Below, one piece after another: positions 1-64,000 of a stretch of DNA of 64,000 nt. The notes beneath the pieces are model-generated. The model was not told the origin of the DNA and did no database searches. It saw nothing but the letters and a program-made list of their open reading frames with translations. The DNA is from Chloroflexota bacterium. GTDB taxonomy: Bacteria > Chloroflexota > Limnocylindria > Limnocylindrales > CSP1-4. A program made the position numbers and the translations under genes. Positions within the stretch are counted from its first letter, which is position 1, and the number at the start of each line of letters is the position of its first letter. Where the stretch lies: contig JAZJZX010000014.1 in the NCBI GenBank assembly GCA_040389445.1, positions 37,287 to 101,286 of the forward strand, given 5' to 3'.

Positions 1-102
1 GGTAAACGCCGGGGGCCCGGCTGGTCAGGGGCCGTCCCCAGAGGACCGGTCCGTCCGGCAGCAATCCCACCGCGCGCAGGAGCGAAGCCGCCCCGCGTTC
101 CG

Positions 103-1527
103 TTGCCATCCGGCCTCCGTCCAAACTCGATTCCGGGCATCCGCCGGGCCGGGGTATCGTCGCACCGTTATCACTCACCCGCCGGGGAGGTCCGGGAGAT
201 CGGCATCCGTCGCCATTTCGTGCTCGCGATCGTGTTCGTGACCGTGTCGGCCGCCGGCGCGGCGATGGCCGGGATCCCGGAGATTCGCGCGTTGGTCGGC
301 CTCGTTCCGGCCGCGACGACCGGCGCGCCGACGCCCAGTGCCGACGCACCGAGCGCTCCCGCGTCCTCGGCGACCCCCGTGCCGAGCGCAACACTCCGGC
401 CCGCGAGCCCCTACGTGCCGGCCCTCATCGATCGGCCGGGCGTCCGGGACCGCCTCCAGGCGGCGCTCGACGCGGGCCGCCTGACCCTCGCCGCGCCGGG
501 CGTGGTCGCCAGCGTCCTCTTTGCGGACGGACGTCAGTGGACGGGCGTATCCGGCGTCGCCGACATCGCCACCGGGCGCCCCCTGACGGCCCGGACGCCG
601 TTCGCCCTCGCATCCGTCAGCAAGACGTTCCTGGCGGCCGAATGCCTCGCCCTCGTGGATGAAGGCCTGCTGCGACTGGATCAGGCGGTGGCCCCGCTGC
701 TTCCCGGCGTGCTGGTGGGGGGATACGCCATCGATCCGCAGATCACCATCCGTCAGCTCCTCGACCACACGAGCGGGCTGGCCGACTACCTGGTCGATCG
801 AAAGCTGGAGCTCGCCGTGCTGGCCGAACCGACCGCCGTCTGGACGCCCACGATGGCGCTCGCCTACGCGCGTCGGCCCGTGGCGGCCCCGGGCGCTGGG
901 TATCACTACGCGAACACGAACTACGTCCTCCTCGGCCTCGTCGCGGAGCGCTTGACCGGCCGAACCCTGGCCGAGGAATATCGGGCGCGATTCTTCGAGC
1001 CGCTCGGTTTGACCACCGCGACGTATCAGGGACTGGAGCCGCCGGTGGGAGACCTGCCGACGGCCTACCGCTACGGCTCCTCGGCCCTGAACGCGAAGCC
1101 CGTCGACGTCACCGACGGCACGGACATTCGTCCGTTCACTGCCATCACGACCGCGGCAGGGGCCGCGGGCTCCGTGGCTGCGAGCGCCGCCGACGCTGCC
1201 CGGTGGGCGCGTGCCCTGTACGGCGGGTACGTCCTCCCGGCCGCCGACGTCGCGGCGATGATCGCGGATGCAACCGCAACCGCCCGGCTTCGCCCGGGCT
1301 TTCCATACGGGCTGGGTGTCCAGGTCCTGCGCATCGACGGGCGCATCTCGTACGGCCATTCGGGTCGCCTGGTGGGCGCCCGCAGCGTGGTGCGCTGGTT
1401 CCCCGGGGAGGGCATCGCCATCGCGGTCGTCACCAACGAGAGTCGGTTCGATCCGACGACGATCCTCCGCGACCTCCTCGCGATCGTCGCACCGGAGTCG
1501 GGCCGCGAGGGCCCGCGCCCGGATTGA
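103..1527 (+). CDS. Secreted serine hydrolase (beta-lactamase class C / D-Ala-D-Ala carboxypeptidase family)
   Basis: SxxK (ASVSKT), LLxHTSG, YxN (YANTNY) and HSG motifs; hydrophobic N-terminal segment and Pro/Ala/Ser linker. Start uncertain, probably about 199-220. Confidence 0.85.
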   Translation: MPSGLRPNSIPGIRRAGVSSHRYHSPAGEVREIGIRRHFVLAIVFVTVSAAGAAMAGIPEIRALVGLVPAATTGAPTPSADAPSAPASSATPVPSATLRPASPYVPALIDRPGVRDRLQAALDAGRLTLAAPGVVASVLFADGRQWTGVSGVADIATGRPLTARTPFALASVSKTFLAAECLALVDEGLLRLDQAVAPLLPGVLVGGYAIDPQITIRQLLDHTSGLADYLVDRKLELAVLAEPTAVWTPTMALAYARRPVAAPGAGYHYANTNYVLLGLVAERLTGRTLAEEYRARFFEPLGLTTATYQGLEPPVGDLPTAYRYGSSALNAKPVDVTDGTDIRPFTAITTAAGAAGSVAASAADAARWARALYGGYVLPAADVAAMIADATATARLRPGFPYGLGVQVLRIDGRISYGHSGRLVGARSVVRWFPGEGIAIAVVTNESRFDPTTILRDLLAIVAPESGREGPRPD

Positions 1528-1615
1528 CCGCGCCCGCGGCCGGACCCGCGATCGGCGGCCGGACCCGCGCCCGCGGCCGGACCCGCGATCGGCGGCCGGA
1601 CCCGCGATGGGCGGC
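1528..1615. repeat. 37-bp tandem repeat (2 copies plus partial) directly after the stop codon
   Basis: ccgcgcccgcggccggacccgcgatcggcggccggac at 1528-1564 and 1565-1601. Confidence 0.85.
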
Positions 1616-1748
1616 TGGGCGGTGCACACAGGCGACAACTTCGGCAGCGGCCGGTACGACCGCCGTGCGCGATCGGTACTCCTGGGTCTTCCGCGCGATG
1701 GATCGGAGCCGCATCCTCGATGCCGCAGCGTCGCATCGGGGAGCGTCC

Positions 1749-2261
1749 ATGCACCAGGTCGAGGCCTTTACTGCCGAGGGCATAACGCGGGGGGTCGTGA
1801 CCGGGCTGCCCGAATTCAGGGCGGACTCCGAGGCGACGCTGTCGATCAGCATCGATCGCGCAACGTGGCATCCACTGATCGGCGGCCCCGCCGAGCGTCG
1901 CGGGCCGGTGCTCCTGGAGGCGGAGGACATCCTCGTGCTCTGGTCCGAGGGTCAGGACCTTCCGATCCATGCCGCATGGCACGACGTCGAGCTGGAGATG
2001 GGCCCGTATTCCATCACGGGTGCCCTGCCGACCATGCCGGGCTTCGATCCCGGGCGTGCACTGGCCCGGCCCGGCGGTCCATTCGTCCTGATCCGGGATG
2101 CCTGCGTGACGCTGGTCGACAATCCCGACGGCGGCCGCGTGGAGCGCTCGCACGCCCTGGTCAATCGATACGGGGTGGAGCGGGTGGTTGCCGCGATCGA
2201 CCTCGGGTACTACTTTCCCGGGGCGACGTTCGCGGTCCCGGTCGGATCCGGCCGGGGCTGA
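1749..2261 (+). CDS. Hypothetical protein (170 aa)
   Basis: GGGAG RBS before ATG 1749; globular-looking sequence with GC3-biased codons; ends tail-to-tail with the helicase gene. Confidence 0.7.
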   Translation: MHQVEAFTAEGITRGVVTGLPEFRADSEATLSISIDRATWHPLIGGPAERRGPVLLEAEDILVLWSEGQDLPIHAAWHDVELEMGPYSITGALPTMPGFDPGRALARPGGPFVLIRDACVTLVDNPDGGRVERSHALVNRYGVERVVAAIDLGYYFPGATFAVPVGSGRG

Positions 2262-3524
2262 TCAGCCCCGCGAACCACTCCCGGAATGGGGCCGCGCGCC
2301 ACTGCGGTGCGCGTAGTGATGCCCGCGTGCGGGCCGGGCCTCGGGGGCGCCGCCGCGCAACGGCTGGGGCTCGGCGTTCCGGTCCGGCACGAACCCTTCC
2401 TCGACCGTCCACGGAATGGCCTTCTTCAGGAGCCGCTGGACCCCGCGAAGCAGGTCCGTTTCGTCGATCGAGACCAGGCTGACGGCATCGCCGGTGGCCC
2501 CGGCGCGTCCCGTCCGTCCGATCCGATGGATGTAGTCCTGGGCCTGCCATGGCAGCTCGAAGTTCACGACATGGGGAAGATCCTCGATGTCGAGGCCCCG
2601 TGCGGCGACATCCGTCGCAACCAGGACGCGGATCGTCCCGGCCTTGAATGATTCGAGGGCCCGGGTACGCTCCGGCTGCGACCGATCCGAATGGATGGCC
2701 ACGGCTTCGAGCCCACGCCGGTCGAGGTAGGTGGCCAGCCGCGTCGCCCCGATCTTCGTTCGGGTGAAGACGAGGACCTGTCGCCAGTCCTCCTTGGCGA
2801 TCAGGTGCGCGAGGAGCGCCTCCTTGCGATCGCGATCGACCGGATAGACCAGCTGTCGGACCGTCTCCGCGGCGACGTTCCGTGCAGCGACCTCGACCAC
2901 CTCGGGGTGGTTGAGGATCGATCCCGACAGCCGCCGGATGTCGTCGGAGAAGGTGGCCGAGAACATGAGGTTCTGGCGCTGCGCCGGCAGCAGTTCGATG
3001 ATCCGGCGAATGTCGGGCAGGAAGCCCATATCCAGCATGCGATCGGCCTCGTCGAGGACGAGGATCTCCACCTGTCCGAGGTTGACCGTCTTCTGTCCGA
3101 CGTGGTCGAGGAGCCGTCCCGGGGTGGCGACGAGGATCTCGACCCCTCCGCGCAGGACCTTGGTCTGTGGCTCGATCGGAATGCCGCCGTAGACGACCGC
3201 CGGGCGAAGCGGGACGCTCCGGCCGTAGGTCCGGACGCTTTCATCGACCTGCATCGCGAGTTCGCGGGTCGGAACCAGGATCAGCACCCGAACCGGATGC
3301 CGCGCCGGCGAGAAGCTGGTGTTGGCGTGCTGGCGGAGGCGATCGAGGATCGGCAGCACGAATGCTGCGGTCTTGCCGGTGCCGGTCTGGGCCGCCGCGA
3401 GGACGTCGCGTCCGGCAAGCACATGGGGGATCGCGGCCGCCTGGACGGGTGTGGGTTCGGTGTAGCCTTCTTCGGCCACGATCCGAATGAGATCGGCCGA
3501 CAGGCCGAGCGGTCTAAAGGTCAA
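2262..3524 (-). CDS. DEAD-box ATP-dependent RNA helicase (RhlE-like), copy 1
   Basis: Q motif (GYTEPTPVQ), [39 protein letters not shown]. Confidence 0.95.
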
Positions 3525-3645
3525 AGCGTCTCCAGATCTTCCGCGTCATCCACCGTCGCCCAGGGCGACGGGATATTGGGCGGGCGGCGCGAGGATACCG
3601 GATCGAGGCACCAGCCGTGATGCGAGGCTCCGGTACGATGGGCCG

Positions 3646-4161
3646 ATGAGCGCCACCGGAACCCGTGCGGTCGCCGCCCTTCGCCGGGCCGGCGTCGATC
3701 ACGGCCTCCATCCGTACGAGACGGGGCAGCGTCACGGGGCCCGGCGCAACGACCGGCCGGCCTATGGGCTCGATGCGGCCGCGGCCCTGGCCGTCCCGGC
3801 GGAAACCGTCTGCAAGACCCTGGTCGTCGAGGCCGACGGGGCGTTCCTGTTGGCGATCGTGCCGGTCAACCGGACCCTCGACCTCAAACGGTTCGCCGCT
3901 GCCGCCGGCGCTCATCGGGCAACGATGGCCGAGGCTCGGGACGCCGAGCGCGTCACCGGCTACCTCATCGGGGGCATCAGCCCAATCGGCACCACCCGGC
4001 GACTTCGAGCCGTCCTCGATGCGCCGGCGGCGGCCCTCGACCGGATCTACGTCTCGGCGGGTCGGCGCGGACTCCAGGTGTCGATCCGGCCGGCCGACCT
4101 CCTCGCGGTGATCCAGGCGGAGGTCGCGGCGATCAGCGGCCTGAACCGCACTGATCCGTAG
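3646..4161 (+). CDS. ybaK: YbaK/EbsC family aminoacyl-tRNA deacylase
   Basis: KTLVV, TGYxxGGISPIG and SAGRRG motifs; -10 TACGAT 6 nt before ATG 3646. Confidence 0.88.
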   Translation: MSATGTRAVAALRRAGVDHGLHPYETGQRHGARRNDRPAYGLDAAAALAVPAETVCKTLVVEADGAFLLAIVPVNRTLDLKRFAAAAGAHRATMAEARDAERVTGYLIGGISPIGTTRRLRAVLDAPAAALDRIYVSAGRRGLQVSIRPADLLAVIQAEVAAISGLNRTDP

Positions 4162-4286
4162 GTGGGCCTGCGAAAGGCAAGACGGCGTACTGACGCGAGT
4201 CGCGCCACCCACTGAGGCGCAAGCCTGCGCGCGCGGCTCCACCGACCGGGTCTCCGTCCGTCGCTCCGCGGGGTACCATCCGGCGC

Positions 4287-4865
4287 ATGACCAGCGCCGA
4301 TCGCCTCCATCTCACCGGCAATGAGGCCGCCGACCGTCTCCTTGCGGTCGATCCGCTCGCCCTCCTGATTGGTTTCGCCCTGGACCAGCAGGTCACCGTC
4401 CAGAAGGCGTTCTCCGGACCGCTGGACCTGCGCGGACGGCTCGGGCACCTGGATGCGGCAAAGATCGCCGAGATGGACCCGGCGGACCTGGATCGAGTGT
4501 TTCGCGAGCGCCCTGCGCTGCACCGATTTCCCGGTTCGATGGCCACCAAGATCGGGCAGCTCTGCCGGGTCATCGCCGACGACTACGGGAACGACGCCGC
4601 GCGGATCTGGGCGGAAGCCCGCGATGGCCGCGATCTCCAGGCCCGGCTCCTGGCGCTGCCAGGGTTCGGCGACATGAAGGTCCGCGGCGTCATCGCCGTG
4701 CTCCATCGTCGACTCGGCGTGACCCTCCCCGACATCGAGGCGGTGCTTCCGGATCACCCGACGCTCGGCGACGTCGACTCGCCCGAAGCCCTCGCGGATT
4801 ACCAGGCCGGGAAGCGGGCGCACAAGGCCGCACTTCGGGCAGCCGAGGGGACGTCCAGGGCCTGA
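4287..4865 (+). CDS. HhH-GPD-type base excision DNA repair family protein
   Basis: LLIGFALDQQV, AFSGP, HRFPGSMA and HhH motif LLALPGFG typical of this family. Confidence 0.85.
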   Translation: MTSADRLHLTGNEAADRLLAVDPLALLIGFALDQQVTVQKAFSGPLDLRGRLGHLDAAKIAEMDPADLDRVFRERPALHRFPGSMATKIGQLCRVIADDYGNDAARIWAEARDGRDLQARLLALPGFGDMKVRGVIAVLHRRLGVTLPDIEAVLPDHPTLGDVDSPEALADYQAGKRAHKAALRAAEGTSRA

Positions 4866-4885
4866 TCGCTCGCCGCGCCGCGCGG

Positions 4886-6124
4886 TCAGCCGCGGTCGTC
4901 GCGAATCGGGACGCCGCCCTTGATCACCACGACCGGGTCGGCCAGCGCCGTGACACTGGCCAGGGGGTCGGTGTCGACCGCGACGAGGTCGGCGAACCTC
5001 CCGACCTCAAGGCTGCCCACCCGATGCGACCAGCCCATCATCTCCGCCGCGTCGGTGGTGGCCGCGCGAATGACCGCCAGGGGTGACATCCCCAGCCGAA
5101 CCATGATCGGGAACTGGCGCGCGACGAACCTGTGGGGATAGACGCCGCTGTCGGTCCCGAACGCCATCCGCACGCCCGCGCGGAGTGCCCGCGTGAAGCC
5201 GGATCGCTGGGCTTCGGTGGTGGCGGTGTTCTTCTCGATCGTCTCGGTCGGCCAGCCGTCGCGTCGCCCGACCTCGTCGATCCAGTCGCCGTCGTAGACG
5301 TCGGCAACCATCCAGGTTCCGTGGGCGACCATCGCGTCGATCCCGGCGTCGTCGATGAGGGACGCATGTTCCACGGAGCGCACTCCACCCTCGGCCGCGA
5401 TCCGGATGCCTCGCGCCCCATGCGCGTGCGCGGCCACGAACACGCCCAGCTCCGAGGCCCGCTCGACCGCGGCCTCGATCATGGGCGCGTCCAGTTCCAC
5501 GTCGTCCACCCGGGTGCCACGGGTGAGCACCGCGCCGGTGACGATCAGCTTGATGACGTCCGCACCGCCGGCCACGAGCCGTCCGACGGTGTCGCGCATC
5601 TCGGCCGGGTCGCGAACCACGCCCTGTCGGAACACGCGCGGAATGCGAACCGAGGGATCGCCGGTGACCTCCCCACCGCCCCGTGGCCGCGTGATCATCG
5701 CGCCGGCACACTGCATCCGAGGGCCGGCCACACCGCCGAGCTCGATCCGTCGGCGCAGCTCGACGTCCAGGAAGCCGCGGTAGGTCCCCACATCGCGCAC
5801 GCTCGTGACGCCGGCGCGGAGGGTCGCGAGGGCATTGGCCTCGCCCGCCGCGAGCTCCGATTCGGCCGTCTCGTCGATCGATGGAATGCCGGCGAACTCG
5901 AGTTTGCCGATCAGGTGGGCATGGGTGTCGATCAATCCGGGCAGGACGGTGAGCCCGGGGAGATCGATGGTCCGTACCGCGCCGGCTTCGGGCCGCGACT
6001 CATCCGGGCCGAGATGCGCCGCCACCACGCCGTCGCTGACCAGCAGGGATTGACCCGCGGTCGTCTCGCCAGACCGGGGGTCGAGGAGCCGGCCGGGGTT
6101 GATGAGCACGAGATCAGGGGCCAC
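4886..6124 (-). CDS. Metal-dependent amidohydrolase (Xaa-Pro dipeptidase-like)
   Basis: PGLIDTHAH, GVTSVRDVG, AAHAHG, SVEHA, FGTDSG, ADLVAV; GTG start at 6124 after -10 TACGCT. Confidence 0.88.
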   Translation of the reverse strand: MAPDLVLINPGRLLDPRSGETTAGQSLLVSDGVVAAHLGPDESRPEAGAVRTIDLPGLTVLPGLIDTHAHLIGKLEFAGIPSIDETAESELAAGEANALATLRAGVTSVRDVGTYRGFLDVELRRRIELGGVAGPRMQCAGAMITRPRGGGEVTGDPSVRIPRVFRQGVVRDPAEMRDTVGRLVAGGADVIKLIVTGAVLTRGTRVDDVELDAPMIEAAVERASELGVFVAAHAHGARGIRIAAEGGVRSVEHASLIDDAGIDAMVAHGTWMVADVYDGDWIDEVGRRDGWPTETIEKNTATTEAQRSGFTRALRAGVRMAFGTDSGVYPHRFVARQFPIMVRLGMSPLAVIRAATTDAAEMMGWSHRVGSLEVGRFADLVAVDTDPLASVTALADPVVVIKGGVPIRDDRG

Positions 6125-6150
6125 GGACAGAGCGTATCGGACGGACGCGG

Positions 6151-6216
6151 TTGACAGCGCGCGCCGCACACGCCACGATGGTCTCGTGATGGCACAAATG
6201 AACGGCACATATGTGC
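6151..6216 (+). promoter_or_regulatory. sigma70-type promoter plus palindromic operator for the SorC operon
   Basis: TTGACA (6151-6156)-N17-CACGAT (6174-6179); perfect palindrome GCACATATGTGC at 6205-6216 and imperfect copy GCACAAATGAAC at 6192-6203. Confidence 0.7.
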
Positions 6217-6250
6217 TACGGCGTCGACCTCGACAGGCACGGAACGGCAG

Positions 6251-7195
6251 ATGAGTCGGCCCGTTGACCTGGCCGCGCTCGTCCGCGTCAGCCGCATGTA
6301 CTACGAACTCGGCGAAACGCAGGAGTCGATCGCTGCCTCGCTGGGTGTCACCCGGCCGCAGGTCTCCAAGCTGCTCAAGCAGGCACGGGTTCAGGGCGTC
6401 GTGGAAATTCGGATCGTGGATCGGACCGAGCGGCCAAGTGACGTTGCGGCCGAACTCCAGCGGCGGTTCGGGCTTCGGGCGGTCCACGTCGCACCGGCGT
6501 TCAGCGGCTCGGACGAGCGCACGCGACGCCGTGTCGGGCGACTGGCTGCGCAGGTCCTCGCCTCGGCGGTCCGGGACGGCATGGTCATCGGGATCGGCGA
6601 CGGGTCGTCGGTCGCGGCGCTCGCCGATGAACTCGACCCGAGGTCGACGCCCGTGGCCGCCACGGTCGTGCCCCTGTGCGGAGGCTTCTGGGGCATGACC
6701 GGTGGGCGCGAGCCCTACCGTCGGATTGCCGAAGCGCTCGGTGCCACGGCCCACGGCCTGCTGGCGCCCGGGTTGCTGGACGATGCCGCGACGCGCAAGG
6801 CGCTCGGGGCCCACGCCGGGATCCGTGAGGTCACGGATCTCTGGGATCGCCTCGATGTCGCCGTGTTCGGGATCGGCGCGCCCACCTGGAGCGCGGCGCT
6901 GGTCGGCGAGGATGCCTGGCGGGAGATTGAGTCGGGACACGCCGTCGGCGAGATCCTCATCGCTCCGTTCGACGCCGATGGGCGGTTCGTGGGCAGCGCA
7001 CTCCGGGAACGGACGATTGCGTGCGATGCCCGCCGCCTGAACCTCGTTCCAACCTCGATCGGGATCGCCAGCGGGCCGTCAAAGATCAGCCCGATTCTCG
7101 GTGCGCTCCGGGCGGGCGCGTTGAACATCCTGGTGACCGATGTCGAAACGGCGGAGCGGGTCCTCGCGCTGGCCGGGCCGGAGACGGGCTCGTGA
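6251..7195 (+). CDS. SorC/DeoR-family sugar-binding transcriptional regulator
   Basis: N-terminal MYYxxGxTQxxIAxxLGVTRxxVSKLL HTH; C-terminal sugar-binding domain (GEI, K..ILGALRAG, LVTD). Confidence 0.92.
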   Translation: MSRPVDLAALVRVSRMYYELGETQESIAASLGVTRPQVSKLLKQARVQGVVEIRIVDRTERPSDVAAELQRRFGLRAVHVAPAFSGSDERTRRRVGRLAAQVLASAVRDGMVIGIGDGSSVAALADELDPRSTPVAATVVPLCGGFWGMTGGREPYRRIAEALGATAHGLLAPGLLDDAATRKALGAHAGIREVTDLWDRLDVAVFGIGAPTWSAALVGEDAWREIESGHAVGEILIAPFDADGRFVGSALRERTIACDARRLNLVPTSIGIASGPSKISPILGALRAGALNILVTDVETAERVLALAGPETGS

Positions 7196-8652
7196 CCGCT
7201 CGACCGACTGCGTTCCTGGGCATCGACATCGGCTCGTCCGAACTCAGGTGCGGCCTGATCACGGCAGATGGCCGGCTTCTCGGGCTCGAGCGGGCTTGGC
7301 ACGACATGACGGTGGACGCAGATCGAGGCCGCGCCGAACAGGATCCCGACGCCTGGTGGTCGGGGATGGTCGGGGCCGTGCGTACGCTTGCGGGCCGCGT
7401 CGACGTCGACGTGGCCGGTATCGGGGTGGACGGCCACGGGCCGACGATGACCGCCGTGGACGGGCGCGGCCAACCAACCAGGCCCGCGATCACGTGGCTT
7501 GATCAGCGGGCCGCCGCCGAGCAGGCGGAGCTCGCTGCGGCCACGGGTCTGGAGGGCTGGGCACTCGGTGTGCTTCCGGCGGCACTCTGGCTGGAACGCC
7601 ACGAGCCCGAGACCGCCGCCCGGACGCACTGGTACCTGAACACCTGGGAAGCGATGACGCTTCGCCTGACCGGCCAGGCACGCACGAGCCTGGTCCCGGG
7701 GCAGGTCTGGCCTTCTGCCGACGCGCTCGCTGCCCTCGGCCTTCCTCGACGCCGGATGGCCGAGCCGGTCGAGGCCGGTCGGGTGGTTGGGCGGCTCAGT
7801 GCGGATGCCGCCTCGGCCCTGGGACTCTCGACCGGCATTCCGGTCGTGGCCGGCGTGGTGGACGCCTTCGCGAGCTTCCACGGCGGCCGCATGCTCGAAC
7901 CAGGCGACGCCATCGACGTCGGTGGTTCGGCGGGTGGCTTCGGGGTGTATTGGGATCGACCGATCGTGGCGGCAGGCTCGTTCTCCACGCCCGCGCCGCT
8001 GGATGGGCTGCACAGCGTTGGCGGTGCCATGGCCGCGACCGGCAAGGCCGTCGAATGGCTGCGTGACGCGATCCTGGGCGGCGACCGGTCGGCCGACCGG
8101 TTGATCGACGAGGCCGCCGGGGTGCCCCCGGGCGCCGATGGCCTGATCTTCCTGCCGTACCTCACGGGCGAGCGATCGCCGATCTGGGATCCCGAGGCTC
8201 GCGGGGCGTTCGTCGGCCTGACCCTTCAGCATGGGCGAGCCCATCTGACGCGGGCGGTCCTCGAGGCGTCGGCGCTGGCCATCCGGCACGTCGCGGAGCC
8301 GATCCTCGGCGCGGGCGTCCGGGTCCGCACCATGCGCATCGCCGGGGGGCCGGCCCGAAGCACGGCGTGGAACCAGATCAAGGCGGATGTCACGGGCTTC
8401 GCGGTCGAGGTCCCGCGGATCCTCGAAACGGCCGTCGCCGGGTCGGCCATCCTCGCCGCCGCCGGAACGGGAGCCCATCCCGATCTGCGCTCCGCGATCC
8501 GCGCGATGACGGCGATCGAGCAGCGCCTCGATCCGAATCCCGATCGGAGGGCCATCTACGACGCTGCCTACGCCGCCTATACGGCCATCCACCCGGCGGT
8601 ATCCCCGATCCTGCACCAGCTCCGGGCCCATCACGCCGCGGTCGGTCGATGA
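7192..8652 (+). CDS. FGGY-family carbohydrate kinase (xylulokinase-like)
   Basis: LGIDIGSS, AEQDP, ITWLDQR, FLPYLTGERSP, GGPARS..WNQIKADV; GTGA overlap with the regulator stop. Confidence 0.9.
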   Translation: MTARPTAFLGIDIGSSELRCGLITADGRLLGLERAWHDMTVDADRGRAEQDPDAWWSGMVGAVRTLAGRVDVDVAGIGVDGHGPTMTAVDGRGQPTRPAITWLDQRAAAEQAELAAATGLEGWALGVLPAALWLERHEPETAARTHWYLNTWEAMTLRLTGQARTSLVPGQVWPSADALAALGLPRRRMAEPVEAGRVVGRLSADAASALGLSTGIPVVAGVVDAFASFHGGRMLEPGDAIDVGGSAGGFGVYWDRPIVAAGSFSTPAPLDGLHSVGGAMAATGKAVEWLRDAILGGDRSADRLIDEAAGVPPGADGLIFLPYLTGERSPIWDPEARGAFVGLTLQHGRAHLTRAVLEASALAIRHVAEPILGAGVRVRTMRIAGGPARSTAWNQIKADVTGFAVEVPRILETAVAGSAILAAAGTGAHPDLRSAIRAMTAIEQRLDPNPDRRAIYDAAYAAYTAIHPAVSPILHQLRAHHAAVGR

Positions 8653-9446
8653 CGACTGCGACGCACGGGCTGATCGAATCGCGAGGGCGGATCGAGCTGC
8701 GCGACCTGTCCCTGTCCTTCCCGCGCCGTGGGGCGGAACCGTTGCGGGTCCTCGATCGCGTGAACCTCACCGTTGCCGGCGGGGAGATCGTGACCCTGAT
8801 CGGACCGAACGGCTGCGGCAAGAGCTCGCTCCTGCGGGTCGTGGCAGGGCTGATCCGGCCCGACGCCGGCACCGCGCGTCTGGGCGGCAGCCCGATCACC
8901 CGGCCGGACCCGCGCATCGGCCTCGTCTTCCAGGAACCGAGGCTGCTGCCGTGGCGAACCGTCGCCGCCAACGTCGGCTATCCGCTGGAGCTGGCCGGCG
9001 TTCGCGGCACCGAGCGCGCGGAACGCGTGTCCGAAGCGCTGGAGCGGGTCGGCCTCACCGGGTCCGCCGATTCGCGGCCGGGAAACCTCTCGGGCGGCAT
9101 GCGCCAGCGAGCGTCCCTCGCCCGCGCCCTCGTACTCGAACCCGACGTCCTGCTGCTGGACGAGCCGTTCAGTGCCCTCGATTCGATCACCCGTGACCGC
9201 TTCAACGTCGAGTTGCTGGAACTCTGGGGCCGCCTCAGGACGACGATCCTGATCGTCACCCACAGCATCCCCGAGGCCATCTTCCTCGGCGATCGGGTCG
9301 TGGTGCTGTCCAGCCGCCCGGGCCGCGTCGTCGCGGACATCGCGGTGCCGCTGTCGTCACCTCGGACGCTGGACGACCTCGATGCCGCCGTCGTGTCGGC
9401 GACGGCGCGCGACATCCGCGCGCACCTGGACGCGGATGCCGCATGA
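8649..9446 (+). CDS. ABC transporter ATP-binding protein (NitT/TauT family)
   Basis: GPNGCGKS, FQEPRLLPW, LSGGMRQR, LLLDEPFSALD, VTH; ATGA overlap with the kinase. Confidence 0.93.
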   Translation: MTTATHGLIESRGRIELRDLSLSFPRRGAEPLRVLDRVNLTVAGGEIVTLIGPNGCGKSSLLRVVAGLIRPDAGTARLGGSPITRPDPRIGLVFQEPRLLPWRTVAANVGYPLELAGVRGTERAERVSEALERVGLTGSADSRPGNLSGGMRQRASLARALVLEPDVLLLDEPFSALDSITRDRFNVELLELWGRLRTTILIVTHSIPEAIFLGDRVVVLSSRPGRVVADIAVPLSSPRTLDDLDAAVVSATARDIRAHLDADAA

Positions 9447-10189
9447 GGTCCACCACCATGCTCTCGGTCGTCGGCGGCGTCGCGTTCCTGCTCCTCTGGA
9501 AGCTCATCGTCGTGGTGGGTGGCTACCCGGTCTTCATCCTGCCGCCACCGGAGATCGTCGGCGCGCGCCTCCTGAGCGGCTGGGCCAGCGGCCAGATCGG
9601 ACCGCATGCCGCGGCAACGCTGGTTGAGGTCGCGCTCGGGTTCGGCGCCGGTGCGGCACTCGGGCTGATCGCCGGGTACGGGCTCGGGCGATCGTCGATC
9701 GTTGCCCGGGTCGTGTCGCCGTATCTCGTTGCGGCACAGGCGACCCCGATCCTCGCCCTCGCACCCGTGCTCGCGTTGTGGTTCGGTCCGGGTCTGCTGG
9801 GCAAGGTCGTGATCGCCGCGCTGATCGTGTTCTTCCCGGTGGCCGTGTCCGCGATGGTCGGCATCCGATCCGTGGACACGGGTCTGCTCGAGCTCGGGCG
9901 AAGCCTGCGGGCCACGCCTCGCCAGGTCCTCCTGACGCTGGAAATCCCTGCCGCGCTGCCGTCGATCTTTGGCGGTCTGCGGATCGGGATCACCCTTGCC
10001 GTGGTCGGGGCGATCGTGGGCGAGTGGGCCGGCGCGGAGCGGGGCCTCGGCGTTCTCGTGAACATCGCCCGCGGCAGCCTGTTCGACATCCCGCTGATGT
10101 TCGCCACGCTGGTCACCATCGCCGCGTTCGGGGTGGCGTTGTACCTCATCGTCGTCATGGTCGAGCGTCGCCTCGTGCGCGCACGCTGA
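9443..10189 (+). CDS. ABC transporter permease (NitT/TauT family, RibX/ThiX-like)
   Basis: Multiple TM helices; ILPPP, P.ALPSIFGGLRI, GAIVGEW..GLG. Confidence 0.92.
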   Translation: MRSTTMLSVVGGVAFLLLWKLIVVVGGYPVFILPPPEIVGARLLSGWASGQIGPHAAATLVEVALGFGAGAALGLIAGYGLGRSSIVARVVSPYLVAAQATPILALAPVLALWFGPGLLGKVVIAALIVFFPVAVSAMVGIRSVDTGLLELGRSLRATPRQVLLTLEIPAALPSIFGGLRIGITLAVVGAIVGEWAGAERGLGVLVNIARGSLFDIPLMFATLVTIAAFGVALYLIVVMVERRLVRAR

Positions 10190-10212
10190 CCCCAAGCCCA
10201 CAAGGAGTTCCC

Positions 10213-11241
10213 GTGAACCGCCGCATCTCCGTTGCTTTCGGACTCGTCGTCGCGCTGCTCGTCACCGCCTGCGGCGGCGGTGGATCCGTGTCCCCCTCCG
10301 GATCCGTGGCGCCGTCCTCGACCGCCCAGGTTCGGCAGGCCCTGACCGTCGGACTCGGGTACATCCCGAGCGTCCAGTTCGCGCCGTTCTACCTCGCCGA
10401 CCAGGCGGGCTACTACCGCGACGCCGGCCTGGATGTCACCTTCCAGAACAAGATCGACCCGGACCTCGTGACGCTGGTGGGGCAGGGCAGCATCGACGTC
10501 GGCCTGGCCGACGGAACGAGCCTGATCCCCGCGGTCAGCCAGGGCATCCCGGTCCGCTACATCGCCACGATCTATCGCGATTTTCCGTCGATCGTGTTCT
10601 CCAGGACGGCATCAGGAATTGCGACCGCGGCCGATCTCAAAGGAAAGAAGATCGGGATCCCGGGTCGGTACGGATCGTCCTGGATCATGCTCCAGGCCCT
10701 GCTCGGATCAGCGAACCTGACACCCGACGATGTCGAGATCGTGGAGTATCCGGACTTCGGTCAGGGTGCCGCCGTCCAGCAGGGCGCCGTGGACGCTGCC
10801 ACTGGTTTTGCCAACAACGAGCCCGTCCAGTTGCAGCTCGCCGGCATTCCGACCACCGTCCTGCATGTCGATCAGATCGTTCCGCTCCCGGGCCCCGGGC
10901 TCATCAGCGGCACCGCGACGCTGTCCTCGAAGCAACCGGCGATTGCAGCGTTCGTGAAGGCGACACTGCGGGCGATGCAGGACATCGCCACCAATCCGGA
11001 GAAGGGCCTCGATGCGGCCATTACGGCGGTGCCGGACCTGGCCTCGGATCGAGCGACCCAGAAGGCGATCCTCGAGGCGACCGTCGCCGCGTGGCAGGGT
11101 GCCGGATCGGGCGCGCCGGCGCTGGGCGCCATTGACAGCGCCAGCTGGTCTGCGTCGCTCGAGTTCATGACCACGCTCGGACTGGTTCCGAACCCGGTCA
11201 AGGTCGAGGATCTGATCCGGAGCGACCTGCTGCCGCGTTGA
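10213..11241 (+). CDS. NMT1/THI5-like substrate-binding lipoprotein (RibY-like)
   Basis: AAGGAG RBS; lipobox LVTAC; GLGYIPSVQFAPFYLA...GYY, DLKGKKIGIPG, NNEP. Confidence 0.85.
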   Translation: MNRRISVAFGLVVALLVTACGGGGSVSPSGSVAPSSTAQVRQALTVGLGYIPSVQFAPFYLADQAGYYRDAGLDVTFQNKIDPDLVTLVGQGSIDVGLADGTSLIPAVSQGIPVRYIATIYRDFPSIVFSRTASGIATAADLKGKKIGIPGRYGSSWIMLQALLGSANLTPDDVEIVEYPDFGQGAAVQQGAVDAATGFANNEPVQLQLAGIPTTVLHVDQIVPLPGPGLISGTATLSSKQPAIAAFVKATLRAMQDIATNPEKGLDAAITAVPDLASDRATQKAILEATVAAWQGAGSGAPALGAIDSASWSASLEFMTTLGLVPNPVKVEDLIRSDLLPR

Positions 11242-11295
11242 CGGTGAGGATGGCCTCTGTGGCGAGGTCGGTGGTTCGCGGTGACCGCGGCGACC

Positions 11296-11391
11296 TCAGC
11301 GCGTCGCGGTTACCGCGGCGACTGCTGCGATCGCGGTTACCGCGCCGGCTTCAGCGCGTCGCGGTTACCGCGGCGACTGCTGCGATCGCGG
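11296..11391. repeat. 41-bp direct repeat duplicating the 3' end of the glutaredoxin gene
   Basis: tcagcgcgtcgcggttaccgcggcgactgctgcgatcgcgg at 11296-11336 and 11351-11391. Confidence 0.85.
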
Positions 11392-11641
11392 CGTCGAGGT
11401 CGTCGTCCGACGGCTCCGTGACCACGCGGGCGGGGTTCCCGAGATCCCCGATGAGGATGGTCGGGGTGACCCGGTTGCCGTTGTTGTACGAACGGTTGAG
11501 CGCGTCGGCGTCCGCATCGAACTCGACATTGCGATAGGTGTACTCGATCCCGCGGGCGTCAAGGTGGGCACGCGACCGAATCGTGTCTTCGCAGGTATCG
11601 CGACCGAGGATGAGGATCGGCGGATAGCGGAGGGCATGCAT
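11351..11641 (-). CDS. Glutaredoxin/mycoredoxin-like protein (monothiol CxxT)
   Basis: CEDT active-site position; LDARGIEYTYRNVE; NGNRVTPTI cis-Pro loop. Confidence 0.8.
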   Translation of the reverse strand: MHALRYPPILILGRDTCEDTIRSRAHLDARGIEYTYRNVEFDADADALNRSYNNGNRVTPTILIGDLGNPARVVTEPSDDDLDAAIAAVAAVTATR

Positions 11642-11657
11642 GGCGACGTAGTGTGCC

Positions 11658-11939
11658 TCAGGCGTCGAAGCGCGGTGACTCACCGCGGGCAGCCGCGCTG
11701 GCGGCTGCGAGGACGATGTCCCGGAGCGCTTGCTCGGCGGCCACGAGGCCGCACCCGGCGCAGGCAATGATCGGGTGGCCGACGGGCTCGAGGCCGTCAT
11801 CGGGTGGGTGCAGACCCTGGAGATGCAGCCCTGAAGGGTCGATCACGACCCGATCGTGCGCCCGAACCGGACTGTCGATCTGCCACGCCGCGCCGGGGCT
11901 CTGACACGCGGGACAGAGCGGAACGGCGCTCGCGCTCAC
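11658..11939 (-). CDS. Small hypothetical zinc-ribbon protein (93 aa)
   Basis: CPAC and CAGC pairs; GTGA overlap with the stop of helicase copy 2. Confidence 0.6.
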
Positions 11940-13678
11940 CGGCGGCGACCGCGGGACGGTGCCGACGGTCGAGACTCTGCATTCGGGCGATTGCCCCAGG
12001 GCCGGGGGTTCGAGGGCTGCCCCTCCGTCGACCGGGCGATGCGCTCGCCCGGCAGGACCACATGCTGCCCAATCGGCGGGCGGTTGTGTGCCGCGGCGGG
12101 CCGGCCCGGCGCCGCCGTCGGTCGGCCCGGCGCCGCCATTGGTCGGCCCGGCGCCGCCATTGGTCGTCCCGGCCCCGAGGCCGGGTTGCCGTGGCCGAGG
12201 TGGGACCGGGCAGGGCTCGTCTGTGGGCGAGTGCCGAACCCGGGTCGCGCCGGCCCGGATGCGTGTCGACTCTGGGCGGATGGCCAACTGCCGCCGCTCG
12301 GATGCGTGCGCCGCGGGGGCATCGATGGGCGGGGACCCGGTCCGCCGATGGTGCGCAGGCGAATTGGCTCGGGTCGGATGGCTCGATCCGGCTCGTAGCC
12401 CGGGATCACCTCAACATCGATGGCTCGACCGAGCAGCGTCTCGATGTCCCGAAGCAGCCGCGATTCGTCCACGCAGACCAGGGAGATTGCATCTCCCATC
12501 GTGCCGGCGCGGCCCGTCCGGCCGATTCGATGGACGTAGTCCTCGGGAACCATGGGCAGTTCGTAGTTGACGACGTGTGGGAGCTCCTCGATGTCGATGC
12601 CGCGTGCCGCGACTTCGGTCGCGACGAGGATCGCGACCCTGCCGGCCTTGAAGTCGGACAGGGCGCGGACCCGCTGGTTCTGGCTCCGGTTGCCGTGGAT
12701 GGCGGCGGCCGTGATGCCGTCCTTCTGGAGCTGCTCGGCCAGGCGATTGGCGCCGTGCTTGGTGCGCGTGAAGACGAGGGCCTGGTCGATGCGCCCGGAC
12801 GCCACGAGCTCCCGGAGGAGGTCGCGCTTGCGCTCCCGGTCCACGCGGATGACCAGCTGGCGGACCAGTTGGGTGGCGGTGTTCCGCGGCGTCACCTGGA
12901 CGGCGGCGGGGTTGTGGAGGAAGGCGTCGGCGAGGCCCCGGATCTCATCCGAGAACGTGGCCGAGAAGAGCAGGTTCTGCCGCTGGGGCGGAAGGATCGC
13001 GAGAATCTTGCGGATATCCCGGATGAAGCCCATATCCAGCATGCGATCTGCCTCGTCGAGGACGAGGATCTCGACCGCACTCAGGTCGATGGTGCCCTGG
13101 CCGATGTGATCGAGGAGGCGACCCGGCGTAGCGACGACCATCTCGGCCCCGCCCCGAAGGGCGCGGAACTGGGCGTCATAGCCGACGCCGCCGTAGATCG
13201 GCACGGATCGGATGGGTCGCTGTGCGCCGTAGACGCGGACGCTCTCCTCGACCTGGAGCGCGAGTTCGCGGGTCGGGACCAGGACGAGGACGCGAACCGG
13301 TCGACGCGGGGCACGGCGACCCGGTGCCATGCCCGGTGCCATCGCCGGTGCATTGCCCGGTGCATTGCCCGGTGTAAGGCCCGGTCTCAGGCCCGGTGTC
13401 AGGCCCGGTGCCGTGCCCGGCCCGCGATGAACCCGACCGCCGGGACCGCCAACAGGGGTCTGCTCGGCGACTTGCTGCGGCGTGGCATTGAGCCGCTGCA
13501 GGATCGGCAATACGAATGCGGCCGTCTTGCCGGTCCCCGTCTGGGCGCCGGCGAGGACGTCGCGGCCCTCGAGGACGAGGGGGATGGCCTCGGCCTGGAC
13601 GGGGGTGGGCTCGGTGTAGCCCTGATCCGCGACAGCGCGGAGGAGCTCGGGCGACAGCCCGAGTTGATCGAAGGACAC
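11936..13678 (-). CDS. DEAD-box RNA helicase (RhlE-like), copy 2, with low-complexity insert and tail
   Basis: All DEAD-box motifs present; AGGAG RBS; Pro/Gly repeat insert before PTRELA. Confidence 0.95.
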
Positions 13679-13960
13679 GATGTTGGTGCTCCTGACGGGG
13701 CCCTCCCGCTCTCTGGCGGGGCCCGGTCAGGGCAAGAAGTGGATCGAAATCAGCGGCAGGTAACCGGGGCGCTGACCGGAGCGCCCATCGAACTCGAGGC
13801 CCCAAGGATAGCCGGGATTGCCCGTTTGCGGAAGGGCCGCGCCGCCGCCGCCCCTCGAGTGCTGTTTGCCGCCACGTTTCGGCTGCTCCGACCGGCCCAC
13901 AACCCGCTCGACCGCGGGCGCCCCCATGTCGGAACTGCGGCCCCGTCTGGGCTTCTCCAG

Positions 13961-14104
13961 CCGGCCGCCCCGTGAGTCGTTTGGGAGCGCATTTTCAGCG
14001 TGACCACGCCGGCCGCCCCGTGAGTCGTTTGGGAGCGCATTTTCAGCGTGACCACGCCGGCCGTCCCGTGAGTCGTTTGGGAGCGCATTTTCAGCGTGAC
14101 CACG
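13961..14104. repeat. 48-bp tandem repeat, 3 copies, intergenic
   Basis: ccggccgccccgtgagtcgtttgggagcgcattttcagcgtgaccacg at 13961, 14009 and 14057 (one C>T change in copy 3). Confidence 0.95.
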
Positions 14105-14264
14105 CTCGTCACGTAGCCAGAATTGACAGAACTCGATGCGTGGCAAGCACGCTCGGCTCGAAAATGCATCTTTTGACGCATCAGGGCCTCCGGGCGACGG
14201 GCTGTGGGCCTCGGGCGATCAGGCCACTCGGGCGACGGGCCTCGGGCCACTCGCGCCATGAAGG

Positions 14265-15122
14265 TCAGTTCGGGCGGCCGCCGCCCATGTCGGCACCCTG
14301 GTCGCGGAGGAAGCGCTCGATGTCCGCGATCAGATCGTCGCCGGCCGGCAACCGCGATTCATCCGCCATGCCCTCGAGGCGCTCGACGTAGTGGCGCGTG
14401 CTTTCGTCCAGGACCGTGGCCGTGTCCAACCGCTTGCGCAGCGCCACGGCCTCCGCGGGGAGCAGCCCGAGCGGCGGATCGATGTCCAGGTGTCGACCGA
14501 GCATCGTGAGGAGCTCCACCGAGGCGCCCGGGTAGGCGCCGGACACGTAGTGGGGGATCTGGGCGAAATACCCGACGGACGGGATGCCTGCAGCCGAAAT
14601 GGCGACATCCACGATGGAAATGCAGGCGGCCGGCACGCGGAGCAGGCCCTGCGGGCCCGGCAGGACGCCGCCGCGGAGGAGGCCCGCCTGCGACTCCGTC
14701 CCGAGAATCGGTACCGGGCGGGTGTGCGGCACGGCCGCCGGGATCGCCCCGAGACTGATCCACTGGCTGACCGCGAGCTGCCGCGCGATCTCGACGAGAT
14801 CGGTCGCAAATCGCCGCCACTGGAAGTCGGGTTCGGCGCCGGTGAGGATCAGCACGTCCCGTTCGCCGAGACGCCGGCTGCGCATCGTGAGCGTCGGCCA
14901 GGTCAGCCGTGCCGGCCGGCCGTCCTGGATCTCGAGTGTGGGCCGCCGTGAACGGTAGTCAAAGAGCGAATCGCCGTCGAAGTCCACCACGACGTCGCCA
15001 TCGCCGGCCAGTTCCTTCGTCGCGTTGGTCGCGGCGGAGCCGGCATCCACCCAGCCATCGAACGCCACGACGACGACCGGTTGCGTGAGTCCACCCGGGT
15101 CCGTGATTCGATACGAGGCCAT
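14265..15122 (-). CDS. PAC2 (proteasome assembly chaperone) family protein
   Basis: AFDGWVDAGSAA, FDYRSRRP, GAEPDFQW, LGAIPAAVPHTRP, PHYV, ERFLR. Confidence 0.9.
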   Translation of the reverse strand: MASYRITDPGGLTQPVVVVAFDGWVDAGSAATNATKELAGDGDVVVDFDGDSLFDYRSRRPTLEIQDGRPARLTWPTLTMRSRRLGERDVLILTGAEPDFQWRRFATDLVEIARQLAVSQWISLGAIPAAVPHTRPVPILGTESQAGLLRGGVLPGPQGLLRVPAACISIVDVAISAAGIPSVGYFAQIPHYVSGAYPGASVELLTMLGRHLDIDPPLGLLPAEAVALRKRLDTATVLDESTRHYVERLEGMADESRLPAGDDLIADIERFLRDQGADMGGGRPN

Positions 15123-15123
15123 G

Positions 15124-15519
15124 TCAGGCCTCGTCCAGAGCGGGATCCGGGGCGGGCCAGCGGGGCGATGCGTCCTCGACCACCGGCAGATCGTCCCAGT
15201 CGGAGCGGACCGGTGTGAACACATCGATCACGACGGCTCCGTTCGGGCCCGTACTGACCTGGTGCAGTCGATCCGCCAGGATCCGCCAGGTACCGCCCGG
15301 CCCGAGCCTCCGCGTCTCTCCGTCGATCGTGAACTCGATTTCGCCGGCGAGGACCATGCCCATCTGTTCGGCGGCGTGATGGTGCTCCGGCACGATCGAG
15401 CCGGGATCCAGCTCCACCACGGCCAAGGTGATGTGCTCGCCCTGGACTCGACGAGCCCGCACGGCATCGCCCCAGACCTGGAGGAGGGGAGCGTCCATCA
15501 TGTCGATGAGATTGCTCAT
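15124..15519 (-). CDS. Cupin domain protein
   Basis: PEHHHAAEQ metal motif, second His in RLHQV, DVFTPVRSDW; -10 TATGCT 6 nt upstream. Confidence 0.88.
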   Translation of the reverse strand: MSNLIDMMDAPLLQVWGDAVRARRVQGEHITLAVVELDPGSIVPEHHHAAEQMGMVLAGEIEFTIDGETRRLGPGGTWRILADRLHQVSTGPNGAVVIDVFTPVRSDWDDLPVVEDASPRWPAPDPALDEA

Positions 15520-15577
15520 CGCCGGAGCATAGCGCGAGTGTCGGGTGCGCTCGATGGCATGGCCTTGATCGATGGTC

Positions 15578-15700
15578 ATCGAGGCAATCCGCACGCTCGA
15601 CGACCTCGCGATCGAGTCGATCCGCACGCTTGACGACCTCGCGATCGAGTCGATCTACACGCTTGACGACCTGGCGATCGAGTCGATCCACCTCGATCGC
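15578..15700. repeat. 33-bp tandem repeat (about 3.5 copies)
   Basis: atcgagtcgatccgcacgcttgacgacctcgcg-like units at 15578, 15611, 15644 and a partial at 15677. Confidence 0.9.
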
Positions 15701-15746
15701 TGGCAGATCCTCCTGTCGCTCGCTCGCCTGCGCGCCGAGGCTGATC

Positions 15747-16172
15747 CTAGTCGCACGTCGGGAACACCTTCGGTCCATCGTGCCGAAGGAGCTGCAACTG
15801 CCTGCCGGTCGAGGCCTGGGTGAAGATCGCCGTCGTCGCATCGGTGAGCCGGAACGTGCCGGATGAGCCATCGAAGTCGACGGAGTTCGGTGCCACGCCC
15901 ACTGCGTCCCAGAAACTGCCGTCCACGTCGATCGGGCTGCGAATTCCGCAGTGCGGCATGTCGTAGGCATAGTCGACACCGAGGACGGCTCCCCGCGGCG
16001 AGATGGGTGCCAGGGTGACGGTGCCGATGCCGCGCTCGATGACCGGCTGATTGGCGATGGCCTCCGGTCCCGGCGTGGGCACCCGGTTGGCCCAGGCAAC
16101 CGTCGGAGGAGACGTGCTGAACGCGCAGCCGCCAACGATCAGGGCGACGATCGCGCCGGTGACCACCTTCAT
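15747..16172 (-). CDS. Hypothetical lipoprotein
   Basis: GAGGG RBS; signal peptide with lipobox IVGGC; PHCGI motif and a C-terminal Cys. Confidence 0.75.
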   Translation of the reverse strand: MKVVTGAIVALIVGGCAFSTSPPTVAWANRVPTPGPEAIANQPVIERGIGTVTLAPISPRGAVLGVDYAYDMPHCGIRSPIDVDGSFWDAVGVAPNSVDFDGSSGTFRLTDATTAIFTQASTGRQLQLLRHDGPKVFPTCD

Positions 16173-16401
16173 CAGCGTCCCTCGTTCGGTTCAGGCCGAT
16201 CGCAACAGATGTGCGCGCTGGACTGAGGGTATCGCGCTGGATTACCTGCGCGCCGAACGATCGGCTACCGGCCCGGCGCGTGGATGACGCCCGCCTGCCA
16301 GCGGCGCCCGTCTGACGCAACGGGTTCCCGGGGCGACCACGGGGTCAAATGGTGTCCTGATGCCCGGATGGATGGATTGCTAGCCGCGGTTGGTGCGTGA
16401 A

Positions 16402-16524
16402 TCAGTGAGCGAAGGGCGTCCCGTTGCCGTCGGCGAAGACGGCGGCAGCCGACAGGAGTGCGAGTGCGGTGCCAAGGATCCAGGAAACGACGATCGGACG
16501 CGAGGTTCGAATGCGACGAAACAT
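16402..16524 (-). CDS. Putative secreted signalling pro-peptide (40 aa), absent from the ORF track
   Basis: Translated by hand: MFRRIRTSRPIVVSWILGTALALLSAAAVFADGNGTPFAH*. AAAGGGA RBS; basic n-region, hydrophobic h-region, V-F-A cleavage site; dedicated promoter. Confidence 0.8.
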   Translation of the reverse strand: MFRRIRTSRPIVVSWILGTALALLSAAAVFADGNGTPFAH

Positions 16525-16599
16525 GTGACGGTCCCTTTCAGGCTGGGGGTTCCGCCCGGGCTCAAGGACACTGATCGCACTGGTGATGCGACCAGCGAG

Positions 16600-16628
16600 A
16601 TGCTACGGTTCGCGCATGGGAAAGTCAA
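16600..16628 (-). promoter_or_regulatory. sigma70-type promoter for the peptide gene
   Basis: Minus strand TTGACT (16628-16623)-N17-TAGCAT (16605-16600). Confidence 0.75.
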
Positions 16629-16966
16629 GTATTGCTAAACAGTTGCGAGCCGGGGCCGGGTCGGCCGCCGCCCTGGAAGTCGGACGAAGGGTGCGCGAGC
16701 GTCGTCTCGCGGTCGGGATGACACAGACGGAACTCGCGACGCCCCTGTCGAGGGCCTTCGTTTCCGCCGTCGAGAAGGGGCGCACCCTCCCGTCGCTCGG
16801 TGCGCTGTGGCTGTTCGCGGCCCGACTCGGCACCGGCGTCGGCAGCCTGGTCGATGGTGTCAACGGTGTTGGTACCGAGGAGTACACTGCCGTGCATGAC
16901 AGACAACACCGTCACCTCGAACCTCGTGGCGACTCGCACACCGCAACGGCGTCGGATCGTCGTTGA
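16616..16966 (+). CDS. Small XRE-family HTH protein
   Basis: VGRRVRERRLAVGMTQTELA..SRAFVSAVEKGRTLPSL; -10 TACGGT 6 nt before ATG. Confidence 0.75.
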   Translation: MGKSSIAKQLRAGAGSAAALEVGRRVRERRLAVGMTQTELATPLSRAFVSAVEKGRTLPSLGALWLFAARLGTGVGSLVDGVNGVGTEEYTAVHDRQHRHLEPRGDSHTATASDRR

Positions 16967-18227
16967 CGACTCGGCCCTGGCCAACCGGATCGGCCATCGT
17001 CTGCGGCGGGCTCGCCTGGCGGCCAATCTCACCCAGCAGCAGCTGGCGGAGGGGAGGTACACCAAGGCCTACATCAGCGCCCTCGAGACCGGCCACAGCA
17101 AGCCTTCCATGGCGGCGCTCAACTTTCTTGCCGACCGCCTCGGGATGGCGGCCAGCCGGTTTCTCGATGACGAGCCGGCGTCATGGCGCCGCCTCGAGGT
17201 GGATCTGGAGCTGGCGTCGGGTCGCTGGGAACGCGCCGCCGACGGGTATCGCGATCTGCTCGCGCAACCAACGCCGCGCGAAACGCGGGCCGAGTTGCTG
17301 CTCGGCCTGTCCGAGGCGCTTGCCGGCCTCGACCAGGGCGCCGACGCGGCCGCAGCCGGCGCCGAAGCCGCGGCGATCTTCGCGTCGGTTGGGCGCGATG
17401 CCGACGCGGCCATCGCGCGATATTGGCTCGCCGCCGCGGAGTACGCCCAGGGGAACAGCGTCGAAGCGGAGTCGCTCCTGCGGGAGATCCTCGCCGGCGT
17501 CCGAGGCGGCCTCCGGGTGGAGCCGGATTTCGAGCTCCGGGTGATCATGGCCCTGTCGAGCACGGCGTCGCGGGACGGCCGGCACGACGTCGCCCTTGCC
17601 TACCTCGAGGAGGTCCGAGGCCTGGCCGAATCCCTCGACGACCATCGGCGAGCAACCTTCCTGTTCGATCTGTCCTACAGCTACCGCGAGACCGGCGACT
17701 ACGAAGGCGCGATCCGGACCGGCATCGCGAGCCTGACGCTGTTCCGGGCGTCGGCATTCGAGCTTGGCACCGCATCACTGGAGAACGACCTCGCGCTCTC
17801 GTTCCTTGCCGTGGGCAACTTCTCCAAGGCCGACGAGTTCGCGGCCCATTCCCAGGCACGGTTCGAGAAGCTGGACGACCGCCGTCAGCTTGCCCATGTG
17901 CTCGAGACCCGCGCCCGCATCGCCCTCGCCAACGGCGACTACGCCGGCTCACGTGAGCTCGCGAGTGCCGCCCTCGCGACCGCCGAGGAAACCCACAACG
18001 ACAGGGCACGGGTGAGCTCGCTCCTCGCGCTGGCCAGGGTCCATCGGGCGCTCGGGGAACCGAACGCCGCGGCCCCGCTCTATGAGCAGGCGGTGGACCT
18101 TGCGCGCGGATCGTCGAGACCGGGCCTGATCCGGGACGCGATCGGTGAGTGGGCCGACGTCCTGACGGAAACCGGCGAGCACGCGCGCGCCGCCGTCCTT
18201 CTCCGTGAGGCGCTCCGCGCCGTCTGA
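16896..18227 (+). CDS. XRE-HTH plus TPR transcriptional regulator (RRNPP/NprR-like architecture, 443 aa)
   Basis: N-terminal IGHRLRRARLAANLTQQQLAEGRYTKAYISALETG..PS, followed by about 8-9 helical TPR-like repeats (e.g. LSYSYRETGDYEGAI, ENDLALSFLAVGNFSKA, LARVHRALGEPNAAAPLYEQA). Confidence 0.88.
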   Translation: MTDNTVTSNLVATRTPQRRRIVVDDSALANRIGHRLRRARLAANLTQQQLAEGRYTKAYISALETGHSKPSMAALNFLADRLGMAASRFLDDEPASWRRLEVDLELASGRWERAADGYRDLLAQPTPRETRAELLLGLSEALAGLDQGADAAAAGAEAAAIFASVGRDADAAIARYWLAAAEYAQGNSVEAESLLREILAGVRGGLRVEPDFELRVIMALSSTASRDGRHDVALAYLEEVRGLAESLDDHRRATFLFDLSYSYRETGDYEGAIRTGIASLTLFRASAFELGTASLENDLALSFLAVGNFSKADEFAAHSQARFEKLDDRRQLAHVLETRARIALANGDYAGSRELASAALATAEETHNDRARVSSLLALARVHRALGEPNAAAPLYEQAVDLARGSSRPGLIRDAIGEWADVLTETGEHARAAVLLREALRAV

Positions 18228-18359
18228 GTCCCCGCGCAGCGCGCGTTCCGACCAGGAGGCCGTGCGATTGCCCTTCGCGTGCAGTACAGTAATGCTTGAC
18301 CAGCAGCCAGGTGGAGCGTCTGGGAGGGCACGATCAGTACCGCGCCGACACCCAATTCG

Positions 18360-19445
18360 TTGCGGCCACAGGAACTCGCCGAACGGCAGCTCGCCTACCT
18401 GCTCGAATCGCCGGACCTGCTGCATCCCGTGTTCCAACCGATCCTCTCGCTGGTCAGCGGGACCGTCGTCGGGCACGAGGGGTTCAGCCGCTTCGAGCTC
18501 GAGCCGGCTCGGCCCCCCAATCTCTGGTTCGCCGAGGCGACTCGCGTCGGCATGGGTGCCGACCTCCAGGCGATGGCGATACGGCGGATTCTGGGGGTCG
18601 CCGCACAGGCAGGTCTCCCGCCGGGGACGTTCCTTTCCCTGAACGTCAGTCCGCAGTTCCTGTCCCACCCCGCCGTCGCGGCTGCGATTGCGACGGCCGA
18701 AGAATCGCGCCTGGTGCTGGAACTCACGGAAGAGGAGGAGGTTCTCGACTACCGTGCCTTGCGGCGGGCCATGACCCCGTATCTTCGGAGCGGCGTGCGC
18801 TTCGCTGTGGACGATGCCGGGGCCGGCTTCGCATCGATGCGCCATGTGATCGAGCTGCAGCCGGCGTTCGTCAAGCTCGACGCCTATCTGATCCGGGGCA
18901 TGCGCAGTCGCCAGACGCTCCGAGCGTTCCTCCGGGCGATCAATGGATTCACCGTGGAGATCGGAGCCACGCTCGTCGCCGAGGGAGTGGAGACCGCGAG
19001 TGACCTCGGCGTTCTGAAGGAGACCGGGTTCCCGCTCCTGGCCCAGGGCTTCGCGATCGCTCGCCCGGCGGCAGCGTGGCCCGGCGTGCGTGTCGCCGTG
19101 ACCAAGGCGTGGCGTCGCGAGGCTGCGCCGATGGCTCCGCCATCGGTCGGGAATGGACGGCCCGGTGTGACCCAGTCCGCTCCGATCCCGATCGAGAACG
19201 CGGTGAATATCGGCGCCGCGCTGGGACCAGGCCTGCGCCGGGCCGGAATCGAGGACCTTGACACTCTCCGCAGGCTCGGAGCCGTTGAAGGGTGGCGACG
19301 CCTCCGAGCCATCGATCCCGACCTTGCCACGGATTGGGCCGTCGCCGCTCTCGAAGGCGCCATCCGCGGGACCCGCTGGGGTTCCGTCCCGAGCGCCGAG
19401 CGCCGCCGGCTCATCGCCACGATCGCGAAGATCGGAGAGGGGTAG
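18360..19445 (+). CDS. EAL-domain c-di-GMP phosphodiesterase with C-terminal TfoX_C-like domain
   Basis: FQPI..EGF, SLNVS, ELTE, DDAGAG, VKLD, AEGVET, QGF; tail NIG..LRRAGI..LRRLGAVE.W..ALEGAI.G.RW. Start uncertain. Confidence 0.85.
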   Translation: MRPQELAERQLAYLLESPDLLHPVFQPILSLVSGTVVGHEGFSRFELEPARPPNLWFAEATRVGMGADLQAMAIRRILGVAAQAGLPPGTFLSLNVSPQFLSHPAVAAAIATAEESRLVLELTEEEEVLDYRALRRAMTPYLRSGVRFAVDDAGAGFASMRHVIELQPAFVKLDAYLIRGMRSRQTLRAFLRAINGFTVEIGATLVAEGVETASDLGVLKETGFPLLAQGFAIARPAAAWPGVRVAVTKAWRREAAPMAPPSVGNGRPGVTQSAPIPIENAVNIGAALGPGLRRAGIEDLDTLRRLGAVEGWRRLRAIDPDLATDWAVAALEGAIRGTRWGSVPSAERRRLIATIAKIGEG

Positions 19446-19597
19446 CGATCGTCAGACGCTGCCACCGCACAGCGAGTGCGTCGGCCCGTCGCTGAGCGTT
19501 CCGGGAACGGGGGTCCGGAGGCGCGCTCCTTGCTGCGGGACGGGCCCTTGGTCAGCCAGGCAGTCTCAGCACCGCCACATCGACGGGCTGCTGGTCA

Positions 19598-19636
19598 GGC
19601 ATCCCCTCGCCGGTCAGCGGCCGGAGGGGGGATGCC
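19598..19636 (-). terminator. Hairpin downstream of nrdJ
   Basis: GGCATCCCC...GGGGATGCC inverted repeat between convergent genes; no U-tract. Confidence 0.5.
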
Positions 19637-19668
19637 ATTGAAGCCTCGTCCTCGCGGAGGGCGATCTC

Positions 19669-22812
<3,144 letters not shown>

Positions 22813-23194
22813 TGCTTTCTCTCCTCCATCCCCGCCGACGGTGCTGCCGCCGGTCGGTTCGCCTTCTCCGCTCGTGACGCCGTCCTTGCGTGGCGTCGCG
22901 GCGGGATCCGCTTCTTCCGGTTCCCTGGGTGGGCCCGGTTGCTGCAGTGGACCGTCAGGACCGTGGGCGGGTCCACGACGGCAATCTGCCGACATTCATC
23001 CGGGGGTCTGTCCTCGTGCCGACGGCTCGCCGCTGAGCGGCGCCGCCAGTAGCTGCGAACGAACCCCCTGCGTCCGGTCGTGTCGTGGGCCTCGACTCCG
23101 GCTGGGGCACCCGACGGGACCCGGGTCTTGCGACCTGGGTGACTCCGTTGGCGGCCGGACTGGGGCTGGACGGCGACGATCGAGCGACCTGCAA

Positions 23195-23223
23195 ACAGTA
23201 CGCCGCGAGGCGGTGCCGGTCAA
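23195..23223 (-). promoter_or_regulatory. sigma70-type promoter for nrdJ
   Basis: Minus strand TTGACC (23223-23218)-N17-TACTGT (23200-23195). Confidence 0.7.
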
Positions 23224-23231
23224 GCCCAAAA

Positions 23232-23280
23232 ACACAAGATGTAGTGGTTGCCATTGGGGGCCATGCGCTACATGTGGTGT
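23232..23280. promoter_or_regulatory. Tandem NrdR boxes
   Basis: acacaagatgtagtgg (23232-23247) and gcgctacatgtggtgt (23265-23280) match the acaCwAtATaTwGtgt consensus and lie upstream of an RNR gene. Confidence 0.8.
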
Positions 23281-23353
23281 AGGTGGCAAACGCGAGGTCT
23301 CGCCCGAGTCGGCTCCGGTTCACCCATGTTGCGGCCGCGACGCGGGCACGACT

Positions 23354-23425
23354 TTATCCACCTGGGACCCGAATGTTTCCACGTCCCGACCGGATTCATC
23401 CACTGCGCCAGCCGGCTTGTCCACG
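23354..23425 (+). promoter_or_regulatory. Four DnaA-box-like 9-mers at 21-bp spacing
   Basis: TTATCCACC at 23354, GTTTCCACG at 23375, TCATCCACT at 23396, TTGTCCACG at 23417. Confidence 0.6.
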
Positions 23426-23519
23426 GTGTTGGCCGAGTTGCGCCCAGGAAGGGAGGTCCTCGATACGGGATGACAACGAACACCTGATCGATTTCCATGC
23501 CCGCGGCTCCTGAACGGCC

Positions 23520-23670
23520 GCGCCCAGGTGACGGGGGCGGCGGCCCGCGGCGGCGGCCCGTGGCGGCGGCCGGTGGCGGGGCGGGTCGGGCCCAACGTGG
23601 CGGCGCGGCCGTGGCGGCGGCAACAGGAACGTCGGCGGCCGGCCCGTGGCGGCGGCCCGTGGCGGGAACT
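23520..23670. repeat. Degenerate GC-rich repeat tract
   Basis: Multiple ggcggcggcccgtggcggc-like units. Confidence 0.6.
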
Positions 23671-23738
23671 GGAACGTCGGCGATCCGGCGTGATGCCGCG
23701 GTAAGCGCCGCATATGGCTCGAAGGTCAGACTCCTCTG

Positions 23739-24536
23739 ATGCAGGACATCGTCTTCGGGACGCGAGTACGCAGCGTGCGGATCCGACTCGGCCTTCGCCA
23801 GGCGGATGTGGCCGCCAGATCAAGGGTGTCGGACATGACGGTGTCGCGGATCGAGCACGGCCATCTCGACGCGGTCACGATCGCGGCGCTTCGGGCGGTC
23901 GCCTCGACCCTGGAGATTCGCGTGGACATCGTGCCTCGCTGGCGCGGCGGGGACCTCGATCGGCTCGTCAACGCTCGCCATGCGGCCCTCGCCGAGGTGT
24001 GCGTTCAGCGCCTGCGCACGATCGGGGGCTGGGAGGTTCGTCCCGAGGTTTCGTTCTCAATCTACGGCGAGCGCGGCATCATCGACCTCCTTGCCTGGCA
24101 TGCAGGGTCGCGCTCCCTCGTGGTCATCGAGCTCAAGACCGAGATCGTGGACGTCGGGGAACTCCTCGGAACCTTCGACCGCAAGGTCAGGCTTGCGCGG
24201 GAGATAGGGTTCGACCTGGGTTGGCGGGCCAAGACGGTATCGGCATGTCTCGTGGTCGCGGAGGGCCGCACGAACCGACGGCGGATCGAGGCGCATGCGG
24301 GTCTCATCAGATCTGCCCTTCCGCACGACGGTCGACACTTCTGGCCGTGGCTCGCCAGCCCGAGCGAATGGGTCCGGGCCATCGTGGTTGTGTCAGACCA
24401 ACATCACGGCAGGCCCAGGACAAGTCTTTCGACGCCCCGCCGGGTCCCGGGGCATCGCGCGCCGGGTAACGCGGGCGTGGTTGCGCGTGCATCGGCCGTT
24501 TCGAGCACGAAGACTACTGGTCAGCCCGCCCGATGA
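23739..24536 (+). CDS. XRE-HTH plus PD-(D/E)XK nuclease-like protein
   Basis: HTH (RIRLGLRQADVA..VSRIEHG), then E..IDLLAW..VIELKT. Confidence 0.75.
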   Translation: MQDIVFGTRVRSVRIRLGLRQADVAARSRVSDMTVSRIEHGHLDAVTIAALRAVASTLEIRVDIVPRWRGGDLDRLVNARHAALAEVCVQRLRTIGGWEVRPEVSFSIYGERGIIDLLAWHAGSRSLVVIELKTEIVDVGELLGTFDRKVRLAREIGFDLGWRAKTVSACLVVAEGRTNRRRIEAHAGLIRSALPHDGRHFWPWLASPSEWVRAIVVVSDQHHGRPRTSLSTPRRVPGHRAPGNAGVVARASAVSSTKTTGQPAR

Positions 24537-24645
24537 ACACAGCCTTGCAGGGACCGGCGACCTGGGCGAGTGGTGGGCGCCTCTAGCCGCGCGCGACCTG
24601 GCCGGCGACCTGGCCTCAACCCTTCGTGATGTCGGTTGGACACAA

Positions 24646-24753
24646 CGCGTCCGATGCTCCGCCCGCCCCGGCCCCCGCCCCCGCCCCGGCACCGGCCCGC
24701 GTCCGATGCTCCGCCCGCCCCGGGCCCCGCCCCGGCACCGGCCCGCGTCCGAT
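24646..24753. repeat. About 50-bp imperfect tandem repeat
   Basis: cgcgtccgatgctccgcccgccccgg..ccccgccccggcaccggcc twice plus a partial third copy. Confidence 0.75.
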
Positions 24754-24816
24754 TGGCGCTCGTGCCCGCCCCGCCCAGGGCCCGCATTCGACGCCCAACG
24801 CGCCGCGGGATGGGCG

Positions 24817-26157
24817 TCAGCCGCCGCGGAGGGCTCGGAGGAGGGTCCGAGGGGTGGGCCGCTGCCCGTAGAGGAGGACGCCGGAACGGTAAAGGCGTGC
24901 GGCAACCCACAGCGCGATCGGGATGAAGATCACCAGCAGCAGGATCGAGACGAGCGCGTCGACCGGCGAGGCTGCGCCCTGGCTCAGTCGAGTGAGCATG
25001 AGGTACGGGCTGAAGAACGGGATGAACGAGAGCACGATGACCAGGGGCGAATCGATCGGGATCAGGCCCGTCCCGGCATACGAGGCGACCATGTACCCTC
25101 CGACGGAGAGCAAGGTCAGCGGCGCCACGATCTGATTGACATCCTCCTGCCGACTCACGAGGGATGCGGCACCCGCGTACAGCACGGCATACAGGGTGAA
25201 CCCGAGCACGAACATCACCCCGAAGACCGCGAGCAGCGCGAGGGACAGGCCCTGTGGCAGCCCGACCATCGCGGGCCCGCCGAAGATGAGCGCCGCGATG
25301 CGGTCCTGCAGGACCAGGGCGATGGCCGATGGCACGAGCACGATGAGGTACTGCACGAGCGCCAGTCCGCCAACGCCCACGACCTTGCCGCTGAGCAGCT
25401 GGAACGGGGTTGCGGCGGCGAGGACGACCTCCATGACCCGGCTGTTCTTCTCCTCAGCCACGCTGAAGGCGACCCACTGGGCGTACAGGATGATCGCCAT
25501 GAAGAGCAGGATCGAGAGCGCGAATCCGATGGCAAACGAGCTCACATACGCTTCGCCCGAGGTCGGCCCGTTGGTCGCGGCGTTCGGGTCGGCCGGTTCC
25601 AGCACGAACGCCGGTGGCGCGAACAGGGCCGCCTGATCACCCGGGGAGAGCCCGGCTCGCTGGAGCCGGTCCTGGATCGCGATCGAACTGACCGCCTGCT
25701 GGATGATCAGGTTGTTTCGAGACAGGATCCCGTCCTTCGAATAGAGCGTGAAGGCAAGGTCGCCGGCCGGCGCTCGATCGACCGCGAGCAGCGCGGCGGC
25801 CGACCCGTCGATGACGTCGGCGCGGCCTGCCTCGATGGTCGCCGCCACCTCGACCCGATAGGCCGACGCGCCAGCGCCGTTCGCCGGGAGCCCGGGGATC
25901 GGCGCATTCAGGAGGAGACCAAGCGCGAGGGGGACGTCCACGCCGGGTTGCGAGTCACCGACGAAGACCTCGATCCGGTCGCCGGCGCTGCCGCGGTCGA
26001 TGAATCGGATGATCACCGGCGCGAGGGCCAGCCCGATGCCCACCAGCACCAGCAGGGCGGTCGTCAGGCGGAAGGTCCGGGTCCGGCCACGCCAGACGAA
26101 CTCGCGCCGCGCGACCGCACCGATGTTGCGGAGGGTGTCGGCCGGCGACGGCCTCAC
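24817..26157 (-). CDS. ABC-2 type exporter permease (NatB/YhaP-like)
   Basis: VARREF, SVAEEKNSRVMEVVL, LLSGKVVG, AASLVSRQED, IPFFSP, ARLYRSGVLLYG. Confidence 0.9.
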   Translation of the reverse strand: MRPSPADTLRNIGAVARREFVWRGRTRTFRLTTALLVLVGIGLALAPVIIRFIDRGSAGDRIEVFVGDSQPGVDVPLALGLLLNAPIPGLPANGAGASAYRVEVAATIEAGRADVIDGSAAALLAVDRAPAGDLAFTLYSKDGILSRNNLIIQQAVSSIAIQDRLQRAGLSPGDQAALFAPPAFVLEPADPNAATNGPTSGEAYVSSFAIGFALSILLFMAIILYAQWVAFSVAEEKNSRVMEVVLAAATPFQLLSGKVVGVGGLALVQYLIVLVPSAIALVLQDRIAALIFGGPAMVGLPQGLSLALLAVFGVMFVLGFTLYAVLYAGAASLVSRQEDVNQIVAPLTLLSVGGYMVASYAGTGLIPIDSPLVIVLSFIPFFSPYLMLTRLSQGAASPVDALVSILLLVIFIPIALWVAARLYRSGVLLYGQRPTPRTLLRALRGG

Positions 26158-26195
26158 GGGACCAGCTCGTTCATTGGGGCGAGCTCGTTCATCAT
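26154..26195 (-). other. 13-codon mini-ORF MMNELAPMNELVP bridging ATPase and permease
   Basis: ATGA overlap with the ATPase stop and GTGA overlap with the permease start; built from an 18-nt duplication. Confidence 0.5.
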
Positions 26196-27127
26196 GGCGC
26201 CTCGGCGAGATGGTGCTCCTCGGACGGAGCCCGCCCGACCCGCTCGATGAAGATCTGCTCGATCGACGGGTCGGCAATGAGAAACTGCGTCACGCGTTCG
26301 CCCCGCGCGATCGCCGCGCCCAGCACCTCCTGGGGATCGTGACCGCGAGCCACATCCAGCTCCACGAAGTCCCGACCGGGCCGGACCACCGTGACGCCCT
26401 CGAGGTCGCCGAGCCACGGCAATTCGGCATTGCCCTCGACGCCGAGCCGGACGATCTGCCGTCCGCTGGCACGCTTGACGTCCCGGATCGGACCGCCCAG
26501 CACCAGCTTCCCGCGATCGATGATGGCGACGGCCTCGCACAGTTCTTCGACCATTTCCATCTGGTGGGTCGAAAAGACGAGTGTCGTGCCGCGCTGTCGC
26601 ATCTCCTCGAACGCCTCCTTGAGGAGTGACACGTTGACCGGGTCGAGTCCGACGAACGGTTCATCCATGATCACGACCTCGGGCTCGTGGAGGATGGCGG
26701 CGATCAACTGGACCTTCTGCTGGTTGCCCTTGGACAGCTCCTCGGCGCGCCGTCGCTCGTAGTCCGGAATGCGGAACCGGGCGAGCCACTCCCGAGCCCG
26801 AGCGGCCGCTTCGCGGCGGGGGATGGCGTACAGGGACGCAAAGAAGACCAGCTGCTCCAGGACCTCCAGGCGGGGGTACAGGCCGCGCTCCTCGGGCAGG
26901 TAGCCCCACGTCCGGCGCGGCACATCGGTGGCGGGTATTCCGTTCCACGTGACCGTGCCGCCGTCCGGACGGAGGATGTCCAGGACGATTCGCATCGTGG
27001 TGGTCTTGCCCGCCCCGTTCGCGCCGAGGAACCCGAAGACCTGGCCGCGCTCAACGCTGAAGGAGACACCGTCGAGGGCCGTGATGGGCCCGAACCGTTT
27101 CGTGAGTCCGTCGAGAACCAGGGTCAT
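26192..27127 (-). CDS. ABC exporter ATP-binding protein (YhaQ-like)
   Basis: GANGAGKTT, GYLPEERGLY, LSKGNQQK, DEPFVGLDP. Confidence 0.93.
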   Translation of the reverse strand: MTLVLDGLTKRFGPITALDGVSFSVERGQVFGFLGANGAGKTTTMRIVLDILRPDGGTVTWNGIPATDVPRRTWGYLPEERGLYPRLEVLEQLVFFASLYAIPRREAAARAREWLARFRIPDYERRRAEELSKGNQQKVQLIAAILHEPEVVIMDEPFVGLDPVNVSLLKEAFEEMRQRGTTLVFSTHQMEMVEELCEAVAIIDRGKLVLGGPIRDVKRASGRQIVRLGVEGNAELPWLGDLEGVTVVRPGRDFVELDVARGHDPQEVLGAAIARGERVTQFLIADPSIEQIFIERVGRAPSEEHHLAEAP

Positions 27128-27143
27128 CGTGGTTCAGGATACG

Positions 27144-27288
27144 GCGCGCCGCGGGTCAAGCGCCGCGCCGCGGGTCACGCACCGACGCCGCCGGTCAAGC
27201 GCCGCGCCGCCGGCTCGCGCCACTGCCGCGGGGTCATGGCCCGCCGCGGGTCACGCGCCCGCGCCGCCGGCTAACGCCCCGCGGGTCT
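27144..27288. repeat. Degenerate ~20-bp repeat tract
   Basis: Several gcgccgcgggtca/gcgccgccggtca units between ccsA and the ABC ATPase. Confidence 0.6.
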
Positions 27289-27290
27289 GG

Positions 27291-28241
27291 CTACAGCCCG
27301 GAATACGCGTGCAGCCCGCTGAACCAGAGCGAGCCCGAGTAGGTCACCAGGACCATGAAGAACCCGACGACCAGCAGGATCGCCGCGGGCCGCCCGGCCC
27401 ACGACCGCTGGTTGCGCGCGTGGAGATAGATCGCGTAGATGAGCCAGGTCACGAGCGCCGCGGTTTCCTTCGGGTCCCAGCCCCAGTAGCGGGACCAGGC
27501 GATCGAGGCCCACCACGACCCGAGGATGATCATGGTCGCGAAGATCGGGAACCCGATGATCACGGCTCGATAGGCGACCTCATCGAGGACGCGATGCGAC
27601 GGCAGCCAGGAGAACCGGTCCTCGCGACCCTGGATGAGGTAGCCGATCCCGGCCCCGAACGACGTGGCAAAGATCCCGTAGCTGAGCATCGCCATCCCGA
27701 CGTGGATCGTGAGCAGCGGGGCGTTCTGCAGCGCCGGCACCAGTGGCACGATCTGCGACGGCAGCGACGAGGCGTACAGCGCGAGTCCGAGGGCGACGCC
27801 GGTCGGCACGAAGCCGATGGATCGGATGGGATAGCGGCGGGACAGGACCAGGTACCCGCCGAGGATCGAGGCTGCGAACGCGACCGTGAACTCGAACATG
27901 TTGCCGTAAGGCCCGCGACCGACCACGATCGCGCGGAGGAGCAGGGACCCGGCCATCGAGGTGAACGCGAGGACCGCGAGCCCGTACGCGGCGCCGGAAA
28001 GTGCGCTCCCGGCGGCAAACGGGGGAGGACCGGACGACGTCGCGGCGGCCCGGGCCTGGACGAACGATCCGGTGGCCACACCGGCCCAGGCGGCCTCCGA
28101 CGGCCTGGGGGCGAGCGACGCCAGCGCGGCGACGGCACGACGGCCGTTGGCCAGGAGCACGGCATGTCCGATGTGGGCGGCAAAGCCGACCGCGAGAATG
28201 ACCGTGCCGATGGTGAACAGCAGCTGCGAGACCAATTCCAT
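27291..28241 (-). CDS. ccsA: Cytochrome c biogenesis protein CcsA/ResC (system II)
   Basis: PYGNMFE, LVPALQ..LTIHV, WWD domain WASIAWSRYWGWDPKET, YLH, GLHAY. Confidence 0.93.
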   Translation of the reverse strand: MELVSQLLFTIGTVILAVGFAAHIGHAVLLANGRRAVAALASLAPRPSEAAWAGVATGSFVQARAAATSSGPPPFAAGSALSGAAYGLAVLAFTSMAGSLLLRAIVVGRGPYGNMFEFTVAFAASILGGYLVLSRRYPIRSIGFVPTGVALGLALYASSLPSQIVPLVPALQNAPLLTIHVGMAMLSYGIFATSFGAGIGYLIQGREDRFSWLPSHRVLDEVAYRAVIIGFPIFATMIILGSWWASIAWSRYWGWDPKETAALVTWLIYAIYLHARNQRSWAGRPAAILLVVGFFMVLVTYSGSLWFSGLHAYSGL

Positions 28242-28337
28242 GACTTTCTCCGCGACGTCGGGACGCTGGCCCTGGTTCCCGATCAGGTAGGTGTCTGGGG
28301 CCGGCCGAAGCGCATGGCCGGCGGCCGAATCGCCGCG

Positions 28338-28808
28338 TCAGGCGGCGGCTGCGCCTCCCGAAGGTGGCCCGGCCGGGCGGAGCGCCCGTCCGCGATTCTC
28401 GATCCTGAGGACCAGGCCGCAGTTGCCGCACGTATCCACCCTGGCCTGTCGACCGGCCTCGCATTTCGGGCAGCGAACAAGGAGCTCGCGGCCACAGGTA
28501 TCGCAGCGTGTGACCCCGAACGGATAGACGAGCTGATCCGTGGGGCAGTACGGCTCACCGGCGGGGTAGACGGCCTGTCCGTCCTCGATCGCGGCAACGA
28601 CGGGGCCCTCGATGATCGACAGCTTCGCGCGCGGCGCGCGAACGACGTAGATGAACCAGCCGAGGGCCAGGAGCGAGACGAGCGGCCCGACCACACCGAC
28701 CAGGAGGAAAACCGGCAGCAGACCGATGAGGGCGCCCCAGTCGGGAATGACGATTCCCGAGATCGCCCCGAGGAACCCGTGCCACGCCTGCTGGAGGGCT
28801 TCAATCAC
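28338..28808 (-). CDS. Membrane protein with C-terminal double zinc ribbon
   Basis: N-terminal TM segment; CPTD/CDTC/CPKC/CGNC; -10 TAGGAT 6 nt before GTG. Confidence 0.75.
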   Translation of the reverse strand: MIEALQQAWHGFLGAISGIVIPDWGALIGLLPVFLLVGVVGPLVSLLALGWFIYVVRAPRAKLSIIEGPVVAAIEDGQAVYPAGEPYCPTDQLVYPFGVTRCDTCGRELLVRCPKCEAGRQARVDTCGNCGLVLRIENRGRALRPAGPPSGGAAAA

Positions 28809-28830
28809 GGCGAAATCCTAGCAGTCAGGG

Positions 28831-29445
28831 TCAATCGCGGTCCTGGGCATTCGGCGTGCGCGGCGCCCGTCGATGGCCAATGGTCGTGCCGGCCCTGGGT
28901 CCGGGGACGGCTTGACGACCGCGGGCGGGGCCGCCCCGTTGGGGTCGGTCCTCGAAGGCCTGTCCGATTCGGCGGGCGAGCCAGGCCGTCCCGGCCACCC
29001 GGGCACCCTTGGATTGCACCAGGTTCCGCAGCCCGCGGTCATCGGTGACCACGAGGATGCCCCACGTCCCGGCCGGCCCGTCGGCGTGGAGCTGGGCCAG
29101 GACACCCTCATCGATCAGGCGATCCGCCGTTTCGCGCCCCGAGTAGGACACGCGCAGGCCGGTGGCGAGCCGGCCGGCCACGCCGCCCGTTGCGCGGCCA
29201 TCGAACACCAGCTCGACGCTGACCGACGGCGGAAACGCGGCGCGGAGCCGGCCGATGACCGCGCCGGCCGGGACGGGGGGGCCGTCGGTCAGGGCGGCTC
29301 CTCGCTCGCGTACCGGACCTCGCCCCAGGGCGAACAGCAGGTTTGAACCGTCGATGAAGACGCGCTCCACACCGGCCATCGGATCGGCCGTCGCCGCCGC
29401 GCCGGGGCTTGGTGCGGGCATGGGACGATGCGCTCGACGGGTCAT
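28831..29445 (-). CDS. NYN/YacP-like PIN-fold nuclease
   Basis: VFIDGSNL, LVFDG, TADRLI, VVTDDRGL. Start uncertain (29379, 29421 or 29445). Confidence 0.78.
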   Translation of the reverse strand: MTRRAHRPMPAPSPGAAATADPMAGVERVFIDGSNLLFALGRGPVRERGAALTDGPPVPAGAVIGRLRAAFPPSVSVELVFDGRATGGVAGRLATGLRVSYSGRETADRLIDEGVLAQLHADGPAGTWGILVVTDDRGLRNLVQSKGARVAGTAWLARRIGQAFEDRPQRGGPARGRQAVPGPRAGTTIGHRRAPRTPNAQDRD

Positions 29446-29583
29446 GCCCGGACGCCGAGCGGCCGGACGGCGCTCCGGATCCTGGGAGCGTCCTCGACCA
29501 CGACCATGCGATTGCCCCACGGGACGGCGGCTCGGCGGGAGATCGGCGGCATGGACCCATGCTACCGGCTAGCATCGGCTTCC

Positions 29584-30429
29584 ATGCTTCTTCTCGTTGA
29601 TCTCGACGGCGTCGTCTACCGAGGCACCGATCCCGTACCCGGTGTGGCCGCCCTGCTGTCCGAGCGGGTGGCCGCCGGCGACGATGTCGTGTACGTCACG
29701 AACAACTCCATGCATTACCGCGCCGATTACGTTACCCGGCTGGCAGCGCTTGGAGCGCCCGTGACCGCCGATCGTGTCGTCAGCGCGCCACGCGCGACCG
29801 CGCTGTACATCGTTGAACGAGAGCCGCACATTCGGCGGGTCTTGACCGTGGGTGCCTCCGGGCTGGATCGGGAGCTGCGGGACGTCGGGCTCGATGTCGT
29901 CGGTTCGGCCTATGCCGCCGAGCGGATGGCCAAGGAGGGCCTCGATGGCTGGGCCGCGGCAGGACACCCCGACGCGGTGGTGGCCGGGCTGGATCCGCAG
30001 CTGACCTACCTTCGCCTCGCCGTGGCGGTGGACTGCATTCGAGCCGGCGCCAGGTTCATCGCCACGAACCGGGACCCGATGTATCCGACCGAGCGCGGCC
30101 TGCGACCCGGTGCCGGCAGCGTCATCGCCGCGCTCGAGACGGCCGGCGGAATCTCGCCGCTCGTGATCGGCAAGCCCGAGCCGCTGCTGCTCGAGGAGGC
30201 CGCCCACGCCGTGGGCGCGGATCCGCGCAGCGCCGTGGTCATCGGGGACGGCCTGCTCACGGACATCTCGGCCGCGATCGCCATCGGCGCGCGGAGCGTG
30301 CTGATGCTCACCGGGGTCTCGACGCGCGCCGAGGCCGAGGCGCTCCCGGAGGATCGACGACCGACCGCGATTGCCGAGGACGCCGCCGGGCTGGCGAGGG
30401 TTCTGGAGCAATTGGCCGCCGGTCGGTAG
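29584..30429 (+). CDS. HAD-IIA (NagD-like) phosphatase
   Basis: DLDGVVY, TNNS, ATNRD, GKP, GDGLLTDI, LTGVS. Confidence 0.92.
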   Translation: MLLLVDLDGVVYRGTDPVPGVAALLSERVAAGDDVVYVTNNSMHYRADYVTRLAALGAPVTADRVVSAPRATALYIVEREPHIRRVLTVGASGLDRELRDVGLDVVGSAYAAERMAKEGLDGWAAAGHPDAVVAGLDPQLTYLRLAVAVDCIRAGARFIATNRDPMYPTERGLRPGAGSVIAALETAGGISPLVIGKPEPLLLEEAAHAVGADPRSAVVIGDGLLTDISAAIAIGARSVLMLTGVSTRAEAEALPEDRRPTAIAEDAAGLARVLEQLAAGR

Positions 30430-30477
30430 CCAGGAGCTGGGCCGTCCCCGGGCGCCACCCTGCCAGCGTTCGAGCGC

Positions 30478-31572
30478 CTACGCGTTCAGCTCCGGGATCC
30501 CCGCAGCCCACGAATCGAACGAGGCGCGGAGCGGAGCCAGTGTGGCCGCGTCGGCAAATGCCACATCGAGCGCAAGGCGATCGATCGCCCAGAGCTCGGG
30601 GAGCGAAAGGCCGATCCGCTCGACGGCGTTCCGGTACTCCTCCGAGAGCGTCAGGTCGCTGACCGTCAGATCGTCCGTGTTGAGCGTGACCGGATTGCCG
30701 GCCCGGTGAAGGCGCGCCAGGGGATGTTCGGCGACCGACGGGACGATGGTGGCCTGTGCGTTGGAGGTGGGGCACAGGTCCAGGCAGATACCGCGCTCGC
30801 GCAGTTCTGCCATGAGCGGCCGATCGTCGGCCGCACCCGGACCGTGCGCGATGCGTTCCGGATTCATCGCCAGTGCCCGACGCACCTGTGGTGCGCCACC
30901 CCATTCGCCTGCGTGGAGGGTGATCCGAAGCCCCCCGGCACGAGCGGCCTCGAAGGCGCGGACGTTGGACATCGGGTCCGGGAAGCGTTGCTCCGGACCG
31001 GCAAGATCCCACCCGATGAGCCCTCGATCGATGAACCGGGCGGCGGTCTCCGCGAGGGCCACGTTGGCGTCGGGATCGTGCGATCGAAGCGCGGTGCAGA
31101 TCAGCCGGACCGTGCTGCCCGTGGCCGCGGCAGCTCGCGCCGCCCCGGACACGACGGCATCGATGCCCTCAGCCAGTGGCAGCCCGCCCGTGACGTGAAG
31201 GAGCGGTCCCCATCGAATCTCCATGTAGCGCACGTTGTCCGAAGCCTTGTCCTCGACAAGTTCGGCGGTGATCCGCTCCAGGGCGTCCGCGTCCTGCATC
31301 AGGGCGATGGGCAGGTCGAAGGCCTTGAGCAGGTCCGCCTGGTCCGGCGAGCGCGGCGGCCCGACCAGGACGCCGCTCATGCCGGCCCACGTCGTCGGGG
31401 CGTCGACCCCCCGGGATCCCGCGATGTCGAGGGCCGTGTCCACCCGGAGGGATCCGTCCAGGTGGAGATGGAGTTCTGCCTTGGGCATGCGCTGGATGAG
31501 GCGAGCGGTCCAGTCCGGCATCGGACCCGCGCCGGCGAAGGGACCCCGAACGGCCTCCCTCGGGTCATGCAT
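30478..31572 (-). CDS. add: Adenosine deaminase
   Basis: PKAELHLHLDGS, DLAGPE, HAGE, RIAHG, CPTSN, NTDD; alternative start at 31521. Confidence 0.9.
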   Translation of the reverse strand: MHDPREAVRGPFAGAGPMPDWTARLIQRMPKAELHLHLDGSLRVDTALDIAGSRGVDAPTTWAGMSGVLVGPPRSPDQADLLKAFDLPIALMQDADALERITAELVEDKASDNVRYMEIRWGPLLHVTGGLPLAEGIDAVVSGAARAAAATGSTVRLICTALRSHDPDANVALAETAARFIDRGLIGWDLAGPEQRFPDPMSNVRAFEAARAGGLRITLHAGEWGGAPQVRRALAMNPERIAHGPGAADDRPLMAELRERGICLDLCPTSNAQATIVPSVAEHPLARLHRAGNPVTLNTDDLTVSDLTLSEEYRNAVERIGLSLPELWAIDRLALDVAFADAATLAPLRASFDSWAAGIPELNA

Positions 31573-31850
31573 GCCGGCGGGCTCCGCGGTGGGTCGGTCG
31601 GTGAAGGATGGCGTCGTGCATGGCGCGATCCTACCCGGCGGGCGCGAGACCGGATCGGGGCGGGTCGCCAGGTCGCCAGATCGGCGCGGCTCGTCGGGTC
31701 GCCAGGTCGGCAGGCCGCGCCGCCAGGTCGGAGCCCCGCCGCCAGATCGGCGCTGCGGGCGGCCAGGTCGGCTGGATCGGCGCGGAAACGCCGATTCCTC
31801 GAGGCAGGAATGCCGTCGCGGGCCGGCGTCGAAGCGGCTACGCTCCCCCC

Positions 31851-32843
31851 ATGAGCCGCGTTCAGCGAGTCCTGCGTGCCGTCCGTCGCGCCGGCGTCGC
31901 GATCGGCTTCGCCGCGCTCCTGCTCGCGATCGCCCTCGGGAGTGCCGGAATCGTTGCGCTCTGGGCGCACCCGCCCGGAACGGCAGCCCGGGCCGAGCTC
32001 ACCTGGCAGGGCGACTCGCAGCTCGGCAAGGTCCTGAATGGTTCGCAGGCCGAGCTCTCGGCAATCGCCGCTCAGACGGACCGGCTGGTGGTCCTCGCTC
32101 GCGGCGCCATCGGGTCGCTGACCTCCGACGATCAGGCTCCGTTCGAAGATGCGCTCGCGGAAGGCTCCCTGCTGGTCACCAGGATCGAAAGCGATGCATC
32201 GACCCTCCGGGCAGAGCTGGCCGCGCTGCCCGGGGCGCGGGCCGTCGACGTGCTCCGCTATGGAGCCGACGTCCTGGCCCGGCGGGCCGGGCTGCTCTCC
32301 GCGCTGGACGCCACGCAGGGGCTTGCCCGGTCCTGGACCACGCTGACCAGTGGCAGCCTGCAGGCTTCTGCCCTGATCGGGCTCCTGGTCGCCCACGACA
32401 CGACGGTCGGCTCGGCGGCCGCCCAGGGGCGCGCGGCCGACTACGCCGGGGCCCTCGCCACCCTCGACGCGGCCATTGCGCGGCTCGATGCCGCCGTGGT
32501 CATCAGGGATCGCCTGGTCAACACGACCGATGTCTCGACGCTCGACGAATGGCTGCGCCGCAACCGCCGGTATGACGAGGCGCTGATCGCCCTGTACGGC
32601 GCACTGCGCGATTCCGGCGGCGCCATCGACGACGCCGTGCGCGCGGCCTATCGCGAGGAGAGCCTGGCCCGCGCGAACCTGCCGCCGGATACGCGCGGCC
32701 TGGTGGTGATCCTGGCCGACATCGGCCGGGGCGGGCTCAACCAGGCGGTGATTGCGATCGAGCAGGCGAGGGCCCGCCTGACGCTGGCGATCCAGGGCCT
32801 GACGTCGCTGTCCGACCTGGACCCGGGGGCGCCTCCGGCCTGA
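31851..32843 (+). CDS. Hypothetical membrane-anchored alpha-helical protein
   Basis: N-terminal TM helix, then helical/coiled-coil sequence; -10 TACGCT 6 nt before ATG. Confidence 0.72.
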   Translation: MSRVQRVLRAVRRAGVAIGFAALLLAIALGSAGIVALWAHPPGTAARAELTWQGDSQLGKVLNGSQAELSAIAAQTDRLVVLARGAIGSLTSDDQAPFEDALAEGSLLVTRIESDASTLRAELAALPGARAVDVLRYGADVLARRAGLLSALDATQGLARSWTTLTSGSLQASALIGLLVAHDTTVGSAAAQGRAADYAGALATLDAAIARLDAAVVIRDRLVNTTDVSTLDEWLRRNRRYDEALIALYGALRDSGGAIDDAVRAAYREESLARANLPPDTRGLVVILADIGRGGLNQAVIAIEQARARLTLAIQGLTSLSDLDPGAPPA

Positions 32844-32916
32844 AGTACACTCGCCTCCGATGCAGTGGGCCCTCCCGATCGTGCATGGGACGGCCATTCC
32901 GGGAGGTACCGAATCC

Positions 32917-34434
32917 GTGCGTTTGCGCGTCGCCGTCGACGAACCCTGGGATATTCCCGCCGACGTCCTGGTCGTCCCGATCGTGGGCGAAGCTGCCTGG
33001 GACGGCCCGCTGGGCGAGCTTGATCGGCGGGCTCGGGGTGAGATCCGGGCCCTGCAGGTCTTCGGTGAGCTGCGTTCGAAACAGTTCACCTCGGCCCTGG
33101 CCCCATCGGGCGATGTTCGAGCCGGGCGCATCCTGCTGCTCAGCGTCGGGCCTGCCGTGAACGTGGATCGCGAGACGGTGGTCCATGCCGCAGCGGCGGC
33201 GCTGCATCGCCTCGCCGGCCGGCAGGCCGCCACCATGGCGATCTGGCTCGAGCCGCTGATTGCCGCCATGGGCGGCGACGCGGAGGTCGTGAGCGCCCTC
33301 GTGGCCCGAGGCGTCGTGGAGGGCGGGTATGACCCGGCCACCATCTATCGCGAGAACGTCAGGACGGCCCCGCCGGTGCTCGACGAGCTGACCCTGATTG
33401 CGCCGACCGGGTCGGATGTGGCGACTCTCACGACGGCCGCCGTCCGCGGACAGATCATCGGCGAGGGATCCAACATCGCGCGGACCCTGTCCAATCGGGC
33501 GTCCAACGACGTCAGCCCCGAGGTGCTTGCCGAGGAGGCCTGGGCCTTCGCCGAGAAGCACGGCCTGTGGATCGACGTGATCGGGCCGGAGCGGGCGACC
33601 GAGATGGGCATGGGGATGTTCATGGCGGTCGGACGGGGCAGCGACAACCCGCCTCGGATGATCGTGCTGCGCTCCGGCAAGGCCGGCGAGCACGATGCCC
33701 TGGGTCGTCACCTCGCCCTCGTCGGCAAGGGCGTGTGCTTCGATTCCGGGGGCATCAGCATCAAGCCGGCCGGCGGGATGGAAGAGATGAAGATGGACAA
33801 GAGCGGCGCCTGCACGGTGATCGCCGCCATCGCCACGGTCGCCCGCCTCGCCCCGGGCACACCCCTGCTCGCGGTGGCGCCTGCAGTCGAGAACATGCCC
33901 GGCCCGCATTCCGCGCGACCGGGCGATCTCGTCAAGGCGCTGAACGGGAAATGGGTGGACATCACGAACACCGATGCCGAAGGGCGCCTGATCCTCGGCG
34001 ATGCGATGACGTACGCCGAGCAGCTGGGAGCGACCCACCTCGTCGACGTGGCGACCCTGACGGGTGCCGTGTCGCGCGCTCTCGGCGACATGGTTGCCGG
34101 CGCGTTCGGCAACGACCAGGCATGGACCGACCAGGTCCTGGGCGCCGGCTCACGGGCCGGCGAGCGCTACTGGCAGATGCCCCTGGTCGAAGACTACTGG
34201 TCGCCGGACATGGAGTCGTGGTACGGCGACATGGTCAACAGCGGGACTGGGGACGGCGGACTCATCAAGAGCGCGCTGTTCCTTCGCGAGTTCGTGACCA
34301 GGCCGTGGGTCCACCTCGATATCGCGGGGACGGCGTACTTCCGCAAGACCAAGCCGTTTGCGGCCCGCGGCGCCACGGGCGCATCCCACGCGACACTCGT
34401 CGAACTCGCCCTGGCGGGCGCAAGGCCGGCCTGA
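32917..34434 (+). CDS. pepA: Leucyl aminopeptidase (M17)
   Basis: VGKGVCFDSGG, MKMDKSG, NTDAEGRL, ATLTG, WVHLDIAG; GGGAGG RBS. Confidence 0.95.
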   Translation: MRLRVAVDEPWDIPADVLVVPIVGEAAWDGPLGELDRRARGEIRALQVFGELRSKQFTSALAPSGDVRAGRILLLSVGPAVNVDRETVVHAAAAALHRLAGRQAATMAIWLEPLIAAMGGDAEVVSALVARGVVEGGYDPATIYRENVRTAPPVLDELTLIAPTGSDVATLTTAAVRGQIIGEGSNIARTLSNRASNDVSPEVLAEEAWAFAEKHGLWIDVIGPERATEMGMGMFMAVGRGSDNPPRMIVLRSGKAGEHDALGRHLALVGKGVCFDSGGISIKPAGGMEEMKMDKSGACTVIAAIATVARLAPGTPLLAVAPAVENMPGPHSARPGDLVKALNGKWVDITNTDAEGRLILGDAMTYAEQLGATHLVDVATLTGAVSRALGDMVAGAFGNDQAWTDQVLGAGSRAGERYWQMPLVEDYWSPDMESWYGDMVNSGTGDGGLIKSALFLREFVTRPWVHLDIAGTAYFRKTKPFAARGATGASHATLVELALAGARPA

Positions 34435-34456
34435 CGGCCCGTCTGATCCACTGCCC

Positions 34457-35098
34457 ATGACCCCGCTCCTCATCGTCGCCGCGGTCGCCGGCGGCGTCTG
34501 GGGGTTTGCCGCGGACCGGATCGGCGCCCGCTGGCCGGCGCACGACGACGGTTCCACGCGCGCCGTCGACTGGCGGACGCTCGCCGTGGTGCTGGCCGGC
34601 GTCGTCGGCCCGGCCCTGCTCGTGCTCCGGTTCGAGACCGAGCCGGTCGCATTGGCCTACCTCGGGATCCTCCTGCTCGCCCTGATCCTCCTGTTCGCCA
34701 CGGACCTGGATCAGCGCCTCCTGCCCGACGTCATCACGCTGCCGATCGCTGTGTACGGGCTGGTCGGCTTCGTCGGCGGTTTCGGGCCGTTCGTCCAGAC
34801 GCCGGGCGACCTGCTCTTCGCCGCGATCGCCGCCGTCGCGATCCCGGGCCTGCTGTTCCTCGTGTCGATTCCCTTCGGGGCGGGAGCAATCGGCATCGGC
34901 GACCTCAAGCTCCTGTTCGGCGTCGGGCTCGTTTCCGGCGCGGCACGGCTCGGCGCCACGGTGATCATCGGGGCGATCGCCGCCGCGATCGGCATCGTGA
35001 TCCTGCTGGCACTGCGTCGGATCACCCTCAAGAGCTACCTGCCGTACGGGCCGTTCCTGATCATCGGCGCCCTCTGGGCGCTGACCGTCTCGCGCTGA
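34457..35098 (+). CDS. A24 family (prepilin) peptidase
   Basis: Multi-TM; catalytic Asp motifs ATDL...LPD and GIGDLKL; LPYGPFL. Confidence 0.85.
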   Translation: MTPLLIVAAVAGGVWGFAADRIGARWPAHDDGSTRAVDWRTLAVVLAGVVGPALLVLRFETEPVALAYLGILLLALILLFATDLDQRLLPDVITLPIAVYGLVGFVGGFGPFVQTPGDLLFAAIAAVAIPGLLFLVSIPFGAGAIGIGDLKLLFGVGLVSGAARLGATVIIGAIAAAIGIVILLALRRITLKSYLPYGPFLIIGALWALTVSR

Positions 35099-35123
35099 CC
35101 GTCTCGCGCTGACCGTCTCGCGC
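35078..35123. repeat. 14-bp tandem repeat, 3 copies, spanning the stop codon
   Basis: gcgctgaccgtctc at 35078, 35092 and 35106. Confidence 0.9.
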
Positions 35124-35312
35124 CGACGCTGAGCCCCGGCACGCCGGCCGAGCCACTCGCCGGGGTTGCCGCGACGCCGCCGTGACATCGTGCGGTATCA
35201 TGCCGCCGTTGCCGGTAGTCGTTCCAACGTGGTGCCCAACGTGGAGCGGCGGTCTCACCCGGCGAGCGAGCCGAACGCGCAGCCAAGCACGTTGACGGAG
35301 ATCGTTCGCACG

Positions 35313-36695
35313 ATGACGACGCCACTCATGCGCCGCCGAACGCCTGACCAGCGGGGCTGGTCGCGGCCGGGTCGACGTGGGCCCGGGCGCGGCGTGCTGC
35401 TCCTCCTCGTCCTGACGACCCTCCTCGGCGGTGCCTTTGCCGCCGCTCCGGTAGCTCCCGTCTCTGCCGACGCCCTGTCCGACGCGATCGCTCGCCAGAA
35501 GGCGCTCGAGGCGCAGGTTGCGAAGCAGAAGGCGCAGGTCGCGAGCCTCACCAGGCAGCAGCAGGAGCTGACGGCCACGCTCGCCTCGACCAGCCAGTCG
35601 CTCAACCAGATCAACGCCGACCTCGCGGCCGTACGTGCCGACGTCGTTCGGGCGACGGTGGCCGTCGCGACGGCGCAGGCGCAGGTTGAGGCACTCGACA
35701 CCCAGGTCGCCAAGCTCGACCTGGAGATGGCCGACCTCGAGGCGCGGGAATCCCGGAAGCTCGCCGAGCTGGCCGCCCGCAAGGCGCTCCTCGCGGATCG
35801 GATCCGGCAGGCCTACGAAACGGATCGCACCTCGCTGCTGGAGACGCTCCTGTCCGGTGAAACCTTCACCGACGTGCTCGCGGAGGTCTCCTACCAGCTT
35901 GACTACGCCCAACAGGATCGCGAGCTGGCCGAGCAGATCGTTGCCGACCAGAAGGTGCTCGTGGTCCTCCATCAAACCGTCGAGGCGACGCGGACGCAGG
36001 TCGGAACACTCCGAGCCACAGCCGACGCCCAGCACGAACAGCTCAAGGCCCAGCTCGCCTCCCTTGCCGGCTCGCAGGCGCGTCTCGCGACGCTCGAGCA
36101 GGAGACGAAGCGACTCCTGGAGGCGCAGCAGGCGACGTTTGCCCAGATCGCCGCCGACAAGACGAAGCTCGCGGCCGCCATCGCGGCGAGCGAGAAGGCC
36201 GAGGCCGACCTCCAGAAGAAGATTGACAAGCTCGTTGCCGAGCGCGCGCGCGGCGGCTCCATCCCCTCCATCTACAACGGCACCCTGGACTGGCCGCTGG
36301 CCGGCAGGATCACCCAGGAGTTCGGGTGCACGGGTTTCGCCTGGGAGCCGCCCCTCGGGAACTGTCGCAACTTCCACCGCGGCATCGATATCGCCGCCCC
36401 GATGTACACGCCGGTCCGGGCGGCCGCCCCGGGAGTGGTCCTGTTCGCCGGTCCGAATCCGTACGACCGGAACCCGAAGGCCTGGATCGTGATCATCGCC
36501 CACGCCAAGAACCTGGTGACGTGGTACGCGCACATCGACAACAACCCGAAGCCGCCGGTGGTCCGTGCCGGCGATCGCGTCGTGACCGGGCAGGTGATCG
36601 CCTACGTGGGCGTGACCGGTCGAACCACGGGCCCCCACCTCGACTGGCGCGTGGAGTTCAACGGCACGTTCACCAACCCGCGGCTCTTCCTCTGA
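35313..36695 (+). CDS. Coiled-coil plus M23 metallopeptidase (murein hydrolase)
   Basis: Signal peptide, long coiled coil, HRGID, YAH, TGRTTGPHL. Confidence 0.9.
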   Translation: MTTPLMRRRTPDQRGWSRPGRRGPGRGVLLLLVLTTLLGGAFAAAPVAPVSADALSDAIARQKALEAQVAKQKAQVASLTRQQQELTATLASTSQSLNQINADLAAVRADVVRATVAVATAQAQVEALDTQVAKLDLEMADLEARESRKLAELAARKALLADRIRQAYETDRTSLLETLLSGETFTDVLAEVSYQLDYAQQDRELAEQIVADQKVLVVLHQTVEATRTQVGTLRATADAQHEQLKAQLASLAGSQARLATLEQETKRLLEAQQATFAQIAADKTKLAAAIAASEKAEADLQKKIDKLVAERARGGSIPSIYNGTLDWPLAGRITQEFGCTGFAWEPPLGNCRNFHRGIDIAAPMYTPVRAAAPGVVLFAGPNPYDRNPKAWIVIIAHAKNLVTWYAHIDNNPKPPVVRAGDRVVTGQVIAYVGVTGRTTGPHLDWRVEFNGTFTNPRLFL

Positions 36696-36751
36696 GCGGG
36701 TGCTAGGATCGAATTCGGTGCCACGGCCCGTGGACCCCGAGGAGGATCGCA

Positions 36752-38062
36752 GTGAAGCGGACGCTGGCGATGGTTCTGGCCGGTGGCGAGGGTGAGCGCC
36801 TGTCGATCCTGTCGTCGGTGCGCGCGAAGCCGGCGGTCCCATTCGGCGGGAAGTACCGGATCATCGATTTCACCCTGTCCAACTGCGTCAACTCGGACAT
36901 CAACGACGTCGTGGTCCTGACCCAGTACAACCCCCGATCCCTCAACGATCACATCGGCCTCGGCCGGCCCTGGGACCTCGACCGCACCAGGGGTGGCGTG
37001 AAGCTCCTCCAGCCCTACATCGCCCGGGGCCGGGTCGCGGAGTGGTATCGCGGGACGGCCGATGCCGTGCTGCGCAACCGAAGCGTGCTGGAGCACTCCG
37101 ATGCCGACATCGTCCTCATTCTGGCCGGCGATCACATCTACAAGATGGACTACCAGCCGTTCATCGCGGCGCACCGCCGAAAGCGAGCCGACGTGACGAT
37201 CGCGGTTCGCCGGGTGCCCCTGGCCGAGGCCACCCGGATGGGCATCCTCGCGATGGATGACACGGACCGGATCATCGAATGGCAGGAGAAGCCGAAGCAG
37301 CCCAAGAGCGACCTCGCCTCGATGGGCGTGTACGTCTTCTCCCGCAAGTCACTCCTTCGCTGGCTGGACGACGAGCTGACCGATTTCGGATCGCACGTCA
37401 TCCCGGCCATGCTCGATGCAGGCGCCCGGGTGTACGGCTACCGGTTCAACGGCTACTGGCAGGATGTCGGGACCATCCAGTCGTACTGGGAAGCCAACAT
37501 GGCACTCCTCATCGACCAGCCCGAGCTCGACCTGTACGACAAGGACTGGGTCGTCCACACCAAGTCCGAGGAACGAGCTCCGGCGAAGCTCGGGCCGACC
37601 GCGCAGGTGCACCGGAGCCTGATCAGCCACGGCTGTGTCATCGACGGGACGGTCGTCAACAGCGTGCTTTCACCGGGTGTCCGGGTCGGGATGGGCGCCG
37701 TCGTTCGGGATTCGATCGTGATGTTCGACTCGGTGATCGGATCGCGCGCGGTCGTGGACCGGGCCATCCTGGACAAGGAGGTCGTCGTGGGCCCCGGCGC
37801 CATCGTGGGTGAAGGCCCCGATGATCCGCCCAACAAGGCGGAGCCGACGCGCCTCAACACCGGCATCACGGTGGTCGGGAAACAGAGCGTCATCCCTCGT
37901 GGCGCCCGGATCGGCCGGAACGTGCGGATCGGAGGGAACGTCCGCGCCTCCGACTTCACCAAGAAGGTCGTGCCCACCGGTGGGTCGGTCGACGCCGTGG
38001 GACCGGGCCCCGGGAAGTCCCGCAACCCCGCTCCGAAGAAGGCCACGAGCGCGGCGGGCTAG
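36752..38062 (+). CDS. glgC: Glucose-1-phosphate adenylyltransferase
   Basis: LAGGEGERL, AKPAVPFGGKYRIIDF, GTADAV, GDHIYKMDY, EKP, ASMGVY, DFG, YWQDVGT. Confidence 0.95.
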   Translation: MKRTLAMVLAGGEGERLSILSSVRAKPAVPFGGKYRIIDFTLSNCVNSDINDVVVLTQYNPRSLNDHIGLGRPWDLDRTRGGVKLLQPYIARGRVAEWYRGTADAVLRNRSVLEHSDADIVLILAGDHIYKMDYQPFIAAHRRKRADVTIAVRRVPLAEATRMGILAMDDTDRIIEWQEKPKQPKSDLASMGVYVFSRKSLLRWLDDELTDFGSHVIPAMLDAGARVYGYRFNGYWQDVGTIQSYWEANMALLIDQPELDLYDKDWVVHTKSEERAPAKLGPTAQVHRSLISHGCVIDGTVVNSVLSPGVRVGMGAVVRDSIVMFDSVIGSRAVVDRAILDKEVVVGPGAIVGEGPDDPPNKAEPTRLNTGITVVGKQSVIPRGARIGRNVRIGGNVRASDFTKKVVPTGGSVDAVGPGPGKSRNPAPKKATSAAG

Positions 38063-38071
38063 ACTTCCGGC

Positions 38072-38590
38072 GTGCCCGATTCAACCGTCGCGACCTCGGA
38101 CAGCGTCGCGTCCTGGCTGCGTGACCTCGCCATCGTCGCCGGCGACTCCGTCCATCGCGACGGGGTCACGGCGTGGGATGTGGTGCTCGACGGCAATCGT
38201 CGCCTGGATTTGCGGGTCACGCTGATCCTGGACCCGGCGACCGGGGTGATCGTCTGGGCGCACCTCGCGCCGCCGCTCTGGGACGGCCTGCGGAAGGCGT
38301 ATCGCGCCCTGCTCCGCTGGAATGACGACTTCCCGCTGGCGAAGTTTTCGCTTGCCGACGACGGTCGGCCCATCCTCTCGGTGGAGATCCCGCACCGCTG
38401 GCTGGATGCGGACGAGTTCGGCCTCGCCCTGGCCCGTGTCGTCGGAATCGCCGATCGGCTGTTCGACGAGACACGGCCCTGGGTCTGGATCGGCGGGCAC
38501 GTGCCGGTCGGCTACGCGGCGCGCGAGCGTCGCTCGCAGGCGCTCCTGGATCGATATCGTCCGCGGTTGCCGGAGCTGTTCGACACGTGA
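38072..38590 (+). CDS. YbjN-like (type III chaperone fold) protein
   Basis: Size and the YRALLRWN...AKF.L..DG..LSVEIP pattern. Confidence 0.65.
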   Translation: MPDSTVATSDSVASWLRDLAIVAGDSVHRDGVTAWDVVLDGNRRLDLRVTLILDPATGVIVWAHLAPPLWDGLRKAYRALLRWNDDFPLAKFSLADDGRPILSVEIPHRWLDADEFGLALARVVGIADRLFDETRPWVWIGGHVPVGYAARERRSQALLDRYRPRLPELFDT

Positions 38591-40596
38591 GACCGGCAGC
38601 CCGGTTCCGCACGGGCATGGCGTCCTGCCTCGCGTCGATGGTCGTGCTCGCCATGGTGGGTTGGGCTCCACCCGGCGCACGGGCGGCGACGCCGTCCCTG
38701 ACGATGGTGACCACCACCACCTACAACGTCCTGCCCGAGGAACATCGAGTGGCGGTGACCGTGGACATCACGGCCACGAGTCAGCTCCGCGATACCGCGA
38801 CCCGCCGTTACTCCATCGATCGCGGCTATCTCGCCGTCCTGCCGTCCGCGACGAACCTGCTCCTGACCGCGAGTTCCGGGAAGCCCTCGGTGTCGGTCAG
38901 TTCCCGGACGGCCACCAGCACGATCCTGCTGCTCAAGTTCGGATCGCAGCTCGGGGCCGGCAAATCGATGGCGCTTGCCCTGACCTTCGACATCACGGAC
39001 CCGGGCGGCGCTCCGGATCGAGCTCTCAGGATTTCGCCGTCCCTCGTGAAATTCACGGCCTGGGCCTTTGGAACGGACGGCGTGGCAGGCTCCTCCGTTC
39101 GGGTCCACTTCCCGGCCGACTACGTCGCGTCCATCGGACGCGGACCGCTGTCGGGTCCCACGACGGAAGCCGACGGCCACATCGTCTATGCCAGTGACCG
39201 GCTGTCCACGCCGGGGACGTTCGTGGCCGACGTCGTGGCGGATCGCCCGAGCGTTCTTCTCGACGGACGACGCTCGACGTCTGCCGGTACCCGTACCGTG
39301 ATCCTGACCGTGCGGTCCTGGCCGGATGATCCCGATTGGCGCAGACAGGTGACGGATCTCCTGGCGCGCGGCCTGCCGGCGCTCGGCGCGGCGATCGGCG
39401 TCGACTGGCTGATGGGCCCGACGCTCGAGGTGCGGGAGACGATCGCCCGATCGGAAGGAGCGATCGGAGGGGCCGGCGGTTACGGCAGCGGGGCCTTCGA
39501 TCCGTCCCTGGGTCGGCTCGACGTCCCGTACACCGCCGACCCAACCGCGATCCTGCACGGCGCGGCCCACGCCTGGTTCAACGCGGCCCTCGTCGCCGAT
39601 CGATGGGCGGCCGAGGGGTTCGCCGCCCTGTACGCGGAGCGAGCCGGCAAGGCGATCGGCGTCGACGTGCGGTCTCCCGCCATGACCGCCGCCGCGCTCG
39701 CGAACGGCGTGCCGTTGAACGCCTGGGTCGTCGGCGACGCAGACGACGAATTCGGCTATGCCGCATCACTCCAGCTCGCCCGCAACATCGCAGCCCGGGC
39801 GGGCGACGAGGCGCTCCGGGCGGTCTGGCTCGACGCAGCCGGCGGAGCCGGCGCCTATCAGCCGATCGAGGTCGGCGGGCAAGCCACCGCGACATCACCC
39901 GAGCGCGGGATGGGACCGCTGGACTGGCGGTCGCTCCTCGACCTGCTGGAGGAGCGCTCGGGCCAATCGTTCGAGGCGCTCTGGCGCCGGTGGGTCATGC
40001 GGATCGGCGACGCGGCCCTCCTCGACGCGCGGGCCGCGGCGCGCGTTCGCTACCAGGCGACGGTCGCGGCCGCGGCACCATGGATGCTCCCGCGATCGAT
40101 CCGCGACGCCATGCGGACCTGGCAGTTCGAGGACGCCACGAGGCAGATGGACGAGGCGATGGATGTGCTCGCCCAGCGCGCCGACGTGGCCCGCGCCGCC
40201 GCAGCCGTCGGGCTCACGGCCCCGGATGCCCTGCGTCGCGCGTTCGAGGGCAGCCAGGGAGTCCAGGCCGCCGCCGCCGAGGCGCTCACCGAGCTGGCCG
40301 TGATCGATGCCTTCCGCGATGTCCTCGCCGTCCAGCGCGCGGAACCCGATCTCGTGTCCCGGATCGGACGGATCGGTACCGATCCAGGGGTCGAGGTATC
40401 CGCCGCGCGGATGGCCTTCGCCGCCGGCGACCTCGATGCGGCAGCGCAGCACGTGGCTGCGGCGCGATCGGGTTGGGCGGCGGCGGCCGGCATCGGGCGC
40501 GGTCGTATCGTCAGCGGCGCGACGATCGCCTTCGCGGTCGTGGTCCTGCTCTGGTGGTTGGTGCGTCGCCGGCGGATCGCCGGTCGTCGACCCTGA
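38587..40596 (+). CDS. Secreted, C-terminally anchored protein with degenerate gluzincin-like domain
   Basis: Signal peptide; LHGAAHAWF...WAAEGFA; C-terminal TM followed by RRRR; GTGA overlap. Confidence 0.75.
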   Translation: MRPAARFRTGMASCLASMVVLAMVGWAPPGARAATPSLTMVTTTTYNVLPEEHRVAVTVDITATSQLRDTATRRYSIDRGYLAVLPSATNLLLTASSGKPSVSVSSRTATSTILLLKFGSQLGAGKSMALALTFDITDPGGAPDRALRISPSLVKFTAWAFGTDGVAGSSVRVHFPADYVASIGRGPLSGPTTEADGHIVYASDRLSTPGTFVADVVADRPSVLLDGRRSTSAGTRTVILTVRSWPDDPDWRRQVTDLLARGLPALGAAIGVDWLMGPTLEVRETIARSEGAIGGAGGYGSGAFDPSLGRLDVPYTADPTAILHGAAHAWFNAALVADRWAAEGFAALYAERAGKAIGVDVRSPAMTAAALANGVPLNAWVVGDADDEFGYAASLQLARNIAARAGDEALRAVWLDAAGGAGAYQPIEVGGQATATSPERGMGPLDWRSLLDLLEERSGQSFEALWRRWVMRIGDAALLDARAAARVRYQATVAAAAPWMLPRSIRDAMRTWQFEDATRQMDEAMDVLAQRADVARAAAAVGLTAPDALRRAFEGSQGVQAAAAEALTELAVIDAFRDVLAVQRAEPDLVSRIGRIGTDPGVEVSAARMAFAAGDLDAAAQHVAAARSGWAAAAGIGRGRIVSGATIAFAVVVLLWWLVRRRRIAGRRP

Positions 40597-40759
40597 TGCG
40601 TTCCGCCGACGGAACCGGCAGAACCGTGCGGTACACTCGCGGGCGGTCCGCCGGCGGACGTCGCGAAGGGCCGACGAACGGCTGGACCCGAAGGGAGGCT
40701 CGTTCAGCGGTGGGGCTCATGAAGCGCGAGCGGGACAGGCGACGGGGCGTCGGCGGCTG

Positions 40760-41785
40760 ATGCCCACCCACAGAGCACGCCCGTCGTGGGAGATCCTGTC
40801 GGGTGACTCGGCGGACGTCTATTTCGCGCGGGCGGAACGCATCCTGGAGCGCGAGGGCCTGGACCCCGTCGTCGTGATGGAGGTGTTCGCCCGCGAGGAC
40901 GCGGTGCTCTGCGGGATCGACGAGGCCAAGACCCTCCTGGCCACGGTCCTGGCCGATGCCGATCCGAAGGAGACCGTCGTCGAGAGCCTCCATGACGGCG
41001 ACCAGATCGCGCCGAAGGAGGTGGTTCTCCGGATCACCGGCCGCTACCGCGCCTTCGGCCTGTACGAAACCGCGATGCTCGGCATGCTCGCCCAGTCCAC
41101 CGGCTGGGCGACGGCAGCCCGGGACGTGGTCCAGGCCGCGTCGCCGGAGCCGGTCATCTCGTTCGGGGCGCGCCACGTGCACCCGGACATCGTCGACGTG
41201 CTCGACTACGCAGCGATCGTGGGTGGCTGTGTCGGTGCGTCCACGCCGGCCGGGGCGCGCCTTGCCGGCCTGAACCCGACCGGCACGATGCCCCACTCCC
41301 TGGTCCTCATCATCGGCGACACGGTCGACGCCGCGCTCGCGTTCGATCGGGAGATGGGCGAGGACGTGCCCAGGATCGTGCTCGTCGATACGTTCCGGGA
41401 CGAAGCGGAGGAAGCCCTCCGCGTCGCGGAGGCGCTCGGGGACCGGTTGTACGGCATCCGCCTGGACACCCCGTCCGAACGCGGCCGCGTGACCGCCGAC
41501 CTCGTGACGGAGGTCCGAGCGCGGCTGGATCAGGCCGGCCACGGGAAGGTGAAGATCGTGGTCTCGGGCGGCCTGACGCCGGATCGGATCCGCTACTTCA
41601 AGGAGGCGGCGGCGCCGGTGGATTCGTTTGCGGTCGGCTCGTACATCAGCGGCGCGACGCCGATCGACTTCACCGGCGACCTCAAGGAGATCGACGGCCG
41701 GCCAATCGCCAAACGGGGCCGTATTCCCGGTCGGACCGAGAGTCCGCGGCTGCAGCGCATCAATCTGGACGACTGGCGCGCCTGA
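40760..41785 (+). CDS. pncB: Nicotinate phosphoribosyltransferase
   Basis: ADVYF, YET..LG.LA, SFGARH, GTMPH, LVDTF, RLDTP, SGG, KRG. Confidence 0.9.
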   Translation: MPTHRARPSWEILSGDSADVYFARAERILEREGLDPVVVMEVFAREDAVLCGIDEAKTLLATVLADADPKETVVESLHDGDQIAPKEVVLRITGRYRAFGLYETAMLGMLAQSTGWATAARDVVQAASPEPVISFGARHVHPDIVDVLDYAAIVGGCVGASTPAGARLAGLNPTGTMPHSLVLIIGDTVDAALAFDREMGEDVPRIVLVDTFRDEAEEALRVAEALGDRLYGIRLDTPSERGRVTADLVTEVRARLDQAGHGKVKIVVSGGLTPDRIRYFKEAAAPVDSFAVGSYISGATPIDFTGDLKEIDGRPIAKRGRIPGRTESPRLQRINLDDWRA

Positions 41786-41797
41786 GACCCGGGGACA

Positions 41798-42556
41798 TCA
41801 CGGGTCGGTCCGCAGCGCGGCCATGATCGAAGCAGCGGACAGGACCAGATTTGAAGGTGTATTCCGGCCCGTGGGCCACGCTCGCCCGATGGCTGCCGCC
41901 AGCGTTTCTTCCGTCACCATCAGCGCTCCCTGGGGCCCGATGAGCGGCGCTGCCGCGTCCATGATCCTGGCCAGACGGAGGAGCCCCACGAGGGATTTGG
42001 CATCGGCGATCTCGCCTCGTTCCGCCATCGCGACCGCTTCCCGCCACGGGACCCGCTGGAGTTCCAGCCGTTCGTCTTCGTCCGGCCGGAGTCGGTTCTC
42101 ATGAGCCGGTACCAGTTCACGGGCGAGATACAGGTGCATGAGCTCGGTGGCGAAGCCCGGCGCTGTCCAGAATGCGCCGAGGTGCTCCCACGACCCTGCC
42201 CGGAAGCCCGTCTCCTCCTCGAGTTCGCGCGGAGCGGCGAGGTCCGGGTCTTCGACGCCACCGTCATCGACCCGGTCAAGCGTCCCGGCGGGGATTTCCA
42301 GCAGCGTTCTCCCGGCTGCCAGCCGAAACTGGCGGACCATGAGAACCGCGTCGTCGGCGTCGAGGGCCACGATCGCGACCGCACCCGGATGCGCCACGAC
42401 GTCCCGGGTGCTGCGGCCGCCATCCGGCGTGGCGATGGCGTCGACGCGAACCTCGAGGTAGTGGCCTCGATGCACGGTCCGCGAGGAAATGACCGTCTCG
42501 CGGAGCCGGTCGTCGGCGGGATGGGGGTCGCCGCCGGCGACGTGCTCGCGGGTCAC
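41798..42556 (-). CDS. NUDIX hydrolase (ADP-ribose pyrophosphatase-like)
   Basis: HPGAV, LEIPAG..RELEEETG Nudix box, APGF..E, DAKS. Confidence 0.88.
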   Translation of the reverse strand: MTREHVAGGDPHPADDRLRETVISSRTVHRGHYLEVRVDAIATPDGGRSTRDVVAHPGAVAIVALDADDAVLMVRQFRLAAGRTLLEIPAGTLDRVDDGGVEDPDLAAPRELEEETGFRAGSWEHLGAFWTAPGFATELMHLYLARELVPAHENRLRPDEDERLELQRVPWREAVAMAERGEIADAKSLVGLLRLARIMDAAAPLIGPQGALMVTEETLAAAIGRAWPTGRNTPSNLVLSAASIMAALRTDP

Positions 42557-42563
42557 GAATGGA

Positions 42564-43658
42564 TCAGGCGGCGTCGGCAGTGATGGCGCTGCCCGACGCC
42601 CTGTCGAACAGGTGCAGACGATCCGCCGGCAGATGGAGATCAACGGTGTCGCCGGGTTTCACGTTGTGCGTTGCGGGTACCAGGGCGATGACATCGCCGT
42701 CGTGGCCGGGGATCGTGGCGTGGAGCAGCTCCTCGTTGCCGAGGTACTCGACCACGTCGGCTGTCGCGTGGATCGTCAGGCCCTCGCCGGCGCCCCCGAT
42801 CTCGAGGTGCTCGGGCCGGAAGCCCGCATCGAACGTCCGTGAGCCGGACGCCTCCACGGCCTTTCTGAGCCGACCGGGCAGCGCAATGGCAAGGCCGTCG
42901 CCCCGGAGCTGGCCGTCCGCGAACTCGATCGAGGCAAAGTTCATGGCCGGACTGCCGATGAATCCGGCCACGAACCGGTTCCTGGGATGGTCGTACAGCT
43001 CCTGGGGCGTGCCGACCTGCTGGAGGTCGCCGGCATTCATCACCGCGATCCGGCTGCCCATCGTCATCGCCTCCACCTGGTCGTGGGTGACGTAGACGAA
43101 CGTCGTGCCCATCCGCTGGTGAAGGCGAGCGATCTCGGCCCGGGTCTGGACGCGGAGCTTGGCATCAAGGTTGGAGAGGGGCTCGTCCATCAGGAAGACC
43201 GCGGGCTCGCGAACAATCGCTCGACCGAGGGCCACGCGCTGGCGCTGGCCACCCGACAGTTCCTTCGGTTTGCGGGCCAGCAGCGTTTCCAGCCCGAGGA
43301 TCCGGGCTGCGTCGTTCACGCGCCGCTCGACGTCCGCCTTGGGCACCTTGCGGAGCTTGAGCCCGAACGCCATGTTGTCCCAGACGCTCATATGCGGATA
43401 GAGGGCATAGCTCTGGAAGACCATCGCGATGTCGCGATCCTTCGCGGGGACGTCGTTGACGACGCGCTCGCCGATGCGCAGCGTGCCGTCGGAAATCTCC
43501 TCGAGGCCGGCGATCATGCGCAGGCTGGTGGTCTTGCCGCAGCCCGATGGTCCCACGAGGACCATGAACTCACCGTCCCGGATCTCGAGGGACAAGTCGC
43601 GGACGGCGTAGATTTCGCCGTACCGCTTGCTCACGTTGTCGAACGTGACGGTCGCCAT
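42564..43658 (-). CDS. Sugar ABC transporter ATPase (MalK/MsmX/UgpC type)
   Basis: GPSGCGKT, FQSYALYPHM, LSGGQRQR, DEPLSNLD, FIGSPAMN, TOBE tail; GGAGG RBS. Confidence 0.95.
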   Translation of the reverse strand: MATVTFDNVSKRYGEIYAVRDLSLEIRDGEFMVLVGPSGCGKTTSLRMIAGLEEISDGTLRIGERVVNDVPAKDRDIAMVFQSYALYPHMSVWDNMAFGLKLRKVPKADVERRVNDAARILGLETLLARKPKELSGGQRQRVALGRAIVREPAVFLMDEPLSNLDAKLRVQTRAEIARLHQRMGTTFVYVTHDQVEAMTMGSRIAVMNAGDLQQVGTPQELYDHPRNRFVAGFIGSPAMNFASIEFADGQLRGDGLAIALPGRLRKAVEASGSRTFDAGFRPEHLEIGGAGEGLTIHATADVVEYLGNEELLHATIPGHDGDVIALVPATHNVKPGDTVDLHLPADRLHLFDRASGSAITADAA

Positions 43659-43777
43659 GATGTACCTCCGACCGGGCGACAACGCGGACCCCTGCATCCC
43701 GCCGCGCATGAGCGTGGACGTGGACGGATCCCGTACGTGCCGTTTCCGGACTCCCGGGATCCTACACCCGGCCGAAG

Positions 43778-44482
43778 TCAGACCCCGGTTGCCGCCGCAG
43801 CGAACGCGGCCATGTCCGGGTAGACGACATCGGGTGCAACCACGGCCGGCGGCGTGGCACCGGAGCCGGGGCGGCCCCGACGACGATCGATCCAGACGGT
43901 GGTCAGACCAAGCGCCTTGGCCGGCGCGTGATCGTGGAACAGGCTCTGGGCCACATGGAGGATCCGCTCCCTGGGCAGCCCGATCCGCTCGAACGCGAGC
44001 TCAAAATTGGCGATTCTCGGCTTGTATCCGCGCGCCTGCTGGGCCGTGATGACCCAGTCGAAGGCCACGCCGAGCCGGCGATTGGACGCGGCGAACAGAT
44101 CGTCGTCGCAATTCGTCAGCACCCCCAGCCGGTAGCGCCGGGTGAGGGCGGACAGGGCCGCCGGCGAGTCAGTGAATGCCGGCCAATCGACGACCGATCC
44201 GCCGAACGCAGCCCGTTCCGCACCGGACACCACGACCCCGTGCGTCCGACCGATTTCGGTCAGGCACGCGGCCAGGATGTCCCGATAGGGCTGGTACGGC
44301 CCCGCCTCCAGGGCCGCCTCGGTGGCGGCGAACTGCTCGAGAAGCCGATCGTCCGGCACCTCCAGGCCGTGCCCATCGAGGGCTGCGTGGAGCCCGGCCA
44401 GGATGCCGGTTTCCCAGTCGATCAGCGTGCCGTAGCAGTCGAAGGTCAGCGCGTCGAAATCGCCGAAGGCAACGTTGGTCAT
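43778..44482 (-). CDS. Haloacid dehalogenase, type II-like
   Basis: FDCYGTLIDWE, YKP, LHVAQSLFHD. Confidence 0.88.
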   Translation of the reverse strand: MTNVAFGDFDALTFDCYGTLIDWETGILAGLHAALDGHGLEVPDDRLLEQFAATEAALEAGPYQPYRDILAACLTEIGRTHGVVVSGAERAAFGGSVVDWPAFTDSPAALSALTRRYRLGVLTNCDDDLFAASNRRLGVAFDWVITAQQARGYKPRIANFELAFERIGLPRERILHVAQSLFHDHAPAKALGLTTVWIDRRRGRPGSGATPPAVVAPDVVYPDMAAFAAAATGV

Positions 44483-44513
44483 CGAATCTCCGCCATCCAG
44501 TCACGAGGGGTGG

Positions 44514-44590
44514 TGGGGTGGCCTATGGGGGTCGAACCCATAACCTGCGGAACCACAATCCGCTGCTCTGCCGGTTGAGCTAAGGCCACC
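44514..44590 (-). tRNA. tRNA-His (GTG)
   Basis: Reverse complement GGTGGCCTTAGCTCAACCGGCAGAGCAGCGGATTGTGGTTCCGCAGGTTATGGGTTCGACCCCCATAGGCCACCCCA: cloverleaf, G-1, encoded CCA. Confidence 0.96.
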
Positions 44591-44818
44591 ATGCGCGGCG
44601 CGATCACCGGTGGTGGATCGCGGGCCCGCGAAGTGTACCCGAACGCCCGGTGATCGGATCCGTGGGGTGGGGTGTGGTTGGGTGCAGGCGCTGGTACCAC
44701 GCGCGGGGCAGCGCCGGGACCTTGGGCGGGGGCCGTTTCGCGTCGCGCGCCCCTACGTTGCGCTGGTGACCGGTCGGTGGAGGCCGCCTGGTCGAGGCAA
44801 CGAACAGGGACGAGGGAC

Positions 44819-45775
44819 ATGACGATCGCCATCCAGCAGCGACATCGAAGGCCGGCCCCGACCCGGCGGCCGCTCAGGTTCGTGGCCGTGTTCGTCGCCC
44901 TGCTGTTCACGTTCGCGACGCCGGGCCTCGCCTTCGCGTGGAGCGACAACAGCTTCTCGGCCGAGGACGAGGCCCTCCTGATCCAGCTCACGAACCAGGC
45001 CCGGGCGTCGGCCGGACTCAACTCGCTGACCGTGGACGCGACGCTGACGAACGTGGCGCGATGGCGCTCCCAGGACATGGTCGATCGCAACTACTTCAGT
45101 CACTCGATCCCGCCCGACGGCAAGAAGGTTTTCGACGAACTCAAGCGAATCGGCTACTGCTACGTCGCCGCCGGCGAAAACCTCGGGACGAACACCTTTC
45201 CCGACGACGTCGCGACCCAGACCATCCAGGATGGGTTCCTGGGCTCGGCGACCCACCGATCGGTCATGCTCGGCAACTGGACGGTGATCGGGATCGGTGC
45301 GTACAAGGGAACCGGCTCCAAGCATGTCTGGACGGTCCTTTTCGCGACCAAGTGTTCTTCCGCCCCCGTGGCCACCCCCAAGCCGACCGCCACGCCCAGG
45401 CCCGTCGTGACCCCCGCGCCGACGCCCAGACCGACCACGCGACCCACCTCGCCCGCAGCCACCGTCAGGCCCGTGCTCAGCGCCACGCCGCTCCCGACGG
45501 CCAGCCCTGTGCCCGAGGTGACGGCCTCGCCGTCGCCGACTCCGGAGCCCCTGGACCCAGCCGAATCGCTCGGCGCGCTCGGGTCCCGTTCGCCGGGTCT
45601 GGCCGGCGGGCCGCCCGCACCCTCGCCTGAGCCGAGACAGACCCCCGACCCGCTGTCCGCACCGGGCGACACCGGAGGAACGGCACCTCCGCTCCAGGTG
45701 ATCGATGCGCCCTTTGCCGGCAACCTGGTGGACACCATCGTCGGTGACGTCGCGGGGGCCTACTTCGGGCACTGA
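44819..45775 (+). CDS. Secreted CAP/SCP-domain protein with Pro/Thr-rich tail
   Basis: LTNQAR, SQDM..NYFSH, GENL, S.THR, IGIG, WT.LF. Confidence 0.88.
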   Translation: MTIAIQQRHRRPAPTRRPLRFVAVFVALLFTFATPGLAFAWSDNSFSAEDEALLIQLTNQARASAGLNSLTVDATLTNVARWRSQDMVDRNYFSHSIPPDGKKVFDELKRIGYCYVAAGENLGTNTFPDDVATQTIQDGFLGSATHRSVMLGNWTVIGIGAYKGTGSKHVWTVLFATKCSSAPVATPKPTATPRPVVTPAPTPRPTTRPTSPAATVRPVLSATPLPTASPVPEVTASPSPTPEPLDPAESLGALGSRSPGLAGGPPAPSPEPRQTPDPLSAPGDTGGTAPPLQVIDAPFAGNLVDTIVGDVAGAYFGH

Positions 45776-45852
45776 TCCGCCGCCATTTGTCGGGCGGCCC
45801 CGCTACACTGCCGCCAGCGCCGTCCACCATCTTCACCGATCTCGGAGTCCCG

Positions 45853-46605
45853 ATGCCCGCGATCCTCGAGGCGCACGACCTCACCAAGCAGTTCGACCTC
45901 GGGTCCACGCGGGTCGAGGCGCTTCGAGGCGTGACCCTGGCGGTCCAGCCGGGCGAATTCCTCGCCCTGATGGGTCCCTCGGGTTCCGGCAAGAGCACGC
46001 TCCTCCAGTTGCTCGGCGGTTTGGACCGGCCCACCACCGGCACGGTCGTCTTCGAAGGTCGGGACATCAGCCGGCTCTCGGATGACGAGGCCACCCGACT
46101 CCGGCGCGAGCGCAGCGGGTTCGTATTCCAGGCCTTCAACCTGATCCCGCTCCTGAGCGTCCGGGAGAACATTGCCCTCCCGTTCACGATCGCCGGCCAC
46201 GATGCCAATCGGGGGGAGTTCAGGGACCGCGTCCGTGACGTGATCAACCTCGTGGAACTGACCGGCAAGGAGCGCCACCGACCCGATCAGCTCTCGCAGG
46301 GCGAGCAGCAGCGGGTGGCCGTCGCCCGGGCGCTCGTGACACGGCCATCGGTCCTCCTGGCGGACGAGCCGACCGGCAATCTCGACTACACGACCGGCGG
46401 CGAGATTCTCGACGCGCTGTGGCGCACGAGCGAGGAGTCCGCCCAGACGATCGTCCTCGTGACCCACGATGCGCGCGCTGCGGCATACGCGGACCGGGTC
46501 CTGGTGATCGGGGATGGCCAGATCCGGGATGAGATCAACCTGGGCCGAAGGACGGACCATTCGGCGGCCCCGCTGATCACGCGGCTTGCCCAGATCGGAC
46601 TGTAG
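45853..46605 (+). CDS. ABC ATP-binding protein (LolD/MacB type)
   Basis: GPSGSGKS, FVFQAFNL, LSQGEQQR, ADEPTGNLD. Confidence 0.93.
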   Translation: MPAILEAHDLTKQFDLGSTRVEALRGVTLAVQPGEFLALMGPSGSGKSTLLQLLGGLDRPTTGTVVFEGRDISRLSDDEATRLRRERSGFVFQAFNLIPLLSVRENIALPFTIAGHDANRGEFRDRVRDVINLVELTGKERHRPDQLSQGEQQRVAVARALVTRPSVLLADEPTGNLDYTTGGEILDALWRTSEESAQTIVLVTHDARAAAYADRVLVIGDGQIRDEINLGRRTDHSAAPLITRLAQIGL

Positions 46606-46611
46606 GCCGCC

Positions 46612-49119
46612 ATGGGCCTGACCACGCTGGCGGCCCGAACCGTCGCTGCGCGGCCGCTGCGCTCGTTCCTCACGATCCTCGGCGTCGCACTCGGCGTCGC
46701 CGTGCTCTCGGCCTCGCTCACCCTCGGCGCGGGCCTGGATGCGGCCATCGATCGTACGGTTCGCGATCTGGTCGGCACTGCCGACCTGCGTGTCTCCTCG
46801 TTCCTGGAGCGGGGCCTCTCCGATGCGACCGTGGAGGCCATCCGGGCGACGGAGGGTGTGACGGTGGCCGCACCCACGGTTGAGCGCCGAACCTTCCTGA
46901 CCGGGACCCCTGGTGCCGCTGCCGGAGCGGTGACGATCATCGGCATCGATCCTGCGCCGTATGCCGCGCTGCACCCGATGCAGCTTGTCGTCGGCGCGCC
47001 CCTGGTCCGCGCCGGCGAAGCCGCGGCGATCATCACGGAGCGTCTCGCGGCTTCCGACGGCTACGGCATCGGAAGCGAGCTGACGATCCAGGGTGTCGGC
47101 GCGCCGGCCCATCTGCGGGTGGTCGGAATCCTCGAGGGTGCCGGGCCGGTCGCCGATGCGGCCGGTCGTTCGGTGATCATCCCGGTCGATGTCGCCCGCG
47201 AGGTCTTCGGGCTGTCCGGCGTGACGCGCGTCGACGTCGGCCTCGCGAGCGGCACGACCGTCGCGACGGCTGCCCTCCGGCTGGCCGACCGGATCACCAC
47301 CGAGCCGTACGTGCTGGCGTCGCCCGCCGACCTGGCCGCAGGCCTCCGGTCCTCGACCGTCGACTTCCAGACGACCATCGCCTGGCTGGCGGCCATCGTG
47401 CTGTTCGTCGGCGCCTTCCTGATCATCAATACGATCTCCATGACCGTGGGCGAGCGAGCCCGCGAAGTCGGCCTGCTGCGGGCGGCAGGAGCGACCCGCG
47501 GCCAGATCTTCGGCTTCGTCCTGGTGGGCGCCGGTGTCCTCGGCGCCCTCGGGTCGCTCCTCGGGCTGGCATTCGGCGGCGGCCTCGGGTTGCTCGTGGC
47601 CGGCTCGGTTCGCGCGTTGACGGGCTTTTCGGCCGAGGTGGACGGACTCAGCGCAACAAGTCTGGCGCTCGCCTTCATCGTCGGGCTCGGGGTGACCGTG
47701 GCCGGCGCCATCGAGCCGGCGATTCGGGCAACCCGGATTTCGCCCGTCGAGGCGCTGCGGGCCCGGCTCGACGTTCCGGCCGTTCGACGAGGGCGACTCG
47801 TCTGGCTGACGGCCGTGCTCGGCCTGGTCGCGATCCTGGCGCTCCTTCTGTGGCCGCCGGCGGCCGGAGCTGCCGGCGCGGACCGTGCCCTGGCGCTGTA
47901 CGGCCTGCTTCTCGCGGCGACGCTTGCCACGCCGTTCCTCCTGCCGCCGCTGGCCCGCATCGTCGGAGCTCCGCTGTCGTCCGTGATGCGGCTGGAGGAG
48001 CGTCTCGCCCGGGGGTCCATGGCTCGGGATCGGAGCCGAACCGCCTTGACGCTGGGCGCGCTGGTCATCGGCCTGGCCATGGTGGTCGCGCTCGGATGGA
48101 GCGCCCAGGCAGCGCGGGAACGGGCGACGGCATGGCTCGCGGATGTCGTACCAGGCGACGAAGTGGTGACCAGCATTCGGCCCATACCGGCGGCTGAGGG
48201 GGTTCAGGAAGCCCTGGCTGCCGTGTCGGGCGTCCGCTCCGTGTCGCCGATCGCGACATTCGACCTGGCGTTCAAGGGCGTGCGCATCGACGCGGCGGCG
48301 ATTGTCGGGTCCGATTTCCTCGCCGACGGCCGGCTGACGTTCATCGAGGGGGACCGCTCGACCGCCCTCCAGGCCCTCGACGCCGGAGGCACCGCCATCA
48401 TCCCGTCGGCCGTCGCGGAGCGCCTCGGCCTGCGCACCGGCGATACGATCGCCCTGGCCCTCGGCACTGGCTCGACGCTCGGCCTCCGAGTCGCCGGCAT
48501 CGTGGAGCGATCGATTCCGAGCGGCGGCGGCGAGGCGATTCTCATCAGCTGGGCGGACGCGTCCGGTCCGATCGGGGTGACCGGCGCGGAGGTGTTTGCC
48601 GTCCGATTTGCACCCGACGCACCCGCCACGTCCCGCACCCAGCTCGAGACGACAGCGAGGACGCTCGCCCTCGAGGCGAATCCCCTGGACCGGATCGAGG
48701 GAGCCGTGACGGAGGCGCTCGGACGCGTCTTCGGCCTCTTCGACGCGCTTGCGCTGATCGCCCTCCTTGTCGCAGCACTCGGCATCGTCAACACCCTCGG
48801 CATGGGAGTCCTCGAGCGCGTCCGCGAGATCGGGGTGCTCCGGGCGATCGGCATGACGCGCCGACAGGCGTCCCGGATGGTCGTCACCGAGGCGCTGTTG
48901 CTCGGGCTGGTCGGTACGATTCTCGGTACGCTCGTCGGGCTGGGTGTCGGTGCGGTGTTGCTGTATTTCTCGGGCGACCTGGAGGTTGCGACGGCCCTGC
49001 CGTGGACGTCGATCGGCGCTGCGGCCGTGCTTGGGGTCGCCTGCTCGATCGTTGCGTCGTACTACCCGTCGCGCCTCGCCTCGAGCGTGTCGATCGTTCG
49101 CGCCCTGAAGTTCAGCTGA
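46612..49119 (+). CDS. FtsX-like/MacB-type ABC permease (duplicated domains)
   Basis: Two periplasmic-core plus FtsX units (ER.RE.GLLRA.G twice); P..AL endings. Confidence 0.92.
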   Translation: MGLTTLAARTVAARPLRSFLTILGVALGVAVLSASLTLGAGLDAAIDRTVRDLVGTADLRVSSFLERGLSDATVEAIRATEGVTVAAPTVERRTFLTGTPGAAAGAVTIIGIDPAPYAALHPMQLVVGAPLVRAGEAAAIITERLAASDGYGIGSELTIQGVGAPAHLRVVGILEGAGPVADAAGRSVIIPVDVAREVFGLSGVTRVDVGLASGTTVATAALRLADRITTEPYVLASPADLAAGLRSSTVDFQTTIAWLAAIVLFVGAFLIINTISMTVGERAREVGLLRAAGATRGQIFGFVLVGAGVLGALGSLLGLAFGGGLGLLVAGSVRALTGFSAEVDGLSATSLALAFIVGLGVTVAGAIEPAIRATRISPVEALRARLDVPAVRRGRLVWLTAVLGLVAILALLLWPPAAGAAGADRALALYGLLLAATLATPFLLPPLARIVGAPLSSVMRLEERLARGSMARDRSRTALTLGALVIGLAMVVALGWSAQAARERATAWLADVVPGDEVVTSIRPIPAAEGVQEALAAVSGVRSVSPIATFDLAFKGVRIDAAAIVGSDFLADGRLTFIEGDRSTALQALDAGGTAIIPSAVAERLGLRTGDTIALALGTGSTLGLRVAGIVERSIPSGGGEAILISWADASGPIGVTGAEVFAVRFAPDAPATSRTQLETTARTLALEANPLDRIEGAVTEALGRVFGLFDALALIALLVAALGIVNTLGMGVLERVREIGVLRAIGMTRRQASRMVVTEALLLGLVGTILGTLVGLGVGAVLLYFSGDLEVATALPWTSIGAAAVLGVACSIVASYYPSRLASSVSIVRALKFS

Positions 49120-49253
49120 TCGCCGTCGCTGCCAGGAGGCGCCGGAGAGGGCCGGGAGCCGTGCCATGAGGGCGGGGGATTCGCGCCCCTGAGGTCCGAA
49201 TCGGGTCTGCTAGACTCGGCTCGCGCGGCCCGGATCCGCGTCTGGAGGACTGG

Positions 49254-49898
49254 ATGACCATTTCGGTGCCCCGGCTGGACCGCTCGGCGGTCGGCGAGCG
49301 CGGAATCACGATTGCCGACTTCCTGGTTCCCATCCGCGTCTCGGAAGGCATCGGCGTGCGCCTTCGACACCTGGCGCTGATCCTCCTCGGGACGCTCCTG
49401 ATCGCCGGGGCCGCCCAGGTGCGCTTCTTCATCCCGGGCAATCCCGTTCCCTTCACGGGGCAGACCTTCGCGGTGCTCCTGGCCGGCGGTGCCCTGGGCT
49501 TCCGTCGGGGGATCGCGGCCACGGGTCTGTATCTGCTGCTCGGCCTCGTCGGGTTGCCGGTCTTTGCGAACGCCCAGCACGGCTGGCAGATCGTTTCGGG
49601 GGCAACGGGCGGCTACCTCGTCGGGTTCATCCTGGCCGGGGCGGTCGTCGGTCGACTCGCCGAACTCGGCTGGGATCGCAACCTCCGCGGGGCGGTCGGC
49701 GCGATGCTGATCGGCGACGTCGCGATCTTCGCGATCGGCGTTCCGTGGCTCGCGCTCAGCACCGGCCAGCCGCTCGACTGGGCCGTGGCGAATGGGTTGA
49801 CGCCGTTCGTCGGTGTCGAGACGCTGAAGCTCGCGCTCGCCGCGGCCGCGTTTCCAGCGGCCTGGTGGATCGTCGGGCGGCGACCCGGGGACCGCTGA
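49254..49898 (+). CDS. bioY: Biotin transporter BioY
   Basis: PVPFTGQTFAV, GLVGLPVFA, TGGYLVGF. Confidence 0.92.
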   Translation: MTISVPRLDRSAVGERGITIADFLVPIRVSEGIGVRLRHLALILLGTLLIAGAAQVRFFIPGNPVPFTGQTFAVLLAGGALGFRRGIAATGLYLLLGLVGLPVFANAQHGWQIVSGATGGYLVGFILAGAVVGRLAELGWDRNLRGAVGAMLIGDVAIFAIGVPWLALSTGQPLDWAVANGLTPFVGVETLKLALAAAAFPAAWWIVGRRPGDR

Positions 49899-49905
49899 TC
49901 CCGGC

Positions 49906-51354
49906 TCAGTAGAGGGACGGGAACCGGGCTCGCAGGAGCGGTCCAAGATCGACGGCACTGCCGTCCGCCAGGGCCTTGAGGAGTGCCTCCGTTCCGCCGA
50001 TCCCAAACCGACGGTCGTCCAGGTAGCCGCGCATCGCGGCCCAGAACGCGGCGTTCCCCATGCGCCTCCGCACGTCGTCGAGGACGTTCCCGCCCTGGAT
50101 ATAGATCACCTCGTAGTAGCAGGCGGCCGAATACCGCGTGATGGCTCGATCGAGTGGGGAGTCGGCGCAGCGACTCGCCCGCAGGCTGCCGAGGACCGTC
50201 CTGGCCAGGAGGTCGGCGGCCGCCTCATCCGCGAACGGCTCGCCCTGCTGGTCGTTGCCGACGAGCCCGTAGAACCACTGGTGTGCCGTCTCGTGATGCA
50301 CCAGGTAGGTGAGGTTCGCCCGGGCCGTCTGGCTCGGGATCCAGATCAGCCCGGGCGATTCCATGCCGTAGCCGCCGGCGGTCTCGGCGACCGTGAAGGC
50401 CTCCCACGGATACGCGACGCCGAGCCGGCCGGCAATCCCCTCGACGGCATGGACGGCCTGCGCCACGGCAGCGGCTCGATCCAGGCCGCCGGCCCGTGTG
50501 TAGACGCGAATCGGAATGCCGCCCGCATCCCCGGCGCTCTCGATGAAGTCGGGGGCCAGCACGATCGCGACATCGCGAACGTTCGCCACCTCGAACGCCG
50601 CCGTCAACCCGTTCACGCTCGGCTTCGAGCCGGGCGATGCGAGGACCATGGGAACGTCCGTCGTCACGCGCACGCGCACGCGCGGGCTCGATGAGGTGAC
50701 GAAGGGATCTCCGTGATTTGGGCGATCGAACGGGACGGGGCGACTGATCCACGGGATCCAGCGATACATCGCGATGGTGTCGCCGGCCCGGCTGAAGAGC
50801 CAGTCGGAACCCCGCAGGTCACCCTGAAGGGTTGCCGCGTAAGCCAGGCTCAGCTTGATGGACGCGCCTTCCGGCAGCAGGCCCCCCAGCGGTACGCTGA
50901 TGGTCTGGTCGTCCACCCCCGGTTGGACCGCCCGGCCGTCCACGGTCGTGCTGCGCAGCTTCATGTCTCCGAGCCGGGCGGCCACGGTGTTCAGCTCGAC
51001 GCGATCGATGGGTCCGCCCGAAACGTTGCGCAGGTCCATCACGACGCTCACCGAGACCGCGCCGGTCCCGACCGCGACCGCGAGGTCGACCTCGTAGGTC
51101 GCCTCGATGTCCATGCTCGCCCGGCCGACCGAGCCGGGCAGGATGGCCGACCCGGGCGAGGGGCTCACCGCCGCCGGCGATGGCGCCGGGGATGGCGCCG
51201 GGGATGCCGTCGGCCGGGGCGTTGGAGCCTGGGATCGGGCAGCCGACGATGGCCCGGGAGGCGACGGCGAGACGACGGGCAACGCCGGCGCCGGAGCGCA
51301 CGCGCCCACCAGGAACACGAGGGTGACCAGGATCGTGACGGCGTGGCTGGTCAT
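49906..51354 (-). CDS. M1-family (gluzincin) aminopeptidase lipoprotein
   Basis: Lipobox LVGAC; GYGMES; HETAHQWFYGLVGND; DE; Y..G. Confidence 0.85.
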   Translation of the reverse strand: MTSHAVTILVTLVFLVGACAPAPALPVVSPSPPGPSSAARSQAPTPRPTASPAPSPAPSPAAVSPSPGSAILPGSVGRASMDIEATYEVDLAVAVGTGAVSVSVVMDLRNVSGGPIDRVELNTVAARLGDMKLRSTTVDGRAVQPGVDDQTISVPLGGLLPEGASIKLSLAYAATLQGDLRGSDWLFSRAGDTIAMYRWIPWISRPVPFDRPNHGDPFVTSSSPRVRVRVTTDVPMVLASPGSKPSVNGLTAAFEVANVRDVAIVLAPDFIESAGDAGGIPIRVYTRAGGLDRAAAVAQAVHAVEGIAGRLGVAYPWEAFTVAETAGGYGMESPGLIWIPSQTARANLTYLVHHETAHQWFYGLVGNDQQGEPFADEAAADLLARTVLGSLRASRCADSPLDRAITRYSAACYYEVIYIQGGNVLDDVRRRMGNAAFWAAMRGYLDDRRFGIGGTEALLKALADGSAVDLGPLLRARFPSLY

Positions 51355-51425
51355 GGGTGAGATCGTAGGACGCCGCGCGCTTCGGCTTCGTGACCCCGGT
51401 GACGAGGCGCGGCTACCATCGCAGG

Positions 51426-52823
<1,398 letters not shown>

Positions 52824-52983
52824 TTCCCCGGCCGCGTGGTTCGACCGATGCTCGAATCGGCCGACTGATCCGATTGCACGCCGCCGTCGCATGAACCCCT
52901 GCATCCGATCTGGGAGGAGTCGCGACGCCGCGGATCGGAATCCAGCCCCGGCCACTCAGACGAAAGGGAAATGGATCCCCGCC

Positions 52984-54051
52984 ATGCGCAAGACCACCAA
53001 ATTCGCCACGCTGGGGGCCGCCATCACGGTCCTCACCATCGGCGCGGCGCCGCTCCTCACGAGTGGTGCCGACCACATCGAGGCGCCACTCGCCGTGGCG
53101 AACCGCAGCCTCGACATCACCGATATCTACGCCTTCGACGCCAAGGGCTCGAAGAACACCGTGCTGGTCATCAACGTCAACCCACTGGCCGGAGTCCTGT
53201 CCGGCACCACCTTCTCGTCGTCCGGCGAATATCGCTTCAACGTCGACACGAATGGCGACTTCGTCGCCGACGATGTCTACGCCGTCAAGTTCGGCAAGGA
53301 ACGCCACGGCACGCAGAAGGTCACGCTTCGCAAGAATGGCGAAACCGTTCTTCGCGGCGAGACGGGCGGTACGATCAAGGGCGGGCACGCCAAGCTGTAC
53401 GCCGGCGTGAAGGACGACCCGTTCTTCTTCGACCTTGCCAGCTTCAAGTCCTGGCGCGATCCGGATGCGGACGGCGCCTTCACCTACACGGGTTCGACGG
53501 CGTTCGCCGGCGTCGACTTCTTCCGCGGCACGAACATCTCGACGATCGTCCTCGAGATCCCCGACGCCTGGCTCGGTGCCAGCGCGAACTTCTGGGCCTC
53601 GACCGTCGACCGTGACGGCATGACCATCGATCGGATGGGCAAGCCCGCGCTCGCAACGGTGTTCGTCAATCCGTTCGGCGGCACGTCGGACAAGGATGCC
53701 TACAACGCGACCATGCCATCGGACGACGTCGCCACCTGGGCTCCCCTGTTCATCGCCGTCGAGAGCGTGTTCTATCCCGAGGCCGGGGTCCCCGAAGCCA
53801 TCACCGGGCTCCTCCTGCCGGATGTCCTCCACCTCGACGTGGCGACACTCGGCAAGTCCACCGGCACCGGCTTCACCGGCGGGGCCGGCGGCATCCTCAA
53901 CGGGCGGACGCTCGCCGAGGACGTCATCGACCTCGAGCTGTATGTCGTCACGGGTGGACTCGCGGGCCACGCGATCCTGTCGACCGACGGGGTCGCAGCC
54001 AACGATGCCGCGTTCCCGGGCACGTTCCCGTACCTGGCCCCAAAGCACTAG
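52984..54051 (+). CDS. Secreted DUF4331-like protein
   Basis: Signal peptide then ADH.EAP, DITDIYAF, DDPFFFD, DRMGKP, NGR.L.EDVID, FPYLA. Confidence 0.82.
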   Translation: MRKTTKFATLGAAITVLTIGAAPLLTSGADHIEAPLAVANRSLDITDIYAFDAKGSKNTVLVINVNPLAGVLSGTTFSSSGEYRFNVDTNGDFVADDVYAVKFGKERHGTQKVTLRKNGETVLRGETGGTIKGGHAKLYAGVKDDPFFFDLASFKSWRDPDADGAFTYTGSTAFAGVDFFRGTNISTIVLEIPDAWLGASANFWASTVDRDGMTIDRMGKPALATVFVNPFGGTSDKDAYNATMPSDDVATWAPLFIAVESVFYPEAGVPEAITGLLLPDVLHLDVATLGKSTGTGFTGGAGGILNGRTLAEDVIDLELYVVTGGLAGHAILSTDGVAANDAAFPGTFPYLAPKH

Positions 54052-54069
54052 GCCAGGTGCCGGGGGGTC

Positions 54070-54098
54070 GGTGGGCCGCTCTGGGGGAGCGGCCCACC
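54070..54098 (+). terminator. Strong intergenic hairpin
   Basis: ggtgggccgctc...gagcggcccacc. Confidence 0.55.
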
Positions 54099-54148
54099 GG
54101 CTTCCTCTCGATCCTCATCCAACCGACGCACCACAACGAGGAGGACCT

Positions 54149-55639
54149 GTGACCGCGAACAGCCGGACCCAGCCAGTGATGACCGCCGTCCGAGGGCGGC
54201 GCTCGCCGCGCGTGATCGGTCTGCTGGCGGCGGCTCTGCTCGTTGCCGGCGGTTCCTACCTCGGCCCCGCGATCGTCGGCAGGTTCAACGGGGGCGGCGA
54301 CGGTTCGACCGACGCCCCGCGTGTCGTCCTCTCGGGTCCGGGCGCCGCCGCGACTCCCGTCGACGGGACGTCCGGGGACGGTCGGCTCCCGCTCGCGGAG
54401 CGGATCGCTTTCTGGTCGACGCGGGTGCAGGAGCAGCCGTCGGACTATCTGTCCCTCGTCCAGCTTGCCGTGGCCTGGAGTGAGCAGGGTCGACTTCGGT
54501 TGGACCTTGACGCCCTGACGCGAGCTTCCCAGGCGGTCGAACGAGCGCTCGCGATCGCCCCCGCGTATCCATCCGCGATCGCCGTTCGCGCCTCGATCCG
54601 GTTCACGACCCACGACTTCAGCGGAGCCGAAGCGGACGCGAGGACCGTGCTCCGGACGACGCCGGACGACCCCGCCGCCCTCGCGGTCCTCGGCGACTCC
54701 CTGCTCGAGCTCGGGCGGATCGACGAGGCCTCGGCGACGTATGAGCAACTCGGTGCCCTCGCCGGGGGGCCGGCGCTCGACATCCGGAAGGCGCGCCTTG
54801 CCTTCGTGCGCGGCAACGGGGCCGCAGCGCTCGACCTGGCCAGGAAGGCGCTCATCAGCGCCTCCGGCGGCGGCGCGGCGAATGCGGAGATCATCGACCC
54901 GGCCGTCCTCGGGTTCTACCACTTCGCGCTCGGCGAATACGCCCGGTTGACGGGCACCGCGGACCTTGCCGAGGCCGAGTTCCGGGCCGCGATCGAGTTG
55001 CGGCCGACGGATCTCGGCGCGCTCCTGGGGCTCGCCCGGGTCCAGGCCTTTGACGGCGACCTCGATGCCGCGATCACGTCACTCGAGTCGGCGGCTGCGA
55101 TTGCGCCCACACCGGAGGCGGAGGCGATGCTCGGGGACCTCCAGCTCGCGCGAGCCGCGAGCGCCGGCCGCTCCCCGGAGGCTCGCGCCGCCGACCGGCT
55201 GGCGGCCGAAACGGCCTACGGTACGGTACGGCTGACGCGCACCCTCTCCGCACTTGCCGGGGCTGTGTTCGATCGCCAGCTCATCCTGTTCGACCTTGAC
55301 CATGGAGCCGCGGATGACCGGACGCTCGATGCCGCCCGCGCGGCGTTCGTGGTTCGACCGGACGCTGCCGGCCGGGATCTGGTCGCCTGGGCCTTGCATC
55401 GCCTTGGCCGCGACGAGGAAGCCGCAGCCGAGAGCCGGGCGGCGAGGGCCACCGGGGCGGCCGATGCCCGCACGCTGTTCCACGCCGGGGCGATCGCAGC
55501 GGCACTCGGCGATCGTGGTGAGGCCGGGCGCCTGATCGATGCCGCGCTGGCGCTGGGGCCCGGCCTGGACCCGATCGAGCGGGCCGAGGCCACACGGATC
55601 CGCGCCACCCTTGACTCGGGTTCGGCGTCGGCGCCCTGA
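54149..55639 (+). CDS. Membrane-anchored tetratricopeptide repeat protein
   Basis: GAGGAGG RBS; N-terminal TM; TPR units (LGDSLLELGRIDEA, WALHRLGR..EA, FHAGAI). Confidence 0.85.
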   Translation: MTANSRTQPVMTAVRGRRSPRVIGLLAAALLVAGGSYLGPAIVGRFNGGGDGSTDAPRVVLSGPGAAATPVDGTSGDGRLPLAERIAFWSTRVQEQPSDYLSLVQLAVAWSEQGRLRLDLDALTRASQAVERALAIAPAYPSAIAVRASIRFTTHDFSGAEADARTVLRTTPDDPAALAVLGDSLLELGRIDEASATYEQLGALAGGPALDIRKARLAFVRGNGAAALDLARKALISASGGGAANAEIIDPAVLGFYHFALGEYARLTGTADLAEAEFRAAIELRPTDLGALLGLARVQAFDGDLDAAITSLESAAAIAPTPEAEAMLGDLQLARAASAGRSPEARAADRLAAETAYGTVRLTRTLSALAGAVFDRQLILFDLDHGAADDRTLDAARAAFVVRPDAAGRDLVAWALHRLGRDEEAAAESRAARATGAADARTLFHAGAIAAALGDRGEAGRLIDAALALGPGLDPIERAEATRIRATLDSGSASAP

Positions 55640-55690
55640 CCGCCGCCCGTCCCCGGGGCCGAAGGCCCGACGGATCCACTCCCGAAGTCG

Positions 55691-55762
55691 GTCGGGCAGC
55701 ACGCCCGAGCCCGAGTCGGGCAGCACGCCCGAGCCCGAGTCGCGCAGCACGCCCGAGCCCGA
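55691..55762. repeat. 24-bp tandem repeat, 3 copies
   Basis: gtcgggcagcacgcccgagcccga at 55691, 55715 and 55739. Confidence 0.9.
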
Positions 55763-55822
55763 ATTGAGGCACAATAGGCGGCCCCGCCACTGTGCGGCCA
55801 CCTCCGTGCCCAGGAGCTCCCA

Positions 55823-56026
55823 GTGAACGGACGCCCACTGTCCCTTACCCGCCCGTCCCTTCGGAACGGCGAGCCAGAGCCGCTCCGACACGTGATCGAC
55901 ACCTATGTCCACAAGGACCAGACGATCACCTGCGTGTGCGGGTGGCATGGCAGTTGCGCCGCGAACTCCACCGGCGGGTCCGACTGGACCGTGCACCTGA
56001 ACCAGTTCCGCACCAAGCGCAAGTAG
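55823..56026 (+). CDS. Small putative zinc-binding protein (67 aa)
   Basis: AGGAG RBS; H..CVCGW..W..H pattern; fills an intergenic gap. Confidence 0.55.
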   Translation: MNGRPLSLTRPSLRNGEPEPLRHVIDTYVHKDQTITCVCGWHGSCAANSTGGSDWTVHLNQFRTKRK

Positions 56027-56072
56027 GCGCCGCGGCGAGCTCGGCGCGCCCCCAACGGCGGCGCCGCAGCCG

Positions 56073-57509
56073 TCAGCCGCCGACGGTCAGCCCCGGGCCC
56101 TCGAGACTCCGCCCGCGGACCCATGCCGCCCGGACCATGTCCGGATGCGGCCGGAAGATCAACCGGCTGGCGATGTCGGCCGGATCCACGTCGATCGGTT
56201 CGTGCAGCGGCGCGCCCAGGTCTGCGTGACGGACCGGGGCGGTGAGACCGGCGTCGACGGCGATGAGGTCGGCGTCCTTGCCGGTCTCGATGGATCCGAT
56301 GCGCTCGTCCAGCCCGAGTGCCTGTGCTCCGGCGAGGGTCCCCATGCGAACCCAGTCGAGCGGGCCGAGCTGCGCGCCCGTCTCGCCGAGCAGCGTCCGG
56401 CGTGCGTTCTGCGCGTAGGCCCCGACGCGCATGACCGAGAACATCGAGGGATCCGGACCACCGGCCACGTCGGATCCGAGGCCGATCCCGAGCCCCGCCG
56501 CCATGAAGCGTGCCAGAGGCATGACTCCCGACGCGAGGAAGAGGTTCGATGCCGGACAGTGCGCGACCCGGGTGTCGGTTTCCACCAGGCGCGCCAGCTC
56601 CCGGTCGGACAGGTGGACGGCATGGGCGAGGATCGTCTTCGGGCCCAGCCCGCCGGCCCGGTCGTACACGTCCGCGTAGTCGCGCGCCTCCGGGAACAGC
56701 CGGGCGACCTCGGCGATCTCGCCCGGATCCTCCGAGATGTGGGTCTGCCACCAGGCACCGGTTCGAGCGGCCAGATCCGCGGAGGCGCGCAGCATCGCTG
56801 CCGTGCACGAGACCGCGAAGCGCGGGGTCACCGCGTAGCCCAGTCTTCCATCCGCTGCAGCGTGCCAGCGGTTGCACAACTCCTCCGACTCGCGGAGCGA
56901 CTGGTCGAGGATCGTGGAGGGCTCGATCGCCTCGTCGTAGGTGATGCGATCCATCATCACCTTGCCGAGGATGGCTCGGATCCCGTGGGCCTCGGCAGCC
57001 CGGAAGGCCTCGTGCATCGAGGCCGCGTAGACGGCGCCGTAGGCCAGGACCGTCGTCGTGCCCACCGCGGCGAAGGCCCGGTATGCGGCCGGGGCCAGCG
57101 CCGCGGCGTCGCCTTCATCGGCAAAGTGCTGCTCGAGCGGAAAGATGTATCGGCGCAGCCATGCCAGGAGGTCCAGGCCGGCCCCGAGGCCCGCGTTCGG
57201 AAGCTGCGGCAGGTGCGCATGCAGGTCCACCATCCCCGGCATCACGACCAGCGGTCGGATGTCCAGGATCGGTCCGGTTCCCGGCGGGGAGGCTGCGCTT
57301 CCCGATGGGCGCCCGGTCTCGGCTCGCGCCGCGTACTCGGCCGCCGGACCGACCCACGCGATCCGTCCGGCCACGTCGACGACCACGATGCCGTCGCGGT
57401 GGTACCTGGTACCGCCGTCGGCGACAGGCGTCAGCACGCGTGCCCGCAGGGTGAAGGGCGGGTGGCTGGGCAGCGCCGGGTGCGGGGCCTGTTCCGGGGA
57501 CGCGGTCAC
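56073..57509 (-). CDS. guaD: Guanine deaminase
   Basis: PGMVDLHAHLPQ, LL.WL..YIFPLE, TPRFAVSC, QTHISE, HCPASN..LASG, GSDVAGG. Confidence 0.9.
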   Translation of the reverse strand: MTASPEQAPHPALPSHPPFTLRARVLTPVADGGTRYHRDGIVVVDVAGRIAWVGPAAEYAARAETGRPSGSAASPPGTGPILDIRPLVVMPGMVDLHAHLPQLPNAGLGAGLDLLAWLRRYIFPLEQHFADEGDAAALAPAAYRAFAAVGTTTVLAYGAVYAASMHEAFRAAEAHGIRAILGKVMMDRITYDEAIEPSTILDQSLRESEELCNRWHAAADGRLGYAVTPRFAVSCTAAMLRASADLAARTGAWWQTHISEDPGEIAEVARLFPEARDYADVYDRAGGLGPKTILAHAVHLSDRELARLVETDTRVAHCPASNLFLASGVMPLARFMAAGLGIGLGSDVAGGPDPSMFSVMRVGAYAQNARRTLLGETGAQLGPLDWVRMGTLAGAQALGLDERIGSIETGKDADLIAVDAGLTAPVRHADLGAPLHEPIDVDPADIASRLIFRPHPDMVRAAWVRGRSLEGPGLTVGG

Positions 57510-57567
57510 GGTGGGCGATGCTAGCACGCGGCCCGAACACATTCCGGGACCTGCGAAGATGCGTGCG

Positions 57568-59178
57568 ATGGAATCATTCGATCTCCTCATCACGGGCGGA
57601 ACCATCGTCGACGGGTCCGGCGCACCCGGCCGCGCCGGCGCCATCGGGGTTCGGGATGGGCGCCTGACGATCCTGAACGGCCAGGATGCGATCGCCGCCG
57701 CGTCGGCTCCGTCGACCCGGTCCATCGATGCGACGGGGAGGGTGGTCGCGCCCGGCTTCATCGACCTGCACAGCCATTCCGGTCTCACGATCCTGTCCGA
57801 GCCGCTTCACGAACCGAAGGTGCGGCAGGGCGTCACGACCGAGGTCATCGGCGTGGACGGCAACTCCTACGCACCGTTTGTGGAACCCGGCGACCTCGCT
57901 GCCTTCGTGGAACTCAATGCCGGACTCGATGGCCACCCCCCGAACGGGGTTCCCGACTGGGACACCGTCGCGAGCTACCTCGAGCGGTTCGACGGACGAG
58001 TCAGCGTCAACATCGCGTTTCTCGTCGGCAACGCTCCGCTGCGGATCGCCGCGGTCGGATGGGACGAGGGCGAGGCCAGCCGATCGGCGGTCGCGCGGAT
58101 GCGCTCGATGCTCCGGGAGGGGATGGAGGCCGGTGCGTTCGGCGTGTCGTCGGGCCTTGACTACCCGCCGGGTTCCTATGCCTCCACGGCCGAGCTCGCC
58201 GAGCTCGCCAACGAAGCCGGCCGACTCGGCGGGATCTACCACACCCACGTTCGCTATCCGCTGGGCGACCGGTTCCTGGATCCGTTTCGCGAGGCGATCG
58301 AGATCGGGCGGCGCGGCGAGGCGCCGGCTCACATCACCCACTTCTATCATCGGGCGACGTTTCCCGGCACGCCGGACCAGATGCTCGACCTCGTGGACGC
58401 TGCGCGAGCCCAGGGTCTCGACGTCACCTTCGATGCCTACCCCTACGAATGGGCGTCGACGCGCCTCCTGATCACGGTCCCGACCTGGGTCCAGGCCGGC
58501 GGCCCCGGCCCGACGAAGGAGCGGCTGTCCGATCCTGCCGTCCGGGCCCGGATCCGCGGGGAGCTCCAGGCACGCGGCGTCCTGTACGCGGGTGCCGGCG
58601 GGATCGCCGACGTCCGTCTCGGCTACTTCGGGCGCCCCGAGCACGCGCGATGGGAGGGCCGGACGCTCGGAGAGATCGGGCGGGAGACCGGCGACGACCT
58701 GGTGGAGCTGTTGTGCGACCTGCTGTTGTCCGAGGGCCTGCGGCTCAACCAGGTGACCCCGGGCCCGCACACGGACGGCATCCGGCGCTTCTACCAGCAT
58801 CCGGTGGCGATGATCGGGACGGATTCGACCTTCGTCGGCGCCAAACCCAGCCCGAGGACGTACGGTTCGTTCCCCCGGATTCTCGGCCAGTTCGTCCGGG
58901 ACGAAAGGATCCTCGGCCTCGAGGAGGCGGTCGCAAGGATGACCTCGATGCCGGCGGCGCGACTGGGGCTTCGGGATCGCGGACGGCTGGCCGACGGCTT
59001 CGTGGCCGACGTCGTGGTCTTCGATCCGGACCGCGTCCGCTCGCCCGCCACGTACGATGAGCCGTGCCAGTTCCCGGTCGGCATCGACGATGTCCTGGTG
59101 GCCGGCGTGCCCGTCGTCGCGGGTGGATCGCATACCGGGGCGACGCCGGGACGCGCGCTGCGGCGCGGTCGAGACTGA
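57568..59178 (+). CDS. N-acyl-D-amino-acid deacylase-like amidohydrolase
   Basis: PGFIDLHSH, QGVTT, GLDYPPG, YHTH, DAYPY, PRTYGSFPR, MTSMPA..LGL.DRG. Confidence 0.88.
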   Translation: MESFDLLITGGTIVDGSGAPGRAGAIGVRDGRLTILNGQDAIAAASAPSTRSIDATGRVVAPGFIDLHSHSGLTILSEPLHEPKVRQGVTTEVIGVDGNSYAPFVEPGDLAAFVELNAGLDGHPPNGVPDWDTVASYLERFDGRVSVNIAFLVGNAPLRIAAVGWDEGEASRSAVARMRSMLREGMEAGAFGVSSGLDYPPGSYASTAELAELANEAGRLGGIYHTHVRYPLGDRFLDPFREAIEIGRRGEAPAHITHFYHRATFPGTPDQMLDLVDAARAQGLDVTFDAYPYEWASTRLLITVPTWVQAGGPGPTKERLSDPAVRARIRGELQARGVLYAGAGGIADVRLGYFGRPEHARWEGRTLGEIGRETGDDLVELLCDLLLSEGLRLNQVTPGPHTDGIRRFYQHPVAMIGTDSTFVGAKPSPRTYGSFPRILGQFVRDERILGLEEAVARMTSMPAARLGLRDRGRLADGFVADVVVFDPDRVRSPATYDEPCQFPVGIDDVLVAGVPVVAGGSHTGATPGRALRRGRD

Positions 59179-59268
59179 GCCCGCGCGCACGCGGTCGAGG
59201 GCCCGGTCCGTGGTGATACGCTCTCGCGTCAGAGGGAGCAGTTCATTGCCGGAGGACCCCATCGTTCG

Positions 59269-61611
59269 ATGACGACCCGTACGATGCCGCGCCCAGCCGT
59301 TTCGCCGGATCGGTCCGCCCCCGACGCACTCGTCATCGAGCGAGGGATGACGACGGCCGGCCGAGCCGTCGGCTTCCCCCGTCGCCGCGAGGGCCCGGCC
59401 AAGCTCACCGGCGCCGCGAAATACACGGACGATCTCGTCTTTCCGGGCGCCTGGTATGGCGCGACGATCCGATCCACCGAGCCGCGAGCCCGCCTCATCG
59501 CGATCGAACTGGATCCGGCGGTGGATTGGTCCCGGGTCGTGGTCGTGACCGCGGCCGACATTCCGGGCGAGAACCTCGTCAGCGCGATCAAGGAGGACCA
59601 GCCGGTCCTCGTTCCAGTCGGCGGCGAGATCCGGCACCATGCCGAGCCGGTGGCCCTCATCGCGGCTCCCGACCGCGAGACGATTCGACGCCTGCGCTCC
59701 CGCGTGCGGCTGGTGACCGAGCCGCTCCCGCCCGTCCTGGATCCGGAAGCGTCGGATCACGAATTTGCCAGCTACGAGATCGGCGGCGGTGCCCTCGAGG
59801 CCGGCTTCGCGGCCGCGGATGTCATCTTCGAGGGTGAATACCGGGTCGGTCACCAGGAGCAGCTGTACATCGAGAACAACGCCATGATCGCGGTGCCCGG
59901 CGAGGACGGCGAAATGGCGGTCCACGGATCCCTGCAATGCCCGTACTACGTGCACAAGGCGATGCGGAAGACACTCGGCCTGAGCGCCGCCCAGGCGCGG
60001 GTCATCCAGGCGGAGACCGGCGGCGGATTCGGGGGCAAGGAGGAATACCCCTCGATCATCGCGCTCCACGCCGCGCTGCTCGCCCGCAAGGCAGGCCGGC
60101 CGGTCCGGATGATCTACGACCGGCACGAGGATCTCGCCGCCACGACCAAGCGACATCCGGCCATCGTTCGGCACCGCACCGGCATCATGGCCGACGGCGC
60201 GCTCGTGGCCCAGGACATCGAGCTGATCATGGACGGTGGGGCGTACTGCACGCTGACGCCCGTCGTGCTGTCCCGAGGGGCGCTCCACTCCGGCGGCCCG
60301 TACCGTTGTCCCAATGTCCGGATTCGCGCCCGGGCCACGCGTACGAATACGCCCCCCAACGGCGCATTCCGCGGTTTCGGCGCCCCCCAGGTCGAGTTCG
60401 CGATGGAGACGCACCTGAACCGGATTGCCGAACGCCTCGGCATGAGCCCGGCCGAGATTCGGCGCCGCAACGCCTACGAGCTCAACGACGTCACGCCGAC
60501 CGGGCAGGTGCTCCGGGAGAGCGTCGCGGCCCAGGAGGTGCTCCGGGTCGCGGTCGAGGCGAGCGAATTCGAGCGCATCCGGCGGGCAACCGCCGCGGCC
60601 GCCGCGGCGCGCCGTGGCTCGGGGATGCTGCCGCCCGGCCGTCTCCGCTCCGGGTCGGCCGCAAGTGCCTCGGGGATCGGCCTCGCGCTTGCCTGGCACG
60701 GCGCCGGCTTCACCGGCTCGGGCGAAGTCCACATCGGCTCGGTTGCCTCGGTGGAACTGGCCGGGGACGGTCGCATCCGGGTCCTCATCGGATCGACGGA
60801 AATGGGACAGGGGACCAACACGATCTTCCCGCTGATGGTTGCCGGCGAGCTCGGCCTCCCGGCCGAGGTCGTCGACATGGCAGCGGTGGACACGGCGTTC
60901 GTGCCCGACAGCGGGCCCACGGTCGCGAGCCGGACCGCCATGGTCGTGGGCGGCCTGTGCATCGACGCCGCCCGTCGCCTTCGGGCCGAGGTCGAGGAGC
61001 GCAACGACGGACGCCCATTCGCGGAGGTCTACCGGTCCGACGCTGCGACGCACGGACCCACCCGGATCGACCAGACCTTCGAGCCGTATCCGGGGATCAG
61101 CTTCGACGATGCGACCTATCGAGGTGACGCCTACCCGGCGTTCGGATGGGCGGCGTGCGTGGCGTCCGTGGACGTGGATCTCGATACCGGCGAGGTCTCG
61201 GTCCGGGACGTCGTGGCCGTGGACGACGTCGGCCGGGTCATCCATCCGATCCTCTGCGAGGGCCAGGTCGAGGGCGGCACGCTCCAGGCCATCGGGTACG
61301 CCACGATCGAGGAGATCAAGCTGGACAACGGCCGCTACCTCAACGACCGCCTTGCGACGTACCTGATCCCGACTGCCCTCGATGCGCCGCGCATGACCAC
61401 GATTCTCGTCGAGGCCCCGTTCAGCGGCGCACCTCACGGCGCCAAGGGCGTCGGTGAACTGCCGATGGATGTCGGCGCGCCGGCTGTGATTGCCGCGATC
61501 CACGATGCCGTCGGCGTCTGGGTCACCGAGCTGCCGGCTACGCCCGAGCGAATCCTCGCCGCCATCGACGCGACCGGTGCCGGCGGCACTGGAGCCGAGG
61601 GCGTGGCGTGA
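59269..61611 (+). CDS. Xanthine dehydrogenase molybdopterin-binding subunit
   Basis: QEQLYIE, GGGFGGKE, AFRGFG, EMGQG, TVASR, GQVEGG, KGVGE; purine-cluster context. Confidence 0.92.
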   Translation: MTTRTMPRPAVSPDRSAPDALVIERGMTTAGRAVGFPRRREGPAKLTGAAKYTDDLVFPGAWYGATIRSTEPRARLIAIELDPAVDWSRVVVVTAADIPGENLVSAIKEDQPVLVPVGGEIRHHAEPVALIAAPDRETIRRLRSRVRLVTEPLPPVLDPEASDHEFASYEIGGGALEAGFAAADVIFEGEYRVGHQEQLYIENNAMIAVPGEDGEMAVHGSLQCPYYVHKAMRKTLGLSAAQARVIQAETGGGFGGKEEYPSIIALHAALLARKAGRPVRMIYDRHEDLAATTKRHPAIVRHRTGIMADGALVAQDIELIMDGGAYCTLTPVVLSRGALHSGGPYRCPNVRIRARATRTNTPPNGAFRGFGAPQVEFAMETHLNRIAERLGMSPAEIRRRNAYELNDVTPTGQVLRESVAAQEVLRVAVEASEFERIRRATAAAAAARRGSGMLPPGRLRSGSAASASGIGLALAWHGAGFTGSGEVHIGSVASVELAGDGRIRVLIGSTEMGQGTNTIFPLMVAGELGLPAEVVDMAAVDTAFVPDSGPTVASRTAMVVGGLCIDAARRLRAEVEERNDGRPFAEVYRSDAATHGPTRIDQTFEPYPGISFDDATYRGDAYPAFGWAACVASVDVDLDTGEVSVRDVVAVDDVGRVIHPILCEGQVEGGTLQAIGYATIEEIKLDNGRYLNDRLATYLIPTALDAPRMTTILVEAPFSGAPHGAKGVGELPMDVGAPAVIAAIHDAVGVWVTELPATPERILAAIDATGAGGTGAEGVA

Positions 61612-62084
61612 GCGCCATCCGGTTCCTGGTCAACGGCGCGCCCGCCGAGGTCGAGGTACCCGGCATGCGGCGCCTGCTGGACGTGCTTCGCGAGGAACTC
61701 GGACTCACCGGCACGAAGGAGGGCTGTGGCGAGGGCGAATGCGGGGCGTGTTCGGTCCTCCTCGACGGGCAACTCGTCGATGCCTGCCTCGTGCCGATGT
61801 CGCAGGTGGACGGGCGCATCGTCCGGACGGTCGAGGGCCTGTCGCTTGCCGCGCGCGAGCGGGGAGACCTCGACGCCCTCCAGGAGGCATTCCTCGAGTT
61901 TGGAGCGGCCCAGTGCGGAATCTGCACCCCGGGCATGCTGATGGCCGCCCGGGCCTATCTCGATGCCGGCGGGGGCCCGGACCATGATGCGATCCGGGAG
62001 AGCATCGCCGGAAACCTCTGCCGTTGTACCGGCTACCAGAAGATCGTCGAGGCGATCGCGGCGGTTGCCGCGGGGGACGTGTGA
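61608..62084 (+). CDS. Xanthine dehydrogenase [2Fe-2S] subunit
   Basis: GCGEGECGAC, QCGICTPG, GNLCRCTGY. Confidence 0.95.
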   Translation: MSAIRFLVNGAPAEVEVPGMRRLLDVLREELGLTGTKEGCGEGECGACSVLLDGQLVDACLVPMSQVDGRIVRTVEGLSLAARERGDLDALQEAFLEFGAAQCGICTPGMLMAARAYLDAGGGPDHDAIRESIAGNLCRCTGYQKIVEAIAAVAAGDV

Positions 62085-62296
62085 TGACGGACGAACACGG
62101 GCGCGTGCCGGATCCGGATGGCTCCAGCGCGGCAGAAGAAGAGCCGACGGCGCATGACGACCGGCTGGAGGACCGACCCGGGCGCGAGCCGGGCGAGATG
62201 GTCGTGGCCCTCTCCCCGCGTCAGATCATGGGCGGTTTCGCGGTACTCGCGGGTCTCATCATCATGCTCCGCCGTCGTCGACGGGACCGGGACTGA
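62084..62296 (+). CDS. Small tail-anchored membrane protein (70 aa)
   Basis: TGATG coupling; acidic N-terminus, TM helix IMGGFAVLAGLIIML, RRRRR stop-transfer. Confidence 0.7.
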   Translation: MTDEHGRVPDPDGSSAAEEEPTAHDDRLEDRPGREPGEMVVALSPRQIMGGFAVLAGLIIMLRRRRRDRD

Positions 62297-62298
62297 CC

Positions 62299-63156
62299 GT
62301 GCCCGCGGAGCCACCGATCGACGTGCCCGCCAGCCTGGCCGAAGCCTATGCCCTGCTGGCGTCCGGTCCGCGGGTGCCCATCGCGGGCGGCACGGACCTC
62401 ATGGTGCGGATCACCGGTGAGATCGGCCGGCCACCCGGGCGCCTGCTCGACATCTCCCGCCTGCGCGATCTCGAGGGCATCAGCCTGGAACCGGGCGCCC
62501 TCGTGTTGGGCGCGAGGACGACGTACGCGGAGATTCGCCGAGACGTGCTCTGCCAGGCGCACCTGCCGGCACTTGCCGAGGCGGCGGCGACGGTCGGGGC
62601 GGCGCAGATCCAGAATCGCGGCACCCTGGGCGGCAATATCGCCAATGCCTCGCCGGCCGGCGACACGCTCCCGGTGCTGCTGGCAGCTGACGCGGACATC
62701 GTGGTGGGAAGCGCCCGCGGGGAGCGGACCGTGGCCGCCGCGGCGTTCTTTCCTGCCTACCGTGCGACGGCCCTGCTCGAGGACGAGCTGATCCTCCGGA
62801 TCCGAATCCCGCTGTCACCGGGTCGGGAAGTGCGTTTCCGGAAGGTGGGCACGCGCCGGGCCCAGGCGATCTCCAAGGTCGTCATGAGCGTCGCCTGGCG
62901 CGGCCATGGTCATGCGAGTGGCTGGTCGGACGTCCGCGTGGCGCTCGGGTCGGTCGCGGCGACGCCCATCCGAGCCCGAGCCACCGAGGCCGCCCTCGAA
63001 GGCCAGCGGCCGACTCCCGAGGCAGCCGATCGCGCGGCCGAGGTTCTCGCGGCCGAGCTCGAGCCGATCGACGACGTCCGATCGACGGCCGAGTACCGAC
63101 GGACGGTCGCGGCCCGGATCCTCCATCGCATCCTGCGCGACGCCGGCGGGTGGTGA
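62299..63156 (+). CDS. Xanthine dehydrogenase FAD-binding subunit
   Basis: AGGTDL, QIQNRGTLGGNIANASPAGD, PIDDVRSTAEYR. Confidence 0.94.
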   Translation: MPAEPPIDVPASLAEAYALLASGPRVPIAGGTDLMVRITGEIGRPPGRLLDISRLRDLEGISLEPGALVLGARTTYAEIRRDVLCQAHLPALAEAAATVGAAQIQNRGTLGGNIANASPAGDTLPVLLAADADIVVGSARGERTVAAAAFFPAYRATALLEDELILRIRIPLSPGREVRFRKVGTRRAQAISKVVMSVAWRGHGHASGWSDVRVALGSVAATPIRARATEAALEGQRPTPEAADRAAEVLAAELEPIDDVRSTAEYRRTVAARILHRILRDAGGW

Positions 63157-63725
63157 GCACGGCGCTCGACCTGGACGCCCTGAATGCCGAGGACCCGGCC
63201 GCGTTCGTGACGGCCCTGGCGCCGCTCTTCGAAGGCGCACCGCGATTCCTCGGCCGTCTCGCGGCCCACCGACCCTTCGCGGACTGGCCGGCGCTCTTCG
63301 AGCGCGCCCGAGCGGTCGCGCATGCCATGCCCGAGGTTGAACAGGTGGAGCTCATCGACGCACACCCTCGACTCGGCGCGCCGGCGGCGAGCGTATCGGC
63401 GCTCTCCTTCCGGGAGCAGGGCTACGATCGCGACCGGCCGGCCGCTGTCGCCGCCGGGTCCCCGGCCGGTGCCGCCGCCGAGTCCCCGGCAGAGCTTGAG
63501 CGCGAACGGGTCGCCGCTGCCTTCGAGCGGCTCAATGCCGCCTACGAGGCACGGTTCGGCTTCCGGTACTGTGTCCACGTTGCCGGCCGACCTCGCGCCG
63601 AACTCTTGCCGGAGATGGAGGCGTCGCTCCAGGGTGCGCCCGATGCGGAGCGACACCGCGCCCTCGACGCCGTCGTGGATATCGCGATCGATCGGCTGTC
63701 GGTCGTTCTCGGGCCAATGAGATGA
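63153..63725 (+). CDS. uraD: OHCU decarboxylase
   Basis: LFE, AHPRLG, S..EQ, LN.AYE.RFGF.Y, IA..RL. Confidence 0.88.
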   Translation: MSTALDLDALNAEDPAAFVTALAPLFEGAPRFLGRLAAHRPFADWPALFERARAVAHAMPEVEQVELIDAHPRLGAPAASVSALSFREQGYDRDRPAAVAAGSPAGAAAESPAELERERVAAAFERLNAAYEARFGFRYCVHVAGRPRAELLPEMEASLQGAPDAERHRALDAVVDIAIDRLSVVLGPMR

Positions 63726-63739
63726 ACCAGGAGGATCCG

Positions 63740-64000
63740 GTGTACGAACTTGGGGCCAATCGATACGGGAAGTCGCGCATCCGGCTGGTAACCGTCGATC
63801 GCCGGACGGAGCGCCACGATCTGCGCGACCTGACGGTCGATGTGTCCCTGGAGGGTGACTTCACGGCGGCGCACGTGGACGGCGACAACGCCAACGTCGT
63901 CGCGACGGACACCATGAAGAACACCGTCTATGCGTTCGCCCGGGACCAGCCGACCGGGCCTCCAGAGGTATTCGGCCTCGCCATCGCGCGCCATTTTGCG
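63740..64000 (+). CDS. Urate oxidase (uricase), 5' partial; not in the ORF track
   Basis: AGGAGG RBS; LGANRYGKSRIRL, LEGDF, GDN..VVATDTMKNTVY; runs off the window end. Confidence 0.92.
   Translation, partial: MYELGANRYGKSRIRLVTVDRRTERHDLRDLTVDVSLEGDFTAAHVDGDNANVVATDTMKNTVYAFARDQPTGPPEVFGLAIARHFA

What the first reader, a model, noticed from the sequence alone, without database searches (positions are those of the whole stretch)
16402..18227. Candidate RRNPP-like peptide quorum-sensing system outside Bacillota
Seen: an unannotated 40-aa ORF (minus strand) with a TTGACT-N17-TAGCAT promoter, AAAGGGA RBS and a textbook Sec signal peptide (MFRRIRTSR / IVVSWILGTALALLS / AAAVFA) that leaves only DGNGTPFAH after cleavage. 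It is divergent to a 443-aa protein with an N-terminal XRE HTH and a TPR array, including an Asn in ENDLA that may correspond to the peptide-backbone-binding Asn. Knowledge: RRNPP receptors (PlcR, NprR, Rap, AimR) are cytoplasmic TPR proteins encoded beside ~40-50-aa secreted pro-peptides (PapR, NprX, Phr, AimP) whose short mature forms are re-imported; they are described mainly from Bacillota and their phages and plasmids. Inference: a chromosomal peptide-signalling cassette in a high-GC, probably Chloroflexota genome, with DGNGTPFAH or a C-terminal fragment as the signal.
Basis: partly seen in the sequence, partly recalled or inferred. Interest (0 to 1): 0.93.

Follow-up and report, generated by a model that had tools for sequence, protein, structure and literature searches.

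The report
Peptide-signal and receptor pair in Chloroflexota
A tiny gene for a secreted 40-residue peptide sits next to a cytoplasmic DNA-binding receptor in many Chloroflexota genomes, which looks like the peptide cell-to-cell signalling so far described only in Bacillota.

Summary
The 40-aa ORF (16402-16524, minus) has the only sigma-70-like promoter found in 2.3 kb. Its Shine-Dalgarno sequence and signal-peptide-like layout recur in relatives.

- **Linkage:** a peptide ORF of the same design lies beside the receptor gene in 70 of 80 related loci. Five of the other ten lack enough upstream DNA to judge.
- **Co-occurrence:** across 61 related genomes the peptide profile hits 9 of the 10 receptor-bearing genomes, once each, and 0 of 51 without the receptor.
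- **Depth:** receptors only 25-30% identical, from other Chloroflexota classes, also have an adjacent micro-ORF, in a different gene order.
- **Conserved peptide design:** Ala at -1, a small residue at -3, and a tail ending aromatic/aliphatic-Pro-His/Arg/Lys.

That box occurs twice in the 3-Mb genome: at the peptide promoter and upstream of the adjacent EAL (c-di-GMP phosphodiesterase) gene.

The receptor matches no RRNPP-specific model, so this is an analogue, not a shown family member.

The parts
16402..16524 (-). Propeptide gene, 40 aa plus stop. Residues 1-31 look like a Sec-type signal peptide ending V-F-A. Residues 32-40 are the tail DGNGTPFAH.
   Evidence: An ORF of the same design is conserved in 70 of 80 related loci. 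The whole-genome profile search gives one strong hit, here.
16405..16431 (-). Coding stretch for the predicted released 9-mer (D32-H40). The active signal may be a shorter C-terminal fragment.
   Evidence: Inferred from the conserved -3/-1 cleavage pattern. Also from precursors whose tail unit follows a pro-segment (L090) or occurs twice in tandem (L100).
16600..16628 (-). Promoter of the peptide gene: -35 TTGACT (16628-16623), 17-nt spacer, -10 TAGCAT (16605-16600).
   Evidence: the only site found in 2.3 kb, shuffles mean 0.1. The same TTGAC-N17-TAnnAT layout is conserved in intergenic alignments of relatives.
16624..16640 (+). Conserved 17-nt box GTCAAGTATTGCTAAAC, overlapping and extending the -35 of the peptide promoter. 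Candidate regulator-binding site.
   Evidence: Searches show conservation in loci with and without the small XRE gene. Present in 56 of 80 loci, using a pattern derived from those same loci. Only 2 matches in the 3.04-Mb genome, reversed-pattern control 0.
16616..16966 (+). A -10-like TACGGT at 16604-16609 lies 6 nt before the ATG, so the transcript is probably leaderless.
   Evidence: Pfam HTH_31 1.7e-7 and HTH_3 2.4e-7. 41% identical to the receptor's HTH. Present in 36 of 58 loci whose spacing was measured.
16882..16888 (+). -10-like element GTACACT, 7 nt upstream of the receptor ATG, implying a leaderless receptor mRNA.
   Evidence: a TAnnnT element, mostly GTACACT, sits at this distance in 77 of 80 loci. 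Start choice favoured such elements, so the count is biased, but the alignment shows the block directly.
16896..18227 (+). Receptor gene: 443-aa cytoplasmic XRE-HTH plus TPR regulator.
   Evidence: Pfam. 79-row alignment with an invariant recognition-helix block RYTKA..SALE. No paralogue of the TPR part in the genome. No hydrophobic segment.
18284..18300 (-). Second copy of the box (GTCAAGCATTACTGTAC on the minus strand; TTGACC reads rightward on the plus strand), between the receptor stop and the EAL gene.
   Evidence: the only other match in the genome; the only conserved block in the receptor-EAL spacer of 5 loci.
18360..19445 (+). EAL plus TfoX_C gene (361 aa), probably a c-di-GMP phosphodiesterase and a likely regulated target.
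   Evidence: Pfam EAL 4.3e-37 and TfoX_C 1.1e-12. EAL is the commonest neighbour of the cassette. The start codon is uncertain.

Best explanation
This is a peptide-pheromone and cytoplasmic-receptor cassette, working like the RRNPP systems of Bacillota.

Proposed mechanism:
1. The 40-aa precursor is exported by Sec and cut by signal peptidase I after V-F-A31. (Inferred.)
2. That releases DGNGTPFAH or a shorter C-terminal fragment. (Inferred.)
3. The peptide accumulates outside the cell and is taken up by an Opp-type transporter. (Inferred.)
4. It binds the TPR domain of the 443-aa HTH-TPR regulator. (Inferred.)
5. Binding changes the regulator's action at a conserved 17-nt box overlapping the -35 of the peptide promoter, giving autoregulation. 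The same box upstream of the neighbouring stand-alone EAL gene gives an output on c-di-GMP. (Inferred.)
6. A small XRE paralogue, transcribed back-to-back with the peptide promoter, probably adds a second layer of control. (Inferred.)

Shown here: the genes, the promoter and the box exist; the peptide and receptor genes are linked and co-occur across Chloroflexota.
For: 1. **Linkage.** A peptide profile built from 9 loci was searched against all 10,375 six-frame ORFs of 80 related loci. It hit 63 loci at E<0.05, every hit divergent and directly upstream of the receptor. Relaxed scans added 7, giving 70 of 80. Five of the other ten have under 400 nt of upstream DNA.
2. **Co-occurrence.** In 61 related genomes the peptide profile hits 9 genomes, once each and always beside the receptor. 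That is 9 of 10 genomes with a full receptor and 0 of 51 without.
3. **Persistence through rearrangement.**
   - All 8 loci examined from family f18 (another class) have 25-30-aa micro-ORFs: 7 divergent, 1 co-directional.
   - 3 of 4 f23 loci have a co-directional upstream micro-ORF.
   - Second paralogues have divergent or convergent ones.
4. **Peptide design.** Length is 37-41 aa. Ala is at -1 in 56 of 63 and a small residue at -3 in 62 of 63. At -2 from the C-terminus Pro occurs in 52 of 63; the last residue is H/R/K in 56 of 63.
5. **Precursor variants typical of processed pheromones.** L100 has two tandem copies of the tail unit. L090 has a pro-segment before the tail.
6. **Needed machinery is present.** Signal peptidase I and 7 matches to the Opp-type binding protein SBP_bac_5.
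7. **DNA box.** Two copies in the genome, both in this cassette, control 0. The copy before the EAL gene is the only conserved block in that spacer. EAL genes neighbour the cassette in 19 of 80 loci, while the own genome has only 6 EAL matches.
8. **One coincident change.** All 7 receptors with QR instead of EN in the ENDLA motif pair with the short-tail class QTPY[PS]H. They form one clade, so this counts as a single event.
9. **Complex prediction: weak support.** Receptor plus propeptide scored a median of 0.34 against a best control of 0.00.
   - The pass mark was reached by 58 of 80 solved complexes and 2 of 110 mismatched pairs.
   - At 0.60 or under it was reached by only 7 of those 80 solved complexes and by both passing mismatches.
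   - Partner pLDDT was at least 34, and the runs agree in at least 5% of contacts.
Against: - No experiment and no expression data exist for this locus.
- No SignalP was available. The 22-residue hydrophobic stretch could be a membrane anchor rather than a cleaved signal peptide.
- The receptor matches only generic TPR and HTH models. RNPP_C and Rgg_C find nothing in the genome at E<=10. The top PDB sequence hits are kinesin light chain and PINS. PlcR matches only through the HTH, and NprR and RapH only weakly through TPRs.
- A tree-aware covariation scan found no receptor column tracking the C-terminal residue: the best column co-switched in 3.2 of 7 independent pairs over 622 tests. The scan is underpowered.
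- Some receptors have no peptide ORF: 5 of 80 loci, 8 primary copies in family f3 and 2 of 2 in f4. The receptor can therefore exist without the peptide.
- The promoter downstream of the EAL-side box has no recognisable -10.
- GC3 of the micro-ORF is only 0.71.
Confidence: 0.6

Rival explanations
1. The micro-ORF encodes a secreted or surface peptide that is only a regulated product of the HTH-TPR regulator, not its ligand. The TPR domain would sense something else, such as another protein or a small molecule. The peptide would act outside the cell, or be sensed by a membrane kinase.
For: - Linkage and co-occurrence are equally expected for a regulator and its main target gene.
- No residue-level covariation was found.
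- Some receptors have no peptide.
- Histidine-kinase domains appear among the neighbours: HisKA/HATPase_c in 5 of 72 and 2 of 72.
- The complex prediction gave only weak support.
Against: - Kinases are not consistent neighbours. The only constant partner of the peptide across classes and gene orders is the TPR regulator.
- The peptide is never found without the receptor: 0 of 51 genomes.
- The EN-to-QR change in a near-invariant TPR motif coincides with the short-tail class.
- The complex score exceeded all three controls.
Confidence: 0.22
2. The 40-aa product is an uncleaved single-pass membrane micro-protein (N-in, C-out), or a small hydrophobic toxin-like peptide under XRE control. It would act in the membrane rather than as a diffusible signal.
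For: - The hydrophobic stretch is long, about 22 residues, with a Kyte-Doolittle maximum of 2.22.
- Cleavage is unverified.
- XRE-family proteins often pair with small toxic genes (general knowledge, not tested here).
Against: - The best-conserved features are the -1 Ala, the -3 small residue and the extracytoplasmic C-terminal motif, not the N-terminal cytoplasmic part.
- Precursors with a pro-segment or with two tandem tail units (L090, L100) fit proteolytic release, not a membrane anchor.
- A 430-aa TPR regulator is not a typical antitoxin.
Confidence: 0.08
3. The peptide is a RiPP-type precursor whose C-terminal core is enzymatically modified, for example at Cys, Pro or His. The regulator would control a natural-product locus.
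For: - Some distant tails contain Cys pairs: ADGHGGGCC and ADSVPCCH in f23, ADSFPCGK in f18.
- The best NCBIfam hit of the receptor's TPR region is a RiPP-associated TPR protein, at 38.8 bits against a cut-off of 1125.
Against: - Among the Pfam families listed for the immediate neighbours on either side in 72 loci each, none is a radical-SAM, YcaO, lanthipeptide-synthetase or C39-peptidase/ABC-exporter family (each call lists only the first 25 of the matched families).
- The leader looks like an ordinary Sec signal peptide, not a RiPP leader.
- The NCBIfam hit is far below its cut-off and reflects generic TPRs.
Confidence: 0.05
4. The micro-ORF is a chance open frame in a high-GC intergenic region and is not translated.
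For: GC3 is 0.71, below neighbouring genes. There is no expression evidence.
Against: - Frame, length (37-41 aa), Shine-Dalgarno sequence, start and stop are conserved in 70 of 80 loci at 44-80% receptor identity.
- The profile is specific to this locus genome-wide.
Confidence: 0.02

Closest known systems
NprR/NprX of the Bacillus cereus group (RRNPP family)
   Same: - A cytoplasmic regulator of about 420-440 aa with an N-terminal XRE-type HTH followed by a long TPR array.
- An adjacent gene for a roughly 40-aa Sec-type propeptide whose C-terminal part would be the signal.
- NprR chains are among the PDB sequence hits through the TPR region (query 247-419, E about 9e-6).
- The size and architecture of NprR, and where its active peptide lies, are recalled knowledge.
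   Different: - No RRNPP-specific model matches.
- The phylum is Chloroflexota, not Bacillota.
- The peptide gene is divergent and upstream, not co-directional and downstream as I recall for nprX.
- There is an extra small XRE gene.
- The receptor mRNA is leaderless.
- No phosphatase role is implied.
Rgg/SHP of streptococci (RRNPP family)
   Same: - The peptide gene is transcribed divergently from the receptor gene.
- The regulator site lies at the peptide promoter, implying autoregulation.
- In the distant f18 loci the peptides are only 25-30 aa, mostly hydrophobic with a short C-terminal tail. That is similar in size to short hydrophobic peptides (recalled).
   Different: - Rgg_C (PF21259) finds nothing in the genome.
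- Peptides in the window's own family carry a canonical A-x-A-type cleavage site. This suggests signal peptidase I rather than the Eep/PptAB route I recall for SHPs.
PlcR/PapR and Rap/Phr (RRNPP family)
   Same: - PlcR is hit in the PDB search through its HTH (E 1.9e-8), and RapH through TPRs (E 9.9e-8).
- Tandemly duplicated or pro-segment-bearing propeptides occur here (L100, L090). They are reported for RRNPPA systems in the abstract of PMC11343458 (search listing).
   Different: - The matches are domain-level and generic. Kinesin light chain and PINS TPRs score better.
- Rap proteins lack an HTH (recalled).
- The conserved tail motif here, aromatic/aliphatic-Pro-basic at the very C-terminus, differs from the PapR and Phr motifs I recall.

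Membership tests
RRNPP (RRNPPA) peptide quorum-sensing systems | Cytoplasmic receptor with a TPR-type peptide-binding domain | tested here: met
   TPR_12 at 7.7e-19, plus TPR_16, TPR_8, TPR_7, TPR_2 and others over residues about 156-406. No hydrophobic segment. That this domain binds a peptide has not been shown.
RRNPP (RRNPPA) peptide quorum-sensing systems | N-terminal XRE-type HTH effector domain (as in the PlcR, NprR, Rgg, PrgX and AimR types) | tested here: met
   HTH_31 at 6.6e-8 and HTH_3 at 1.9e-7, residues 32-84. PlcR, ComR and SinR HTHs are hit in the PDB search.
RRNPP (RRNPPA) peptide quorum-sensing systems | Adjacent small gene for a secreted propeptide, conserved with the receptor | tested here: met
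   Present in 70 of 80 related loci. Genome-wide co-occurrence is 9 of 10 against 0 of 51. Also present in other classes. Secretion is inferred from sequence features only.
RRNPP (RRNPPA) peptide quorum-sensing systems | Sequence or structural homology of the receptor to the RRNPP clade | tested here: not met
   - No RRNPP-specific Pfam or NCBIfam model appears among the hits.
- RNPP_C (PF18768) and Rgg_C (PF21259) give 0 matches in the genome at E<=10.
- The PDB sequence search gives generic TPRs first.
- A structural comparison could not be made because structure prediction was off, so remote homology is not excluded.
RRNPP (RRNPPA) peptide quorum-sensing systems | Mature peptide re-imported by an oligopeptide permease | not testable with these tools
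   The genome has 7 matches to SBP_bac_5 over the cut-off, so the capacity exists. No link to this peptide has been shown.
RRNPP (RRNPPA) peptide quorum-sensing systems | Direct binding of the peptide in the TPR groove, changing receptor activity | tested here: inconclusive
   - The complex prediction gave weak support only: median 0.34 against a best control of 0.00.
- The pass mark was reached by 58 of 80 solved complexes and 2 of 110 mismatched pairs.
- At 0.60 or under it was reached by only 7 of those 80 solved complexes and by both passing mismatches.
- Partner pLDDT was at least 34, and the runs agree in at least 5% of contacts.
- The EN-to-QR change coincides with the short-tail class, one event.
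- The covariation scan was underpowered.
RRNPP (RRNPPA) peptide quorum-sensing systems | Occurrence in Bacillota and their mobile elements | tested here: not met
   - Related records are labelled Chloroflexota or Limnocylindria.
- No relatives were found in viral contigs or plasmids.
- RRNPP_detector was applied only to Firmicutes and viruses (passages of PMC10075063).
Sec/SPase I signal peptide | Basic n-region, hydrophobic h-region, small residues at -3 and -1 | tested here: met
   - Window peptide: MFRRIRTSR, then a hydrophobic core, then V-F-A|D.
- Across the family, -1 is Ala in 56 of 63 and -3 is A/V/T/S in 62 of 63.
- The profile weakly matches stretches in larger open frames in the genome; these were not checked to be signal peptides.
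- Signal peptidase I is present.
- No dedicated predictor was run, and cleavage is not shown.

The most novel reading that the evidence does not exclude
Chloroflexota have their own widespread family of cytoplasmic peptide-pheromone receptors. It is present in at least five families across several classes, with two copies in some genomes. It either evolved independently of the Bacillota RRNPP systems or is only very remotely related to them. The mature signal would be a short C-terminal peptide ending aromatic/aliphatic-Pro-His/Arg/Lys. The output would be wired to c-di-GMP turnover through a stand-alone EAL phosphodiesterase that carries the same operator box as the peptide promoter. HTH+TPR proteins of similar size in Actinomycetota and Dormibacterota (feature-based Atlas hits) might belong to the same kind of system.
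Probability: 0.45. Interest if true: 0.88.

Novelty: new variant of a known kind. Interest (0 to 1): 0.8.

Why it matters
Signalling by a re-imported peptide and a cytoplasmic receptor is treated in the literature I saw as a Bacillota trait.
- The large RRNPP survey screened only Firmicutes and viruses (passages of PMC10075063).
- A 2026 review describes the system for Gram-positive bacteria and Firmicutes (passages of PMC13220807).
- Searches for RRNPP with Chloroflexi, and for Limnocylindria with quorum sensing, returned nothing relevant.

A conserved analogue in Chloroflexota, an abundant soil, peat and freshwater lineage that is mostly uncultured, would have three consequences.
- It would show that this communication logic is much wider than thought.
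- It would offer a defined peptide motif and operator box that can be tested with synthetic peptide and purified protein, without culturing the organism.
- It would suggest a link between peptide signalling and c-di-GMP control.

Tried and rejected
- **Expression.** No RNA holder was listed for window 16350-18350.
- **Residue-level covariation.** Only 7 independent pairs differ in the last tail residue (H against R/K). Over 622 column-by-residue tests the best column co-switched in 3.2 of 7. No signal was found and the test is underpowered.
- **Codon-position divergence** across 58 peptide genes showed more third-position change (0.60-0.61 against 0.42-0.53). The sequences are too diverged for a clean dN/dS.
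- **Mobile-element origin.** No relatives were found in viral contigs: 15 pattern matches, none confirmed. No tblastn hit in plasmids at 1e-8.
- **Wider reach beyond Chloroflexota.** The Atlas lists HTH_3+TPR_12 clusters from Actinomycetota and Dormibacterota by features.
- **Lipoprotein gene.** The 141-aa lipoprotein-like gene downstream of the peptide (15747-16172) is not conserved next to the cassette: 0 of 80 loci. I excluded it from the system.
- **Paralogues.** No paralogue of the receptor's TPR part exists in the own genome.
- **Literature.** Supplementary files of papers were not consulted. Candidate lists in the supplements of PMC10075063 and PMC9765709 might bear on whether similar systems were seen before.
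Full report
**What is in the window**

The minus strand carries a 40-aa ORF at 16402-16524. Its product has a basic N-terminus, a hydrophobic core and the sequence V-F-A followed by DGNGTPFAH. Fifty shuffles gave a mean of 0.1. AAAGGGA lies upstream of the ATG.

On the plus strand, 16896-18227 encodes a 443-aa protein. It has HTH_31/HTH_3 at residues 32-84 and several TPR families at about 156-406. It has no hydrophobic segment.

It lies between the two genes and is 41% identical to the receptor's own HTH. GC3 of the micro-ORF is 0.71, against 0.81-0.85 for neighbouring genes. Composition alone would therefore not establish the micro-ORF as a gene.

**Organism**

Records related to the receptor locus are labelled Chloroflexota, many of them Candidatus Limnocylindria or Limnocylindrales. 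The genome is 3.04 Mb in 46 contigs and 93% complete.

**Is the micro-ORF a gene, and is it tied to the receptor?**

*Same genus.* Nine of 36 genomes hold a full or fragmentary receptor orthologue. None of 24 genomes of the sister family does. In 8 of those 9 loci tblastn finds the micro-ORF, divergent and upstream. Each has a start codon preceded by GGAGG, AAGGAG or AAAGGG, and a stop directly after a tail of the form DGGxxPxxH.

*Wider family.* A scan of one genome per species found 445 confirmed relatives of the receptor, of which 80 loci were kept.
- A profile of the 9 peptides was searched against all 10,375 six-frame ORFs of those loci. It hit 63 loci at E<0.05, all on the strand opposite the receptor and directly upstream.
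- At least two of the 80 loci repeat training sequences: L033 and L036 carry the peptides of L006 and L007.
- Relaxed scans found ORFs of the same design in L057, L092, L101, L103, L104, L109 and L090. The total is 70 of 80.
- Five loci (L075, L096, L099, L106, L107) have under 400 nt of upstream DNA.
- Five have none: L032, L073, L082, L084, L085.

*Whole-genome co-occurrence.* The peptide profile was searched over the same 61 relatives at E<=1e-5. It hit 9 genomes, once each and always beside the receptor. These are exactly the receptor-bearing genomes, apart from G019. None of the 51 genomes without the receptor has a hit. Related genomes are not independent, so this is not a statistical test, but the pattern has no exception in one direction.

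**Depth of the association**

In 401 Chloroflexota genomes the receptor profile (E<=1e-30) is found in families f1 (10 of 22), f3 (17 of 17), f4 (2 of 2), f18 (6 of 8) and f23 (5 of 12). It is found in none of the other 77 families. Eleven genomes hold two copies.
- f18 and f23 belong to other classes, and their receptors are 24-31% identical to the window's (one short local match excepted).
- All 8 f18 loci examined have a 25-30-aa micro-ORF with a Shine-Dalgarno sequence: 7 divergent, 1 co-directional.
- 3 of 4 f23 loci have a co-directional upstream micro-ORF.
- Of 9 second paralogues, 8 have one: divergent in 5, convergent and downstream in 3.
- Eight primary f3 copies and both f4 loci have none.

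The pair therefore stays adjacent while gene order changes. That is what a functional partnership predicts. Receptors without a peptide also exist.

**Design of the peptide**

Precursors are 37-41 aa. Counting from the C-terminus in 63 sequences:

| Position | Residues |
|---|---|
| -10 (the -1 of the proposed cleavage site) | Ala in 56 |
| -12 (the -3 of the cleavage site) | A/V/T/S in 62 |
| -9 (first released residue) | D in 27, G in 24 |
| -8 to -6 | mostly Gly |
| -3 | F/Y/I/W/L in 59 |
| -2 | Pro in 52 |
| -1 (last residue) | H/R/K in 56 |

In the 58-row alignment the only columns conserved at 90% or more are R9 and A31. The N-terminal part is conserved only in charge. This pattern fits a signal peptide cut by signal peptidase I, releasing a short peptide whose C-terminal motif matters.

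Two precursors point to further processing. L100 (61 aa) has two tandem copies of the unit DAGGAPWPK. L090 (54 aa) has a pro-segment of about 18 residues before a terminal MPWPR. One tail class (AACSNGNGFP and similar) has a lipobox-like V-A-A-C. The genome encodes signal peptidase I and has 7 matches to the Opp-type binding protein SBP_bac_5. No signal-peptide predictor was available.

**Regulatory anatomy**

- *Peptide promoter.* Intergenic alignments of 22 loci without the small XRE gene, and of the window plus 36 loci with it, show the TTGAC-N17-TAnnAT promoter of the peptide gene.
- *Conserved box.* Next to and overlapping its -35 is a conserved box, GTCAAGTATTGCTAAAC in the window at 16624-16640. 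Where the small XRE gene is present, its first codons are written over this box. Where it is absent the box is still conserved, so the box is a DNA element.
- *Genome-wide matches.* In the own genome a degenerate form of the box, with up to one mismatch, matches twice. One match is here. The other is at 18284-18300 on the other strand, between the receptor stop and the EAL gene. The reversed-pattern control found none.
- *Receptor-EAL spacer.* In the window and in L030, L031, L034 and L035, this box is the only conserved block in that spacer.
- *Matching conservation.* The receptor's recognition-helix block (R54-K57, S61-E64) is invariant in 79 sequences. This matches the conservation of the box.
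- *Leaderless starts.* The receptor start is preceded by GTACACT seven bases upstream, here and in nearly all relatives. The small XRE start is preceded by TACGGT six bases upstream. Both point to leaderless transcripts. This inference rests on general knowledge of leaderless promoters, not on a tool result.
- *Overlapping promoters.* The -10 elements of the peptide gene and the small XRE gene overlap back to back, at 16600-16605 and 16604-16609.

**Likely output**

The window's EAL+TfoX_C gene (18360-19445) has homologues within 3 kb of the cassette in 19 of 80 loci.
- EAL is the commonest Pfam family among immediate neighbours on both sides: 10 of 72 downstream of the receptor and 8 of 72 beyond the micro-ORF.
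- In L042, L052, L061 and L062 the EAL gene follows the micro-ORF on the same strand.
- The own genome has only 6 EAL matches, and this is the only short stand-alone one.
- None of the Pfam families listed for the neighbours is a RiPP-modifying enzyme or a dedicated exporter family (each call lists only the first 25 of the matched families).

**Is it an RRNPP member?**

The architecture and the gene pairing match. Sequence membership does not.
- Pfam and NCBIfam give only generic HTH and TPR models.
- RNPP_C and Rgg_C find nothing in the genome at E<=10.
- A profile search of PDB sequences ranks kinesin light chain and PINS TPRs first. PlcR and ComR match only through the HTH. RapH (9.9e-8) and NprR (9e-6) match through TPRs.
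- No structural comparison could be made.

**Evidence on binding**

- *ENDLA Asn.* It is Asn in 70 of 79 receptors. The 7 receptors with Q-R in place of E-N are exactly those paired with the short tail QTPY[PS]H, which lacks the Gly-rich part. They form one clade, so this is a single event.
- *Covariation scan.* A tree-aware scan for receptor columns that follow the last tail residue had only 7 independent pairs and found nothing.
- *Complex prediction.* Receptor and propeptide, both given as alignments, scored a median of 0.34 against a best control of 0.00. The tool rated this weak support.
  - The pass mark was reached by 58 of 80 solved complexes and 2 of 110 mismatched pairs.
  - At 0.60 or under it was reached by only 7 of those 80 solved complexes and by both mismatches that passed.
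  - Partner pLDDT was at least 34, and the runs agreed in at least 5% of contacts.

**Literature**

I read passages only.
- The RRNPP_detector paper states that the tool was applied to complete genomes of Firmicutes and viruses (PMC10075063).
- In passages of PMC9765709 and PMC12700828 the terms I searched gave no mention of other phyla.
- A 2026 review describes RRNPP for Gram-positive bacteria and Firmicutes (PMC13220807).
- RRNPP with Chloroflexi returned one paper, on a streptococcal Rgg, where each term occurs once; I saw only its listing.
- Limnocylindria with quorum sensing returned none.
- RRNPP with Actinomycet returned 9 papers. I saw only their titles and abstracts, and none describes such a system.
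- These searches cover only the held library. Supplements were not seen.

**Verdict**

The micro-ORF is a real, conserved gene. Its only constant partner is a cytoplasmic HTH-TPR regulator. The most likely reading (0.6) is a secreted-peptide and cytoplasmic-receptor signalling cassette that works like RRNPP systems, with autoregulation at a conserved box and an EAL phosphodiesterase as output.

The main rival (0.22) is that the peptide is a regulated product rather than the ligand. The system is a new variant of a known kind, found in a phylum where none has been described. It is directly testable with synthetic peptide and recombinant protein.

Noticed in passing
window 16616-16966 (+): A small XRE-HTH gene (116 aa) lies between the peptide gene and the receptor and is 41% identical to the receptor's HTH. 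It is present in 36 of 58 related loci whose spacing was measured and absent from a 24-row clade and the basal clade. Its first codons are written over the conserved box. Its role is unknown; it could be a peptide-insensitive competitor or a second repressor.
   Followed up: partly
window 16882-16888 and 16604-16609; L030-L109 upstream of receptor starts: TAnnnT elements, mostly GTACACT, lie 6-7 nt before the start codons of the receptor and the small XRE gene, with no Shine-Dalgarno sequence. This implies leaderless mRNAs. The peptide gene, by contrast, has a 5' UTR of about 69 nt and a strong Shine-Dalgarno sequence.
   Followed up: partly
window 16863-16871 and 16904-16912: A perfect 9-nt inverted repeat (ACGGTGTTG / CAACACCGT) brackets the receptor's -10 element and start codon. 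It may be an autoregulatory operator. Its conservation was not examined in detail.
   Followed up: no
L038:4516-4806, L040, L043, L045, L047, L058-L060, L070, L083, L087, L088, L095 (downstream of receptor): A conserved protein of about 97 aa (motifs LGPVPW.HDG and NRELWPLGYVA.LE) lies 80-260 nt downstream of the receptor, co-directional, in the clade that lacks the small XRE gene. No family was identified for it. It may be another regulated gene.
   Followed up: partly
L100:2527-2709 (-) and L090:2618-2854 (-): These are variant precursors. L100 has two tandem copies of the tail unit in a 61-aa ORF. L090 has a pro-segment of about 18 residues between the signal peptide and a terminal MPWPR.
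   Followed up: partly
L092, L102, L103, L104, L118, L123 (micro-ORFs): One tail class ends ...TVAACSNG(N/G/A)G(F/W)P(S), where V-A-A-C resembles a lipobox. These peptides might be processed as lipoprotein signal peptides, or released as Cys-first peptides.
   Followed up: no
L143, L144, L146, L147, L149 (other Chloroflexota classes): Distant cassettes have tails containing Cys or Cys-Cys (ADSFPCGK, ADGHGGGCC, ADSVPCCH). This hints at disulfide or other modification in those lineages.
   Followed up: no
L005/L032 (G019) upstream of the receptor: In this close relative (75% receptor identity) the peptide gene and the 5' part of the small XRE gene are missing, while the receptor is intact. It is a natural orphan receptor.
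   Followed up: partly
window 15747-16172 (-): A 141-aa ORF with a lipoprotein-like N-terminus (…LIVGGC…) lies 230 nt downstream of the peptide gene. It has no Pfam or NCBIfam hit and is not conserved beside the cassette (0 of 80 loci).
   Followed up: partly
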